Origin: Nitrosopumilus sp.
GTDB lineage: Archaea > Thermoproteota > Nitrososphaeria > Nitrososphaerales > Nitrosopumilaceae
DNA length: 64,000 nt
Assembly: GCA_965205425.1 (NCBI GenBank)
Contig: CBDBGZ010000008.1
Span: 96,001 to 160,000, forward strand
Direction of reading: 5' to 3'
The notes below the pieces were generated by a model, which saw nothing but the letters and a program-made list of their open reading frames with translations, was not told where the DNA came from and did not search any database. Made by a program: the position numbers and the translations under genes. Below are positions 1-64,000 of the stretch, one piece after another. Numbering within the stretch: the stretch's first letter is position 1; each line of letters starts with the position of its first letter.

Positions 1-856
1 ACTGTAGCAATTGACAAACATCTAATCCCAAGATATGACAAATTGCCAAACCATTCTTTAATAAAATCAAAATCTAAAAACAGTACTACTCATTTTGAGA
101 GTTACTGCACCATGCAGTGCGTTGAAAAAAGAATCAGGGCTCAATTAGGTTGTTATCCTTTGTATGACAACATATCAAATGCCGATTTTGTGCGTAAATT
201 ACTCTCTGATGGCATCAATAATGGAATCAAGATTAAACTATTGCTAGTGGATAGGGAGTTTTTCACAGCTGGAACAATTTCAGAAATAAAACAAAAGAAT
301 CTGAAATTTCTAATGCCTGCAAAAAAGAATTCTCGAATCAAAGATGCAATTGTACAATACGTTAATGGAGATAGAAAGTCAATCTCGCCATACACAATAA
401 AATCATCATCAGGACATGTAGAATCATTTACTCTAGTTATTCTACCAAACAAAAATGCAAGAAAAAAATCAGATATTATTGATCAGTATGTTGTGTTTGC
501 AACAAATATTTCACCAAAAGAAATATCATATAACATACAAAACATTCCAACTGATTACAAGAAACGTTGGGGGATTGAAACAGGCTATGCATGTGTGGGA
601 CGATTCAGACCAAAAACCACCAGTTCAAACCAATCCATAAGATTGTTGTATTTTTACTATTCATTGATTTTGTACAATGCATGGATAATTGCTAATTTGA
701 TTATCTCAGAAGAAACTAATGTACAAAATCACAAACCAATAATATCAATTGAAATTCTCAAATATTTCTTTGTAAAGATAATTATTCATTATTTTAGAAA
801 TAACAAAAATAATTATTTTCTAGAATGTGTAACTTGAGTTACTTTCCCATCTACTG
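1..856 (+). mobile_element. ISH3-family IS, copy 1 (left part outside window); transposase 3' part 1..837
   Basis: Motifs VAIDKH, LLVDREF, YKKRWGIETGY; right TIR GAGTTACTTTCCCATCTACTG ends at 856; near-identical to copies at 35669, 52562 and 59445. Confidence 0.9.
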
Positions 857-988
857 GTCATGGTATCAAATGAAGTACAATGCATATTTGATGGAGTGAC
901 ATACTTCCATCAAGCTTTTTCTATCTGAATAGATTGATTGAATAATTGATAGTTTTTGATCTAAATTGAGTTACTTTCCCATCTACTG
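857..988 (-). mobile_element. Left-end fragment of a second, oppositely oriented ISH3 copy
   Basis: Matches 36857-36988 almost exactly and ends in the TIR at 988. Confidence 0.9.
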
Positions 989-1348
989 GATGTAGAACGT
1001 GGTGAAGCATTAACAATTTATGGTATTAACAATAATGGTGATGGGTCATTATTGTTCAAAAATGCCACAATAATTGATAGGGTTTTCCAACATACCAATA
1101 TGGGATTATCCATATACCCTAGTGAACGTGGAGACAGTGGAGCTCCAATCATTTACCATCATAATGGCATGTCTGAATTGGTAGGTGTTCATGAGGGTGC
1201 AGTTTGTATATTTGAAGCGTTATCTGAGAACCAATCCCGAGTAGATGTATCTGACGTTACAAGTCTGTGTGGCGATACCCCTCAACAGCATTACTACAAG
1301 GCATTCAGCGCATGGGAAAATGTCAAAACAACTTTTGGTCTGCAATGA
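989..1348 (+). pseudogene. C-terminal fragment of a trypsin-like (S1) serine protease, cut by ISH3
   Basis: Frame open from the IS end (DVERGEAL...); GDSGAP nucleophile motif followed by LVGVH. Confidence 0.65.
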
Positions 1349-1361
1349 TTAAATTCACATC

Positions 1362-2403
1362 TATCTTTTCCGGAAATTATTTCACCCCTTAACTAGGAGA
1401 GCATCATTCCCATACTATCGTATGCGTGGGTATCGTGGCATACCTATGGTAAAGTTAGATGAGAATAAGATCAGGTGGATTATACAATCTAAAAATGAAA
1501 AAGTCAAGAATTTAGATATTTCAGTAATCCTCAAGATAACGCCTAGAAGAGTACAACAAGTCTACTCTCAGTACAAAAAAACCAAAAAGATTCCCACACT
1601 CAAAAGACCAGGGCGTCCAAAAAAGCCAGTCACTGTACACGAGATAGAGCTAGTCAAACAAGTTCAAGAAAAATTTCATACAAACGCACTATACCTTGAG
1701 AAAATCATATCAAAATTGTACAATACCAAGATAAACCACAATCGCATCCACAAGATTATGCTAGATGAAGGATTATCAGTTGAGCAACCACGGAAAAAGA
1801 TGAGAAGAAAGTGGATCAGGTATGAACGTGAATATTCAAATTCACTGTGGCATACTGACTGGCACACAATACATGATTCACGCTGGGCAGGAAAACAACT
1901 AATTGCATTTGAAGATGATGCCTCACGATTTATCACGGGTTTCGGAGTGTATGATGAGGCAACATCTGTGAATTCTTCTGCAGTACTATCTGATGCAATA
2001 AAGAATCACGGTAGACCAGCATCCGTACTATCTGATAATGGAAAACAGTTCACATCAAATGTCAATACTCTTGATCATAACAAGCCAGTAGACTTTGAGC
2101 AGCAACTAATGAGACATCACGTAAAGCACTCTCGTACAAGAGTGAGACATCCACAAACAAATGGTAAGCTAGAAAAGTTCTGGGATATCTTTGAGTGTAA
2201 AATAGAATACTTTGAGTCAGTGGAGCAGTTTATGCATTGGTACAATCACATTAGAGTTCATGGCGCACTAGACTTGGATAACATGGAGACACCATCTGAT
2301 GCGTATCACTCCAAGATGATAACAAACGAAATACTCATAGACCCAAGCATTCTATGGAGGAATTACTCATGAAAGTGACACGAAATAATTTCTGGAAAGA
2401 ACA
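1362..2403 (+). mobile_element. IS481-family IS; transposase 1422..2372
   Basis: HTH plus rve core (WHTDW, SDNG, HPQTNGKLE); imperfect 23-bp TIRs 1362-1384 and 2381-2403; no TSD seen. Confidence 0.85.
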
Positions 2404-2454
2404 AAATCAATTTAGAGGGGAAAGAAATAATAGATTTAAAAATTATCCAAATTC

Positions 2455-2817
2455 ATGGGAAACAAGAAGGGTGGATATATTGATAAATTTCTAAAAAAAG
2501 CAGACAAGGCTATTCAAGAAGGAGTAAAAAAAGCAGATGAAGCACTAGATGAAGCAGTAGAAATTGGTTCAATGACTGCAAAACAAGCTGCAAAAACAAG
2601 TAAAGAATTACGTAATCAAGCTAAAAAAGAAAAAGAAGAATTAAAGAAGAAAGGTTTGAAGAAAATCAGTGAGGGGATATCAACTGCAAAAAATGTTACA
2701 TCAAATGCTCAGGATGATTTAGAGACATTAAAAAAACTAGGTAAATTAAGAAAAGCTGAAGTGATTACTGAAAAAGAATTTCAAGCAAAAAAGAAAAAAA
2801 TCTTGGATAGAATATAA
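2455..2817 (+). CDS. Coiled-coil protein with C-terminal SHOCT domain
   Basis: LKKLGKLRKAEVITEKEFQAKKKKIL SHOCT motif. Confidence 0.8.
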   Translation: MGNKKGGYIDKFLKKADKAIQEGVKKADEALDEAVEIGSMTAKQAAKTSKELRNQAKKEKEELKKKGLKKISEGISTAKNVTSNAQDDLETLKKLGKLRKAEVITEKEFQAKKKKILDRI

Positions 2818-2818
2818 A

Positions 2819-3274
2819 ATGAAAAAATCCAACATTTCAGGTACAGGAGATAAAAGAAATGTAAATTCAGATTGGTTTACTGGTAAAACATGGATGAAAG
2901 TTCTTTCAGAAAAAATTAAAGCTAAAGATCAAGATATATATCATGTTCATTTTGAAAAAGGATCAAGAACAAAACTACATCAACATAATGGAAATCAAGT
3001 ATTGATTGGAGTAAAAGGAAAAGGCAGTTTAGAAATTTTTAGAAAATATGGTACAAGTAAAAACAACTTTAAAATTAAAAAAATTGAAAAAATCATCCTC
3101 AATGAAGGAGACATTGTACACATTCCATCAAAAACACTTCATACCCACGGTTCAATAGATAAGAAAAAAGAATTCTCACATATTGCAATTAATATCCTAC
3201 CAAAAAAAAATGTAACATACAAAACAGAATGGTATGAATCTGATTTTAAAACAAAAGTTTCAAACACCATTTAG
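2819..3274 (+). CDS. Cupin-domain protein
   Basis: HQH...Q and PSKTLHTH cupin motifs. Confidence 0.85.
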   Translation: MKKSNISGTGDKRNVNSDWFTGKTWMKVLSEKIKAKDQDIYHVHFEKGSRTKLHQHNGNQVLIGVKGKGSLEIFRKYGTSKNNFKIKKIEKIILNEGDIVHIPSKTLHTHGSIDKKKEFSHIAINILPKKNVTYKTEWYESDFKTKVSNTI

Positions 3275-3276
3275 AG

Positions 3277-3639
3277 ATGTCATTACGAAAAAATTCAGAA
3301 ATAGATTCAATTCAAGGAAATGAGGGGACTCAGATAAAGCAGTATTTTCACCCACACAATACCCTTAATGGAATCAACTATAGTTTAGCACAGTTTACAC
3401 TAGAGCCTGGAAAAAAATCAAAACTTCATCAAATGAGATCATCTGAAATATACTATATTTTAGAAGGCACAGGCAAGCTAATGATCAACGAAGAAACACA
3501 TTTGCTAGAAAAGAATGATTCAGCATACGTTCCACCAAATTCAAAACAGTGTATTGAAAATTCAGGGAATGTTGATTTAAAATTTTTGTGTATTGTTGAA
3601 CCTGCTTGGAAACCAGATGATGAAATCCTACTAGAATAA
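3277..3639 (+). CDS. Cupin-domain protein
   Basis: LHQ...EIYYILEG motif. Confidence 0.85.
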   Translation: MSLRKNSEIDSIQGNEGTQIKQYFHPHNTLNGINYSLAQFTLEPGKKSKLHQMRSSEIYYILEGTGKLMINEETHLLEKNDSAYVPPNSKQCIENSGNVDLKFLCIVEPAWKPDDEILLE

Positions 3640-3692
3640 TCATATAAACCCAGAATTAGATGCAATTATTTTTAACATATGACAAATCTCTA

Positions 3693-4376
3693 ATGCTAGT
3701 GAATACGTACCAAGCACTGCAAGTACTCAACGTTGATTCAAGTTCATCACAAGATGAAATAAAAGGAGCATATAGAAAGATGGCACTAGAATTACATCCA
3801 GATAAAAATCAAGGTAAGAAAGAAGATGAAGAATTTAAGAAAATTACTGAAGCATATAATCATCTAAAGAAAAATCATAATCAACACCAATCACCTTACC
3901 AAGATATAACCAAAACACAAAGAAAGCCTGAAAATAATTTTAAAAGAAAACCACAATGGGGTGCACCAGAGGATGGAAACATACCAGAACAAGATTGGGG
4001 AAAATATACACATGAATTTGAAGAAGGGGACCCAAATTTTTGGAAAGAATATGAAAAAAAATTTTGGGAGGATTACAATGCAAGAGTACGTTCAGATGGA
4101 CGTAATGGGGAATATGAAAAAGCACAAGAGCCCAAAAAACAACCAGATCTGTTTGTAAACGTTGATGAAAGTTTGTGCATAGGATGCTGTAGTTGTGAAA
4201 CTATTGCTCCAGGAGTTTTTGAAATAAACAAATCTAGTAAATCAAATCCCAAATCATCAGTAATTAATCAAAAAGGCGCAGGAGTTAACAAAATAATGAA
4301 CGCAGCTGAAACATGCCCAACAAAAGCAATCAGAGTTGAGAATACAGATACTAAAGAAAGGTTATTTCCGTACTAG
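3693..4376 (+). CDS. DnaJ-ferredoxin fusion protein
   Basis: J-domain HPD motif plus CIGCCSC...CP Fe-S motif; start uncertain (3660/3693). Confidence 0.9.
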   Translation: MLVNTYQALQVLNVDSSSSQDEIKGAYRKMALELHPDKNQGKKEDEEFKKITEAYNHLKKNHNQHQSPYQDITKTQRKPENNFKRKPQWGAPEDGNIPEQDWGKYTHEFEEGDPNFWKEYEKKFWEDYNARVRSDGRNGEYEKAQEPKKQPDLFVNVDESLCIGCCSCETIAPGVFEINKSSKSNPKSSVINQKGAGVNKIMNAAETCPTKAIRVENTDTKERLFPY

Positions 4377-4780
4377 ATTTTTAATTTATTATAAAGTTCA
4401 TCCATTTCAGATTTAGACAAGTTTACAGATGAATTAAACATGCTGTGAATTGCTCCAGCAGAATCATCTTTACTTCTTGGAACTAAATGCACGTGAACAT
4501 GTGGGATTTCCTGACCTGCATCTTTACCATTATGAATTGCAACTAAAGTTGAGCCTGTAATTTTATCAACATTTGACACCATTTGATGTACTAATGAAAA
4601 GAGGTCAGTGTTTTCTTCATTACTCATATCCTGAATTTTTTGATGATGATTTTTTGGGATTACGAGAACATGGCCGGTTGCAAGGGGAAAAGCATCAAGA
4701 AAAGAAACAGATGATGACGTTTCTTTTAAAAATTTAGATTTTATTTCACCAGATATAATTTTACAAAAAATACAATCCAT
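4373..4780 (-). CDS. HIT-family hydrolase
   Basis: CIFC and HVHVH triad. Confidence 0.95.
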   Translation of the reverse strand: MDCIFCKIISGEIKSKFLKETSSSVSFLDAFPLATGHVLVIPKNHHQKIQDMSNEENTDLFSLVHQMVSNVDKITGSTLVAIHNGKDAGQEIPHVHVHLVPRSKDDSAGAIHSMFNSSVNLSKSEMDELYNKLKI

Positions 4781-4817
4781 GAAAAGTATTAAATGATTTT
4801 AAATATTAAATCATCTA

Positions 4818-5096
4818 TTATGGTTCAACAATTGTAGCCCATGCAAGGCCTTTGCCAAATTTGATCATAGTCACATCGCCAGAATTCAACGTACAATCCT
4901 CAATTGTTTTAGGAATAGTATCTGTAGTTTCAACATAACAAACCCCTTTATCATTTGTCAAAATAGTTACCTCTTCATAGACATCTTCGCGAATTAAATT
5001 CCAGAAGGGAAAAACCATTGTGGACAAAACAATTCCAGCGGTAAGAAAAGCGCCTACAAAAATGAGACTAGTTTTTTGGCTAGAACTAAGTTCCAA
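4818..5096 (-). CDS. Small membrane-anchored hypothetical protein
   Basis: N-terminal TM helix; directly follows the 5097..5264 gene. Confidence 0.7.
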   Translation of the reverse strand: MELSSSQKTSLIFVGAFLTAGIVLSTMVFPFWNLIREDVYEEVTILTNDKGVCYVETTDTIPKTIEDCTLNSGDVTMIKFGKGLAWATIVEP

Positions 5097-5264
5097 TTAC
5101 CAAGTACCGCCATCACCTGCATTAGGATCCATTTTTTTAGCAGGTACATTTCCATGCGCTTTTTTCATATGTCTTTTCAATCGTTCTGGATCATGCAACT
5201 CTGTACCACAAACATCACATTTGGTTTTGTTTTCATCATCTTTCTTACGTTTGAATAAACCCAT
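5097..5264 (-). CDS. C2H2 zinc-finger microprotein (55 aa, not in ORF track)
   Basis: MGLFKRKKDDENKTKCDVCGTELHDPERLKRHMKKAHG... Confidence 0.8.
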   Translation of the reverse strand: MGLFKRKKDDENKTKCDVCGTELHDPERLKRHMKKAHGNVPAKKMDPNAGDGGTW

Positions 5265-5318
5265 TAATTCATAAAATTTTAAAATACATTATAAAGGATA
5301 CTCGATTTTTGTCATATT

Positions 5319-6458
5319 ATGACAGTAAAAAATATCACAGTTTTAGGTTCCGGAGTCATGGGGCATGGAATTGCTCAAGTTTCAGCAACAGCAGGATATA
5401 ATGTAGTTTTACGAGATATCAAACAAGAATTTCTAGACAAAGCTATGGAGAAAATAAAATGGAGTTTAGACAAACTAGTTTCCAAAGAAAAGATATCCAA
5501 AGAAGAAGGAGATGCAATTTTTTCAAGAATTACACCCATAGTAGACTTGAATGAGGCAGTAAAAAATGCAGAACTTGTAATTGAAGTAGTTCCAGAAATT
5601 ATGGATTTAAAAAAATCAGTTTACGCAGAGTTAGACAAAGCTGCTGCACCTGAAGTAATATTTGCATCAAATACTAGCACACTGCCAATTACAGAAATTG
5701 CAAACACGACATCACGCCCTGAAAAATTTATAGGAATTCATTTTTTCAACCCACCACAATTAATGAAATTAGTTGAAGTAATACCAGGTGAAAAAACTGC
5801 TCAAGAAATTATGGATTTGACACAAGATTACGTAAAATCAGTAAACAAACAATCGGTGTTATGTAGAAAAGATGTGCCAGGATTCATAATTAACAGATTA
5901 TTCATACCAATGGTTCATGAAGCTTGTTTTGTTCAAGATAGAACAGGTGCATCATTAGAAGAAATTGATTCAGCAGTGAAATTCAAACTAGGATTTCCAA
6001 TGGGGATTTTTGAATTAGCAGATTTTACTGGAATGGATGTTATTCATAAAGCAACAGTTGAAATGCACTTACGTGACAAAAAAGTAATCAATCCTCATCC
6101 ATTAGTTGGAAAAATGTTTGATGATAAAAAACTGGGACAAAAATCTGGAGAAGGGTATTACAAATATTCGGATGATAAATACGAACGAGTTACACTCTCA
6201 GAAGAATTGGCAGATAAATGTAATCCAATTCAGATTGTTGCAAATATTCTAAATAACGCAGCATGGCTCGTAACAAACGGGGCAAGTGATATTGAAGAGA
6301 TTGAAAAGGCAGCTCAGTTAGGATTAGGTCTCAAAAAACCATTGTTTGAAACAGCAAAAGAAATTGGAATTAAAAATATTGTAGATGAATTAAACAAACT
6401 AGCTGATGAGCATGGTGAATTTTACAGACCAGATCCCTTGTTAATCTCTATGCAGTGA
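5319..6458 (+). CDS. 3-hydroxyacyl-CoA (3-hydroxybutyryl-CoA) dehydrogenase, probably of the 3HP/4HB cycle
   Basis: GSGVMG Rossmann motif, ASNTSTL, HFFNPP. Confidence 0.92.
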   Translation: MTVKNITVLGSGVMGHGIAQVSATAGYNVVLRDIKQEFLDKAMEKIKWSLDKLVSKEKISKEEGDAIFSRITPIVDLNEAVKNAELVIEVVPEIMDLKKSVYAELDKAAAPEVIFASNTSTLPITEIANTTSRPEKFIGIHFFNPPQLMKLVEVIPGEKTAQEIMDLTQDYVKSVNKQSVLCRKDVPGFIINRLFIPMVHEACFVQDRTGASLEEIDSAVKFKLGFPMGIFELADFTGMDVIHKATVEMHLRDKKVINPHPLVGKMFDDKKLGQKSGEGYYKYSDDKYERVTLSEELADKCNPIQIVANILNNAAWLVTNGASDIEEIEKAAQLGLGLKKPLFETAKEIGIKNIVDELNKLADEHGEFYRPDPLLISMQ

Positions 6459-6957
6459 TTAATTCTAAAATTTTCTTTACTGCGTCTTGTGCAGTTTCAA
6501 CACCAATAATTTTGACATTTTTTCTATGATCAACATAATCATCAATGTACGGATCAACAGAACTGCCAAGATTTTTGATTGCAACCATTGGTTTTTTGTG
6601 CATGTATGATGCACAAACCTCAGATAAAGTTCCAGAACCCCCACCTACAATAATAACACCGTCGGCACTTAATGCATTAAGATAATCACGAGTCAGACCC
6701 ATTCCTGTTGGAATTACAATGTCACAGAATTCATTTGCTAAAGAAGCATCGTCTTGAGGAATAATACCCACAGTTAAACCATTTTTATCATGTGCACCAT
6801 GAGAAGCAGCTTCCATCACCCCACCTAACCCACCATTGATCAATACAGAATCAGATTTTGCAATTTCCGATCCAATATCATATGCAATTTTTTCATGTTT
6901 AGGAGTACACCCATTAGTATTGTTTCCAATTACCAAAATTTGACGTTTTTTTGCCAC
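6448..6957 (-). CDS. TIGR00725 / LOG-family protein
   Basis: GGLGGVMEA and GGGSGTLSE; likely start is GTG 6957 because the track start 7032 lies inside element 1. Confidence 0.85.
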   Translation of the reverse strand: MAKKRQILVIGNNTNGCTPKHEKIAYDIGSEIAKSDSVLINGGLGGVMEAASHGAHDKNGLTVGIIPQDDASLANEFCDIVIPTGMGLTRDYLNALSADGVIIVGGGSGTLSEVCASYMHKKPMVAIKNLGSSVDPYIDDYVDHRKNVKIIGVETAQDAVKKILELITA

Positions 6958-6989
6958 ATGAATTATTGAGAAAATGGTTTGAAATATCT

Positions 6990-7007
6990 TTCCAAGAGAA
7001 AAGGATA
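6990..7007 (+). repeat. attL core of element 1
   Basis: Identical to 14158-14175. Confidence 0.85.
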
Positions 7008-7241
7008 GACTGTGAAATACCTTTCCAGGCATTTTCAGACATATTTTTAGTATAATTTTGGTTTGTTTTAAGAATTATCATTTTTAGTAATGCGAAAAAG
7101 AATTCTTTTTTGACATCCAATACCTGTTGGGCATAACAAAACATTCAACGAAATACTTTTACTGTTTTAGGCATGAAAATGTACGTATCTATGTATGATT
7201 TGCTTATTTTAACACAAATAGGGGAAAAAATAAAATAATTT

Positions 7242-7406
7242 ATGAATTTGACTTGCCTTCATTGTGGCAAATCATTTGTTGGACAAGTAGAAAAATTCTG
7301 TTCTAAAAACTGTCAAAATGCCCACATTGCAGATATCAATAGAAGAACTGAAAAAGCAGTTAGAGAAGACTCAGGTCATACAGATAAAATGAGTCAGGAT
7401 GAGTAA
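7242..7406 (+). CDS. Zn-finger microprotein (54 aa)
   Basis: MNLTCLHCGKSFVGQVEKFCSKNC...; CxxC...FCSxxC. Confidence 0.7.
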   Translation: MNLTCLHCGKSFVGQVEKFCSKNCQNAHIADINRRTEKAVREDSGHTDKMSQDE

Positions 7407-7415
7407 AATAATTTT

Positions 7416-7565
7416 TTAAATCCAAGGTTCTCCTTCATCCCATGTTTCAATTGGATTTCCAGAAACAGATTTACTATTTTTTAGATTTGCAAAGAGACAT
7501 TGATTTGAACAATGAGTGATATCCAAATTGGGAATATGATTACCACATTCTTTACACTTGTTCAT
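7416..7565 (-). CDS. Zn-finger microprotein (49 aa)
   Basis: MNKCKECGNHIPNLDITHCSNQC... Confidence 0.7.
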   Translation of the reverse strand: MNKCKECGNHIPNLDITHCSNQCLFANLKNSKSVSGNPIETWDEGEPWI

Positions 7566-7662
7566 GCCATTTCAAAATAATCTTGTAATAATAATTAAAA
7601 ATTTCCACTTTATTCCTAGTGGTTTTTGATTTTTTTATGTTAATCTCAATATCAGCATATTT

Positions 7663-7908
7663 TCAGTGATACTCGTCTTGATCAGATACAATCAATGTCT
7701 GTAGGGATTGAATGTGTTTGATTCTTTGGATTTCTAATGAAACCGTTTGATTCAATGTCTTTACTTCATTAGACTCTATTTTGACCAACACATCAAACAT
7801 CCCAAAAACACCCTGAATTTCTTTGATAGAGTCAATGTGATTTAATTCGTCGATTACAGATAATTCTTGGCCAATAGTGCAATTAATCAGAACATACACA
7901 GTAGTCAT
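7663..7908 (-). CDS. Stand-alone Lrp/AsnC ligand-binding domain protein
   Basis: YVLINC...GVFGMFDVLVKI...QTLI pattern. Confidence 0.88.
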   Translation of the reverse strand: MTTVYVLINCTIGQELSVIDELNHIDSIKEIQGVFGMFDVLVKIESNEVKTLNQTVSLEIQRIKHIQSLQTLIVSDQDEYH

Positions 7909-8044
7909 AGTTTATCATCTATCCTTGCAAAGACCTTGAAGTGTTGATTTTATTCATGATCAATTGTTCCAAGTAGTTGATGTAATTCAGAAACAAATCA
8001 ATTGTTCCAGATGTTAAAACAATCAAGATGCAAGTGAAAAAGAA

Positions 8045-8149
8045 ATGTCTCAATCTAGATTATGTTTGGTTTGTAAAAACCCTATAGATAAAAATAGAGA
8101 ATTTTGTAGTGCTAAATGTGCAATAAAGTTTCTTGATTTTCAAGATTAA
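8045..8149 (+). CDS. Zn-finger microprotein (34 aa)
   Basis: MSQSRLCLVCKNPIDKNREFCSAKCAIKFLDFQD. Confidence 0.65.
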   Translation: MSQSRLCLVCKNPIDKNREFCSAKCAIKFLDFQD

Positions 8150-8250
8150 TTTTAGATAACTGTTTATGGTTTAATGAAAATTTAGTCGTCAAAAGTGACT
8201 TTATGTTTAAGACTCTAATAATTAAAAATAATTTCACAATATACAAAAAA

Positions 8251-8550
8251 TTAGAAGGGGATGAAATCATCCACAGTTGTAACAACTATCACGCCTTTAC
8301 TATCTCCACCAATAGATTTCTTTATTGCATCAGATGTGGATTGAACCTTATCTGAATCTACTACCGTAGCTATGATTTTTCGTGGAAGGTGTGAACTTGT
8401 AGCACTTGTTCCTCTACCAGAACGTGTTTGTTCTGTTTCTTTACCTGCACTCTTTACGTCGTATATTATGGCGTCAAGATTAAGCTCTCTTAGAGCTCCA
8501 ATTACTGCATCAGCCTTTTCATTTTTTACCAGTACTGCCAGTCTTTTCAT
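8251..8550 (-). CDS. Divergent PII-family signal protein
   Basis: MKR start, DVKSAGK...GRG T-loop, KGVIVVTTVDD. Confidence 0.8.
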   Translation of the reverse strand: MKRLAVLVKNEKADAVIGALRELNLDAIIYDVKSAGKETEQTRSGRGTSATSSHLPRKIIATVVDSDKVQSTSDAIKKSIGGDSKGVIVVTTVDDFIPF

Positions 8551-8939
8551 TCCACTTGTTTACTCTAAATCGTATTTAAGATTGTGAAAAATTGTAAATC
8601 AGGATAACTCAAGATTATTGTTTATGATATGATCGCCAACAATAAATCAAATGACGTGTTAATTCTAATGAGTAAAAGACCCTCATTATACTAAACATCT
8701 CAGTTTGGTTTCATTTTCAAGGTCTTTTACTTATTTTCTCTAATTTACGGATTCTTCAAGGTAGGTACCTTCAAAATTACTTTGATAGAACTTCAGGATT
8801 GCAGTTACATCTAGGAGTCCCAACACCTTTTAACAATCCTTTTTTGATAGGAGATAACTTTTGGACATAAACGATATTCTAGGATGTAATTTTCTGAATA
8901 GAACGAATCTTTTGTAAATAACAGATCACGTATTTTGTA

Positions 8940-9155
8940 TCATGCAATGAGTTTGACTTCATCTGTTCTTCGAACAATTTCAGGAACTATAGTTGGAATT
9001 TTCCCGTTATTCAAAACTTCAATCCCTACAATTTTACCATTTTCATCAATATCGATAAAATTATCTTTTCCATAGGAAATAGTTTTGACTGTTTTTTCAT
9101 TACTTATTCTAATGTAAAATGCATTTGCATCTCTATCATATTCTATTGAATCCAT
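8940..9155 (-). CDS. DUF2283-type antitoxin
   Basis: YDRDANAFYI...DIDENGKIVGIEVL. Confidence 0.85.
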   Translation of the reverse strand: MDSIEYDRDANAFYIRISNEKTVKTISYGKDNFIDIDENGKIVGIEVLNNGKIPTIVPEIVRRTDEVKLIA

Positions 9156-9429
9156 TAGCTATTAGTCCTGCTCTATCTTGCCACATCGAAGTTATAACCT
9201 TAATGTTCGTGCCCGTTTGTGCGTAAATAACAACTAAAAATGTTGAATCCAGATATGGTGGATTTCGAGGTAATCCAAAACATTCGAATTTTCCAGGTTC
9301 ATTTCCTTGAATAATTTGGGTAGGATTCATCAGCACAAGCCTAACTTGTGTTTTAGTTATTTCTCGATCTGCCAATCTACTATTTGCATGTCTAGTAAAA
9401 ATAATGTTAATTTTATCTTTTTTTGACAT
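9136..9429 (-). CDS. DUF4258 (RelE/BrnT-like) toxin
   Basis: FTRHANSRL.DREI...LVVIY...VIT; overlaps the DUF2283 gene. Confidence 0.8.
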   Translation of the reverse strand: MSKKDKINIIFTRHANSRLADREITKTQVRLVLMNPTQIIQGNEPGKFECFGLPRNPPYLDSTFLVVIYAQTGTNIKVITSMWQDRAGLIANGFNRI

Positions 9430-9430
9430 C

Positions 9431-9450
9431 TTGAATCATTTATGATTCAA
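9431..9450. promoter_or_regulatory. Palindromic operator upstream of the TA operon
   Basis: TTGAATCAT-TT-ATGATTCAA abutting the start codon. Confidence 0.55.
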
Positions 9451-9567
9451 TTAATGTAATTTAAGAATTAATTTATCATTTTAAAACAATTAATGAATCA
9501 CTTGAATATCTAATTCAAACAAATTTGGAATGGTTGGAAGAGTCAGTCATATGAGAATTTAATTCTG

Positions 9568-9861
9568 TCATATTTTTCCTTCTTTACGATTTGAAGAATA
9601 TTCTTTAACTTCAGTAGATATCCATTCAAATTCTGGATTGTTAGGACTTCCTTGAATCATCAACTTATCATTATTGTAATACGTGATAGTGATTTTACCA
9701 TCCAGAGTATCGATTTGTAAAGCTTGTCTTGTACCTGGTTGAGCATCTATGTCTTTCCAGTTAGTTCTTTCCTTGATTTTCCCCTTTAGATTGAGAAACT
9801 CACTTTCTTTAAATTCTTCAATTACAATATATGATTTCAAAATGATGTAGAACTTTATCAT
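9568..9861 (-). CDS. Small protein resembling the RnlA-N / RNase HIII N-terminal domain
   Basis: ITITYYNNDKLMIQG motif. Confidence 0.5.
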   Translation of the reverse strand: MIKFYIILKSYIVIEEFKESEFLNLKGKIKERTNWKDIDAQPGTRQALQIDTLDGKITITYYNNDKLMIQGSPNNPEFEWISTEVKEYSSNRKEGKI

Positions 9862-9877
9862 GAATAGTAATTAACAT

Positions 9878-10216
9878 TTAGGTTATTTGATCAAGAATAG
9901 GTTTGAGAACTTTATCGAAGATGGTTGCTCCAACTAGGCCTAGTGCATTACCTACAACAAAGAGAACATAATTGGCAATAATTTCTCCAATACTGTTATT
10001 AGAAATTGCAATAAGCGTTGCAAGTAGAAAAATGATGATACCCATAATACTGAAAATTCTTGCAGATTCTTGTGTTATTGCAAAATAGCCACATAAGGCA
10101 ACAATGAACCCTAAAAATATTTCAAATCCAGGTTCAATCACAATATTATTGCATTTTTCACAGATAAAACAATTCTGCAGGTTTAATTTGTTCAAAATTG
10201 AAGAGACCTTCCTCAT
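9878..10216 (-). CDS. Hypothetical three-TM membrane protein
   Basis: Three hydrophobic segments. Confidence 0.65.
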   Translation of the reverse strand: MRKVSSILNKLNLQNCFICEKCNNIVIEPGFEIFLGFIVALCGYFAITQESARIFSIMGIIIFLLATLIAISNNSIGEIIANYVLFVVGNALGLVGATIFDKVLKPILDQIT

Positions 10217-10227
10217 TTGATGCTAAG

Positions 10228-10500
10228 GGTAGCGCAACATGACGCTACCTTCGATAACTTCTTTATCTTTTGATAAAAAAGTGGGAAAGTTGTTCAAATG
10301 ATCCAACCTTAAGTTCAAATGAACTGAAGGGTGTCTCAAACAAACAACCTTTGCCAATATCGGCAAAGGTATGTGGTAACTTCGTGGAAATATTTCCACC
10401 ATGTGACAACCCTATGGTAAATTTTCCACAGGGTAGACATTTTGTTCAAATGAACTAAAGGGTTTATCTTTAGATAAAACCTTAGAGGGGGGGAGGGGGG
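10228..10500. other. Palindrome-rich non-coding region, putative replication origin of element 1
   Basis: At least seven inverted repeats, three GTTCAAATGA copies and a G-tract, downstream of the replication ATPase. Confidence 0.5.
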
Positions 10501-10579
10501 TATTGTGTTGTAATTCGGGCGATGCGTCTAGTTTTTGGTTTGTTGTATCATCATGTTCTCTAAACATCATCATTTCCTC

Positions 10580-12336
10580 TCAATCTACCGATAGTATTGG
10601 GGGTATCGGGGATGGTGCGGACAAACCTGAACCCTCTATCCCCTGTCCCCCCGATAGCATCCGTTGTTTGTGAGACTTTATCACATCAATTTTGACAGAC
10701 CTTTTACTTGTTGTAGAATAATCTCTGTCCGTGATAGTAGCAACATAACCATAATTTTTCAAATAGGGATTTACTCTTTGGAATGTACCTCTGAGTTTGT
10801 TTGATGCTTTAGGAAACGTTGAGAATTTGCCCTTTGTATCAAAGTGATTGTTCTCCGCCCAAGATACTGCCTTAGTGTAGAATGTTGTAAGATCTTCAGT
10901 TAACGTTTCAACTCCCCTCATTCTGTCAAGAATATAGGCGACAATTCCATGATTTTCAGCAGCTTCGTTGGTGCTGTCTGCCATTGTTTCATTGTATGAT
11001 TTTAAAAACTCCTCTGGTTTGTTGCCATTACATCTAGAGATACACTCACCCCAAATGACAAAATCAGACATTCTTGGGAGTTTTCCCTGTAATTCATCCT
11101 TGACATTCTCATACATCTTCAATGAACGAGACAACAAATTGAAAATATCAGATAGTACAAAAGGACGAATCTTTTGGACTTTCTCGTCGTATTGTTTGTT
11201 TGACATCATGTCCTCAGGGGTTAGAGGAGTGAGTTTGTACTGGATGGTTCTTTGGATAAAGTCCCCTCTATCAACAGATAGACCAATTCCATTTAGTACA
11301 AATTTTCGGATATACGTTGCAACTACCATTTCCTCATCAGTGAACAATTTTCTTTTTTCATTTGATGAACCAGTGACAGCTCTGCAAACATCGTCAGATT
11401 CCTCTGGAGTTATGTGGATAAATTATCAAAAACATGTAGATATTTTTGAGAGAACGATACAATTCTATCAACTGCATTCTTTGGCAGCTTTGAAACATTG
11501 TCAACTATTACGTCACTTTGAGGGTCAATGATCAGTTTGATTGTCCCTGATAGTGTTGTTTTACCCTGTCCCATTTCATCAACAAAGGACATTGATGGAA
11601 TAGGTGCAGCTTCTAACATTAGACATACTAAATGTACTTTGAAAAGTTCTTGCTGTTCAGGAATTATTCTAATTAATTTCATCAGTTCTTGAATTCCTTG
11701 ACCAGTTATCATTAGCTCTGGCATAACTTGTGGAGCTGTTCTGGCAGAATTTACAAAGACAGGATCATCAAGTGAAAGGTGGATCATCTCAACTTTTCCC
11801 TTTGTCATCTTGATTGCCTTTTTGTCAGGTGTTGCCAAGTCATAGTAAATCGAGTCTTCAAGATGTGCGATTCTAACATGAGTCTGGACTCGTTGAGTAC
11901 TTTCATTAAAATCAGCTAGAGAGGCAGCAGTATCACATGCAGATTTGTAGACATCATCAGAGAATAGAACTTTTTCAGCCTTGTAGAATCGGATCTTGAT
12001 AAATTCTTGGTATCTTTTTGAGTGCATTTCAAAATTAATTACATAATTTTTCTCAGGAATACAGGCAATGACTTGGGTGCCATCGTTTTGAGAAATTACA
12101 ATTTTCTTGTTTAGATGCTGCATAAATTTGAGCAGTTGAATCTTTGGGGCCACTGTCTTAACCTCATCATTCTTAGAATCATTACCAATTGTGACTGAAT
12201 CTCCATAATCTAATTGGGGTTCAGAGCAATCACAATCCAAGTTATACTTTTGACATATTCTGCACCTAGGTTCCATCAGCAATGTCCTCCTCTGAATAAA
12301 TTTCCTGACAATATCGGCAACACTTACACTTGGCAC
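10580..12336 (-). pseudogene. Frameshifted P-loop ATPase / replicative helicase-like gene of a mobile element
   Basis: Walker A-like EMGQGKTT, FDNLS; after a 1-nt shift near 11414 continues ITPEESDDVCRAVTG...RKLFTDEE, LNGI, LPRMSDF. Confidence 0.75.
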
Positions 12337-12527
12337 CTAATCGATTAGACCCAACATGTCCCAATGGTGAGAAATGATTTCGTTCAACTGACGTCACATA
12401 TTTGCCCATTAGAAAAATCCCCCTAGACAATTTACTTTAGGGAAATCTATCCTAAACAAAACACACCTCTCTGATTTCAGTCAGGCAGGTAACATCATAG
12501 GTTGTTCTGGGGAGAGCAACTGACATT

Positions 12528-12680
12528 TTAATTCAAAATTTCCTTTGCTAATACAAAATCTTGAAACACATGATGTTCTTTACAGTTTGAACAGAGATGA
12601 TATGTGGATGTCTTATCATTTCCAACATCAAAAGTGATTCTAACTGCATGAGGAGGATGACTACACTCTTTGAATATCAT
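12528..12680 (-). CDS. Cys/His-rich microprotein (50 aa)
   Basis: MIFKECSH...LCSNC; ATGA overlap with the upstream ORF. Confidence 0.55.
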   Translation of the reverse strand: MIFKECSHPPHAVRITFDVGNDKTSTYHLCSNCKEHHVFQDFVLAKEILN

Positions 12681-12823
12681 GAGTCATTCTCCAACTCTAC
12701 AATTCTTTTTTGCATTACATCTAATGCTTGATTGATTATTTTGTCACCACCTCGAATAATGTGTTGTCCTGTGATTCTCTCAATTCGTCGAATTGTTTCA
12801 ATCTTAACTTTTAGTTGAGTCAC
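12677..12823 (-). CDS. Ribbon-helix-helix-like microprotein (48 aa)
   Basis: GTG start, TQLKVKIETIRRIE...DKIINQALD; translationally coupled to the next ORF. Confidence 0.55.
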   Translation of the reverse strand: MTQLKVKIETIRRIERITGQHIIRGGDKIINQALDVMQKRIVELENDS

Positions 12824-12876
12824 AAAGTAACTAACTAATCTAAATTAAAGGTATATCCATCAAGATTTCTTAAAGA

Positions 12877-14061
12877 TTATTTTTTTCTAATTAATGATTC
12901 AATTTCTTTTGAAGACATGTGGTTTATCACATCTAACACAGCATCTCTGGTTAATTCTTTGTTGTATTTTTTAATTGCCAAAATTTCTTTATCTTTCTTT
13001 TCTAGATTGTGTTTTGTTTTATCAATCTCATCAATTGCCAAATCTATCATCGCTCTTTGAAAATAAGAAATTCTTTCTTCTTTTGTCTTAACAATGTACA
13101 TTGCCAATGATTTTCTATGTCTAATGTAACCATGTGCTAATGCTTCACCATTTTCTCGAGAGTATTCAGTGGAGCATCTCTTTCTCCAAGAGTGCATGTT
13201 GAATTTGTGACGTCCTGAATTTTCATAGACATCAGTCATGCCTAAAGCATTGTACGTCTTTCTAATCCTTTGAAGATGATTATGTTTGAATTGAATTGGT
13301 TTTTGTGAATCATATAGCTTGAAAACAAAATGATCAGGCATTCCATGACACAATAGTTTTAGTCGTTTTGCAGTTTCAGGTCGTACATAGCGGGTGCCTC
13401 CTGCATTTTTTCCCTTTGAGTTTTCTTTTGGAAGAAATATCTCAACAGGGTTCTTTTCAAAATTGATGTGCTTTTCTTGTACAAGACATGTCTCAGTCAT
13501 TCTAAATCCAGTATCATTTAGAAAATGATACAGTGTAATTGATTGTTGATCAGTAGTTATCTCAATTATAGCCCTAGCTTGTTCTGCAGTTAGTGGTTCT
13601 GATTCTTCATTTTCATAGTTTCCAGTGTCTGCTTTAGGTTTTGTAATGGCCATCTTGATATCATCATCATGAATCCTAATTCCCCCAACCAAAGAAAGAT
13701 ACTTTCTAGCTGTGGAAAAATAATGCGATATACTGTTCTTGTTCTTTTTTCGCAGGTAATATTTTGCAGAATTATATCTAGCCCTAGTAAGTAGTATGTT
13801 TGGATGGTCTTGCTGCAACCAGGCGACATAATCATCAAGAAATCTTAAAACTTTGGATGGAGAACGTGTGTTTTCCATATCAGTTCTTAAATCATCTAAA
13901 ATTGTCTCAGTGTCTCTACCATACTTGTCCTTACAATACAAATCCAAATTAGTTAGATGTGTCTGGGCTGATTCTTTAGAACTTTGAGATTGACTGGCAT
14001 TGTAGACTTTTTCTAAAAATTGGCCTCTATCTATACGGTCACTGATGTAATCTAATGTCAT
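12877..14061 (-). CDS. Tyrosine recombinase / integrase of element 1
   Basis: TGFRMTE (R), SKG (K), HSWR (HxxR), IRH (H), AMY (Y). Confidence 0.9.
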   Translation of the reverse strand: MTLDYISDRIDRGQFLEKVYNASQSQSSKESAQTHLTNLDLYCKDKYGRDTETILDDLRTDMENTRSPSKVLRFLDDYVAWLQQDHPNILLTRARYNSAKYYLRKKNKNSISHYFSTARKYLSLVGGIRIHDDDIKMAITKPKADTGNYENEESEPLTAEQARAIIEITTDQQSITLYHFLNDTGFRMTETCLVQEKHINFEKNPVEIFLPKENSKGKNAGGTRYVRPETAKRLKLLCHGMPDHFVFKLYDSQKPIQFKHNHLQRIRKTYNALGMTDVYENSGRHKFNMHSWRKRCSTEYSRENGEALAHGYIRHRKSLAMYIVKTKEERISYFQRAMIDLAIDEIDKTKHNLEKKDKEILAIKKYNKELTRDAVLDVINHMSSKEIESLIRKK

Positions 14062-14157
14062 ATTTTATTCCCCTCAAGTTTTATCAAAAAGAATTGTCGC
14101 GTAAAATATTGAAAAATACACCAAAATAGGGATGAACTGTATTTCGCAGTCTTCGCC

Positions 14158-14175
14158 TTCCAAGAGAAAAGGATA
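14158..14175 (+). repeat. attR core of element 1
   Basis: Identical to 6990-7007. Confidence 0.85.
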
Positions 14176-14200
14176 TTAGTAAAAAATACTGCAATTAATT

Positions 14201-14323
14201 ATGGAAAATCGTTCAATGCCAGTATGTTTTACTGAAAAACAATACAAAATGATCGAAGAATTTGCCAAGAGAAATGGTATGCTAAATGCAAGTCAGGCTC
14301 TTGAAAAAATCTTAAACGAATAA
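14201..14323 (+). CDS. CopG/RHH-type regulator (40 aa, not in ORF track)
   Basis: MENRSMPVCFTEKQYKMIEEFAKRNGMLNASQALEKILNE. Confidence 0.75.
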   Translation: MENRSMPVCFTEKQYKMIEEFAKRNGMLNASQALEKILNE

Positions 14324-14389
14324 GCATTTTTTGTTATTTTTATTTTGTTTACATTTATAGAATATATCATATCATGAAGATCAAAGAAA

Positions 14390-14800
14390 ATGGGATTATT
14401 TAGTAAAAAACCATCATTTTGTAGTGTTTGTAACAAAGAATTAACGCACAAACACAAACCAAAAAGAGAGTGGAATATCAAAGGTCCACTTTGTGGGGAT
14501 TGTCATTTTGATAAATCAAAAGAATACTATGAAGGAAAAGTGAGGCAACCATGTGTTGTTTGTGGAACTACACAAAAAATTACAGATTTGTGGGAACCAA
14601 GATGGCAATGGGATATGGAAGGATTATTGTGTAAAACCTGTTTTGACAAAAAAGAAGAAGACCACGGTAAAAAGAAAAACTTTTGTTCATTATGTGAGGG
14701 TAAAATGGGATTGATCAGATACAATGCAAAGGGACATTGGAAAATTGAAGGTCAATTATGTAGAAAGTGTTGGGATGAAAAGAAAGCAGAGTTTGGATAG
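14390..14800 (+). CDS. Cys-rich protein with three Zn-binding repeats
   Basis: Three CxxC...W...LCxxC repeats. Confidence 0.85.
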   Translation: MGLFSKKPSFCSVCNKELTHKHKPKREWNIKGPLCGDCHFDKSKEYYEGKVRQPCVVCGTTQKITDLWEPRWQWDMEGLLCKTCFDKKEEDHGKKKNFCSLCEGKMGLIRYNAKGHWKIEGQLCRKCWDEKKAEFG

Positions 14801-14802
14801 AA

Positions 14803-15000
14803 GTGGGATTCTTTAAAAAAATAAAATGCGAACACTGTGATAAGAAATTTTCTAAAGAAGAAGAACTAATGAATCATAAACAAATTGTACATGGGAAAGA
14901 TTTACAATACGATTGTAAAGAATGTGAAAAATATTTTTCAAACATGGAAGACATGAGAACTCATTTACAAAGAGAACACAGTTACAAAAAAGATAGATAA
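14803..15000 (+). CDS. Two-finger C2H2 zinc-finger protein
   Basis: Two CxxC-x12-HxxxxH motifs. Confidence 0.88.
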   Translation: MGFFKKIKCEHCDKKFSKEEELMNHKQIVHGKDLQYDCKECEKYFSNMEDMRTHLQREHSYKKDR

Positions 15001-15195
15001 CTAAATTGCTTTTACTGTTTTAACTACAGGAGGTCTTGCTTTAGTAAATACTCTAAATCCACAAATACATTTGATTTCAGGCAATCTAGATAATTCAGTA
15101 TTTGAAACAGTAGTTCCACATCTCAAACAAGAATAGTTTACTTCAAAAGTCTCAACAGGAGTTTCTTCTACTTTATCAATTTCTTCTTCAACCAT
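15001..15195 (-). CDS. rpo12: RNA polymerase subunit P (Rpo12)
   Basis: YSCLRCG...KCICGFRVFTKARP. Confidence 0.9.
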   Translation of the reverse strand: MVEEEIDKVEETPVETFEVNYSCLRCGTTVSNTELSRLPEIKCICGFRVFTKARPPVVKTVKAI

Positions 15196-15233
15196 GTTTA
15201 TCATCAAAATTTCTATAATTTAAGGCTACCAGA

Positions 15234-15542
15234 TTATGTCAAGGACAATTCAATATAAACATCATCAGGGATTTTTAGTCTCATTAGTTGTCTAATTGCT
15301 TTGTCATCTGCGTTGATATTGATAATTCTTCTATGCATTTTCATTTCCCATTTTTCATAAGTTTCAGTACCACTGCCACAAGGTGATTTTCTAGTAGCAA
15401 CATGTAATCGTTTTACAGGAAGTGGAGTTGGACCTTTAACTTTGACACCAGTTTTTTTACCGATACCCATGATTTCCCCACAAACACCATCCAATTTTAA
15501 AAGACTGGTAGAAGTGAGTTTAACACGAGCGGTTTGTGTCAT
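15234..15542 (-). CDS. rps10: 30S ribosomal protein S10
   Basis: GPTPLP, RKSPCGSG, MHRRII. Confidence 0.98.
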   Translation of the reverse strand: MTQTARVKLTSTSLLKLDGVCGEIMGIGKKTGVKVKGPTPLPVKRLHVATRKSPCGSGTETYEKWEMKMHRRIININADDKAIRQLMRLKIPDDVYIELSLT

Positions 15543-15551
15543 AAAATCCGC

Positions 15552-16850
15552 CTATGGTTTGTACTCTTCAGTAATTTCCTTTACAATACCTGCTGCGATA
15601 GTTGCACCCATATCTCTAAGGGCAAATCTACCCATTTCAGGGAACTCTTGGAAAGTTTCTATACATGTTGGTCTAACCGGTCTAATTTTGACAATTGCAG
15701 AATCTCCAACTTTAAGGAATTTTGGATTTTCTTCTTCAACTGCACCAGTTGCTGGGTTAATCTTTTGGAGGAACTCAGTAACAGTTGCCGCAACTTGTGT
15801 AGTGTGTGCGTGCATTACTGGTGTGTAACCAGGGGCAATTGCTGTAGGATGGTGAATAACAATAATTTGGGCTTTGAATTCTTTTGCAACATTTGGTGGT
15901 GCATCAGGAGTACCAAGAACATCTCCTCTCTTGATATCTTTCTTTTCAACACCTCTAAGGTTGAAACCAATGTTGTCACCTGCTTCTGCAGATGGCATTT
16001 CAGTGTGGTGAGTTTCAATAGATTTGATTTCACCAGGAGCACCTGAAGGCATTACAACAATTTTATCGCCTGCTTTCATAATTCCTGTTTCAACTCTACC
16101 TACTGGTACAGTTCCTACACCTGTAATAGTGTAAACGTCTTGAATTGGAACACGTAGTGGTTTACCTACTGGTTTCTCAGTTATGGTAAAGTCATCAAAT
16201 GCTTCTAACAAAGTCTTACCTTTGTACCAAGCCATGTTCTCAGATTTCTTGACTAAGTTATCTCCTTTCCATCCAGAAACTGGAATGATAGGTACTTGGT
16301 CTAATTTGTAACCAACAGATTTTGCTAAGCCTTCACCTTTTGCTTTGGCTGCGTTGAATGCATCTTCTTTGTATTCGACTGCATCCATTTTGTTGATTGC
16401 AATGATTAGTTGGCTTACACCGAGTGTTTTGAGCAAGAATGCGTGTTCTCTTGCTTGTCCACCTGCAGCAATTGCAGTATCGGTTTCACCTTCTTTTGCT
16501 GAAAGTACTAGAATGGCGGCATCTGCTTCAGAAGCACCAGTAATCATGTTTTTAATAAAGTCCCTGTGACCAGGAGCGTCAATCAAAGTAAAGAAGTACT
16601 TTGGTGACTCAAACTTTTGGAAAGCTAGATCGATTGTAATACCTCTCTCCCTTTCATCTTTAATGTTATCCATAACCCAAGCGTACTTGAAAGTATCACC
16701 TTTTCCGGTCTTTTCGGATTCTGCTCCGTGAGCTGCAATTGTTCTTTCATCTACAACTCCAAGATCCATCAAAAAATGACCCATAGTAGTTGATTTTCCA
16801 TTATCAATATGTCCTGTAACAATCAGGTTCAAGTGTGGTTTATCTGCCAT
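15552..16850 (-). CDS. tuf: Elongation factor 1-alpha
   Basis: GHIDNGKST, ERERGITI, DAPGH, NKMD. Confidence 0.99.
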   Translation of the reverse strand: MADKPHLNLIVTGHIDNGKSTTMGHFLMDLGVVDERTIAAHGAESEKTGKGDTFKYAWVMDNIKDERERGITIDLAFQKFESPKYFFTLIDAPGHRDFIKNMITGASEADAAILVLSAKEGETDTAIAAGGQAREHAFLLKTLGVSQLIIAINKMDAVEYKEDAFNAAKAKGEGLAKSVGYKLDQVPIIPVSGWKGDNLVKKSENMAWYKGKTLLEAFDDFTITEKPVGKPLRVPIQDVYTITGVGTVPVGRVETGIMKAGDKIVVMPSGAPGEIKSIETHHTEMPSAEAGDNIGFNLRGVEKKDIKRGDVLGTPDAPPNVAKEFKAQIIVIHHPTAIAPGYTPVMHAHTTQVAATVTEFLQKINPATGAVEEENPKFLKVGDSAIVKIRPVRPTCIETFQEFPEMGRFALRDMGATIAAGIVKEITEEYKP

Positions 16851-16980
16851 ATGAAATGCGTCGCTAAGGGCATTTATTAGCGTTATGAATTTTTGAAGAA
16901 AAATTAAAAAAAATTCAATTAATTACAGATCATAAGACTTTGCCAAAAGCACATAAATCAAAGAGATAGAAATCAAAAAT

Positions 16981-18114
16981 ATGAAAATTACAGTTTCAGT
17001 TATCAAAGCAGACGTCGGAGGGATCGGCGGACATACAAAACCCAGTGACGGCCTAATCAAAGCAATTAGAGATACCGTTGAAAATTCAGGGGATTTACTT
17101 ATTGATCATTACATTGGATATTGTGGCGACGATACTCACATCGTAATGACTCACACACATGGTGTAGATAATGAAAAAATTCACAAATTAGCATGGGATG
17201 CATTCATGGCAGGTACTCAAGTAGCAAAGAACGAGGGATTGTATGGAGCAGGTCAAGATTTGTTAAAAGATTCATTTTCAGGAAATGTAAAAGGAATGGG
17301 TCCAGGTGTTGCAGAGTTAGAATTTGAAGAGAGACCAAATGAAGCATTTACTGTGTATGCAGCAGATAAAACAGAACCAGGTGCATTCAACTATCCAATT
17401 TACAGAATGTTTGTAGATACGTTAAGTAACACAGCATTAATTGTAAACAAAAGTCTGGCAGCAGGGGTTGTAATGAATATCATGGATGTGGAGAAAGCAC
17501 AAATTGCATCATTGCATTTATGGGAAGACAAACCAACCATTGAAGCTGCATTAATGTATCCAGGAAGATATGTTGTAGATTCAGTCTATACAAAAGATGG
17601 AGAACCAATACTAGATGCATCAACGGATAGATTGCACAACATTGCAGGAACATATGTTGGAAAAGATGATCCAATCATGTTAGTAAGAACTCAAAAGAAT
17701 TTTCCAGCAACAGAAGAAGTTGGAAGTGTCTTTAACAACCCACATTATGTTGCAGGGAATACAAGAGGTAGTCATAACATGCCATTAATGCCAGTAAAAT
17801 TAAACTCGGCAGCATCAATCAACTTTTGCATTCCAATTGTAGAATCATTAGTATTCAGCATGCACAACGGTAAACTAGTAGGTCCATTTGATGGATTCTC
17901 AACACCCGATTGGGACTACATTAGAGAAAATGCTACAAAGAAAGCAATAGCAATTAGAAGTCAAGGATTTATTCATCCAGCAACTCTTGTTCCATCAGAA
18001 TTAGAATATGCCGAAGGATACAGAGCAAGAATGGATGTGCTTGAAACTAAAATGAAACCAATGGAAGAAACATCCAGTGGTGAAAAGAAAGGAAATTACG
18101 AAGATCCAGATTAG
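16981..18114 (+). CDS. fbp: Fructose-1,6-bisphosphate aldolase/phosphatase
   Basis: KADVGG, LYGAGQDLL, DKTEPGAFN, YVGKDDP. Confidence 0.97.
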   Translation: MKITVSVIKADVGGIGGHTKPSDGLIKAIRDTVENSGDLLIDHYIGYCGDDTHIVMTHTHGVDNEKIHKLAWDAFMAGTQVAKNEGLYGAGQDLLKDSFSGNVKGMGPGVAELEFEERPNEAFTVYAADKTEPGAFNYPIYRMFVDTLSNTALIVNKSLAAGVVMNIMDVEKAQIASLHLWEDKPTIEAALMYPGRYVVDSVYTKDGEPILDASTDRLHNIAGTYVGKDDPIMLVRTQKNFPATEEVGSVFNNPHYVAGNTRGSHNMPLMPVKLNSAASINFCIPIVESLVFSMHNGKLVGPFDGFSTPDWDYIRENATKKAIAIRSQGFIHPATLVPSELEYAEGYRARMDVLETKMKPMEETSSGEKKGNYEDPD

Positions 18115-18179
18115 AGATTTTAGATCTTGTGAATCATAGGAAATAGTTAAATCAAAAAACTACGTACTAGTATTAGATC

Positions 18180-18590
18180 ATGAATGCTTTTCAAAAGGTG
18201 TTTGATTGGAAAACGTATATTTTCACAGCATTAGCAGTCATATCTTTTTCAAGTTTTGTGGCAGTGCTATTTGGACAAACGATTCCAGGAGTAATTTTAG
18301 CATTTTTTAAGATTGCAGGAGAATATGTTATTTTAGGAGCAGTCTTCATCTTTGCATTTGCATGGCTTCTAAAAGCAAGACCCCATAACCGTCCAAAAGA
18401 ATATTCAATTGTGCCATTTGACGTATACGGGAAAAAAAGTAAGATAGAGGGAATTAGGACAGAATTCAAAACACATGATGTTGCATGGAGTTTTATGAAA
18501 CAATACAAAAAAGCATACCCATTTTACAACTTTGCACTAGTTTCAGATCTTCCAAAGTCTGATAAACCAACAATCTTCAGATACATCTAA
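18180..18590 (+). CDS. Hypothetical membrane protein
   Basis: Two N-terminal TM helices; in line with flanking genes. Confidence 0.75.
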   Translation: MNAFQKVFDWKTYIFTALAVISFSSFVAVLFGQTIPGVILAFFKIAGEYVILGAVFIFAFAWLLKARPHNRPKEYSIVPFDVYGKKSKIEGIRTEFKTHDVAWSFMKQYKKAYPFYNFALVSDLPKSDKPTIFRYI

Positions 18591-18626
18591 TTCAGACTTT
18601 TATTCAGGATTACGTAGAGAAGTAAA

Positions 18627-20444
18627 ATGGAGTTTTCAATTCTAGCTGAATCTTTTAACAAAATGGAATCCACTAGAAAAAGATTAGAATTAACACAATT
18701 TTTAGTTGAATTATTTGAAAAAACACCTAATGATGTTATTTCTAAAATTACATATCTTATTCAAGGAAAATTAAGACCAGACTTTGAAGGAATTGAATTA
18801 GGAGTTTCAGAAAAATTAGTGTTAAGAGCAGCAAAAAAATCATTAGGGATAAATGAAAATGATATCGTTGCAACTTTAAATAAAATAGGAGATCTTGGAA
18901 CTGCAATTTCAAAAACATTAGAGAAAAAAACACAGACGGGTCTATTTGATTTTGGAATTGATTCAGATACATATGATGAGGCAATGTTCGACACCAAAGC
19001 CAACACAGTGGAAAGAATTTACGAAGTATTATGGTCAATTTCTCAATTAGAAGGTGCAGGAAAAAACATTCAAGATAAAAAAATTAATTTTATTTCTAGT
19101 CTGTGGAACAAATCCAAGCCTACAGAAGTAAAATTTGTTACAAAGCTATTACTTGGAACGTTACGATTAGGGGTAGCAGAAAATACAGTAATGGATGCTT
19201 TAGCAATTACATATTCAGGAAATAAAGAAAATAGGAAAAAACTACAACATGCATACAACGTATCTAGTGATTTAGGTAAAGTTGCAGAGACCATTGCAAC
19301 AAAAGGCCTAAAAGGAATTGAAAAGTTTGAAATTATTTTATTTAATCCAATTAGACCAATGTTAGCTGACAGAGTAAAAAGTGAACAAGAAGCAATTGAA
19401 AAAATGGGGAAAGAGTTTGCAGCAGAATACAAACTAGATGGGGAAAGAGTTCAACTACACATAGAGGGAGACAAAGTTGCATTATTTTCTAGAAGTTTAG
19501 AAAGAATTGAAAGTTACTACCCAGACATTATAGAAAAAATTCCTAAAAATATTCAAGCAGACAATATTATTTTAGAAGCAGAAGCAGTTGCAATAAATGA
19601 AAACACAGGAGAATTTTTACCATTTCAAGAACTTATGCATAGAAGAAGAAAATACAAAATAGAAAAAGCAGTTACAGAGTATCCAATTACTGTGAATTTT
19701 TTTGATGTTTTGTATTGTAATGAAAAAGACTGCACCGGATTAAGTTACAAAGAAAGAAGAGAAAAACTGGAAAAATATGTTAAAGAAGATGAATTTGCAA
19801 AATACATTCCTATGAACACAGTAAGAAATGAAAATGAAGTTGAAGATTTTATGGAAAATAGTATCAATGCAGGAAGTGAAGGTTTGATGTTAAAGATGTT
19901 AGATAAACCATATCAAGCAGGTTCAAGAGGCAGTCATTGGTTAAAGCTTAAACGGGAATACAGAAATGAATTAGGAGACAGTTTAGATCTTGTTGTGATA
20001 GGAGGATTTTTTGGAAAAGGTAGAAGGACTGGAAATTATGGAACATTACTTTTAGCAACTTATGATGAAGATGAAGATACATTCCCAAGTATTTGTAAAG
20101 TGGGAACAGGTTTTTCAGATGAATCTTTAGATCAACTGTATCAAATACTAAATCCAAAAGTTTCAATTAAAAAAAATCCACGCATCAAAAGTGATATGGA
20201 AGCAGATGTATGGTTTGAACCAGAACTAGTAATCGAAATAGTCGCATCTGAAATTACACTTAGTCCAATTCACAAAGCTGCATTTAATGCAATTCGTAAA
20301 GATGCAGGATTGGCATTGAGATTTCCAAAATTTACTGGGAAAATTAGAGTCGAAAAAGCAGTTGAAGATGCATCAACAAATGAGGAAGTCATCACGTTGT
20401 ACAAAGGACAGAAAAAAGTCGCACACGATAAAAATTTGATGTGA
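18627..20444 (+). CDS. lig: ATP-dependent DNA ligase
   Basis: EYKLDGER, EGLMLK, WLKLK, LRFPKF. Confidence 0.97.
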   Translation: MEFSILAESFNKMESTRKRLELTQFLVELFEKTPNDVISKITYLIQGKLRPDFEGIELGVSEKLVLRAAKKSLGINENDIVATLNKIGDLGTAISKTLEKKTQTGLFDFGIDSDTYDEAMFDTKANTVERIYEVLWSISQLEGAGKNIQDKKINFISSLWNKSKPTEVKFVTKLLLGTLRLGVAENTVMDALAITYSGNKENRKKLQHAYNVSSDLGKVAETIATKGLKGIEKFEIILFNPIRPMLADRVKSEQEAIEKMGKEFAAEYKLDGERVQLHIEGDKVALFSRSLERIESYYPDIIEKIPKNIQADNIILEAEAVAINENTGEFLPFQELMHRRRKYKIEKAVTEYPITVNFFDVLYCNEKDCTGLSYKERREKLEKYVKEDEFAKYIPMNTVRNENEVEDFMENSINAGSEGLMLKMLDKPYQAGSRGSHWLKLKREYRNELGDSLDLVVIGGFFGKGRRTGNYGTLLLATYDEDEDTFPSICKVGTGFSDESLDQLYQILNPKVSIKKNPRIKSDMEADVWFEPELVIEIVASEITLSPIHKAAFNAIRKDAGLALRFPKFTGKIRVEKAVEDASTNEEVITLYKGQKKVAHDKNLM

Positions 20445-20511
20445 TTCGTGCTCAAAAAAGTTTGAAAACCGTAGAGGATTTAAATTACCTCGAGGTTTTT
20501 TTGTTTATGTT

Positions 20512-21165
20512 ATGTATAGCGGAGAGCTTGAAGTTCAAGCAAAAAGAAAGGCTATAGCAGTTTTACAAGACGAAATCAACAGAATTCTAAATGCATCCAG
20601 AGAACTTGCAACACTACCTGAACTAATGATGAAAAAAGACAAGTCAGGAATCAAAAACACACTAGAACAAATTTCAACAATTGAAGAAGAAGTTGAAAAC
20701 TTGAGAAGAAAAATTACACGCGAAGTAGCAGATGTTGGAGGATTAATCATGAATAGAGAAAATCTTCTAAACACAGCATATACAATGGATGAAATTGCAG
20801 GTTACATCACAGGCATTTCATTCAAACTATCAAATGTAAAAATTACAACTCTAAAAAGTGCAAAACTGGACAAAGATATTACAAAACTGATTGAACTAGT
20901 TGTAGACGAAGTTTACAAACTAAACGAAATCATTCGTAGTCTTAATACAAACACTGCAAATGCCATCGAGTTGGCACAAGAAACTCAAACAATAGAGAGA
21001 GAAATAGACATCAAATATAGACAAGCAACATTGAAGCTTCTTACTGAAGTTACCAACACAAAAGAACTAATGTTGATCAAAGATGTAATTGAAGGAATTG
21101 AAGAGATGGCAGATAAATGTCAAAGAGTATCAGATTCTTTCATCCTATTAGCATTGAGCCTATAA
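20512..21165 (+). CDS. DUF47 / PhoU-like protein
   Basis: Two helical repeats with IEEE.E / IERE.D and RE.LL motifs. Confidence 0.8.
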   Translation: MYSGELEVQAKRKAIAVLQDEINRILNASRELATLPELMMKKDKSGIKNTLEQISTIEEEVENLRRKITREVADVGGLIMNRENLLNTAYTMDEIAGYITGISFKLSNVKITTLKSAKLDKDITKLIELVVDEVYKLNEIIRSLNTNTANAIELAQETQTIEREIDIKYRQATLKLLTEVTNTKELMLIKDVIEGIEEMADKCQRVSDSFILLALSL

Positions 21166-21258
21166 CCAACTAAAATTCTCATCATTTTACTTTATTTTCA
21201 TTTTAGAAAAATGCATTTCTCTATAGAATTCATATACAGAGAATTATTTACATAGATA

Positions 21259-21795
21259 ATGAAAAGTGAATTAATTGAAAATAGAATTATAGTATGGGAC
21301 ATTGAAGATTCAAAAAAACTTTTCAGTCATGGGTATTATGGAAAACCAATAGGAATACCAAAACCAAAAATTGAAGAAATAGATGCGCCGTTAATCTTAG
21401 ATCTTATAGAAGGATTATATCTATTAGAAAATAAAAAAATTACCATTACAAAGTCTAAACAAAAAATAATTGTTGAACAATTAATGGATATATGTAAAAA
21501 AGAAATTCACGAATTTGATAAAAAATATCTTGTATACAAAAATTTTAGAGACAAAGGATACATAATAAATCCAGGAATTAAATTTGGATGTGACTTTGCA
21601 GTTTATGAAAAAGGGCCAGGAATTGATCATGCTCCATTTTTAATTCAAGTGTACACAAGAACAGAACCAATAACATCAACAGGTATTGTTCTAGCTGGTA
21701 GACTAGCTACAAGCGTCAAGAAACAATTCATTCTAGCAATTCCTAAAGGCAAGGATAAAGTTGACTTCTTGGCTTTAGACTGGTGGAAAGCTTAG
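21259..21795 (+). CDS. endA: tRNA-intron endonuclease subunit
   Basis: VYKNFRDKGY, GIKFGCDFAVY, HA, RLATSVKK. Confidence 0.93.
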   Translation: MKSELIENRIIVWDIEDSKKLFSHGYYGKPIGIPKPKIEEIDAPLILDLIEGLYLLENKKITITKSKQKIIVEQLMDICKKEIHEFDKKYLVYKNFRDKGYIINPGIKFGCDFAVYEKGPGIDHAPFLIQVYTRTEPITSTGIVLAGRLATSVKKQFILAIPKGKDKVDFLALDWWKA

Positions 21796-22169
21796 ACAGA
21801 TTTTATGTGACCTGCAATTCGGTCATAAATTTCAAAGAGTTCTTTTGTAATTCCAAAAGCAATGTGATTATCCCATTTACTTCGGATTCTTACGGCTACT
21901 TCGGTAGGTTCTACATAGATGGTAGCATCTTTAACGGATTGCTTTGCAATCATTTCATTTAGTTCAGTATCTTCATTTAGTTTAGATGCAAGGCTTCCTG
22001 AACCATTCCATTCTACTTTAACAACAGTTTTTGAGGCAAAATGACCTTTGGTGGTAAGTTTTGTTTTTGCAACATAATTGTTAAACGAACTTCCAGTAGT
22101 CTTTCGTACAATAAATTGAGCTTGAAATCTATCAAGTGCGCCCCATGGAAGTGGATTTGGATCTTGCAT
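21792..22169 (-). CDS. Hypothetical protein
   Basis: Intact ORF in operon with 22172..22408. Confidence 0.75.
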   Translation of the reverse strand: MQDPNPLPWGALDRFQAQFIVRKTTGSSFNNYVAKTKLTTKGHFASKTVVKVEWNGSGSLASKLNEDTELNEMIAKQSVKDATIYVEPTEVAVRIRSKWDNHIAFGITKELFEIYDRIAGHIKSV

Positions 22170-22171
22170 AA

Positions 22172-22408
22172 CTATCCCTTTTGAATTATTTGTATTGCGT
22201 CAATGTTTGAATTCTTGACATCAATACATCCTCTATTAGTTACCATTCTAGGTGTTTGAGCAAAATATCTACTATAGTAATCATCATTTTCAATTTCATC
22301 AGTTCCAATTTCTTTAGATTCAGAATCAATGCCGATCTCCTTTAACATACCAGCAAATTTTTCAGGCCACGATTGATAGACAAATGTATCAGACTCCGTA
22401 TCATGCAT
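22172..22408 (-). CDS. Hypothetical protein
   Basis: Intact ORF. Confidence 0.7.
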   Translation of the reverse strand: MHDTESDTFVYQSWPEKFAGMLKEIGIDSESKEIGTDEIENDDYYSRYFAQTPRMVTNRGCIDVKNSNIDAIQIIQKG

Positions 22409-22506
22409 TAAAAATCATCAATCATACCCACAAATAAAGATATCAAGAAAAATAGTGAATTGGGATCAATCAAAATAAATATCACAAAAGTTCTGTCAGT
22501 TTATCT

Positions 22507-24273
22507 ATGCTAAAATTCCAAAACAAACTTGCATTAATTACAGGAAGTGGAACAGGAATTGGCAAGGCCATTGCTACTAAATTTATCGAAGAAGGCGCCA
22601 GTGTCATTATTCTTGGAAGACGAAAAGAGCCATTAGAAGTAGCAGCAAAAGAACTTGAAGATAAAATTCCTCAAGATTCAAACGCTACAGTGAAAATTTT
22701 TGCCGGAGTAGATGTTGCTGATGAAGGAGCAATGAATGACATGTTTGACACATTGAAAAATGAAAACATCACAATAGATTACATAATTAATAATGCGGGA
22801 GTTTCAGGTCCTGTAACTTGTTTTGCCAATGCACCACTTGATGAATTCAAGAGTACCATTGGAATTCATCTTACTGGAACATTTTGGGGTGCAGTTCAGG
22901 CTCTAAAAGTAATGAAAGAAGGTGGAAAGATAATCACAATTTCCACATTCTTTACAGAAGAGCGACCACTTGAACAAAGACCATACAGATTTAGAAGTCC
23001 ATATACTGCATCACAAGGTGCAAAGAACAGACTAGCTGAATGCATGTCATGGGAATTAACAGATAAAGGAATTATTTCTATTGCAACAAATCCTGGACCC
23101 GTACATTCAGATAGAATTTACAAAACAGTTTATCCAAAAGCTGCAGCAGAATTTATGAGAGTCAGTGGATTTGAAGACTTGAATCCAGTGGAAGTTGAAG
23201 AAGCAAAAGACGATTTGTTAGAATGTATTTTAGCAGATGGAATAGATAAAGAAGGAATTGCAAAAATAGCAGAAAAATTAGCAAATGGAAAAGATGTTGT
23301 TAAACTTACTGAAACATTTACCAATTTATTAACAAAGATTCAAACAATAGCAGAAAAAGTTCAAAATAACACATCACATATGATTGCTAACCAAGAATTT
23401 TTGTCACAAACACAAGTTGCAGAATCAGTTCTTAATTTGTGTGATGATGAAATTGCAAAAATCATAAATGGAAAAGTAATTCCAGGAGACAGGGTATTTT
23501 ATCCAGTTAAAGCATACATTGGAACCACCACCCCAGGAGTTCATCAACCTGACTTTAGTGGAAAAGCTGTAGTGCTTACAGTGGATGCAACTGACAAGAC
23601 AGATGCAGACAGAGTAGAATACTTGGCAGGGCATATTGAAAAGAATGGTGGAAAAGTGGCATGTTTTATCTCAAATACAACACCTACAAACTTGCAAGAA
23701 CAAATTAGTGGAAAATTCCATTCACATGTTGTAGACATTACCAATCCTGAAGAAGTTGAAAGATGGTTAAACACAGCTAAAACCAATATCGGAGACATTC
23801 TGGGCGTAATTCACATTACAGGAAAACTTCCAGAAATTGATAAATTAACAGAGTTAAACAGAGCCAAATGGGAAGAACTAGTCGCAAAATTCATCTCAAC
23901 ACCTGCAACAGTTGCCCAAAGAGCACTAGAACAATTTGTTCCAGGAGGAGGAAAAGACCCAAGACTCTTCAAAGACACAACAGGGTCCATCATGATCATT
24001 GGTCCAGATCTTCCAATAGGAAGAAAAGTTACAGGTACACAAAGAGCTCAAGTAGAGGTATTCAGAGGAGCATTAAGACCATTTACAACAACTGTAAATC
24101 AAGAATTAAGCGATGTATTAAAATCAAAAATTAGATTGTTTACCATATTCCCAGGTTCAGTAACAGGTTCAGAACCAAATAATGAAAGAATTGCGGATGC
24201 ATTTAATTTCCTAGTATCAGATAGTTCTCATTCATCATCAGAAGTAACTTTCTGTGTTGATGAATCAAGATAA
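22507..24273 (+). CDS. SDR-family oxidoreductase with a second, degenerate SDR domain
   Basis: TGSGTGIG, NNAG; YTASQ in place of YxxxK. Confidence 0.88.
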   Translation: MLKFQNKLALITGSGTGIGKAIATKFIEEGASVIILGRRKEPLEVAAKELEDKIPQDSNATVKIFAGVDVADEGAMNDMFDTLKNENITIDYIINNAGVSGPVTCFANAPLDEFKSTIGIHLTGTFWGAVQALKVMKEGGKIITISTFFTEERPLEQRPYRFRSPYTASQGAKNRLAECMSWELTDKGIISIATNPGPVHSDRIYKTVYPKAAAEFMRVSGFEDLNPVEVEEAKDDLLECILADGIDKEGIAKIAEKLANGKDVVKLTETFTNLLTKIQTIAEKVQNNTSHMIANQEFLSQTQVAESVLNLCDDEIAKIINGKVIPGDRVFYPVKAYIGTTTPGVHQPDFSGKAVVLTVDATDKTDADRVEYLAGHIEKNGGKVACFISNTTPTNLQEQISGKFHSHVVDITNPEEVERWLNTAKTNIGDILGVIHITGKLPEIDKLTELNRAKWEELVAKFISTPATVAQRALEQFVPGGGKDPRLFKDTTGSIMIIGPDLPIGRKVTGTQRAQVEVFRGALRPFTTTVNQELSDVLKSKIRLFTIFPGSVTGSEPNNERIADAFNFLVSDSSHSSSEVTFCVDESR

Positions 24274-24275
24274 GA

Positions 24276-24447
24276 ATGAAAAAAATTTCAGAATTTAGGG
24301 TGGGAGATGCATTTTATTCCACATGCAGTATTTCAGATAAAGAATTAGAAGAATATCTTAAATTTTCCAGAGTGAGAAACGCATTTCTAGAAAATAAAAA
24401 GAAAGAAGGACAGCAATTAGTTTCAGGTAGAGGGATTTTATCTAGAA
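24276..24447 (+). pseudogene. Truncated MaoC/hotdog-like gene
   Basis: EFRVGD...SISDKELEEY...LVSG; frame runs into MITE-B; no continuation found. Confidence 0.6.
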
Positions 24448-24589
24448 TAGACGTCTTGCGTAATTATTTCTAGGCGTGAATTTTGCTGCAGGATTTTTCA
24501 AATTGGTTGAGAAATTTGAATTTTCAGGTATGAATTCTGTTAAAATACAAAATTTGAGAAAAAATCTCTATAATTACGCAAGAGGTCTA
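24448..24589. mobile_element. MITE-B copy 1 (142 bp including terminal TA)
   Basis: TIR TAGAC(G/C)TCTTGCGTAATTAT; second copy inverted at 48747-48888. Confidence 0.88.
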
Positions 24590-24601
24590 ATGGTTAGTTT
24601 G

Positions 24602-24633
24602 TGATCTAAATTGGGTTACTTTTCCAAGTACTG
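24602..24633 (-). repeat. Diverged ISH3-type terminal remnant
   Basis: TGATCTAAATTGGGTTACTTTTCCAAGTACTG resembles the ISH3 left end. Confidence 0.65.
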
Positions 24634-24792
24634 GACAAAGGATGGAAAATCATGGTATGAAATCCCAATAATAAAGGAGGATTAGAAAATGAGCAACCCC
24701 CAATATGATGAATGTGCAGAAGATGACAATCTCAGATATGACCATAACAATGAAACTTTTTAAAGATCATATCCATACAAACGTCATAAACC

Positions 24793-24882
24793 CGTCAGGG
24801 ATGGGATTTGAACCCACGAACCGAAGGACTCAGTTAAGGGATTTTCAATCTCTCGCTATAGACCAAACTAAGCGACCCTGAC
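24793..24882 (-). tRNA. Atypical tRNA: Ser-like type II body with GAA (Phe) anticodon
   Basis: Acceptor GTCAGGG/CCCTGAC, T-arm GTGGG-TTCAAAT-CCCAT, anticodon arm AGAGA-TTGAAAA-TCCCT, 19-nt variable arm, discriminator G. Confidence 0.75.
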
Positions 24883-24921
24883 GAGTTTACTGTTATCTTT
24901 CATTAATAAAAACATAATTGG

Positions 24922-26936
24922 GGCCTTGTAGAAACCATGATAAAATAACAAAATCTAATTTTCTAATCCTGTAAGCATTGTATGCAATTAACCTGTACAA
25001 CATCTCATTGTCCTGAGTTGTAACATTTCTTGATGTGACATCTCCTGACATTATCTGTTTGATCACAAAAAAGATTGTTTCAGATTTGTTTCTCTTGTTG
25101 TATCCCAAAATCAGTTCGTCCCTTATTTGACATCGTATTCTTCTCCTGTCTGCTCATCAATAACTCTTGTTCCCTTCTCTGGCATCTTTCTTGCATATGC
25201 CTTTGCAGGGGTCTCAAGATTATCCCAGTCAAGTGACATGTGTGGCTTTATGTGGTTGTACCAGTGGACCAGCTCATCAATGGTGCCAAACCATTTCTGC
25301 TTTCTCTGAATCTCGCCGTGAAATCTTTCTAACTTTCCATTTGTCTGTGGATGATTCACTCTTGCCATGATATGCTTTATCTCTAATTTTACCAGTTCTT
25401 GCTCAAACTGGGATGCTCCTTTTCTCTTGTATTCTGATTGGTTTGCATAAAACTGGGAGCCATGATCAGTTAGAATTGATGCAGGCCTACCGTGCTTTGC
25501 AATTGCCTCATGTAATACCACAAGTGCGTTATCTGTTGTTGCCTCTGCAAACACTCCATGAGAGACGATAAATCTTGATGCGTCATCCTGGTAGCATAAG
25601 AACCATCTGCCATCGTCTAGCTTCTTCCAGTCAGTATGCCACATGGAGTTTGAATATGTCCTCTCGTATCTAACCCACTTTCGTCTTCTCCTCTTCTTTG
25701 GCTGAGCTTCTGCCAACCCTTCATCTCTCATAATTTTGTGTATGGTATTGTGAGGTATGTGTGTTCCAGTGGTATCAATTATTTTCTCCAAGAATACTGC
25801 AGAACACCTGAACTTTTCAAATGCTGACTGGACAGTCTGCACCATCTGCTCTGTGATTATTCCCTTTGGCCTTCCAGGCTTGCCTAGGATTGGAACTGCA
25901 CCAGTACGGCGATACCGTGAGTAGAGTTTCTGCACCCACCCAACAGATATCTTCATGGATGAGGCTACGTCTGCGTTCTTGGCACCATCCTCTTTTGACT
26001 TGATTATCCAGGATATCTGGATTGGATCTAACTTTTGCATAATCTTGTGATTCTTTCCTCTTTTCCAAACGTATCTTGACTTTAGTCTGGAAATAATGGG
26101 GTGAACTAATTTGAGGATAATAGACAGATTTGTTTCTCTGATGGTACAATTGTACAGGAAAGTTCCTCTTCATCTCCTTTCTGTGAATTCCGCTGGTTCT
26201 GTAAATTGGAACTGTTCCATATCGAGTTGGAATTATTGCAGCTGTGTTGATCTGTTCTGCACCAACATGGTTATTCTCATCATCAAAACCCATGTCACCT
26301 AACACAATATCAACTGGAACAATATTGTTGGTTTTGTACAACAATGGCAGAAAATCAGGATTATCATGTTGCATGTTGTGGTGTGTCATGACACAGCAAA
26401 CAAGCTGTGTATTCATGTCAGCACAAACAACAACTTTTAGGAAATTCCTGCGTAACTGTACTCTTTTTGTATAATAGTATGATGCTGTACTGTAACTGAA
26501 TCCGCTACCATCAATTCCAGCTAGAACCAGTCTGACTTTTTTGTACAAAATGAATTCCTGCAACATTTTATGTAACAGATTTCCTTCCAGTCTTGCAGCT
26601 GCCTTTTGTAGTGTGGTGTAATGTGGAATGGTAGACAAACCAAGATATTCCTGAATTCCTACACATTCTTCTAAAAATTCTGTAAATCTTCTATAACTCT
26701 TTGATTCGTACTGTCGTATTGCCAAGAGTATGAGATGTGTCCAAACAGAATAGATATGATTTGATTTTGGATGTAAGAACCTGGGAATTCTGCATCTGGT
26801 GATTATATTGAGTAGTGTTTTGCACATTTTGACGTATGATGAGACCATACTGTAATCTGCAAATACAATCCTAATGGATCTAAATTAGCTAAAATGTATC
26901 ACAATTGGGTTAAAATCAGATGGTTTCTACAAGGCC
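24922..26936 (-). mobile_element. IS5-family IS interrupted by an IS481-family element
   Basis: TIR GGCCTTGTAGAAACCAT at both ends; GIDGSGF, GDMGFD; YHQRNKS rejoins ETIF after removing the insert. Confidence 0.88.
25096..26124 (-). mobile_element. IS481-family IS with 15-bp TSD; transposase 25123..26040
   Basis: WHTDW, TDHG, HPQTNGKLER; imperfect 22-bp TIRs; CAGATTTGTTTCTCT at 25081-25095 and 26125-26139. Confidence 0.92.
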
Positions 26937-27068
26937 GTAGAAATTATACTTTTGAATCAAAATAAAAATACAGAGAAGCAGACATGTCTCCCCCGCCCCT
27001 AGATCAGATGACCTAGTGAACAATATGTATTACAAAATAAGTATAAAAATACAAAAAAGTTATCAAGG

Positions 27069-27848
27069 CTAAAATCCTAAAACATTTCCAGATAAAGAAT
27101 CAAAGAATAATTTAGCTGCTGCAATCAATATTACTATAGAAACTAGAATTTGTAAATAGCGTTCCTTGATATCAATAGACAATCTTGCCCCAACTAATCC
27201 TCCAATAAAAGAACCAATTGCTAAGAAACCTGCTTGAAGAAAATCAGGATGACCCAATAAACTATGTACAATTACTCCAGACAAAGACGCAAATAACAAA
27301 ATCATTTGAGATGTCGGTGCAGCTTTTTTCATCGCCATTCCCATTCCAACTACCATTAAAGGAACAAAGATGATTCCTCCACCAATACCAAAAAAAGAAG
27401 ATATAACACCTGCAAAAAAACTTGCACCTATTGCAAAAATCATCATTTGTTTTGAAATTCTTTTTTCTTTGGTCTCGATTTTTTTTCGTAAAAAGATATA
27501 AGCCGCAGATGCTATCAATACAAAACCAAATAAGATTTTAAAAATATCAGGGGCTACATCAGTTGATATAATCGCACCAAGAATTGTTCCAGGAATGGAA
27601 AGTAATCCAAGTTTAAGACCAAGAGAATATTCTATTCGTTTTTGTTTGGAATAAGAAATTGTAGATGCCATTGCATTACTTAATGCAGCAAACAAACTAT
27701 TACTTGCAGCAACCGTAGGAGGAAATCCTAAAAATGTCAACACAGGAACAACAATGACGCCACCACCAAGACCAATCATAGAGCCTAAAATTCCAGCTGC
27801 AAATCCCAATGGAATTAGCCACAGTTGATCAATCATAGTAATCGTCAA
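27069..27848 (-). CDS. TauE/SafE sulfite-exporter family membrane protein
   Basis: Repeated G(L/I)GGG..VP motifs, about 8 TM helices. Confidence 0.92.
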   Translation of the reverse strand: MTITMIDQLWLIPLGFAAGILGSMIGLGGGVIVVPVLTFLGFPPTVAASNSLFAALSNAMASTISYSKQKRIEYSLGLKLGLLSIPGTILGAIISTDVAPDIFKILFGFVLIASAAYIFLRKKIETKEKRISKQMMIFAIGASFFAGVISSFFGIGGGIIFVPLMVVGMGMAMKKAAPTSQMILLFASLSGVIVHSLLGHPDFLQAGFLAIGSFIGGLVGARLSIDIKERYLQILVSIVILIAAAKLFFDSLSGNVLGF

Positions 27849-27876
27849 TCAAAGAAATTTGCAGTATATAATTAGA

Positions 27877-28506
27877 CTACTTGAGAATAATTAATGTCTG
27901 TAAAACAGAATTATCCTTAGGAGTAATTTCCAAAGTTATTTCAGAATTTTCCAAATCATCAATTTGAGACTTGATGCCACGTTCATCAGAATCATAGTAA
28001 AATTTGTGAACAAGATCTACCCATGCAGAAATAGATTCGACATCATCATCATCAGTTTTTTCTTCTTCCCAACAGTCACAAACTAGGGTTTCAATCATAG
28101 TTTCTAATACTGCAAAAACTTCATCTTGGTTTGATTCCAAAGTGGCAGTTTCAAGATTAGCTATGGCCATGATTGGGGAATTGGTATCACCTCCAATGTT
28201 GATATTTCCCAAAGGATTTCCGTGAATATCAGTTACAGCAGTGGTAGTGCAATATTCTACAGTTCTTGGGAGGTCTTTATCAAAGAATGTACAGTATTGA
28301 CTAATTGTATGATCAGTAATTACAGTTGGAGCAGACACAAAAATATTTTGAGTAGCTAGAGTTTTTTGGATTTTTTCAATATCATAATATGTGAATCCTG
28401 TATCGTAAACAAGTTTTGATTCAGTTTCAGTAGCAGGATATAAAATAAGTATGGAACCTAAAATAAGGATTACAATTCCGATTAAGATCAATAACGGTTT
28501 GTTCAT
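27877..28506 (-). CDS. Membrane-anchored hypothetical protein
   Basis: N-terminal TM helix, acidic Cys-containing domain. Confidence 0.75.
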   Translation of the reverse strand: MNKPLLILIGIVILILGSILILYPATETESKLVYDTGFTYYDIEKIQKTLATQNIFVSAPTVITDHTISQYCTFFDKDLPRTVEYCTTTAVTDIHGNPLGNINIGGDTNSPIMAIANLETATLESNQDEVFAVLETMIETLVCDCWEEEKTDDDDVESISAWVDLVHKFYYDSDERGIKSQIDDLENSEITLEITPKDNSVLQTLIILK

Positions 28507-28546
28507 AAATTACAAGTTATTCATTCAAAGATAAGGCTTTGCAATG

Positions 28547-29038
28547 TTAAATTGAGATTATAGTTAATTTAGAATCTTTATTAATATTATTTTGTTCAAC
28601 AAACCCAGTTGTGACTTCAAGGATATATGATGCCTCACCATCTGGAACGACACTCTGACAACCAGTGATTTCAACTACAGTTTTACATGGAGGAACATTT
28701 TTTTCAATATGTACAACATTTCCATCTTTATCAAACCAAATCATGTCTAAAGGAAACTGCATGTTAAGCATCCACAAAGAATACAATCCAGGTTCTTTGA
28801 ATACAAAAATCATTCCTTGATCAAGAGGGAGCTCTTCTTGAAACATCAATCCACGAACTCTTCGGGGCTCAGAATCTGCAATTTGAACTTCAAGTGCAAC
28901 ATCATCTACCAAAATTGTGCCTCTTGGAAATTCGACTGATTCTAATTTACTATCACTAGGAAGAGTGAGCATTCCAATGACGCCGATAATAACAGCTGCA
29001 ATCGTAATAGGGATAAGTGCTTGAGCTCGAGTAGTCAT
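28547..29038 (-). CDS. DUF192-family protein
   Basis: RGLMF, GMIFVF, WMLNMQFPLD, YILEV. Confidence 0.92.
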   Translation of the reverse strand: MTTRAQALIPITIAAVIIGVIGMLTLPSDSKLESVEFPRGTILVDDVALEVQIADSEPRRVRGLMFQEELPLDQGMIFVFKEPGLYSLWMLNMQFPLDMIWFDKDGNVVHIEKNVPPCKTVVEITGCQSVVPDGEASYILEVTTGFVEQNNINKDSKLTIISI

Positions 29039-29560
29039 AAATGAATTTGTTTGAATCCTTTTAAAATGTGTAAGTTTGTGTAATATCTTTTGATGATTTT
29101 AGTAAATTGTAGACATGAAGAGCCTTCTGAAAAATTATTCGAGGCTTGGATTTTAGATGAATATTGATGAAATTTACGCCCAAGGTACGCCTACATGGCA
29201 GAAGAGCAAGTTGGGTAATAACATTGGATTGATAATTATAGCGAAAAGATAAAGTTCATGAACTAAATAATTTCAAAAAACTAGGAATCAGTTGATCTTA
29301 CCTATAGGTAAATACGAATAAACAAATTGAAACACCTAAAAAATAACTCACGAACTTGTGCTTCTCACTATACCTAAAACTTTGTTGAGGGTATCTCCTG
29401 ACTCATGGCATTTCTTTTCCCCATATCTCTTTAAACTGATTTTCATATTTTCATACGAACTTGAACATGTTGAAAGAATTTAAAATTACAAAAAAGAGCG
29501 AATTAAACCACATGAAAAGATTTCAAATGAAATATAACATTAAAGAAAATAGGATTTTTG

Positions 29561-29904
29561 ATGGAAATTAGTGATTTGGATAAGAAAATCGATAAACATG
29601 GGGATTTTTTGAGAAATCAACAGATAATGAAAAAACCACAATCAAATTAATTTCAATTAATGCAGGAAATAGAACTAGCCTACAGTTTCATGAGCACAGA
29701 TCTGAGAAATGGTATGTTCTAAGTGGGGAAGGATATGCCAGGAATCCAAATAAAACAAAGATAAGACATGGAGATAGATTATTTATTTCAAAAACCACTG
29801 TACACAGATTAGAAGCCATAACAGATATGCAAATTCTTGAAATTTCTTTTGGAGATTTTGATGAATTAGATATTAAACGATTAGAAGACGATTATAACAG
29901 ATAG
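29561..29904 (+). pseudogene. Frameshifted type II phosphomannose-isomerase-like cupin
   Basis: One base missing in K[P]WG; then SLQFHEHRSEKW, HRL, LEISFG...DIKRLEDDYNR. Confidence 0.8.
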
Positions 29905-29905
29905 A

Positions 29906-31051
29906 CTAGCTCCAAACCTTTTCCTTAAAGGTCCATTTCTTATTTAGTATAAAGTTACTAAATGCCGCAGTTCCAACTGCCAATACTAATGAAACTGGAT
30001 ATAGAATACTCAACTCATCTACAAGATAGTAAACCATTCCAAGTTGAACTAGTGCACCAATTGAACTAAATCCAGTAAACTTTGCATATTGAACTAAAGT
30101 TTTTTTTGTAGAAAAATCTCTATCTTCAAACGTCCAATACTTGTTTAGAATGAAATTACTTGTAATGGAAAATATTATTCCCATTAATGTAGCATGTAGA
30201 TACCACATATCAGAACTTAATGTGAACAACATAGATGCAAGATAGTTTACACCCAATCCAGATGCACCAACTGAAAAAAATCTTGCGGCTTTTGAAAGAA
30301 ATCTTACTGATGTTCTTTTTTCTTCTTTTCTTATACGACGTCCATATTTGTATAATTTCCAAACAGATTTACAATAATCTAAAACAGTTGATGCGCCTAG
30401 TTTACTTGCTCCTTCTTGTCTATTGGTAAAAGCATATGGAACTTCCTGGATTTTCACGCCCTTAGTTTTAACCAAGATTTCAAGTAACATTTTGTAACCA
30501 ATTGCATCAAACTTTAATCCATCAAGAATATTTTTCTTAAAAATAAAAAACCCAGACATCGGATCATGTGATTTTACACCCAATCCTTTTTTTGCAATTA
30601 TAGTTGCAATTTTACTCATAAGTTTTCTTTTAAACGGCCATCCTTGAATGGAACCACCTTTAACATATCTTGAAGCAATAACAATATCACATTTAGTTTG
30701 TTTTAAAGTATCAAGCATTTTTGGGATGACATGTGGTGGATGAGAAAAATCACTATCCATTACCACTATAGTATTACTAGATGCTTGTTGAATCCCATTT
30801 AAAATTGCAGAACTTAATCCATCTTTGGCTTTTCTCTTAATGATGTTAATGGAATGACTAGTTTTTTCTTTAATAGAGTAAAAATAATCCTCAGCAATCT
30901 TTGCAGTGTTATCTGGAGAATTATCATCAATAACAATAGTTTCTGCATTAAGATTAGAAGGAATTGAGTTTTGAATATGCTCTAAAATTTTCCTAATATT
31001 GTTAGATTCGTTGTAAGTAGGTAAAATTATCGAAATCTCTGTATCACTCAA
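29906..31051 (-). CDS. GT2 polyprenol-phosphate glycosyltransferase fused to a GtrA domain
   Basis: PTYNE, DDNSPD, MDSDFSH; C-terminal NFILNK.WTF repeats. Confidence 0.92.
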   Translation of the reverse strand: MSDTEISIILPTYNESNNIRKILEHIQNSIPSNLNAETIVIDDNSPDNTAKIAEDYFYSIKEKTSHSINIIKRKAKDGLSSAILNGIQQASSNTIVVMDSDFSHPPHVIPKMLDTLKQTKCDIVIASRYVKGGSIQGWPFKRKLMSKIATIIAKKGLGVKSHDPMSGFFIFKKNILDGLKFDAIGYKMLLEILVKTKGVKIQEVPYAFTNRQEGASKLGASTVLDYCKSVWKLYKYGRRIRKEEKRTSVRFLSKAARFFSVGASGLGVNYLASMLFTLSSDMWYLHATLMGIIFSITSNFILNKYWTFEDRDFSTKKTLVQYAKFTGFSSIGALVQLGMVYYLVDELSILYPVSLVLAVGTAAFSNFILNKKWTFKEKVWS

Positions 31052-31112
31052 TGTAATTTGTCTTTCAAATTTGAATTAAAATGTTTAATGTAAAAAAATT
31101 TACTTTTTATGA

Positions 31113-32558
31113 CTAGGGATTATCCCACGATCCTTCTCTAATATCAATATAGAATCCTTCATGATTTACTTTCATATTCGTATAGGGATAAATTCTTGTA
31201 TCAAATTCATTTGCTTTGCCTTCAAAGAATTTTACTGATTCAGTAGTGTTATATACTTTGACAAGTTCATCGCCTCTGTTTTGGTCTAGCATAAAATGAG
31301 GATCTGCAATGACTGTAAGGTTTGATGTTTCAATAGGATAAAACAATGCCATTGAATAATCTAAAGGAACGTTTTCCATATCAAAAACATCATAAAGAAT
31401 CCAAGAATATACAGGACTTGCCAAAATTGTACTTTGATCTTGTGGATTTTCAATCACATAAGATAATGCTTCAAATTGATTGTACGAAACATCGTTTGTG
31501 ATCAAAATAAGGGTACTTGAAAATCCAAAAACAAGAATAGATACAATAACTATACGATGAATTGTTTTTGATTCAAGTAATTTGATATTCTTTGGCATTT
31601 CCAACAACCAAATACTTGCAGCAATACACATTATTGGTAATATAGATATCCAGTGAAAATATTGTTTGAATCCAATTAAGGATAAAAATGCCACAAATGG
31701 AACAAACCAAAACAATACAAACTTGTTTCTAGTAATTGCAGAATATACAATTCCGGCCATGCCAATAACAAAAAGAACTGGATCTATGACAAGGAAATAC
31801 CCAATAATTTCAAGAATGCTATTACTTCTTTGGCTTTGCCACAATACATCTTGAATCCACATATCAAATTGATCTAACATGAGACTGTTTACAGGCCACA
31901 GCATTGGAATCAACAAAACAGGAAGAATCCAAATTAACATGTCAAGGAATTTTTTTCTTTTTTGGAAAACTAACCAAATTATCAAAGGAATGAAAACAAA
32001 TGCAGGAATTTTTGTAAATATTGCCAGGCCCAACATTATTCCAGAAAGAGGTGCTAGCCACATCTTACCTTGAGGTTTAGTAAAATGAATTGCAAGTAGA
32101 ATAGATGCTAGTAAAAATGGCAAAAGAATTGAATCAAGTAAAATTCTATCTAAAACCCAAGTGTAAGGCATTACTGCAAATAAAGTAGAAGATAATATCG
32201 CAACATTGTGACTAAATTTCTCTTTTGCAATAAGATAAACAAGAAATGTACTAACTATTGCAACTAGTCCCATGAATACTCTAGGAATCAAGTAAAGATT
32301 CTGTAGAGATTCTGGATCAGTAAGAGTGCCATTGTGTGGATAACCTGTAATTTGTAAAACACCTGCAAGAATAATCTGACCAAAATAAGGATGATCATAG
32401 AGATAGCTTTCTTGAGGATTTCCAGTATCCATCATATTCATTGCTCTTCGCATGTAAATTCCCTCATCAAAGAAAATATCCGGAAATCCAACAGGGTTAA
32501 GAAGATGAATAAAACTTGCTAGAACTAGAGGAATAAGAAATAGAAATTTTTTCTTCAT
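31113..32558 (-). CDS. GT-C (PMT/ArnT-like) glycosyltransferase
   Basis: FDEGIY, DHP, multiple TM helices. Confidence 0.85.
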   Translation of the reverse strand: MKKKFLFLIPLVLASFIHLLNPVGFPDIFFDEGIYMRRAMNMMDTGNPQESYLYDHPYFGQIILAGVLQITGYPHNGTLTDPESLQNLYLIPRVFMGLVAIVSTFLVYLIAKEKFSHNVAILSSTLFAVMPYTWVLDRILLDSILLPFLLASILLAIHFTKPQGKMWLAPLSGIMLGLAIFTKIPAFVFIPLIIWLVFQKRKKFLDMLIWILPVLLIPMLWPVNSLMLDQFDMWIQDVLWQSQRSNSILEIIGYFLVIDPVLFVIGMAGIVYSAITRNKFVLFWFVPFVAFLSLIGFKQYFHWISILPIMCIAASIWLLEMPKNIKLLESKTIHRIVIVSILVFGFSSTLILITNDVSYNQFEALSYVIENPQDQSTILASPVYSWILYDVFDMENVPLDYSMALFYPIETSNLTVIADPHFMLDQNRGDELVKVYNTTESVKFFEGKANEFDTRIYPYTNMKVNHEGFYIDIREGSWDNP

Positions 32559-32736
32559 TTTAGTAAACTTTGGTAAATATTATTCATTTTTTAACTCTCC
32601 TAACAATCATCCATAGTTGCAGTTCCTTTTCCCATGTTCAGAGAAAGATCACATAAACTTGAGCATATCTTTAATTTTCAAGAAATTACACTCGAAAAAA
32701 TAAATCCCAATCATTTCAAAACAGCATCATGGCCAG

Positions 32737-33087
32737 TTACATTACAGAATTTTTAAAATCGTTGATTGAAGACATTGTATTTTTTGTCTGATGCCCAATA
32801 TCATGAAGAGTGGAACCATTGTATTTTTTGTCAAGATATCTACCTGCAACAATCATGGGACCACCAATAGCACAAGTTACACCAGTAGGTTCAGGGACCC
32901 ATAACATCAAAAACCCAATTTTCTGGAGTTTCTTTCCAGGGGCAGGGGCTTTCTGGAGAGCGCCTAATGAACGAGCGGTGTGAGTATCATCCATTTGTGT
33001 GACTTCAGTATACAAATTTGCTCTACGTTTAGCTGAATCAGAGAATTTTCTCAATTTATCTAGACGTTCCTTTAGAGGATCAACCAT
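32737..33087 (-). CDS. Hypothetical protein
   Basis: Intact ORF, VPEPTG hairpin segment. Confidence 0.7.
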   Translation of the reverse strand: MVDPLKERLDKLRKFSDSAKRRANLYTEVTQMDDTHTARSLGALQKAPAPGKKLQKIGFLMLWVPEPTGVTCAIGGPMIVAGRYLDKKYNGSTLHDIGHQTKNTMSSINDFKNSVM

Positions 33088-33222
33088 TCCAACCTTGATT
33101 TAGAAGAAAATAGTTAACAACCAGAGATCAACTACGGTCACTTTCAAGTCAACAAAGAATAACTAAAATCGACTCAAAAAGACACCCAATTATACTAGAT
33201 TTTGTTTAGATACAAAGACCAC

Positions 33223-33687
33223 ATGAAATCTAAAAACTCCAAACGATTGGATTCTATTAAAGCAGCACACCAGTACGAAAGGACCCATTCAAGTACAAGA
33301 ATGGAGGATTATTTAGAAATTATTTCAGAATTGGTGGAACTAAAAGGATATGCAACTACATTAGACATTTCAAGATACATGAATGTAAGTGCACCAAGTG
33401 TCACCAAAATGTTACAGCGACTTGATGAAAACGGATTTTTAGAATACGAAAAGTACCATGGAATCAATCTAACGAATAAGGGAATAAAAATTGCAGAAGG
33501 AATACGACAAAAACATGGGATATTGCTAGAATTTTTTGAAATTTTAGGAGTAGGATATAACACGGCAAATCAAGATACAGAAGGGATTGAACATCATCTA
33601 AATCCAAAAACAATCAAACAATTAAGAAAATTTATCACTTTTCTAAAAGCAAATCCAAAGATTATTGATAATTTTAAAAATCTTTAA
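33223..33687 (+). CDS. mntR: DtxR/MntR-family metal-dependent regulator
   Basis: MEDYLE, PSVTKML, EGIEHH. Confidence 0.9.
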   Translation: MKSKNSKRLDSIKAAHQYERTHSSTRMEDYLEIISELVELKGYATTLDISRYMNVSAPSVTKMLQRLDENGFLEYEKYHGINLTNKGIKIAEGIRQKHGILLEFFEILGVGYNTANQDTEGIEHHLNPKTIKQLRKFITFLKANPKIIDNFKNL

Positions 33688-35494
33688 GATAAATTTTGAT
33701 ATCATTTTGTGAGGACGTAAAATCCATCAGATTCCTTGCAACATCAGAACGTTTTGGTATTTTGATTTGTCCTTTTTTTCCGATTCTAACAGATGCAATA
33801 AACTTCTCATTACCATAGATATCAGCATGCATTGAAGAGAAATCCCTATTGACCGTAAGTAGTAAAGCAGTTTTTGATTCTGAAAAACTAAATGGTAAAT
33901 CACTAGAAGTAAGTGAAACTTCATCAGATGTTTTTTCAACTACATCAATGTGTACTTGGAGGGATTTTTCAATTTCATTAATGTTTGATCCGCCTCGCCC
34001 AATTATAGATGCAATATTTTGTTCATTTACCATTACTTTTACTCTGTTATCAGATAAAATTTCAACTTCAGCGTGAGGATCATAACGACGAAAAGTTTCT
34101 TTGATTTTTTCTTCAGCTAGTTTTTCAATTCCTATTTTATCTACTTTTTTACCAACAGGTACAATGACATTTTCTTCTCCAAATGTGTAAATTTCATGCT
34201 CTAAAACATTATCTTCAAAATTTCTGATTTCAATGACAGGTCTAGCCAAATCAGATTCGGTCATTCCAGTAGGTACTTTTACTTTTAATTCTAAATCATA
34301 GACTTTTTGAATTCCACCATCTTTAACAAAAACAACAGTATCCAAAACATTGGGAATAATTCCCAGTTCTATTTTTCCAATAAAACGTTGAATTGCATCT
34401 AGGGGAGAATTTGCATGTACAACACCAACCATTCCAACACCAGTTAATCGTAAATCAGCAAAAGTTGCAAAATCTTCTCTTCGTCTTACTTCATCAAAAA
34501 TTGTATAATCAGGTCTTACAAGTAATAAAATATCTGCAGTATTGTCAAAACTGCCATCTAGTTTACTATATTGAGTTACTCCAGAATCTACTTGTAAATC
34601 ACGTGGAGATTCAAATGTTTTAACAATTTTCCCTTTATTGTGATAAAAATTTGCAAGACCAGATGCAAGAGTACTTTTTCCAGAGCCAGGAGCACCAGAA
34701 ATTACAATGCCTTCAGCACTGTCAGAAAAACGCTCCATTAATTTTTCAGAGATGGTGTAATCATCAAGAGATAATTTAACGATTGGGTGAACTATAGTAA
34801 TTTCAAAAGATTCAGAGAAAGGAGGATATGTAATTGCTATTCTGTAATCGCCATGCTGAACAACAGATGCTCCAGTTTTAGATATCTCTAACGTACTAGA
34901 ATCAAAAATATTTACTACATCTAAAATTTGAGATGAAATCATTTCCAAATAATCTTTTGAAAGAGTTTCGTCATTAATCTGGGTTAATTGGAATGAACCG
35001 GGTTTACCTTTTTTTGCTAAAGGGTATTGATTCTCTTTAAGATGAATGCTCATAGTTTCAGAGTCAAAAAATTTAAGGAATTCTAAGGATTCATTTTTAA
35101 TTTTAGATTTAAGAAAAACAGTTTCAACGTCTTCAGCTTGAGCAACTAAATGTTGTACATGATCAGAAGTATATAGAATAGCACCATATTGTTTTGCCAT
35201 ATCAACTATCAATGCATCAATTCTCCCACTACTGGCAAGCTTTACATCATCAGAAGTTGGATGATTTCCACTTACAAGGATGTTCAACCCATGACTGCCA
35301 GATAAGGATTTGAGTTTTCTAATTCTCTCAAGACCAATGAACCCTTGTTCTTTTTTCTTGGAAGCTTGTGATTGAAGTTCATCAAAAACCGCTTGAGGGA
35401 TAATGATTTCAAAATTTCGAATACTGCCAGATTCTATCTGAGAAACTAACTGACCATTTATGATGACACTAGTATCTGCAACAATTTTTGACAT
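33674..35494 (-). CDS. PINA ATPase (PIN + ATPase + KH domains)
   Basis: DTS PIN start, GAPGSGKST, ESPRDL, IIGRGG KH motif. Confidence 0.92.
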   Translation of the reverse strand: MSKIVADTSVIINGQLVSQIESGSIRNFEIIIPQAVFDELQSQASKKKEQGFIGLERIRKLKSLSGSHGLNILVSGNHPTSDDVKLASSGRIDALIVDMAKQYGAILYTSDHVQHLVAQAEDVETVFLKSKIKNESLEFLKFFDSETMSIHLKENQYPLAKKGKPGSFQLTQINDETLSKDYLEMISSQILDVVNIFDSSTLEISKTGASVVQHGDYRIAITYPPFSESFEITIVHPIVKLSLDDYTISEKLMERFSDSAEGIVISGAPGSGKSTLASGLANFYHNKGKIVKTFESPRDLQVDSGVTQYSKLDGSFDNTADILLLVRPDYTIFDEVRRREDFATFADLRLTGVGMVGVVHANSPLDAIQRFIGKIELGIIPNVLDTVVFVKDGGIQKVYDLELKVKVPTGMTESDLARPVIEIRNFEDNVLEHEIYTFGEENVIVPVGKKVDKIGIEKLAEEKIKETFRRYDPHAEVEILSDNRVKVMVNEQNIASIIGRGGSNINEIEKSLQVHIDVVEKTSDEVSLTSSDLPFSFSESKTALLLTVNRDFSSMHADIYGNEKFIASVRIGKKGQIKIPKRSDVARNLMDFTSSQNDIKIYLKDF

Positions 35495-35571
35495 TTTTAG
35501 ATCAATTGTTCAATTATTTTATACCCTAAATTACTTTCTTAAATTAGAGTCTTAATTGATTCTAAAACACC

Positions 35572-37005
35572 GTTAAAATCAAATGGTTTTGATATGTATG
35601 AGGAAGCCAAACTCTTTTGAATTATTGCAGGGTCAAATATTATAGTTAAAATCAAATGGTTTTGATATCAGTAGATGGGAAAGTAACTCAAATTACACAT
35701 TCTAGGAAATAATTATTTTTGTTATTTCTAAAGTAATGAATAATTATCTTTACAAAGAAATATTTGAGAATTTCAATTGATATTATTGGTTTGTGATTTT
35801 GTACATTAGTTTCTTCTGAGATAATCAAATTAGCAATTATCCATGCATTGTACAAAATCAATGAATAGTAAAAATACAACAATCTTATGGATTGGTTTGA
35901 ACTGGTGGTTTTTGGTCTGAACCTTCCCACACATGCATAGCCTGTTTCAATCCCCCAACGTTTCTTGTAATCAGTTGGAATGTTTTGTATGTTATATGAT
36001 ATTTCTTTTGGTGAAACGTTTGTTGCAAACACAACATACTGATCAATAATATCTGATTTTTTTCTTGCATTTTTGTTTGGCAGAATAACTAGATTAAATG
36101 ATTCTACATGTCCTGATGATGATTTTATTGTGTATGGCGAGATTGACTTTCTATCTCCATTAACGTATTGTACAATTGCATCTTTGATTCGAGAATTCTT
36201 TTTTGCAGGCATTAGAAATTTTAAATTCCTTTGTTTTATTTCTGAAATTGTTCCAGCTGTGAAAAACTCCCTATCCACTAGCAATAGTTTAATCTTGATT
36301 CCATTATTGATGCCATCAGAGAGTAATTTACGCACAAAATCGGCATTTGATTTGTTGTCATACAAAGGATAACAACCTAATTGAGCCCTGATTCTTTTTT
36401 CAACGCACTGCATGGTGCAGTAACTCTCAAAATGAGTAGTACTGTTTTTTGATTTTGATTTTATTAAAGAATGGTTTGGCAATTTGTCATATCTTGGGAT
36501 TAGATGTTTGTCAATTGCTACAGTAACTGGTTGCTCCAATACTCCCAATTCTTGTAATTTTGATATGGTACTATCCAGTGAACGATGTAATTGAATTTGC
36601 ATTGTTTTTTGTGATATTTTTGATATGATTTTTCTCAACCATGAAACCAGTTGGAGAAGCATTATCTGATTCCATTGCCAGTCTCTTTAATCCAGATTCA
36701 GAATATGAATTTCCCAAACACAATGACATGATAGAATTATGTGCATCTGCATTGTGGAACCGTGAGTTATTTTTACTAGAGCATGGAAACAATAAGATAT
36801 TGTACATTATTTTAGTGATAATCTCAAATGCTTTAGATAGTATCACGCCTTGGTGTGTCATGGTATCAAATGAAGTACAATGCATATTTGATGGAGTGAC
36901 ATACTTTCATCAAGCTTTTTCTATCTGAATAGATTGATTGAATAATTGATAGTTTTTGATCTAAATTGAGTTACTTTCCCATCTACTGGATATGTATGAG
37001 GAAGC
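35572..37005 (+). repeat. 36-bp direct repeat enclosing a 37-bp insert; second copy split by ISH3
   Basis: GTTAAAATCAAATGGTTTTGATATGTATGAGGAAGC at 35572-35607 and at 35645-35668 plus 36994-37005. Confidence 0.85.
35669..36988 (-). mobile_element. ISH3-family IS, full-length copy 2 with 5-bp TSD
   Basis: TIR CAGTAGATGGGAAAGTAACTCAA; TSD GATAT; transposase in two frames (36571..36885, 35688..36662). Confidence 0.95.
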
Positions 37006-37241
37006 ACCATGATCTAAACATTGTTGAATTACTTTTTGATCATCACTTGCAGTAATTAGAATTATTTTTGCTTTAGGATCATACTTCATTACTTCTTGCA
37101 CAACTGTAAACCCATCTTTTTTTGACATTGCTAAATCAAGTAATAGGATTTGAGGATTATGTTTTTGATAGAAATCAACTGCTTCAGCACCATCAATTGC
37201 TTCGGCTACTACCTCATGTTCTCCAATTGATAAAATATCTT

Positions 37242-38150
37242 GGTGATTGTAAACCTATTACCACCAACTATTTTTGAGTAATTATTGGAAAAAACAATCA
37301 ACATAATTGAGTTATCTAAAATAATTCACAACAAATCAACTGCATTGGAATTTCTCTGCAACCAATTCAAAAAGAAAAACACAATTCATTGTTCATCATG
37401 TAACTCTGAGAATTACTATATTATTTCAAGAGGGAAACTAAGATGCAAAGATTGCAAGACAGATTATAGACCGTTTGCTGGAACATGGTTTGATATCATC
37501 AACATTAATTTTACAAAATGGTTGGCCCTAGTCAAACTATTTGATATTGGGATTAGTGCAAGACGTGCAGCTAGAGAAGCAGATGTCAGTTATCCAACTT
37601 GCACTAAATGCTTTTGATTGCATCAGATATGCCATACTGTATCATCTGGCAGAATCAGACAAGAAACTAAAAGGGAAAATTGAGGCTGACGAGGCGACTA
37701 TTTTGGAGGAAAAAGAAAGGGAAATCGTGGCAGAGGTGCCAAGAACAAGACCATCGTATTTGGCATACTGGAAAGAAAGGGAAAAGTTCACGTTGAGATT
37801 GTAAACAATGTCAAGGCAAAGACATTGCTTGCAGGAACAATCAAGAAAGTAAAGAAAGGAAGCATTGTGTATACGGACAAGAGGAGAGGATATGATTCGC
37901 TAGTTTTCAACGGCTACAAACATCTCTCAATAGGCCACAGCAAGATGTTTGGCAAAGGTGATGTGTACATCAATGGGATTGAAGGGTTTTGGAGTTTTGC
38001 AAAAGAGAACATGGCAAAGCATCACGGAGTAAGTCCAGATAAATTCTTGTTATACATCAAAGAGATGGAGTGGAGATACAATAACAGGAATTCTGATCTA
38101 TTTGAATTGTTGTTGAAATACATGTTAGGGGTAGAATATACCTAATCACC
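37242..38150 (+). mobile_element. IS1595-family IS, frameshifted transposase
   Basis: Zn ribbon, EADE, RGRG, YTD, HSK, NGIEGFWS, E.EWRYN; ends GGTGATT / AATCACC. Confidence 0.88.
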
Positions 38151-38299
38151 AAGATCTATTCATGTGCGGACCCAGTTAGATTAGAACTTTAAGAGACATA
38201 ATTTTGTGAAAAAATTACAAAAAACAGGAAAAAATCAAAAGAAAAAATCATGAAAGAGATAGAAAATGCACAGGAACCATAAAGCCAACTTTAGTGTAG

Positions 38300-38374
38300 C
38301 GGACCCGACCGGATTCGAACCGGCGACCTATTGCTCCGCAAGCAATCGCACTATCCAAGCTATGCAACGAGTCC
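38300..38374 (-). tRNA. tRNA-Arg (GCG)
   Basis: Cloverleaf; anticodon arm ATTGC-TTGCGGA-GCAAT; TTCGAAT T-loop. Confidence 0.95.
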
Positions 38375-38412
38375 GAAAAGTTTTGGAAATTTACGCTTAA
38401 TTTGGATTGCTA

Positions 38413-39234
38413 TTAGTTAGATTCTGCAAAAATGTATGGCGTTTCATCTGATTCATGTAAAGTCCAAGTAGTTGGTAATGAAACACTTTGAATAGATTTT
38501 AGATTATTATCTTCAATCAAAGTCCCCCATCCAGCCTCATTTTTAGGATCAGGTGCATATTTTTGAGACAATGTTCCTGCAAACACCCATCCAGTTTTTT
38601 TCTTCAAATATGAAATAGAATTAATTGTGTTTAAGACTCCAGATGCAAGTGAAATTCCACCCATTTGTGCTAAACCGCCAATAAAAAATATTGGCTGAGA
38701 CAAATTCAATGAATCGTAATCAAAAGTTGTCGCATCAGAACAATATGGATGAAAATCAAGTGTAGATGTAAGAAGATTTTGTAATTCTACTAACATATCA
38801 TCTATTTCTACACTGTATGATTCCAAATCTAAAACTTTAGCACAAAAAGCAATTCTACCATCACCTGAACCAATATCAATTACTTGTAAATATCCTAATT
38901 CTTTTGCAAGCAACGAACCAATATACCCAGACATTATCCATGTAGGGGAAAAAGGGGCTTTGCTTGAACCATGTTGAATACTGTTTAGCCAATATTTGTT
39001 AATGTCACCCTCATACACAATACAATCAACAGAACCAATCTGTTTTTCAAAAGAATTATAGTAAATTGGATTCTTTGTTGCAAATTGATGTAACAATTCT
39101 AAATGGGATTCTTCAATTGGGAATAATTTTGATTTAGATTTTGGAATAACTTCTTGTATCTGACTTTTACCATCATAGACTCTAACAAACTCTTTTTTTA
39201 GTTCGACTAAATTTTTTGCAAGGTCTTCAATCAT
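38413..39234 (-). CDS. SAM-dependent methyltransferase-like protein
   Basis: VIDIGSGDGR, SVEID. Confidence 0.75.
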   Translation of the reverse strand: MIEDLAKNLVELKKEFVRVYDGKSQIQEVIPKSKSKLFPIEESHLELLHQFATKNPIYYNSFEKQIGSVDCIVYEGDINKYWLNSIQHGSSKAPFSPTWIMSGYIGSLLAKELGYLQVIDIGSGDGRIAFCAKVLDLESYSVEIDDMLVELQNLLTSTLDFHPYCSDATTFDYDSLNLSQPIFFIGGLAQMGGISLASGVLNTINSISYLKKKTGWVFAGTLSQKYAPDPKNEAGWGTLIEDNNLKSIQSVSLPTTWTLHESDETPYIFAESN

Positions 39235-39664
39235 GAGAAATTCCATTCTCATATTGTTCAACAAATTCTTTGGTACTCATTGTTTGACGTAACTCATCAA
39301 ACAACTTTGCATCAGATTCTGTTTGTTCTTTTGATTTTTCACCAGAATTTCCAGACTGCAGATTCTTTGTCAAGTCTTGAATCGAGATAGAGAGTTTTTC
39401 CATAATTTTTGGATGAATTGTACAATCAAATCTAGTTGAAATTAATTTTTCAATTTGCTGGATTTTCTCCAACAGTTCCTTAGGCTCAGAATCAGCCTGT
39501 GCTTTGAGCATTGTGGCCATAGATGAGACATTCATGACATTGTAGTATGTCTCTACAATTTCATGAATATTCATATCAGTTTTTGAATCAGCACCATCAA
39601 ACAAAGTTTCAAGTTTTTGGGATTCACTATCAAACATTTTAGAAATATCTTCAGCAGAAGTCAT
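39227..39664 (-). CDS. Helical hypothetical protein
   Basis: Intact ORF coupled to the downstream gene. Confidence 0.75.
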   Translation of the reverse strand: MTSAEDISKMFDSESQKLETLFDGADSKTDMNIHEIVETYYNVMNVSSMATMLKAQADSEPKELLEKIQQIEKLISTRFDCTIHPKIMEKLSISIQDLTKNLQSGNSGEKSKEQTESDAKLFDELRQTMSTKEFVEQYENGISHD

Positions 39665-39703
39665 ATAGAAAAATTAAAGTTCAAATTTTTAAAAATGTTA
39701 GGA

Positions 39704-40417
39704 TTATGCTTCTTTTTCTGCTTTGTTGACATAGATGTAATTCATTATCAACCCAGCAATAATACCACCAACAATAGGTCCTACCCAGTATAACCATTGT
39801 ACTTCCCATAGTCCTGCATCACCAGATAGTAATGTTGGAGACAAAGATCTTGCAGGATTCATTGATGCGCCAGTTAAAGGAACTCCTACCAAGTGAAGTA
39901 AGAAAACCATTCCACCAATTACTGCACCATAAACACTCTTTGGGGCTTTCTTGTGAACTGCAGTCATAAAGATTACAGTGACTAAGAAGAATGTCAAAAT
40001 TATTTCAAGTACCAGTCCAGACATCAAGCTTCCACCAAGTAATTCACTTGGACCGCCATGTGCACCCCAGAAAACAGGTTTTCCAATTTCAGGGAACAGT
40101 GCTATCAAAGTACCAGTGGCAACTATTGCACCAATTATTTGAAATATGATATATGCAATTCCATCTGCGATTCCAATCTTCTTTGTAATCATCATAGGAA
40201 TAGTTACTGCAGGATTGATGTGAGCACCGGAAACATGTCCAAATGCATAGACCATAAATGCAATTGCTGCACCGTGACCTAGGGATATCATAATAATTCC
40301 TTCAATAGTTAGTCCATCTCCAAAAACGGATGCAGAAAGAATTACTGCCAATGGTCCAAAGAAGACCAAAGCAAATGTAGCAATTGCTTCTGCGAGCCAA
40401 TTTCTAGGACTAACCAT
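39704..40417 (-). CDS. MIP-family aquaporin
   Basis: Two NPA motifs. Confidence 0.96.
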   Translation of the reverse strand: MVSPRNWLAEAIATFALVFFGPLAVILSASVFGDGLTIEGIIMISLGHGAAIAFMVYAFGHVSGAHINPAVTIPMMITKKIGIADGIAYIIFQIIGAIVATGTLIALFPEIGKPVFWGAHGGPSELLGGSLMSGLVLEIILTFFLVTVIFMTAVHKKAPKSVYGAVIGGMVFLLHLVGVPLTGASMNPARSLSPTLLSGDAGLWEVQWLYWVGPIVGGIIAGLIMNYIYVNKAEKEA

Positions 40418-40521
40418 GAGCTACAGCCCCGCCAGTTTCCATATAAAAGATTCGGACTCGGGAAGTGATCCAGATTCAAGTCAAAAAGGAATTAATTATG
40501 GATAAATCCATTTGAGAACAT

Positions 40522-40986
40522 ATGGTTTCTGAAGGAGATTCTGTTCCAAAATTTGCAGTAAATGATGCAAATGGTAACAAAGTAAAATCAAGTGATTTCA
40601 AGGGTAAAAAACATGCAATCTACTTTTACCCAAAAGATTTCACTCCAGGATGTACCACAGAGGCTGATGAATTTTCAAAGGATTACAAAAAATTCCAAAA
40701 AGAAGATATCGAGATAATTGGGGTAAGTCCAGATGATGTTGAATCCCACAAGAAATTCTGTGATAAAATGGGAATCAAATATCCATTATTAGCAGATGTC
40801 GATAAGGAAATCTCAAACGCGTTTGGAGTTTGGGGTAAGAAAAAATTCATGGGTAGAGAATACATGGGAGTAATGAGAAGTACATTTCTAGTAAATGAGA
40901 AAGGAAAAATTTTCAAAATATATCCCAAAGTCAAACCTGCAGGGCATTCTAAAGAAGTCCTACAAGATTTTCTAAATTTAAAATAA
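40522..40986 (+). CDS. bcp: BCP-type peroxiredoxin
   Basis: YFYPKDFTPGCTTE. Confidence 0.93.
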   Translation: MVSEGDSVPKFAVNDANGNKVKSSDFKGKKHAIYFYPKDFTPGCTTEADEFSKDYKKFQKEDIEIIGVSPDDVESHKKFCDKMGIKYPLLADVDKEISNAFGVWGKKKFMGREYMGVMRSTFLVNEKGKIFKIYPKVKPAGHSKEVLQDFLNLK

Positions 40987-41013
40987 AAAATAAAATAAGA
41001 GATTGTAGAAAAA

Positions 41014-41991
41014 TTAGAATCCTTTTGGTAGTGTTCCTCTAGATTCTTTTGGCTTTTCTTCTGCTGGAGAAGGAGCTTCAAATCCTTTGGGTAAAGTACC
41101 TCTACTTGCTGAAGCTCGAGCTTTTGCTTCTTTTTCAAGTAATTCATCAAATGCTTTTTCTTCATCTATTCTTTGTTGATCTAGTCTTTGCAAGTAATCA
41201 GCTTCATAATCTGCCAATTTTTCTCCTCTAGATTTTCCATCATCAGCAACATATGTTGATTGTTGTGGTGGCGGAGCTTGCTGTGTTTGCTCCATACCTT
41301 TTGGAAGTTTACCTTTTGCAGGTTTTGGTGGTTCTGGTGGTTCTGGTGGAGGCGTTTGTGTTTGAGTTTGTGCCTTAACACCTTCAACTGACATGTTAAT
41401 TCCACTAAAACTTCCAAATGTTTTATCAGGTGGATGGTATGCAAGTCTTGCTCTTGTTGCAAAGTATTGGTTTGATGCTGCAGTGTAACCAGTTACTGTT
41501 GCTTTTTGATCATTCCAATTTTTGGTTGGAACTTTACCTACAGGAGCAGTTAGTCTAACAAAGTATCTGTTAGGAGCTGGAGAATAACCTGTGACTTTGG
41601 CTCTATAATCATGGAATGATGTCATAGGAGCAGTCATGTATGCATTCTCTAATGCGTCTTGAACAGTTGCAGGAGGTTGTGTTGTTGTTTCAGCTGGTTT
41701 TGGTGCCTCTACAGGTTTTTCTTCCATTCCTTTAGGTAGTGTACCTTTTGGTTTGGTAGTTGCGGCAGGTCTCTCAGCAGGTTTTGCTGGAGCTGGTTTT
41801 GTATCCGTTCCTTTAGGTAGTGTACCTTTTAGTTTGGTCTCAGCTGGTTTGACCTCAGCAGGTTTAGTTTCTGCGGGTTTTGGTGCTGGTTTGGCTTCAA
41901 GCTGTGATGATAATTTTGTTAATTTTGCCTCTAGTTCTGCGATTTTAGACTCTAGATCTTTTTTTGTACTTGCTTTGCTTTTTGCGGCCAT
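41014..41991 (-). CDS. Pro/Lys-rich low-complexity protein with GTLPKG repeats (paralog A)
   Basis: Repeated GTLPKG and KPAE; N-terminal coiled coil. Confidence 0.85.
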   Translation of the reverse strand: MAAKSKASTKKDLESKIAELEAKLTKLSSQLEAKPAPKPAETKPAEVKPAETKLKGTLPKGTDTKPAPAKPAERPAATTKPKGTLPKGMEEKPVEAPKPAETTTQPPATVQDALENAYMTAPMTSFHDYRAKVTGYSPAPNRYFVRLTAPVGKVPTKNWNDQKATVTGYTAASNQYFATRARLAYHPPDKTFGSFSGINMSVEGVKAQTQTQTPPPEPPEPPKPAKGKLPKGMEQTQQAPPPQQSTYVADDGKSRGEKLADYEADYLQRLDQQRIDEEKAFDELLEKEAKARASASRGTLPKGFEAPSPAEEKPKESRGTLPKGF

Positions 41992-42102
41992 TCCTTACAG
42001 TAAATATTACATTGTTTATTTACATTTTGATCATCTAAAATTTTTATTCAAAATTATTAGTAAAAACAAACAAAAGTTTGTAAAAATTTCATTAGTTTGT
42101 GA

Positions 42103-42294
42103 TTAATCAGGTTCCCAAAATTGCATAACATACATGCAATTATTACATCGCCATAATCTAACATGAATTCCATTGTTAGTATCTGCAGCATAACTCCCAT
42201 CATCCATTTTCATTACTGTTGGAAGATAACTTAATTCAGTATTTTCAAGCCATTCATTTTGTTGACAGTTAGGGCATTTACTTTTTGGAGCCAT
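42103..42294 (-). CDS. Small Zn-ribbon protein
   Basis: CPNC...CNNC. Confidence 0.75.
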   Translation of the reverse strand: MAPKSKCPNCQQNEWLENTELSYLPTVMKMDDGSYAADTNNGIHVRLWRCNNCMYVMQFWEPD

Positions 42295-42362
42295 GTATAG
42301 TATAATGTATGATCAAAGAAGAACATTACTATTAAAAATAGAAAATAGAAGATGTTTTTGAA

Positions 42363-43058
42363 TTAGAAACCTTTTGGTAGTGTGCCTCTTTTAGGCTTTG
42401 GTGGTTCTGGAGTTGGTGTTTGTTGTGCTGGTGCATCAACGCCTTCAACTGACATGTTAATTCCACTAAAACTTCCAAATGTTTTATCAACAGGATGATA
42501 GGCCATTCTTGCTCTTGTTGCAAAGTATTGGTTTGATGCTGCAGTGTAACCAGTTACTGTTGCTTTTTGATCATTCCAATTTTTGGTTGGAACTTTACCT
42601 ACAGGAGCAGTTAGTCTAACAAAGTATCTGTTAGGAGCTGGAGAATAACCTGTGACTTTGGCTCTATAATCATGGAATGATGTCATAGGAGCAGTCATGT
42701 ATGCATTCTCTAATGCGTCTTGAACAGTTGTTGGAGCTGGAAGGTCGGTTTTTGTTTCAGCTGGTTTTGGAACCTCTGCAGGTTTTTCTTCAAATCCTTT
42801 AGGTAGTGTACCTTTTGGTTTGGTAGTTGCTGCAGGTCTCTCAGCAGGTTTTGCTGGAGCTGGTTTTGTATCCGTTCCTTTAGGTAGTGTACCTTTTAGT
42901 TTGGTCTCAGCTGGTTTGACCTCAGCAGGTTTAGTTTCTGCTGGCTTTACTTCAGCTGGTTTTGATTCTAGCTGAGTAGAAAGTTTGTTTAGCTTTGCTT
43001 CTAATTCTGCAATCTTGTTTTCAAGATCTGCTTTTGTTTGCTTTTTAGCAGCTGCCAT
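42363..43058 (-). CDS. Pro/Lys-rich protein with GTLPKG repeats (paralog B)
   Basis: Shares near-identical nucleotide blocks with 41014..41991. Confidence 0.85.
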   Translation of the reverse strand: MAAAKKQTKADLENKIAELEAKLNKLSTQLESKPAEVKPAETKPAEVKPAETKLKGTLPKGTDTKPAPAKPAERPAATTKPKGTLPKGFEEKPAEVPKPAETKTDLPAPTTVQDALENAYMTAPMTSFHDYRAKVTGYSPAPNRYFVRLTAPVGKVPTKNWNDQKATVTGYTAASNQYFATRARMAYHPVDKTFGSFSGINMSVEGVDAPAQQTPTPEPPKPKRGTLPKGF

Positions 43059-43154
43059 ATTTTGGATGGTCAATTCGGGGTTTATGTACATTTGGGTTGA
43101 TTACGCCAACTAATTTTGATCAAGTTTTATATGCTAAATTACATAATTAATGGC

Positions 43155-43529
43155 ATGGATGACTTTGAAAAAGAATATCCGGAATTTGATTGGAAGAATA
43201 CTCCAGCCTACAAACATCCGGGAGGAAAAGATTGCCCATGTCCTAAACACGAATACATTCGAGAACAGATCAATTTTACCAAACAAGTAAATGAAAAAGG
43301 CAAAGAGTCATCCAAGGTCACCCTAAAGTTTTGTCCAGATCATTACAGAGTGTACATGGATGAAGTAATTCCCGCAATGCCTCTAAAATACAAAATTCTA
43401 ACAAAAATTGCACTAAAACTTGGAGCAATTCAAGTTGAACAACTAAAGTATATGGAATCAGAATTGTGTTTTTACTGTAAATTCGGTTCTGGCGGACATG
43501 ATAAAAAAACAGAACTACCACCAATGTAA
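43155..43529 (+). CDS. Cys/His-containing hypothetical protein
   Basis: CPCPKH, CPDH, CFYC. Confidence 0.75.
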   Translation: MDDFEKEYPEFDWKNTPAYKHPGGKDCPCPKHEYIREQINFTKQVNEKGKESSKVTLKFCPDHYRVYMDEVIPAMPLKYKILTKIALKLGAIQVEQLKYMESELCFYCKFGSGGHDKKTELPPM

Positions 43530-43570
43530 AATCGAGTTAAGCTTATACTTGATCTGGCTAGAGAATCAAT

Positions 43571-45013
43571 GTGGGAATAGAAGATATCAGAGATTTCATT
43601 ACAGAGCTTGAAAAACAAGGAGAACTAAAGAGAATCAAAACTGAAGTTGATTCAGATTTAGAAATTGCTGAAATTATGAGGAGGGAAATGTACTCAAATG
43701 GTCCGGCAATATTGTTTGAAAATGTAAAGGGCTACGATATGCCAGTTTTAGGAAATGCATTTGGATCTATGAAAAGATTAGAGATAGGATTAGAAATGAC
43801 TGACTTTACTGAAATTGGTCAACGTATTGCAGATATGACAAAGATGGATGTACCATCAGGATTACTAAATAAAATTAAAAAACTTCCAGAACTTTCAAAG
43901 ATGACGGCTTCATTTCCTAAAGCAGAAACAAGTGGTCCAGTTACAGAAATTACTTCAAGTGATGCATCATTTGACGATTTACCAATTCTAAAATCATGGC
44001 CTGATGATGCAGGGCGATTCATTACATTGGGATTAGTTGCAACAAAACATCCAGAAACCGGAATTAGAAATCTAGGAGTATATAGAATGCAAATAGTAGA
44101 TAAAACTCACGCATTGATGCATTGGCAAAAACACAAGAGAGGAGCTCATCATAGTGATACTTCAAAAGATAAAGGAGAAAAAATTCCAACTGCCATAATT
44201 ATAGGTGGAGAGCCAGCAACAATATTTTCTTCAATTGCACCAGTTCCAGAAGGTTTAGACAAGTACTTGTTTGCAGGAATTACAAGAAAAGAAGGAATCA
44301 AAACTGTAAAATGTAAAACTATTGATTTGGACGTTCCAGCAAATGCAGAAATTGTTTTGGAAGGATATGTAGACCCGGCAGACATTAGAGATGAAGGACC
44401 ATTTGGGGATCATACAGGATACTATACTCCAGTGGAACCATATCCAACATTTACCCTAACAGGAATTATGAGAAGGAAAGATCCAATTTACGTAACAACA
44501 GTTGTCGGAAAACCAATTCTCGAGGATGCATATATTGGCAAAGTAATAGAGCGTTCATTTTTACCATTAATTCAGATGTTCCATCCAGAAGTCATCGACT
44601 TTAGTATGCCAGCAGCAGGATGGTTCCAAGGATTTGCAATCATATCAATTAAAAAAAGATATCCAGGTCAAGCAAAAAAAGTCATGATGGGATTATGGGG
44701 AATGGGACAGTTATCCCTAACCAAAATGTTTGTGGCAGTAGATGAGGATATCAATGTGCATGACATCAATGATGTGATATGGGCAATCACCACAAGAGCA
44801 GATGCAGCAAGAGATACGGTAATTATCGATAATGCTCCAACAGATACTCTTGATCCAGCATCACCACTGGTTAACTTGGGATCTAAAATGGGAATTGATG
44901 CAACACAAAAGACAAGAGAAGAAGGGTATCTAAGAGAGATCCAACAGCAAGTCAAGGTAGATGAGAATACAAAGAATCTAGTTGATTCCAAATGGTCCAG
45001 TTATGGATTATGA
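43571..45013 (+). CDS. ubiD: UbiD-family decarboxylase (menaquinone pathway context)
   Basis: NLGVYR, EGPFGDHTGYY, KMGIDAT. Confidence 0.93.
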   Translation: MGIEDIRDFITELEKQGELKRIKTEVDSDLEIAEIMRREMYSNGPAILFENVKGYDMPVLGNAFGSMKRLEIGLEMTDFTEIGQRIADMTKMDVPSGLLNKIKKLPELSKMTASFPKAETSGPVTEITSSDASFDDLPILKSWPDDAGRFITLGLVATKHPETGIRNLGVYRMQIVDKTHALMHWQKHKRGAHHSDTSKDKGEKIPTAIIIGGEPATIFSSIAPVPEGLDKYLFAGITRKEGIKTVKCKTIDLDVPANAEIVLEGYVDPADIRDEGPFGDHTGYYTPVEPYPTFTLTGIMRRKDPIYVTTVVGKPILEDAYIGKVIERSFLPLIQMFHPEVIDFSMPAAGWFQGFAIISIKKRYPGQAKKVMMGLWGMGQLSLTKMFVAVDEDINVHDINDVIWAITTRADAARDTVIIDNAPTDTLDPASPLVNLGSKMGIDATQKTREEGYLREIQQQVKVDENTKNLVDSKWSSYGL

Positions 45014-46126
45014 TACAGAAATAGGATTGTAAAAATTATCTCGCTCTTCTACCTGATATCCAATTTGATGAATAGCATCTATGATTATTTTATCAGTAAG
45101 TTCAGTAGAACGTGCTCCAGTACAAGATACAACTTCTTCTCCAATTAGTGTACCTCCAAAATCATCTGCACCATATTGTAATGCTAGTTGAGCCATACCA
45201 ACACCATTAGTTAGCCAAGATGATTGAATGTGGGGAATCAATCCATCAAGTACGAGTCTAGAAATGGCAATCATTTTCAATAGTTGTATTCCGCCAGTTC
45301 CATATTCGACAAGTCCTTCTTCGTGCATCAAAGTATTATTTGGTTCAAAATTCCACGGAATAAATGCCATAAAGCCTTTAGTTTTTTCTTGGAGTTTTAC
45401 AATTTTAGAAAAATGTTCAACAATATCATTATTGTTTTCGACACTACCATACATCATTGTTGCAGAACCGGGAATACCTAGAGAATGGGCTTCATCCATA
45501 ATTCTAATCCAATCAGCACTAGAAATTTTCTTTGGACTGATAATTTCTTTAACTGAATCAGTTAGAATTTCAGCACCAGCTCCTGGGATAGATTGTAATC
45601 CTGCATCTTTTAATCGAGATAGTATTTCTTTAGTAGAAGATTTTTCAACTCTTGCAATCATGTCAATTTCTGATGTAGATAATCCATGAACTCCAACTGT
45701 TGGGTACTTTTCTCTTATCATTCTAAATGCATCCTCATAATATTCAATTTTCAAATTTGGGTTATGACCACCCTGAATCAAAACTTGACGAATTTTAAAC
45801 ATCTCACAAGATGTTTTTACTCTAGCTTCAATTTCATCAAGAGTTAATGTGTAAGCATCATCAGCCCCAGAAGATCTATAAAATGCACAAAACTTGCAAT
45901 CAGTAATACAGACATTGGTATAGTTCAAAATAATGTTATTTACAAACGAGGCTTTTTTGCCAAATTGTTTTCTTGTAAGATGACCAGCAGTAAGACCCAT
46001 CAAATGAACATCATCAGATTCCAATAATCTTAAGAGATCTTCAGGACCAGGTCTTTTTCCATTAAGGGAATTTTCCAAAATATCTTTGATATCGCTTTTT
46101 TGTATCTGTTCAGTAGTCTGGCTCAA
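45008..46126 (-). CDS. mqnC: Cyclic dehypoxanthine futalosine synthase (radical SAM)
   Basis: NYTNVCITDCKFCAFYR, GAGAEIL, HIQSSW. Confidence 0.88.
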   Translation of the reverse strand: MSQTTEQIQKSDIKDILENSLNGKRPGPEDLLRLLESDDVHLMGLTAGHLTRKQFGKKASFVNNIILNYTNVCITDCKFCAFYRSSGADDAYTLTLDEIEARVKTSCEMFKIRQVLIQGGHNPNLKIEYYEDAFRMIREKYPTVGVHGLSTSEIDMIARVEKSSTKEILSRLKDAGLQSIPGAGAEILTDSVKEIISPKKISSADWIRIMDEAHSLGIPGSATMMYGSVENNNDIVEHFSKIVKLQEKTKGFMAFIPWNFEPNNTLMHEEGLVEYGTGGIQLLKMIAISRLVLDGLIPHIQSSWLTNGVGMAQLALQYGADDFGGTLIGEEVVSCTGARSTELTDKIIIDAIHQIGYQVEERDNFYNPISVS

Positions 46127-46240
46127 GTGATCTTCATCCCTTAGAATTTCTATTTAATTCTTGGTAGAAATAATGAACAAAAAAAGAAATAAACAAAATG
46201 AGTGATTTGTGCGCAATTTTTGAGAAAGAAGAGTTCAAAG

Positions 46241-46262
46241 ATTCACATTAATTTTAAGTAGG
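46241..46262 (+). repeat. attL core of element 2
   Basis: Identical to 62569-62590. Confidence 0.9.
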
Positions 46263-46357
46263 TTTCATTGGGATGTACACTATCTAAAATAATTCATGAA
46301 TAACTACATTGTTACAAATTCATGATTCATAAATCGTATTTTTAGGTACAATTCCAT

Positions 46358-46573
46358 ATGGTCTGCAAAGGAACCTGTGAATCCCACAAGGCAAAAAGAG
46401 TTCATGGAATTAATCGCTATACAATGGGACAAAAGCACTGTTCAATCTGTGAGATTTTCATGTATTGGGATGGCAAGCATTGCCCCTGCTGTAACTATAT
46501 GTTGAGAACAAAACCTAGAAACACCAAAAATAGAAGACAGATACAAGAGATTCTCACTATACAGAGAATCTAA
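46358..46573 (+). CDS. Small Cys-rich Zn-binding protein
   Basis: CKGTC, CSIC, CPCC...LRTKPR. Confidence 0.8.
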   Translation: MVCKGTCESHKAKRVHGINRYTMGQKHCSICEIFMYWDGKHCPCCNYMLRTKPRNTKNRRQIQEILTIQRI

Positions 46574-46616
46574 ATATTTTTGACGTTTAAATGAGATTCA
46601 ACTACAATATAGAACA

Positions 46617-48031
46617 ATGAGTGAAATACAAAAAATCTACAAAGTCAAAATAGACGATATCCCTGCAGAGCTAGAGCTTACTGGAAATTCCATGTTATGT
46701 ACAACTGGAGATATAGTTAAGGCATTAAATATTTGAATAATTTCACAACTCGAACGTCTCCATTATCTAATCTCTTCTGCATGTGTTTTCTCATCTCAGT
46801 TCCATTTACAAAGAATGTATTGGCATTACCATTTTTCTCTTCTCTCCACTGTACCTCAATTGGATTGAGTTCTGGGGTGTATGCAGGAAAATATCTTATG
46901 ATTACATTTCTTTTTGATACCTTGAGAAATTCTTTTACTCTAACACTTTTGTGGTATGATGCATTGTCTGCAAATAATAACAGTTTCTTGCCAAATTGTT
47001 TCTGCAAGGATTTTAAGAAATCAAGAAATGAGTCTGTGTTTGATTTATCATAGAACCTACAAAAAAATACGCCGTCATCCCCCAATGCACCAAATGATTG
47101 AAATTTTTCTCGAGTGTAATTAATTGGTGTGGTAATGTTATTGCCTGCAAGATACCATCCGCGCTTTATGTTAGGTGCTATCTTGTTTGTTGACTCATCC
47201 AGACATAGTGTGATATGTCCCAATTTGGAATATTTTTTGATACTCCTTTTTGCGTTTTTTTAAAACGGGTTTGTTCCTCTTTTGAGGCTGATTTATGATG
47301 TGTGGGACGTGGTTTTTTTGATGAAAATCCAATCCTGTGCAGCAATTCACGCATTCCTCTTGCAGAGTATAGGATATTGTATTTTTTATTCACATGTGTA
47401 ATTACCATTCTTGTACTCCACATGAATTGATTAAATCCAAACTTTTCTGGACCTGAAATCAGATCATTTCTTAATGATACTAGCTGTTTTTCATTTAAAA
47501 AACATCTAGAACCAGAATATTTCTTGCGGCGTGATGCAGATATTCCCTCTTCATCCATTCGATTTAGCCAGTAGGACAGAGTTGATGGTATGACATCCAG
47601 ACTTGCACATATCACAGAATACGGAATATTTTGTTTTCTTAGTATTGCAGCCTTTAATCTTATCTTTGCTTTTGCATTTTTTTCATTCTTGCATACTTTT
47701 CTTAAAAAATTAATGCTTGTACCTTTCATGAATTGATTTCCAGAGGAAACCTTGGATTGTCTTGTACTCTTTGACATGGTTTCATGAATTGATTCTACGA
47801 TCTAGATCTTTTGAGTTAAAATACTTGACAGTTTATTCAAAATTTATATGCCTAAACTATACAGTTCATTTTGAGGCACAGTTGAACGGTAAAGGATTAA
47901 GAGCATATCAATTCCAAAAACCAAATAAAATTGCATTAAATATTAATGTAGATTCAAAGTTGAGATTTGTCAGACTGACATCAAAATATGCAGTAGACAT
48001 TAATGAAACAATTACAAGTCTAAACTTCTGA
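46617..48031 (+). pseudogene. Hypothetical gene (about 88 aa) split by IS630
   Basis: Removing the IS and one TA restores ...MLCTTGDTVHFEAQL... in frame. Confidence 0.75.
46714..47859 (-). mobile_element. IS630-family IS; two ORFs joined by a -1 frameshift
   Basis: TA duplication; imperfect TIRs starting TAGTT; LDES, ADNASYH, PELNPIE; TTTTAAAAAAAC slippery site near 47255-47265. Confidence 0.92.
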
Positions 48032-48034
48032 CAT

Positions 48035-48062
48035 ACTCCACTCGCTAAAGCTTCGTGGGTTC
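48035..48062. repeat. IS200/IS605-like terminal hairpin remnant
   Basis: ACTCCACTCGCTAAAGCTTCGTGGGTTC resembles CCCAC..CTAAAG..GTGGG ends. Confidence 0.45.
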
Positions 48063-48169
48063 TACGGTTACCATCATTTTTGACATTGCCTTAATACAAT
48101 CTGCATCTATAGTCTCTATCTTTTTTTCTTTCTATATTGAATTTTCTTTGTAGAGTGAGGCATTTTGAA

Positions 48170-48249
48170 TTATGGTTTTCGCACAGAGTTTTTTTCAATA
48201 ATTGCTATTTCATCATTAGTTAGATCATATTTAGCATATAGAATCTCAT
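48170..48249 (-). pseudogene. C-terminal remnant resembling type IIG/Eco57I-like R-M proteins
   Basis: EILYAKYDLTNDEIAIIEK...stop; cut by MITE-A. Confidence 0.5.
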
Positions 48250-48408
48250 GGTTCTGGTAGTTTTTGGTGATCTGTCTATTAGGTTTTTCTTCCAACATAG
48301 ATTTTCCCAGATATACGATTATTTTACGTGTGAATTGATTGAGAATGCCATGTTACAAACCCTGATGTTAAAATTTGGTGATCTTGATCACTGTTTTTTA
48401 CCAGAACC
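48250..48408 (+). mobile_element. MITE-A copy 1 (159 bp, IS6-like ends)
   Basis: TIR GGTTCTGGTA / TACCAGAACC; four apparently identical copies. Confidence 0.9.
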
Positions 48409-48507
48409 ATTCGGTTTATCAGGTATTCTGTCACTTATGCTACCTTGAAATCCGATTTACTCATATCTGATATGTCTCTCCTTCGTCTATCAAAACTCGA
48501 TTATCTG

Positions 48508-48746
48508 GGCCTTGTAGAAACCATCTGATTTTAACCCAATTGTGATACATTTTAGCTAATTTAGATCCATTAGGATTGTATTTGTAGATTACAGTATGGT
48601 CTCATCATACGTCAAAATGTGCAAAACACTACTCAATATAATCCCAGATGCAGAATTCCCAGGTTCTTACATCCAAAATCAAATCATATCTATTCTGTTT
48701 GGACACATCTCATACTCTTGGCAATACGACAGTACGAATCAAAGAG
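48508..48746 (+). mobile_element. Truncated IS5-family copy (left end)
   Basis: Inverted near-identical copy of about 26697-26936; cut by MITE-B. Confidence 0.88.
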
Positions 48747-48888
48747 TAGACCTCTTGCGTAATTATAGAGATTTTTTCTCAAATTTTGTATTTTAACAGA
48801 ATTCATACCTGAAAATTCAAATTTCTCAACCAATTTGAAAAATCCTGCAACAAAATTCACGCCTAGAAATAATTACGCAAGACGTCTA
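48747..48888. mobile_element. MITE-B copy 2
   Basis: Reverse complement of 24448-24589; one mismatch seen. Confidence 0.88.
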
Positions 48889-49101
48889 TACTTTAGCTTA
48901 TTCATGTTCTAATCGTGTCACAAAGGAATTTCAATATAAAGATAATTGTAAAAAGACTCACATTTCATGATTTGTTGTACAGATCACTAGAATTTGCCAC
49001 ATCATCCCAATGAACAAAACATGATAAGATCCTTAGCTTTTTTGATTTGAATAATTTGAGAATTGACTCAAAAATTAGAATTGGTTATGCCCATGTCTCA
49101 A

Positions 49102-49920
49102 TTACCTGATAGTTGGAAGGAATGTCAAAATTGACTCAATTTCAGTAAATACAGCTCTAGGTTCAGGCAAATCATCCATAACCAGTCTGCCTAATTCATT
49201 TTCCCAATGTTCTTCTAAACCAGTTAGTCGTTGAGAATCAAAGATTGTATCAGGAACATAATCAATATTATTTTTAGTACATTTTTCTACAACCATTTTG
49301 CCAATTTTTTCTTGATCAAAATTATTTTCTTGCCCAAACATCCTCCAAATATCATAATAATCTCTAACTTTACTACGTTGCATTAAACTACGAATTTTTT
49401 CTGCAATCACTTCATCAAGAGAATATCCAACAATAGAGAAATTTTGAAGATCACTATACGAAGTAGTAACAGTTTGCTCGGTAACGGAATCCATCATTTG
49501 TTCTACACGTGAAGCATCAATTTTGATTTTATTTTTCTGTCCTATAGGACCTGTAAAATGAACATGGCCAAAAATTGCTAATCCACTTTGTGGAACGTTG
49601 ATATCACCTTCATATTTTATTCCAGATTCATTTTCTATAATGTCATAAACATCTTTGAACCCATTTACAATTACGGTAGGCTCAGTCTCAGGGATTATTG
49701 TAAAATCAAGATCTTCAGAAAACCTCCATGTTTCAGGAAAGAAGATTTTTCGAATTGCTGTTCCCCCTTTGAAAACTAGAACATTTTTGAGTGGAGATTC
49801 CTTATGATATATTCCAAACAAAAGCCATTCTAAAGCATAGTCTTTATCAATTACTCCTGCAGGTTTTCCAAATTGTTTTGCATATACACGAATTTGATCA
49901 TTTGTTAGAATTTTAATCAC
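49102..49920 (-). CDS. abiEii: AbiEii nucleotidyltransferase toxin (type IV TA)
   Basis: KDY, FKGGT, RFSEDLDF, EK...R...RDYYD. Confidence 0.93.
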   Translation of the reverse strand: MIKILTNDQIRVYAKQFGKPAGVIDKDYALEWLLFGIYHKESPLKNVLVFKGGTAIRKIFFPETWRFSEDLDFTIIPETEPTVIVNGFKDVYDIIENESGIKYEGDINVPQSGLAIFGHVHFTGPIGQKNKIKIDASRVEQMMDSVTEQTVTTSYSDLQNFSIVGYSLDEVIAEKIRSLMQRSKVRDYYDIWRMFGQENNFDQEKIGKMVVEKCTKNNIDYVPDTIFDSQRLTGLEEHWENELGRLVMDDLPEPRAVFTEIESILTFLPTIR

Positions 49921-50766
49921 CTATGATATTGTCTTTGCCTCTAAAATAGATTTTATTGGAATATTTACAAATAATTTCCATTTTAAATTTGATTTTTTAT
50001 TTTTTGTTGAATATGGATCTAACCATGAACGTCCAGAATTTATTGAATTACACATATCATCATAAAGTGAAGGTGAGATTTTTATGTTAAGAACATCTAT
50101 TAAAAATCCAAGTCTTTTGATTACAGTACTATTTTGCATTTTTTGAGAATATTCAAATATTTTTTCAAAAGATAATTCATTTTTTGCAGCCCATAAACAA
50201 TTTGCAACTTCAGCAATACCACCACAATATTCAGGATGATCTAATGCATCTACAATTGTTTTGTTTTTATCAGAAATTATAATTTTTTTATTTCCAATAA
50301 AATTATTCCTGATACCAAAAAATTTTTTTTTATTTATTGTAACAAATTTGTATTTTACATCATGAAGGACAGAATTTTTGATTCTTGCAGTTGTTGCGAC
50401 AAATACTGTAAATGGAGTTTGATCAGTAAATCCATAATGATTTAATGCAGACCAATATGCAATGTAAAAAGGTCTGCTTTTAGCAAGTTCTGATGCTATA
50501 ATAAATTCATGTTCAGTATATTCAGAATCCACACCAGCACTTAATGGCGCAATAAGATATTTTCCTGCAGTCAATGTGATAAGCCATTTTTTCTTACGTA
50601 ATCTGTTTGCAATTACCCTGGCATTTGAATAGGTAGCTCCCCATATCCTAGAGATATCCTGTAAAGTTATAGTGGATTTTCCTTCGCCAGCAAGAGAGCT
50701 AAGAAGATATGCTTCTCTTCCAGATATACCTGTACGTATATTTTGTGTATATTCAGTGTCATACAT
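49921..50766 (-). CDS. abiEi: AbiEi-family antitoxin / regulator
   Basis: wHTH, YIAYWSALNHYG, KTIVD, KRLGF; directly upstream of AbiEii. Confidence 0.9.
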   Translation of the reverse strand: MYDTEYTQNIRTGISGREAYLLSSLAGEGKSTITLQDISRIWGATYSNARVIANRLRKKKWLITLTAGKYLIAPLSAGVDSEYTEHEFIIASELAKSRPFYIAYWSALNHYGFTDQTPFTVFVATTARIKNSVLHDVKYKFVTINKKKFFGIRNNFIGNKKIIISDKNKTIVDALDHPEYCGGIAEVANCLWAAKNELSFEKIFEYSQKMQNSTVIKRLGFLIDVLNIKISPSLYDDMCNSINSGRSWLDPYSTKNKKSNLKWKLFVNIPIKSILEAKTIS

Positions 50767-50834
50767 ATGTTATAAATTGTACAAAGAATATACGTAAAAA
50801 CATTACGATCACACTGGTGCTCAAAAATGTTTAT

Positions 50835-50993
50835 GGTTCTGGTAGTTTTTGGTGATCTGTCTATTAGGTTTTTCTTCCAACATAGATTTTCCCAGATATA
50901 CGATTATTTTACGTGTGAATTGATTGAGAATGCCATGTTACAAACCCTGATGTTAAAATTTGGTGATCTTGATCACTGTTTTTTACCAGAACC
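50835..50993 (+). mobile_element. MITE-A copy 2
   Basis: Same 159-bp sequence. Confidence 0.9.
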
Positions 50994-51131
50994 AGAAAAA
51001 GGACAGCCTCTACAATGTAGTCAATGTAAAAATCACTTTGTATGATAAAATAGAAGGCGATGATGAAATGCATGCCGTGAGATCTCATCATAGAGATATG
51101 ATCTGAGATCAAACTCTGAGCCTTCTAATTA

Positions 51132-51398
51132 TTATTGAATTTTTGGGTTTTTATAGTTTCTTATCAAACACAGCCCTAAAACCAAAAAAACAACAATAAT
51201 TAGGATATGCACAAATATGGTTTCATAATACATTTGCACGTATGGTCCAGTGAAATTATTATTTTCATAATCTTGCAAAGTTTCATCAAAATTTACGATA
51301 GATAAAATTAGATTGAGACCGAAAAATCCTGAAACAATTAAAAAGAAAACACCGATGAATAATGATTTTTTAAATTTAAAAATAGAGGGTTGGAACAT
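51132..51398 (-). CDS. Two-TM hypothetical protein
   Basis: Two hydrophobic helices. Confidence 0.65.
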   Translation of the reverse strand: MFQPSIFKFKKSLFIGVFFLIVSGFFGLNLILSIVNFDETLQDYENNNFTGPYVQMYYETIFVHILIIVVFLVLGLCLIRNYKNPKIQ

Positions 51399-51535
51399 AT
51401 CAATTAAGAGATATGTTGCTAATTTTTGTTGTTGTAGAAACTCGATTGGTAGCTTGAACCCATTGGGTTAACTCATTAGAAGAGCAATCACCTGCACTAT
51501 CAAAAGTCAAATCATATGAGTTTTCAGATTGTGTT

Positions 51536-52561
51536 GGGTGTGTCCTAAAACTATCCTCTAACATGTTTTGTAACCCCCATCAAATTAACAACTCGTATGT
51601 TGTAACAAATTACACGCAACGCCAACTCTTTTCTTTGAACCAACTTGTTTTTTGATGACAAGCTATTTCCAAAGATTCTTTTGAGTACTGCAAATACTGA
51701 TTCAACAAGTGACCTCTTGTGATAATGTCTGTCAAATTCATCTTGATTGTCCTGGAATAATGTTATCATTTTTTTCCATGATGCAGAGCCTTTGGGATTT
51801 CTAACTGTGTTCTTCTTTGGTTTGATGTATGGTATCTTTTGCAGAGTAGCTACCATATTGCAAATGTCTCGTGACAAATATGCAGGATCTGCACAAAAAT
51901 CACCAATTCCCTTTGGAATGTCTTTGATTAGTTTTTTGAGAATTGGTGCATCACCACGAGTTCCTTTAGTAATGTCAAAAGATACTATTGCCATGGACTG
52001 TATTGCAATTAGGATGTGCAGTTTTAGATATAATTTCTTGGATTTGTGCGTGTTTGTCTTGATGTCAAACCAAGCCTCACATCTTTTGGTACCAAATCCT
52101 GAACTGTCAGGAGCTATGTCTTTTTTTTGATTGGTTCTGTGAGTTTTGCGTTTACCTTTTTCAAATAAGGCATTGGAATTCTTTTTAGACTGTCATTAAT
52201 GACAGTCTTGCTTGGTGCTTTTTTGAGCTCCATTATTTCCAACAGATCCGGCCTTGATCTCAAGTGGGACTCCATGGAACGATAATCCAATCCAAACTTT
52301 ACCTTTAGCATTGCACACATTATCTTTGCTTTTGTTGGAAATGCAGGACGTCCGCCTGTCTTTGGTTCCCATGGTGTATCCATACTCCAAACTGTCTTCT
52401 TTACTTTTTCCAAGAATAGAATCTCCTCATCCTTGCGATATGTGCCATATACTTGCCAGTCTCTTTTTGATTTGTTTTGCATAGTTGTTGTGATTCCATG
52501 CGATCAATATGTTACAGAATTGAATAAAATTGTTATATTTGTCTACTTTTAGGACACACCC
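51536..52561 (-). mobile_element. IS5-family IS; two ORFs joined by a -1 frameshift
   Basis: Perfect 15-bp TIR GGGTGTGTCCTAAAA; A8G at 52120-52128 leads into DIAPDSSGF; ADPAY; YHKRSLVES. Confidence 0.9.
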
Positions 52562-53447
52562 CAAGAATTGGGAGTATTGGAGCAACCAGTTACTGTAGCA
52601 ATTGACAAACATCTAATCCCAAGATATGACAAATTGCCAAACCATTCTTTAATAAAATCAAAATCAAAAAACAGTACTACTCATTTTGAGAGTTACTGCA
52701 CCATGCAGTGCGTTGAAAAAAGAATCAGGGCTCAATTAGGTTGTTATCCTTTGTATGACAACAAATCAAATGCCGATTTTGTGCGTAAATTACTCTCTGA
52801 TGGCATCAATAATGGAATCAAGATTAAACTATTGCTAGTGGATAGGGAGTTTTTCACAGCTGGAACAATTTCAGAAATAAAACAAAAGAATCTGAAATTT
52901 CTAATGCCTGCAAAAAAGAATTCTCGAATCAAAGATGCCATTTTACAATACGTTAATGGAGATAGAAAATCAATCTCGCCATACACAATAAAATCATCAT
53001 CAGGACATGTAGAATCATTTAATCTAGTTATTCTACCAAACAAAAATGCAAGAAAAAAATCAGATATTATTGATCAGTATGCTGTGTTTGCAACAAACGT
53101 TTCACCAAAAGAAATATCTGAAAATATACAGGACATTCCAACTGATTACAAGAAACGTTGGGGAATTGAAACAGGATATGCATGTGTGGGAAGGTTCAGA
53201 CCAAAAACCACCAGTTCAAACCAATCCATAAGATTGTTGTATTTTTACTATTCCTTGATTTTGTACAATGCATGGATAATTGCTAATTTGATTATCTCAG
53301 AAGAAACCAATGTAAAAAATTACAAACCAATAATATCAATTGAAATTCTCAAATATTTCTTTGTAAAGATAATTATTCATTACCTTAGAAATAACAAAAA
53401 TAATTATTTCCTAGAATGTGTAATTTGATGTACTTTCCCATCTACTG
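52562..53447 (+). mobile_element. ISH3 copy 3, 5'-truncated
   Basis: Begins at the IS5 end; right TIR ends at 53447. Confidence 0.9.
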
Positions 53448-53681
53448 GTTTTCGTCTTACTAATCATTGTACAATAAAATTAGTTTAGACTAATAAAGCT
53501 AGTTTTATTCCAAGAACTTGCACGCACCGCACTGAGGCTTGCCAGTTTTTGTATCCAGGAATAGTGGGACGTTGCTTGCCCAGCAGAAACTCTATGAATT
53601 CTTGAAGCAATCTATCCTTTTTCAAAGCTGTAGCTAGGAGAGTTTTTGAGCAAGCCATTTTAGATTTGCCTCCCATAGCTT

Positions 53682-53840
53682 GGTTCTGGTAGTTTTTGGT
53701 GATCTGTCTATTAGGTTTTTCTTCCAACATAGATTTTCCCAGATATACGATTATTTTACGTGTGAATTGATTGAGAATGCCATGTTACAAACCCTGATGT
53801 TAAAATTTGGTGATCTTGATCACTGTTTTTTACCAGAACC
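53682..53840 (+). mobile_element. MITE-A copy 3
   Basis: Same 159-bp sequence. Confidence 0.9.
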
Positions 53841-53866
53841 GTTTATGGTTCTGGGATTAAACAGAT

Positions 53867-53891
53867 CACTCAGAGGTGATCCCTCTGAGTG
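53867..53891. repeat. Perfect 10-bp hairpin
   Basis: CACTCAGAGG-TGATC-CCTCTGAGTG. Confidence 0.85.
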
Positions 53892-53900
53892 CCTACGGTA

Positions 53901-54130
53901 TACTTGAAACTACTTGAAACTACTTGAAACTACTTGAAACTACTTGAAACTACTTGAAACTACTTGAAACTACTTGAAACTACTTGAAACTACTTGAAAC
54001 TACTTGAAACTACTTGAAACTACTTGAAACTACTTGAAACTACTTGAAACTACTTGAAACTACTTGAAACTACTTGAAACTACTTGAAACTACTTGAAAC
54101 TACTTGAAACTACTTGAAACTACTTGAAAC
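53901..54130 (+). repeat. Tandem decamer array (TACTTGAAAC)x23
   Basis: Directly visible perfect units. Confidence 0.98.
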
Positions 54131-54334
54131 TCATGCACTCTCATGCCACTGGGATTATATTTTGTTGCCATTTTAATCTTCACCAGTAATTAGAGTAATT
54201 TCTCCATTTTTGATGCTAAATTACAAACTTTCAAGATCTCCCAATAATCCCATTATTAGCTTTGGAATATGACATCACTTACTATTAGTCCCATCAAAAG
54301 ACAGTGAAACAGGAAATTCCATTTCGTTTTTTTA

Positions 54335-54724
54335 TTATCCTAAATCATATTCATTGTTATTTTCTGTGATGATTTTTATGACTTTTCCATTAGTATTTGT
54401 AGGAAGAATAACTGTTATTTCATTTAATGGAATAATATCAGTCTGAATACCATTAATTGTATAACTATCATCTAAAACACCATCAACAAACATTTTTTTG
54501 ATAATTATTTTATCTGCCCCAGTGTTTAGCACATCAATGCGTAATGGATTATTTAACAAATCTATAATTGTTAGTAGTTCACCTGCCTTTCTTTTCTCTG
54601 ATTGTATCTGATCATGTGTAGATGTAAAAACAATTTCTGAACTATTAATGGCATAATCATATGTTAAATATGCACCAGTTAATGCAAATGCTCCAACTAA
54701 CAGATACTCTATTGTATGACTCAA
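54335..54724 (-). CDS. Pilin-like protein
   Basis: N-terminal hydrophobic helix, then NTG...I..MFVDG beta domain and IITENNN motif. Confidence 0.6.
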   Translation of the reverse strand: MSHTIEYLLVGAFALTGAYLTYDYAINSSEIVFTSTHDQIQSEKRKAGELLTIIDLLNNPLRIDVLNTGADKIIIKKMFVDGVLDDSYTINGIQTDIIPLNEITVILPTNTNGKVIKIITENNNEYDLG

Positions 54725-55092
54725 AGCGTCACCTCACCAGTACAGATAGCACTATCATGTGCAGTTGTTACCAAAACTTCCAAGAACCCTTCATCAATCG
54801 TATTTACTGTGAATTCATCAACGGTGTAATTGCCTGGAATAATTATACTATCACGTGATACAGACCAACCTGATGATCTAATATCATAACGGATAATTGT
54901 GTCATCTCCATTGTTTAACAGTTCCATCTCTATCAAATATTTTGCATCTGTTATTTGAAATACTTTCAAGTTTTGTATGCTGCATTTTGTTTCGTTCAGC
55001 AGCAAGGGTTGTGCAATGTGTGGACCAACATATGCCACCATTCCAATTATCACACCAAGAATTAGAGATGTTGTAATTATTGTATGTGCCAT
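54721..55092 (-). CDS. Pilin-like protein
   Basis: N-terminal hydrophobic helix; LLNNG and IIPG motifs; overlaps both neighbours. Confidence 0.55.
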   Translation of the reverse strand: MAHTIITTSLILGVIIGMVAYVGPHIAQPLLLNETKCSIQNLKVFQITDAKYLIEMELLNNGDDTIIRYDIRSSGWSVSRDSIIIPGNYTVDEFTVNTIDEGFLEVLVTTAHDSAICTGEVTL

Positions 55093-56945
55093 TATTCTTT
55101 TTCTGCATCTGTGTTAAAGTATACAGTTGTCTCTTTTTCATCAGCTTCAAACTTGAAATAAATTGTATTATCAGATGTAAATAGTACTGTCTCACCTTTT
55201 TTGAAATTCTCGATTCTTTCAATTTCAATTGGTTGCAAATCCAAAGCCTTTCCTACTTCTTTTGCAGCAGTTGGTGCCAGATTCATGACAATTTTTGTCT
55301 CAAACAGATCAGTTACTTTTGATTGGCTATCCATCACACTATCCAGATCTGAGAACAATTGGGTGCATACTGCAAAGATTCCTGATCTCTTTCTTATTTC
55401 ACGAGCAATTTCTGCAATCTTTTGTCCTGATAGTTTTAATTTTGTCATTCTCCAGGCTTCTTCTAGTAAGAGATACTTCCATTGTGTTTCAGGTAATTTG
55501 TTGATTCTCTTCCAAGCCCAAGTCAATACCAATAAAATAATTAGTTTTTCAGTCTTTGTGTTTTCTGTATCTTTGAGGGATATTATCATTTGATCTGAAA
55601 ATTTATTTTCTCCCTCAAAGATTTTTGATACTGGTCCCTCCACCAGATCAACTAGATACTTTTTTCCTTCATCACTGATGATATTATATAATTCTTTGAT
55701 GCTTTTTAGACCATCACATTTGCTTCTCCATTCATTGACAATAACATCAGGTGCATCAGTAAATGATGCCAAAATATCAATAACTTCTGATTCGTTTTTG
55801 AATAAATCAAACGGATTCAGACCATATTGTTCTCCTGGAATTATCTTTACTTGTTCTAATCCAAAATAATCAGCATGTGGAAGATACTCTTCTTGAGGAT
55901 CAATTATGATACACATGGATTTTGGATGCTTGGTTCGGAATCGTTTTATCATGATTTTATTACCAAAGGATTTTCCAGAACCCATTGTACCACAAGTAAA
56001 AATATTATGATTCTTTCTGTATTTGGGATCATAAATAACTGGGCTTTTGTATCTGTCAACTCCCAAAACAAATCCGTTTGTTTCAAGCATTGCTGATGAT
56101 GTAAAGGGATAAAAAATTGCAGTAGATTCAGTAGTGCCAAACCAAGATATCCCTCCACCATTTACAATGTTTGCCTGCTGGCCATACGAATCAGTCATTA
56201 TGGTATTCAGACTGGATAGTTTTTTCCTCGCCTTCTTATCCAGTACACGGAGCTGTTTGTGATTTTCAGCAAAGACAAAACCATTAATGCTAAAACTAAA
56301 CAACTGTGTCAATCCAAGTTCCACCTGGTCGACTAGCTTTAGAATATCCTCCATTCTTTTCTCATCCTTGCTGTTTTGGGATTTGAGTTGAGTGTAAACT
56401 GCCTTTTTATTTTTGGCAATCTTCATTGCTTTCTCAGCAGATATTGGATTGATTGTAATCTGTATCTGGTGAAATGCCTCAAATAATCTGTGAATCCAGG
56501 CATCAGGCAGCATTGATGGCATCCGCTCAAGAGTGTATGCTTTGCCAAGTATTTTGTTATCATCCACATATGTAGTAAAATCACTTATTCCCTCAGATAC
56601 TGATTTTAATTGTAGATGGGTTTCATCACCATCTCGACTAAAAGAAAAACCAATCTGTTGAAGTGAGTTATCCAGGGATTCCATGGAATCTACCAATACT
56701 TCTAGTACCTCCATTTCAGTGTCTTCATTTTTGTAATGTACTGTAATTGGATTACGTGTTAGAGTGATTAGGATTTCCTTGTCAGTTGATTCAAGTAAGT
56801 TAAAAAAATCATTTAATTTTCTTTGCTGTTTTTCTGGAGATAGAATAAGAAAGTTTGTCGGCTTTATCGAATATGAATATTTGTACTTTTTTTCAGGTAT
56901 TTTTTGTGTTATGATTTGAAATATTTTTGAAGTATTTAGAGTCAT
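55092..56945 (-). CDS. virB4: VirB4-like ATPase
   Basis: NHNIFTCGTMGSGKS, IIDPQEEY, LNPF, LEEAW, REIRK, TQ. Confidence 0.88.
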   Translation of the reverse strand: MTLNTSKIFQIITQKIPEKKYKYSYSIKPTNFLILSPEKQQRKLNDFFNLLESTDKEILITLTRNPITVHYKNEDTEMEVLEVLVDSMESLDNSLQQIGFSFSRDGDETHLQLKSVSEGISDFTTYVDDNKILGKAYTLERMPSMLPDAWIHRLFEAFHQIQITINPISAEKAMKIAKNKKAVYTQLKSQNSKDEKRMEDILKLVDQVELGLTQLFSFSINGFVFAENHKQLRVLDKKARKKLSSLNTIMTDSYGQQANIVNGGGISWFGTTESTAIFYPFTSSAMLETNGFVLGVDRYKSPVIYDPKYRKNHNIFTCGTMGSGKSFGNKIMIKRFRTKHPKSMCIIIDPQEEYLPHADYFGLEQVKIIPGEQYGLNPFDLFKNESEVIDILASFTDAPDVIVNEWRSKCDGLKSIKELYNIISDEGKKYLVDLVEGPVSKIFEGENKFSDQMIISLKDTENTKTEKLIILLVLTWAWKRINKLPETQWKYLLLEEAWRMTKLKLSGQKIAEIAREIRKRSGIFAVCTQLFSDLDSVMDSQSKVTDLFETKIVMNLAPTAAKEVGKALDLQPIEIERIENFKKGETVLFTSDNTIYFKFEADEKETTVYFNTDAEKE

Positions 56946-56995
56946 TATTTGTTAGATAGTTTTTTCCTTAAAAGCTAATTTTTTAACATTATACA

Positions 56996-58489
56996 ATGGG
57001 TGAATTTATCATTACACGTTTTGGCGGTGAAGTAAAAGACAGCGACATACTAGAAAAATATGCAGTGGATGGAATGGTATCTGTAGTTATTACCAAGGAT
57101 GGAAAGTACAAGATAAGAGAACCTCCTCTAACTGAGCAGGCAAAGAGGTTACACAATATATTAATGAGCACAATAAGAAATTCATTTGATACAAAAAATA
57201 TTGCAACTAGTACAATATTTTCCAGTCTAAAGGACATACTAGAAGATGAAGCACGAAAAATAAACCAGTTGGATTTGTACTTGAGTGAAAAGGCATCTTT
57301 GGAATATTATCTGAAACGCAATTTCAAAGGATATGGTGTTTTAGATCCGCTAATTAATGATGGTAAATTAGAAGATATTTTAGGTACAAGGTGGGATGCA
57401 CCAATTACAGTAAAACACAGAGACTATCCATTTTTTCACAATATGCAAACCAATGTAAAATTTAGCTCAAAACAAATGATGTTCAGATGGGTTAATCGAT
57501 TCTCAAGCAAATATGGCCAACCACCGTCAGAAGCCTCCCCTGAATCCAGTTTTGCAAATGAGAATAATGTGAGATTTACAGTTACTGGCAATGATATTAT
57601 AACACCAAATGGACCAACAATCTCAATTAGAATTCCATCTAAAATTCCAATTACGATATACCATCTGCTAAAAAACGATATTCTCACACCGTTAGCTGCA
57701 GCATATTTGTGGATGATAATTGATTTGAAGGGGTTCTCACTAGTAATTGGAGCCACATCTGCAGGAAAAACTACAATGATTAATGCAATTTTCTCAATGG
57801 CCAATCCCAACTGGCATTATTATACAATTGAGGATGTATTGGAATTGAACCTAAATCACAGAATTGTATCAACTCACAAAGTGGCAGAAAACAGTACATT
57901 AAAAATAAAAAACAAAGAGACTGACCATACGGTATTTTCATTATTAAAGCTTGCATTGCGTTTCAAACCTGAATTTATTTTGGTGGGGGAAGTGTTGGGT
58001 AATGAGGCAGAAGGACTATTTCAGGTGGCACAAAGTGGAATGGGCTGTTACAGTTCATTTCATGCTACCAGTCCATATGATGCACTAGCCAAACTACAAA
58101 GTGAAAAGTATGGAGTGTCACGAGAACAGACACGAGCAATATCATGTATCATTCACATGTCTCAGGTTACTAGAGGAAATACAATGAGAAGAGCGGTATT
58201 GGAAATTGTAGAGCCTGAAATTCTTGCAGGAGAGAATTTCAAAAAGAAACTAAATGTTATTTTTTATTATGATAGTAAAACAGGCAAGCTAAAACCTGAT
58301 AGCATAGATGAATTATTGGAGAAAAGCACAAAGTTGAATGATGCAACGAGTGTTTTAGGCATAACAAACATCAGAGAAAACTTTCAAAAAAGGGTTGATG
58401 TGTTAGAGAAGATTCAAAATAAAAATCTCAGCACCAGTGAGGAAATATCTAAAGAATCAAATTTGTATTATCAAAATCTAAATTTATAA
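56996..58489 (+). CDS. VirB11 / type II-IV secretion (FlaI-like) ATPase
   Basis: GYGVLDPL..D..LEDI, GATSAGKTT, IEDVLEL, LRFKPE..VGEV, SFHA. Confidence 0.9.
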   Translation: MGEFIITRFGGEVKDSDILEKYAVDGMVSVVITKDGKYKIREPPLTEQAKRLHNILMSTIRNSFDTKNIATSTIFSSLKDILEDEARKINQLDLYLSEKASLEYYLKRNFKGYGVLDPLINDGKLEDILGTRWDAPITVKHRDYPFFHNMQTNVKFSSKQMMFRWVNRFSSKYGQPPSEASPESSFANENNVRFTVTGNDIITPNGPTISIRIPSKIPITIYHLLKNDILTPLAAAYLWMIIDLKGFSLVIGATSAGKTTMINAIFSMANPNWHYYTIEDVLELNLNHRIVSTHKVAENSTLKIKNKETDHTVFSLLKLALRFKPEFILVGEVLGNEAEGLFQVAQSGMGCYSSFHATSPYDALAKLQSEKYGVSREQTRAISCIIHMSQVTRGNTMRRAVLEIVEPEILAGENFKKKLNVIFYYDSKTGKLKPDSIDELLEKSTKLNDATSVLGITNIRENFQKRVDVLEKIQNKNLSTSEEISKESNLYYQNLNL

Positions 58490-58506
58490 AATATTGAATT
58501 GTAATC

Positions 58507-58809
58507 TCACTCTATCTTTGATGAAATTTTTGATATGTGTTCAGGTTCATTCCCAATCATACCAACAACATAGGATACTCCAAGTTTGTCAAGATACAAT
58601 ACTGCCATACTTTTACCATCATCTGAAAGTAGTTTTCGTTTGACTAGTTTTTGGGCAACTGACTTGAATCCTTTTTTTATTCTGTATGTTGAGGATATCT
58701 TTTTCCAGTTAATCATTTTTGAGAATTTTTCTATGGCAACATAATTTCGCATCCCAATTATTCCCTTGTTATATGCCTGCAATAATATCGCAATCTCATA
58801 GTCATCCAC
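58507..58809 (-). CDS. Small basic hypothetical protein (possible wHTH)
   Basis: Intact ORF divergent from 58863; KLVKRKLL...LYL..LG pattern. Confidence 0.65.
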   Translation of the reverse strand: MDDYEIAILLQAYNKGIIGMRNYVAIEKFSKMINWKKISSTYRIKKGFKSVAQKLVKRKLLSDDGKSMAVLYLDKLGVSYVVGMIGNEPEHISKISSKIE

Positions 58810-58811
58810 AC

Positions 58812-58860
58812 TGTATAATTATACAACAAGTATTATATAATAATATTGTATAATTATACA
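58812..58860. promoter_or_regulatory. Bidirectional promoter with twin palindromic operators
   Basis: TGTATAATTATACA at 58812-58825 and 58847-58860 around TATTATATAATA. Confidence 0.7.
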
Positions 58861-58862
58861 TA

Positions 58863-59360
58863 ATGTCTAGAACAGATCTTACCAGTGCAACTCTACAAAT
58901 AATGAAAACTATTGCAAATGGAAAGCCATACACATTAAACAAATTAAGTGAAAAAACAGAATTAAATTTTAGAACTGTACAAAAAGCACTTGCTTTGATT
59001 GAAGCATGCCAAAGACAATTGGAATCAAAAAAGATCAACATAACACACTTGGAGCATGCAACTCATATTCAGATGAAAACAAAAAATGGAATAACATCAA
59101 TGCCAATACATATACAAAAAATGCTAATGCGTACAACATACTATCCCACACCTGATAGAAATGAAGAAGTTCTTGTGTATCTATTACAAAATCATGCAAC
59201 TATATCATCATCTGCAATACATATGAATTCCAATGCAATTTTAGATGAATTGGTATCAGCAGAACATGTAATTAGAAAAGGGAGAAAATACTATCTCTCA
59301 GAGATTGGAATAATCACTGCAAAAGGTGCAATTTCATTATATCCTGAATTGATACAGTGA
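58863..59360 (+). CDS. Winged-HTH transcriptional regulator
   Basis: TLNKLSEKTELNFRTVQKAL HTH; second wing YYLSEIG. Confidence 0.75.
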   Translation: MSRTDLTSATLQIMKTIANGKPYTLNKLSEKTELNFRTVQKALALIEACQRQLESKKINITHLEHATHIQMKTKNGITSMPIHIQKMLMRTTYYPTPDRNEEVLVYLLQNHATISSSAIHMNSNAILDELVSAEHVIRKGRKYYLSEIGIITAKGAISLYPELIQ

Positions 59361-59444
59361 ATTTATGTAAAATAGTACACTGTTCAATCTTAGTATCATT
59401 TTATCAATTTCACGATTTTCAACTGAGTGTTCAATTAGGGTGAT

Positions 59445-60763
59445 CAGTAGATGGGAAAGTAACTCAAGTTACACATTCTAGAAAATAATTATTTTTGTTA
59501 TTTCTAAAGTAATGAATAATTATCTTTACAAAGAAATATTTGAGAATTTCAATTGATATTATTGGTTTGTGATTTTGTACATTAGTTTCTTCTGAGATAA
59601 TCAAATTAGCAATTATCCATGCATTGTACAAAATCAAGGAATAGTAAAAATACAACAATCTTATGGATTGGTTTGAACTGGTGGTTTTTGGTCTGAACCT
59701 TCCCACACATGCATAACCTGTTTCAATCCCCCAACGTTTCTTGTAATCAGTTGGAATGTCCTGTATATTTTCAGATATTTCTTTTGGTGAAACGTTTGTT
59801 GCAAACACAGCATACTGATCAATAATATCTGATTTTTTTCTTGCATTTTTGTTTGGTAGAATAACTAGATTAAATGATTCTACATGTCCTGATGATGATT
59901 TTATCGTGTATGGCGAGATTGATTTTCTATCTCCATTAACGTATTGTAAAATGGCATCTTTGATTCGAGAATTCTTTTTTGCAGGCATTAGAAATTTTAA
60001 ATTCTTTTGTTTTATTTCTGAAATTGTTCCAGCTGTGAAAAACTCCCTATCCACTAGCAATAGTTTAATCTTGATTCCATTATTGATGCCATCAGAGAGT
60101 AATTTACGCACAAAATCGGCATTTGATTTGTTGTCATACAAAGGATAACAACCTAATTGAGCCCTGATTCTTTTTTCAACGCACTGCATGGTGCAGTAAC
60201 TCTCAAAATGAGTAGTACTGTTTTTTGATTTTGATTTTATTAAAGAATGGTTTGGCAATTTGTCATATCTTGGGATTAGATGTTTGTCAATTGCCACAGT
60301 AACTGGTTGCTCCAATACTCCCAATTCTTGTAATTTTGATATGGTACTATCCAGTGAACGATGTAATTGAATTTGCATTGTTTTTTGTGATATTTTTGAT
60401 ATAATTTTTCTCAACCATGAAACCAGTTGGAGAAGCATTATCTGATTCCATTGCCAGTCTCTTCAATCCAGATTCAGAATATGAATTTCCAAGACACAAT
60501 GACATGATAGAATTATGTGCATCTGCATTGTGGAACCGTGAGTTATTTTTACTAGAGCATGGAAACAATAAGATATTGTACATTATTTTAGCGACAATAT
60601 CAAATGCTTTTGATAGTACTACACCTTGGTGTGTCATGGTATCAAATGAAGTACAATGCATATTTGATGGAGTGACATACTTTCATCAAGCTTTTTCTAT
60701 CTGAATAATTTGAGAAAATGATCGTTATTTTTTGATCCGAATTGAGCACTTTCCTATCTACTG
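59445..60763 (-). mobile_element. ISH3 copy 4, full length, no TSD
   Basis: Both TIRs present; same two-frame transposase as copy 2. Confidence 0.93.
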
Positions 60764-60889
60764 AAAATGGTTAGCGTTAATCAAACTCTTTGAATTATCA
60801 GTATCTGCAAAGACTGCATCAGAACAGATGCATCTAAGTTACAAGACAACTCTAAAAGCATTTGATGCAATCAGATATTCCATCTTAGC
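60764..60889 (+). pseudogene. IS1595 transposase fragment
   Basis: KWLALIKLFELSVSAK...SYKTTLKAFDAIRYSIL is homologous to the 37242 element. Confidence 0.75.
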
Positions 60890-61048
60890 GGTTCTGGTAG
60901 TTTTTGGTGATCTGTCTATTAGGTTTTTCTTCCAACATAGATTTTCCCAGATATACGATTATTTTACGTGTGAATTGATTGAGAATGCCATGTTACAAAC
61001 CCTGATGTTAAAATTTGGTGATCTTGATCACTGTTTTTTACCAGAACC
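60890..61048 (+). mobile_element. MITE-A copy 4
   Basis: Same 159-bp sequence. Confidence 0.9.
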
Positions 61049-61212
61049 ATAATATGCGTGGAAGTAATCCTGATCCTGAATATCGTCCATCGATAGAACC
61101 AAATTATACATCTAATGTAGATGATGATCCTCTAAAAATTCTAAAAACAAGATATGCAAAAGGTGAAATTACAAAAGAAGAATATGATGAAATGAAAAAA
61201 GAATTAGAATAA
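61049..61212 (+). pseudogene. SHOCT-domain C-terminal remnant
   Basis: PLKILKTRYAKGEITKEEYDEMKKEL; 5' end abuts MITE-A. Confidence 0.65.
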
Positions 61213-61216
61213 AAAA

Positions 61217-62527
61217 TTATGAATTAGTATCTTTCTTGGATGATTCCCATTTCTCATCAATCAGTCTTTCCAATCTATCAAACCTACGGTCGTTTTCTTG
61301 TTGTTTGATATTATTTTGTTTTTGCATATCTTCTTTTTCTTGTTCTGAAATTTTTAATTGTTGTTTTAATTCCTGTAATTCTTTTGTTGGTAAAGAAATT
61401 GGATTTGAGTAAAGGGTAAGTCTTTGATCTACAGATTCATAATAAATCTCCAAATCCATTCTAGATTTACCCTCATATGCTTTGTTTGAAGGATCACTTT
61501 TACCCATGAATACTCTTTTGATATCAGTAGGCACACCACATGCATCACATACATCGTTGAATAATTTTCTAAATCGTTTAGGTCTTAATGGTGATTGTTT
61601 TGAAAACCTCAAAAACTGACATGGTTCATTTTTAGATGCAAGAATTTTTTCAAACCTTGATGCAGCATTTCGAAAATTTCTAGCCAAACTGTGAGGATCT
61701 ATTGCTTGGACATTTATGATATCTCTTTCTGGATCAAATTTTCTTTTATTTTCTTTACTAAATCTTCTTCTAAATTCACTTTTAGATTCTACAAAAATAG
61801 GTTCTGAGTCCACTGCATCTTTTCTGTTTAGACTCACATAGTTTTTTAGTAATTTTGTTGTTTCCTTGGTAAAAAAAGTACAGACAATTTCTTTCGTTTT
61901 TTGTCTTGTATATTTTATGAAGATTCTCTGACTGTTTTGATCTTGTAGTCGAACTAAATATAATGGTAAATTCAACAAATCACCTGAATCCAAGCCACAA
62001 TCTTTCAGACATAATGCAATAAGTTTATCTCTCGGAGATAGACATTCAAAAAAATCTTTCAGGAATTCTTTTCTGAGTTCTTTCTTTTTTACCGTTTCTC
62101 CATTCTCTTCTATCTCTATTATGTGGAATAATGGAACAGCATCATCAGAAAACTCAACTTGTGATGGATCAGGTTTTGGTGCTTTGATTTTTTGTGTATT
62201 AATATCATTATGAGAGTAAAAACCACGAATAATTCTATACGATGCATGTAATGAAGTATAAAATGTCTTTCCTTTCTCATCTTGCATCCAATTGAAAAAA
62301 TCAGATAATCTTTCTTTAACTACATGTTTTCCAGCTAATGCCTCTTCAATTATGGCATCAGGAGTTTTTTGTGTATATTCCAGAAACAAAGGCATGTAAT
62401 TTTCAATTGCTTGCTCAGTCTTTGGCGACATTCTTTGTCTGTGGGAACCATAAACCAGTCCTTTCTTCCATTTTTTTACTGCAGTATAATCACGCCAGTT
62501 CGAAAGAACCTGTTTGTTTTCAGACAT
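61217..62527 (-). CDS. Tyrosine-recombinase-like integrase of element 2 (non-canonical active site)
   Basis: IRGFYSHN, LSPRDK, CGLDSGD, RQKT, KRFRK, FMGK, AY; adjacent to attR. Confidence 0.8.
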   Translation of the reverse strand: MSENKQVLSNWRDYTAVKKWKKGLVYGSHRQRMSPKTEQAIENYMPLFLEYTQKTPDAIIEEALAGKHVVKERLSDFFNWMQDEKGKTFYTSLHASYRIIRGFYSHNDINTQKIKAPKPDPSQVEFSDDAVPLFHIIEIEENGETVKKKELRKEFLKDFFECLSPRDKLIALCLKDCGLDSGDLLNLPLYLVRLQDQNSQRIFIKYTRQKTKEIVCTFFTKETTKLLKNYVSLNRKDAVDSEPIFVESKSEFRRRFSKENKRKFDPERDIINVQAIDPHSLARNFRNAASRFEKILASKNEPCQFLRFSKQSPLRPKRFRKLFNDVCDACGVPTDIKRVFMGKSDPSNKAYEGKSRMDLEIYYESVDQRLTLYSNPISLPTKELQELKQQLKISEQEKEDMQKQNNIKQQENDRRFDRLERLIDEKWESSKKDTNS

Positions 62528-62568
62528 ATCAAGATTATGGGCTCAGAAGTATAATAGGGTACATTGCA

Positions 62569-62590
62569 ATTCACATTAATTTTAAGTAGG
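62569..62590 (+). repeat. attR core of element 2
   Basis: Identical to 46241-46262. Confidence 0.9.
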
Positions 62591-62611
62591 GCACGAAAAT
62601 CAGATCAAATC

Positions 62612-63394
62612 ATGGTATCAGGAAATCAAATTAGACTTAATCGAATTCTCAGAAAGGGAAGAATGTTATGTATTCCAATGGATCATGGCATTTCAAATGG
62701 ACCCATCGAGGGCCTTGAAAATCCAATAGATACAATTTACAAATGTGAAGGACATGGTCTCACAAGTGTCATTATTAACAAAGGAATTATCAAAGCATTA
62801 CCCAAACCAACCAAAGTAGGAATTTTAGTTCATTTTTCAAGTAGTACAGCATTATCATTATCACCCAATCGAAAAATGCTAACAGGAACTGTAAAGGAAG
62901 CAGCTGCATTGGGGGCAGATGGAGTTTCATTACACATCAACATTGGAGGTAAAGAAGAACCAGAAATGTTAGAACAACTTGGAATGACGGCAGATCAATG
63001 TCACAGATGGGGAATGCCACTTTTAGCAATGATGTATCCTAGAGGAGAGAATATCAAAAACCCACATGATCCGGAAATTGTTGGACATGTTGCAAGAATT
63101 GGAGCAGAGTGTGGAGCAGATATTGTTAAGACATTATACACTGGAGATATTGATTCATTTGCAAAAATTGTAAAGAGTACACCAGTTCCAATTGTCATTG
63201 CAGGTGGACCTAAAGCAAAAACAGATTTGGATATTCTTCAAATGACTGAAGATGCTATGACTGCAGGAGCTAAAGGAGTTACATATGGTAGAAACATCTT
63301 TGCACACAAAACACCTGAAAAAATGGTAGAAGCATTAGCCGATATAATTTTTAGAAAAGGAACAGCAAAGGAAGCAATGAAAAAAATTGAGTAA
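62612..63394 (+). CDS. aroA': 2-amino-3,7-dideoxy-D-threo-hept-6-ulosonate synthase
   Basis: PMDHG, MMYPRG, GADIVKT, AGGPK, GRNIF; adjacent to DHQ synthase II; start set at ATG 62612. Confidence 0.88.
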
Positions 63395-64000
63395 AACAAG
63401 AGAATTAATAATTTCACCCAAAGTGTCTCAGGCACAATTAGCTAAATTTCTTCCCCAATTAGAAGACGAAGGGATTAAGATGGTGTATCTTGATCCAAAA
63501 AAACTCGGGAAGAAGAAATCAAAACTTCAAACAGTATATCCATCAAGTTCAGCAAACTATGTGGTTCTTGAAAAAGATGGACCAAAACCAAAGGGCAAAA
63601 AAGTTGGAAGGAAATTTCAAATATTATCAAATTCAGATATCGACAATGTTCTCACTATTGCCAAAAAAGGATTAGATTTTGTAGTTGTGGAAGTAAAAGA
63701 TTGGAAAATAATTCCTTTAGAAAATATTATTGCAAAATTACATAAAATTCACACAAAAATATTTGCCATTGCCAGAACCCCTGAAGAAGTACGAAAAATG
63801 TTTTCAATTTTAGAAGTTGGGGTAGATGGAGTCATCTTTAGCACATCAACAATAAACGAAGTTAGAGAGGTCATGATATACTTGGGAACCAAGAGTTTTG
63901 ACATGAAACCAGCAAAGATTACAGAAATTAAAGAAGTTGGGGATGGAGAACGAGTTTGTGTAGATACAGCATCAATGCTTCACAAAGGAGAAGGAATGTT
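63387..64000 (+). CDS. aroB': 3-dehydroquinate synthase II (runs off the window)
   Basis: DWKIIPLENIIA, LEVGVDGV, GERVCVDT. Confidence 0.92.
   Translation, partial: MSKTRELIISPKVSQAQLAKFLPQLEDEGIKMVYLDPKKLGKKKSKLQTVYPSSSANYVVLEKDGPKPKGKKVGRKFQILSNSDIDNVLTIAKKGLDFVVVEVKDWKIIPLENIIAKLHKIHTKIFAIARTPEEVRKMFSILEVGVDGVIFSTSTINEVREVMIYLGTKSFDMKPAKITEIKEVGDGERVCVDTASMLHKGEGM

What the first reader, a model, noticed from the sequence alone, without database searches (positions are those of the whole stretch)
35572..37005. Repeat-spacer-repeat scar in a protein gene: possible off-target CRISPR spacer acquisition
Seen: after removing ISH3 and one GATAT, the response-regulator gene has an exact 36-bp duplication of its own coding sequence, separated by 37 unrelated bp (35608-35644, CAAACTCTTTTGAATTATTGCAGGGTCAAATATTATA). 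The native C-terminus survives beyond it. ISH3 hit only one copy, so it came later. Established: Cas1-Cas2 integration duplicates a repeat-length target around a spacer-length insert, and many archaeal repeats start GTT..AAT and end GAAA(C/G). The duplicated segment starts GTTAAAATC and ends GGAAGC. Inference: a natural ectopic integration (the birth of a one-spacer array) that knocked out a gene. No cas gene is in this window.
Basis: partly seen in the sequence, partly recalled or inferred. Interest (0 to 1): 0.8.

Follow-up and report, generated by a model that had tools for sequence, protein, structure and literature searches.

The report
Misplaced CRISPR spacer, no CRISPR left
A spacer-sized piece of DNA sits between two exact 36-base copies of a signalling gene's own sequence, one of six such scars in an archaeon whose assembled genome has no CRISPR genes, most likely the footprints of a CRISPR memory-writing enzyme that inserted DNA at the wrong places before it was lost.

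Summary
The scar is real: an exact 36-bp duplication around a 37-bp insert, with an IS later inserted in one copy. A relative has one copy, and contigs of public runs carry the junctions. This genome holds five more such scars (36-38-bp duplication, 32-34-bp insert). Three lie in IS copies that have empty sisters, and one insert is an exact copy of a distant host gene. Across this genome and 2.4 Mb sampled from relatives, 20 of 24 clean two-copy repeats have a CRISPR-unit period of 62-76 bp. A relative with 30-bp arrays has two ~30-bp scars that resemble its own repeat. Best reading: off-target Cas1-Cas2 integration (0.88). Against it: this assembly has no cas1, cas2 or array, although 59 of 150 genus genomes have Cas1; this insert's source was not found; likeness to repeats is weak. 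The gene has two other lesions, so 'knocked out by the spacer' is unproven. The process is known from the laboratory, and the scan has reported such scars on other DNA (44 notes, at least 33 genomes). New here: scars in a genome with no CRISPR system.

The parts
35539..35571 (-). Native last 10 codons and stop of the receiver-domain gene, cut off by the insertion
   Evidence: translation; the G003 orthologue ends the same way
35572..35607 (.). Copy 1 of the 36-bp target duplication (intact)
35608..35644 (.). 37-bp spacer-sized insert of unknown source
   Evidence: no source found
35645..35668 (.). Copy 2 of the duplication, first 24 bp (ends in the IS target GATAT)
35669..36988 (-). 1320-bp IS with 27-bp terminal inverted repeats and a DDE_Tnp_1 transposase (ORF 35688-36662); ISH3-like (name recalled); inserted after the duplication
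36989..36993 (.). Second GATAT, the 5-bp target duplication of the IS
36994..37005 (.). Copy 2 of the duplication, last 12 bp
37006..37241 (-). Body of the single-domain response-regulator pseudogene (first 17-18 codons missing)
37242..38152 (+). IS1595-family element (frameshifted transposase) at the 5' end of the gene; a separate lesion

Best explanation
A Cas1-Cas2 integrase with a 36/37-bp ruler (type I-B or I-G, both common in this genus) joined a 37-bp prespacer to the two strands of the gene 36 bp apart, and gap filling duplicated the target, giving repeat-spacer-repeat outside any array. This happened at least six times in this lineage, at sites chosen mainly by spacing and G/C ends, with little sequence match. 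An IS later hit one copy. The CRISPR-Cas locus is now missing: lost (about 0.55), outside the assembly or bin (about 0.3), or never resident and supplied by a mobile element (about 0.15); these three odds are judgement. Shown: geometry, derived state, recurrence, size match to genus arrays, self-derived inserts, order insert-then-IS. Inferred: the enzyme, its subtype, its loss.
For: Six scars in G000, duplication/insert 37/32, 37/34, 36/34, 38/34 (1 mismatch), 36/37, 37/33. Three lie in an rve-integrase IS that has 15-19 uninterrupted sister copies. One insert is an exact 34/34 copy of part of a VWA gene on another contig. Genus arrays have 36/37-bp repeats with spacers mostly 33-40 bp, types I-B and I-G; Cas1 is in 59 of 150 genus genomes, a count that includes casposase-sized hits. 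20 of 24 clean two-copy repeats (28-45 bp, at most 1 mismatch, periods 40-160) have period 62-76, p = 5e-15 (events cluster, so this overstates). G144, whose only Cas1 goes with a 30-bp repeat, has scars of 30/35 and 32/32 that match its repeat at 19/30 and 18/30 (p = 0.0003, 0.003). Of 8 inserts of other genomes searched in their own genomes, 2 have exact and 1 a near source. 11 of 12 duplication ends in G000 are G or C (p = 1e-4 against local GC), as with P. furiosus Cas1-Cas2 off-target sites and S. solfataricus Cas1 (PMC6698737; PMC4574026). cas1 of G142 is itself split by a 38/34 scar.
Against: No cas1, cas2, other cas homologue, array or lone repeat in G000, which is 99.55% complete in 9 contigs. 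The source of this insert was not found in G000, 150 genus genomes (3 mismatches), or viral, metagenome and genome collections (exact). 5 of 6 G000 inserts and 5 of 8 tested elsewhere have no source. PAM is inconclusive: a TTN flank fits 2 of 3 exact sources on one of the two strands, and not the third. Most 36/37-bp targets do not resemble the native repeat: 2 of 15 in I-B36/37 and I-G genomes reach p < 0.05, and G000 combined p = 0.19. G/C ends do not carry over to the 23 candidates of other genomes (25 of 46 ends). G144 also has 38/35 and 37/36 scars that its 30-bp system should not make. One scar (33/38) was found in 400 kb sampled from Cas1-less genomes.
Confidence: 0.88

Rival explanations
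1. An unknown, CRISPR-independent integrase or repair process adds about 70 bp (a target duplication plus a captured fragment), and the match to CRISPR sizes is coincidental.
For: No cas genes in G000; 37/38-bp scars in a genome with only a 30-bp system; weak repeat likeness of 36/37-bp targets; no consistent PAM.
Against: The only ~30-bp scars seen lie in a genome with 30-bp arrays and match its repeat. Periods vary from 64 to 75 and are often out of frame. Insert lengths match native spacer ranges. The Cas1-less sample has 1 scar per 400 kb, against 10 per 800 kb in I-B36/37 and I-G samples.
Confidence: 0.06
2. Residue of a transposon or casposon with a long target duplication, after internal deletion or imprecise excision.
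For: The genome is IS-rich (16% multi-copy), and casposase-sized Cas1 proteins occur in the genus.
Against: The six inserts are unrelated to each other and none matches multi-copy DNA. One is an internal piece of a single-copy gene. Casposase duplications are 14-15 bp (PMC7786333). No element bounded by 30-42-bp direct repeats was recognised in G000.
Confidence: 0.02
3. Replication slippage or template switching made a 73-bp tandem duplication or a locally templated insertion.
For: On the coding strand the insert reads in frame with the downstream copy as a peptide loosely like the native helix.
Against: The 36-bp copies are identical while the insert has no near match locally or genome-wide. 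Slippage gives no fixed size, yet sizes peak sharply.
Confidence: 0.02
4. Assembly or library artefact.
For: Metagenome-type assembly with 5.2% contamination.
Against: The junctions stand in contigs of runs from more than one sample, and a later IS with its own target duplication sits inside one copy (5).
Confidence: 0.01

Closest known systems
Non-canonical (off-target) spacer integration and 'neo-CRISPR' arrays in E. coli type I-E (Nivala, Shipman and Church 2018; paper not held, seen only through passages of 10.1101/148544, PMC7054753 and PMC6698737)
   Same: A spacer-length insert between two copies of a repeat-length host target, outside any array.
   Different: There the adaptation proteins were artificially up-regulated, and natural cases were described as circumstantial in two other species. 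Here the scars are natural and fixed, in an archaeon, with a 36/37-bp ruler and little repeat likeness, and the genome has no cas genes.
In vitro full-site off-target integration by Pyrococcus furiosus Cas1-Cas2 (PMC6698737; passages read)
   Same: Paired insertion sites one repeat length apart with G or C at the ends, no leader needed; 11 of 12 ends in G000 are G/C.
   Different: 30-bp ruler, plasmid targets in vitro, and targets that share several repeat bases; the 36/37-bp targets here mostly do not.
Casposons and casposases (PMC7786333; passages read)
   Same: Cas1-family integrase, target duplication, can integrate short duplexes, studied in Nitrosopumilus.
   Different: The duplication is 14-15 bp and the substrates carry terminal inverted repeats; here it is 36-38 bp with unrelated inserts, and G000 has no Cas1 homologue.
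Earlier unpublished notes of this scan on genome-wide ectopic spacers in ammonia-oxidising archaea (e1-6524404, e1-6519098, e1-6524293, e1-6527508, e1-6527598, e1-6527623)
   Same: 36-37-bp duplications around 34-38-bp inserts, genome-wide, partly self-derived, often in IS elements.
   Different: As listed, those notes speak of the genome's own CRISPR enzymes or arrays and of dozens of scars; this genome has six scars and no CRISPR-Cas.

Membership tests
Off-target Cas1-Cas2 integration scar | Exact duplication of host target DNA of repeat length flanking the insert | tested here: met
   36 bp exact; genus repeats are 36/37 bp
Off-target Cas1-Cas2 integration scar | Insert of native spacer length, unrelated to the target | tested here: met
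   37 bp; genus spacers mostly 33-40
Off-target Cas1-Cas2 integration scar | Derived state (empty site in relatives or sister copies) | tested here: met
   G003 single copy (12, 68); 15-19 empty IS sisters for three other scars
Off-target Cas1-Cas2 integration scar | Cas1-Cas2 and a native array in the same genome | tested here: not met
   0 hits; Cas1 in 59 of 150 genus genomes; the assembly has gaps, and 11 of 18 contig ends match several places
Off-target Cas1-Cas2 integration scar | Insert has a protospacer elsewhere | tested here: inconclusive
   Not found for this insert; exact for 1 of 6 G000 scars and 2 of 8 tested elsewhere, near for 1
Off-target Cas1-Cas2 integration scar | Consistent PAM next to protospacers | tested here: inconclusive
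   3 exact sources, orientation unknown; TTN (recalled for I-G) fits 2, not the third; 732 native spacers gave no protospacer from which to derive a PAM
Off-target Cas1-Cas2 integration scar | Target resembles the leader-repeat junction or the repeat | tested here: inconclusive
   This site p = 0.0025-0.08; the other five G000 sites do not reach p < 0.05 in any test; met for the two ~30-bp scars of G144 (68)
Off-target Cas1-Cas2 integration scar | Duplication length follows the genome's native repeat length | tested here: inconclusive
   ~30-bp scars only in the 30-bp genome G144 (2 cases), but it also has 37/38-bp ones; none in 420 kb of G159 and G017
Functional CRISPR array (neo-array) | Transcribed, processed repeat with cas genes; further spacers added | tested here: not met
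   Single unit, one copy broken by an IS, no cas genes; transcription not tested
Casposon footprint | 14-15-bp target duplication, TIR-bearing insert, casposase | tested here: not met
   36-bp duplication, unrelated inserts, no Cas1 homologue
ISH3 family (the 1320-bp element) | DDE transposase, terminal inverted repeats, 4-5-bp target duplication (features recalled) | tested here: inconclusive
   PF01609, 27-bp inverted repeats and a 5-bp duplication are present; no IS database was searched for the family name

The most novel reading that the evidence does not exclude
The scars were written with no resident array to aim at: a Cas1-Cas2 module that arrived on a mobile element, or stayed on after array loss, acted as a genome-wide mutator. 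It struck one IS481-like family far beyond its share (3 of 6 scars in roughly 1% of the genome), and in a relative it disabled its own cas1. Such scars would be a fossil record from which lost CRISPR systems and their ruler lengths can be read in genomes that no longer have them.
Probability: 0.2. Interest if true: 0.8.

Novelty: new variant of a known kind. Interest (0 to 1): 0.55.

Why it matters
Off-target spacer integration is known mainly from over-expression and test-tube work, and how often it happens in nature was described as unclear (10.1101/148544). Fixed scars in several genomes of one archaeal genus show that it is a recurrent natural mutagen that breaks genes, transposases and even cas1. 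That gives a measurable cost of CRISPR adaptation and a route to its loss. A genome with scars but no cas genes suggests that past CRISPR-Cas systems can be detected and sized after they are gone. The single scar in the finding is functionally dead, and the scan has already reported the general phenomenon many times, which limits what this instance adds.

Tried and rejected
Source of the 37-bp insert: none in G000 (5); 0 of 150 genus genomes at 3 mismatches; 0 exact in viral (24-mer), metagenome and genome collections (22-mer, 71, 72). An 18-mer gave 9 viral hits that reach only 21-25 of 37 over the full insert and are chance. Parts of four other G000 inserts gave 0 viral hits and one metagenome hit of 24/33, rejected. 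Exact-match scans miss sources that differ by one base. Cas remnants: ORFs of 40 Cas1-centred loci searched against G000 hit IS and housekeeping genes and, weakly, non-Cas helicase-like ORFs, but no cas1, cas2, cas4, cas5, cas6, cas7 or cas8; nine native repeats have no match better than 8 mismatches. Further IS-split scars in G000: none besides this one; longer-range 31-41-bp repeats were gene duplications or IS ends. C4:98189 (39/16) and C4:166298 (33/43, 3 mismatches) were not counted. A multi-copy element end shares about 17 of the first 18 bases with the target; taken as chance and not followed up. The G/C-end rule was rejected as general. Nivala 2018 could not be read; PMC11394691 passages were not useful. 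Six paper searches listed no report of natural genome-wide scars in these archaea; most subscription papers are not held. The sample of 30-bp-repeat genomes stayed at 1.2 Mb, so the ruler test rests on two events.

Full report
Observation. Window 35572-35607 recurs as 35645-35668 plus 36994-37005 once a 1320-bp IS and one of its 5-bp GATAT duplications are set aside, and the 36-bp match cannot be extended. The 37 bp between the copies have no near match in the 2.2-Mb genome. The target encodes the KPF motif of a receiver domain. The insertion alone would replace the last 10 residues by three and a stop. G003 has the single-copy state. Contigs of public runs carry the junctions: X16 without differences, X18 (another sample) with one, and X17 (another study) the right IS junction. 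The IS sits in one copy only, so it came second. The gene also lacks its first 17-18 codons at an IS1595-family element; that lesion cannot be ordered against the insert. The organism looks like a Nitrosopumilus-type ammonia-oxidising archaeon; this rests on recalled features and on no call.

It is one of a set. A genome-wide scan for two-copy repeats found five more units: C4:117180 (37/32), C7:83610 (37/34), C8:25035 (36/34), C8:42829 (38/34, one mismatch) and C9:109909 (37/33). Chance extension by a base or two makes all of them compatible with a 36- or 37-bp duplication. Three lie at different positions in copies of one rve-integrase IS (IS481-like, name recalled) that has 15-19 uninterrupted sisters, which shows that they are derived. 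The six inserts are unrelated to each other. One is an exact 34-bp copy of an internal part of a VWA-domain gene on C9; the other five have no source found. 11 of the 12 duplication ends are G or C (p = 1e-4 against local GC).

No CRISPR-Cas in this assembly. Cas1 and Cas2 models find nothing, although both ring in the control genomes. ORFs around 40 Cas1 loci of relatives find no cas homologue, there is no array, and native repeats have no close match. The assembly is 99.55% complete but in 9 contigs, 11 of whose 18 ends match several places, so a locus in a gap or on an unbinned replicon is not excluded. In the genus, 59 of 150 genomes have a Cas1-family hit (this includes casposase-sized proteins). 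Arrays beside them have 36/37-bp repeats (type I-B by Cas5h and Csh2, below the curated cut-offs; type I-G by Cas4g/Cas1g and Csb2) or 30-bp repeats, with spacers mostly 33-40 bp. No close relative is held (best 85% identity).

Relatives. I sampled 120 stretches of 20 kb (2.4 Mb) from 18 genomes. With G000, 24 two-copy repeats passed the filter (28-45 bp, at most one mismatch, unlike flanks, period 40-160), and 20 have a period of 62-76 bp, against 15 of 121 lags (p = 5e-15). Events cluster within stretches, so the p-value is overstated. By class: G000 5 (the IS-split one not counted), I-B36/37 genomes 7 in 0.4 Mb, I-G genomes 3 in 0.4 Mb, 30-bp genomes 4 in 1.2 Mb (all in G144), Cas1-less genomes 1 in 0.4 Mb. 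The two shortest periods are in G144, and their targets match its 30-bp repeat at 18/30 and 19/30 (p = 0.003, 0.0003); both have empty homologues. G144 also has 38/35 and 37/36 scars, which its present system should not make, so it too may carry marks of a system that is gone. Of 8 inserts searched in their own genomes, both from G153 have exact sources, one from G148 has near copies (2 and 3 mismatches) in integrase genes, and 5 have none. In G142 a 38/34 scar splits cas1, and both halves hit PF01867.

Mechanism. Cas1-Cas2 joins the two 3' ends of a prespacer to opposite strands one repeat length apart, and repair duplicates the target (established knowledge). P. furiosus Cas1-Cas2 does this at non-CRISPR sites with G or C ends 30 bp apart, without a leader (PMC6698737, passages). 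S. solfataricus Cas1 prefers G, then C, at the acceptor base (PMC4574026, abstract and section 8). This fits size, recurrence, unrelated inserts, self-sources and G/C ends in G000. It does not explain why 36/37-bp targets hardly resemble repeats (2 of 15 below p = 0.05 in relatives; G000 combined p = 0.19), why no PAM emerges, or why three of six scars fall in one IS family of roughly 18 kb (my rough sum). G/C ends are not general outside G000 (25 of 46). Casposases leave 14-15-bp duplications (PMC7786333, passages), no long-duplication IS was recognised, and slippage gives no fixed size.

What is known. Nivala, Shipman and Church 2018 described off-target 'neo-CRISPR' units in E. coli with up-regulated Cas1-Cas2. 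I could not read it and rely on passages of 10.1101/148544 and PMC7054753, the first of which calls the natural evidence circumstantial. Six searches listed no paper on natural genome-wide scars in these archaea; no supplements were read. The scan itself holds 44 notes in at least 33 genomes with these words, several from ammonia-oxidising archaea. They are unchecked, were read after my own tests, and lower the novelty of the general result. A word search for scars with lost cas1 returned none.

Verdict. A real scar that works like off-target Cas1-Cas2 integration (0.88). Membership is not fully met, because the enzyme is absent from the assembly and neither protospacer nor PAM was found for this insert. 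It is not a functional array, and it is not shown to be the lesion that killed the gene. New variant of a known kind; interest 0.55.

Noticed in passing
L069:12135-12244 (G142 cas1): A 38-bp duplication with a 34-bp insert splits this genome's cas1, next to a short, decayed array: the integrase appears to have disabled its own gene.
   Followed up: partly
G000 C7:83610, C8:25035, C9:109909 (L042, L043, L045): Three of six scars fall in one IS481-like family of about 1% of the genome; unexplained.
   Followed up: partly
L185:4824-10118 (G144); L119:6815-16423 (G154); L151; L121; L171: Scars cluster, two to four within about 10 kb, and G144's cluster mixes 30-bp and 37/38-bp duplications.
   Followed up: partly
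L077:18271-18366 (G144): A ~30-bp scar lies between a TFS/RpoM-like gene and the start of a PCNA-like gene (names recalled); G000 has the empty site.
   Followed up: partly
window 41014-43067 and L069: G142's decayed CRISPR locus lies between two tandem paralogues that are adjacent in G000, about 5 kb from this scar; no cas remnant was found there in G000.
   Followed up: partly
window 37242-38152: IS1595-family element with a frameshifted transposase and no clean target duplication; the 5' end of the response-regulator gene is missing beside it, which suggests an adjacent deletion.
   Followed up: partly
G000 C4:98189 (L048): Exact 39-bp duplication around a 16-bp insert near the end of a gene and next to an IS end; possibly a scar with a shortened insert.
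   Followed up: no
G000 C8:149901 (window about 53901-54130): Perfect tandem array of a 10-bp unit, about 23 copies.
   Followed up: no
window 33674-35668, run X18: A second strain, about 7% divergent and more abundant than G000's, is present; its state at the scar was not shown.
   Followed up: no
G000 C9:737965, C4:93208, C5:118772, C8:122909 and others: The end of a multi-copy element shares about 17 of the first 18 bases with the duplicated target; taken as chance.
   Followed up: no
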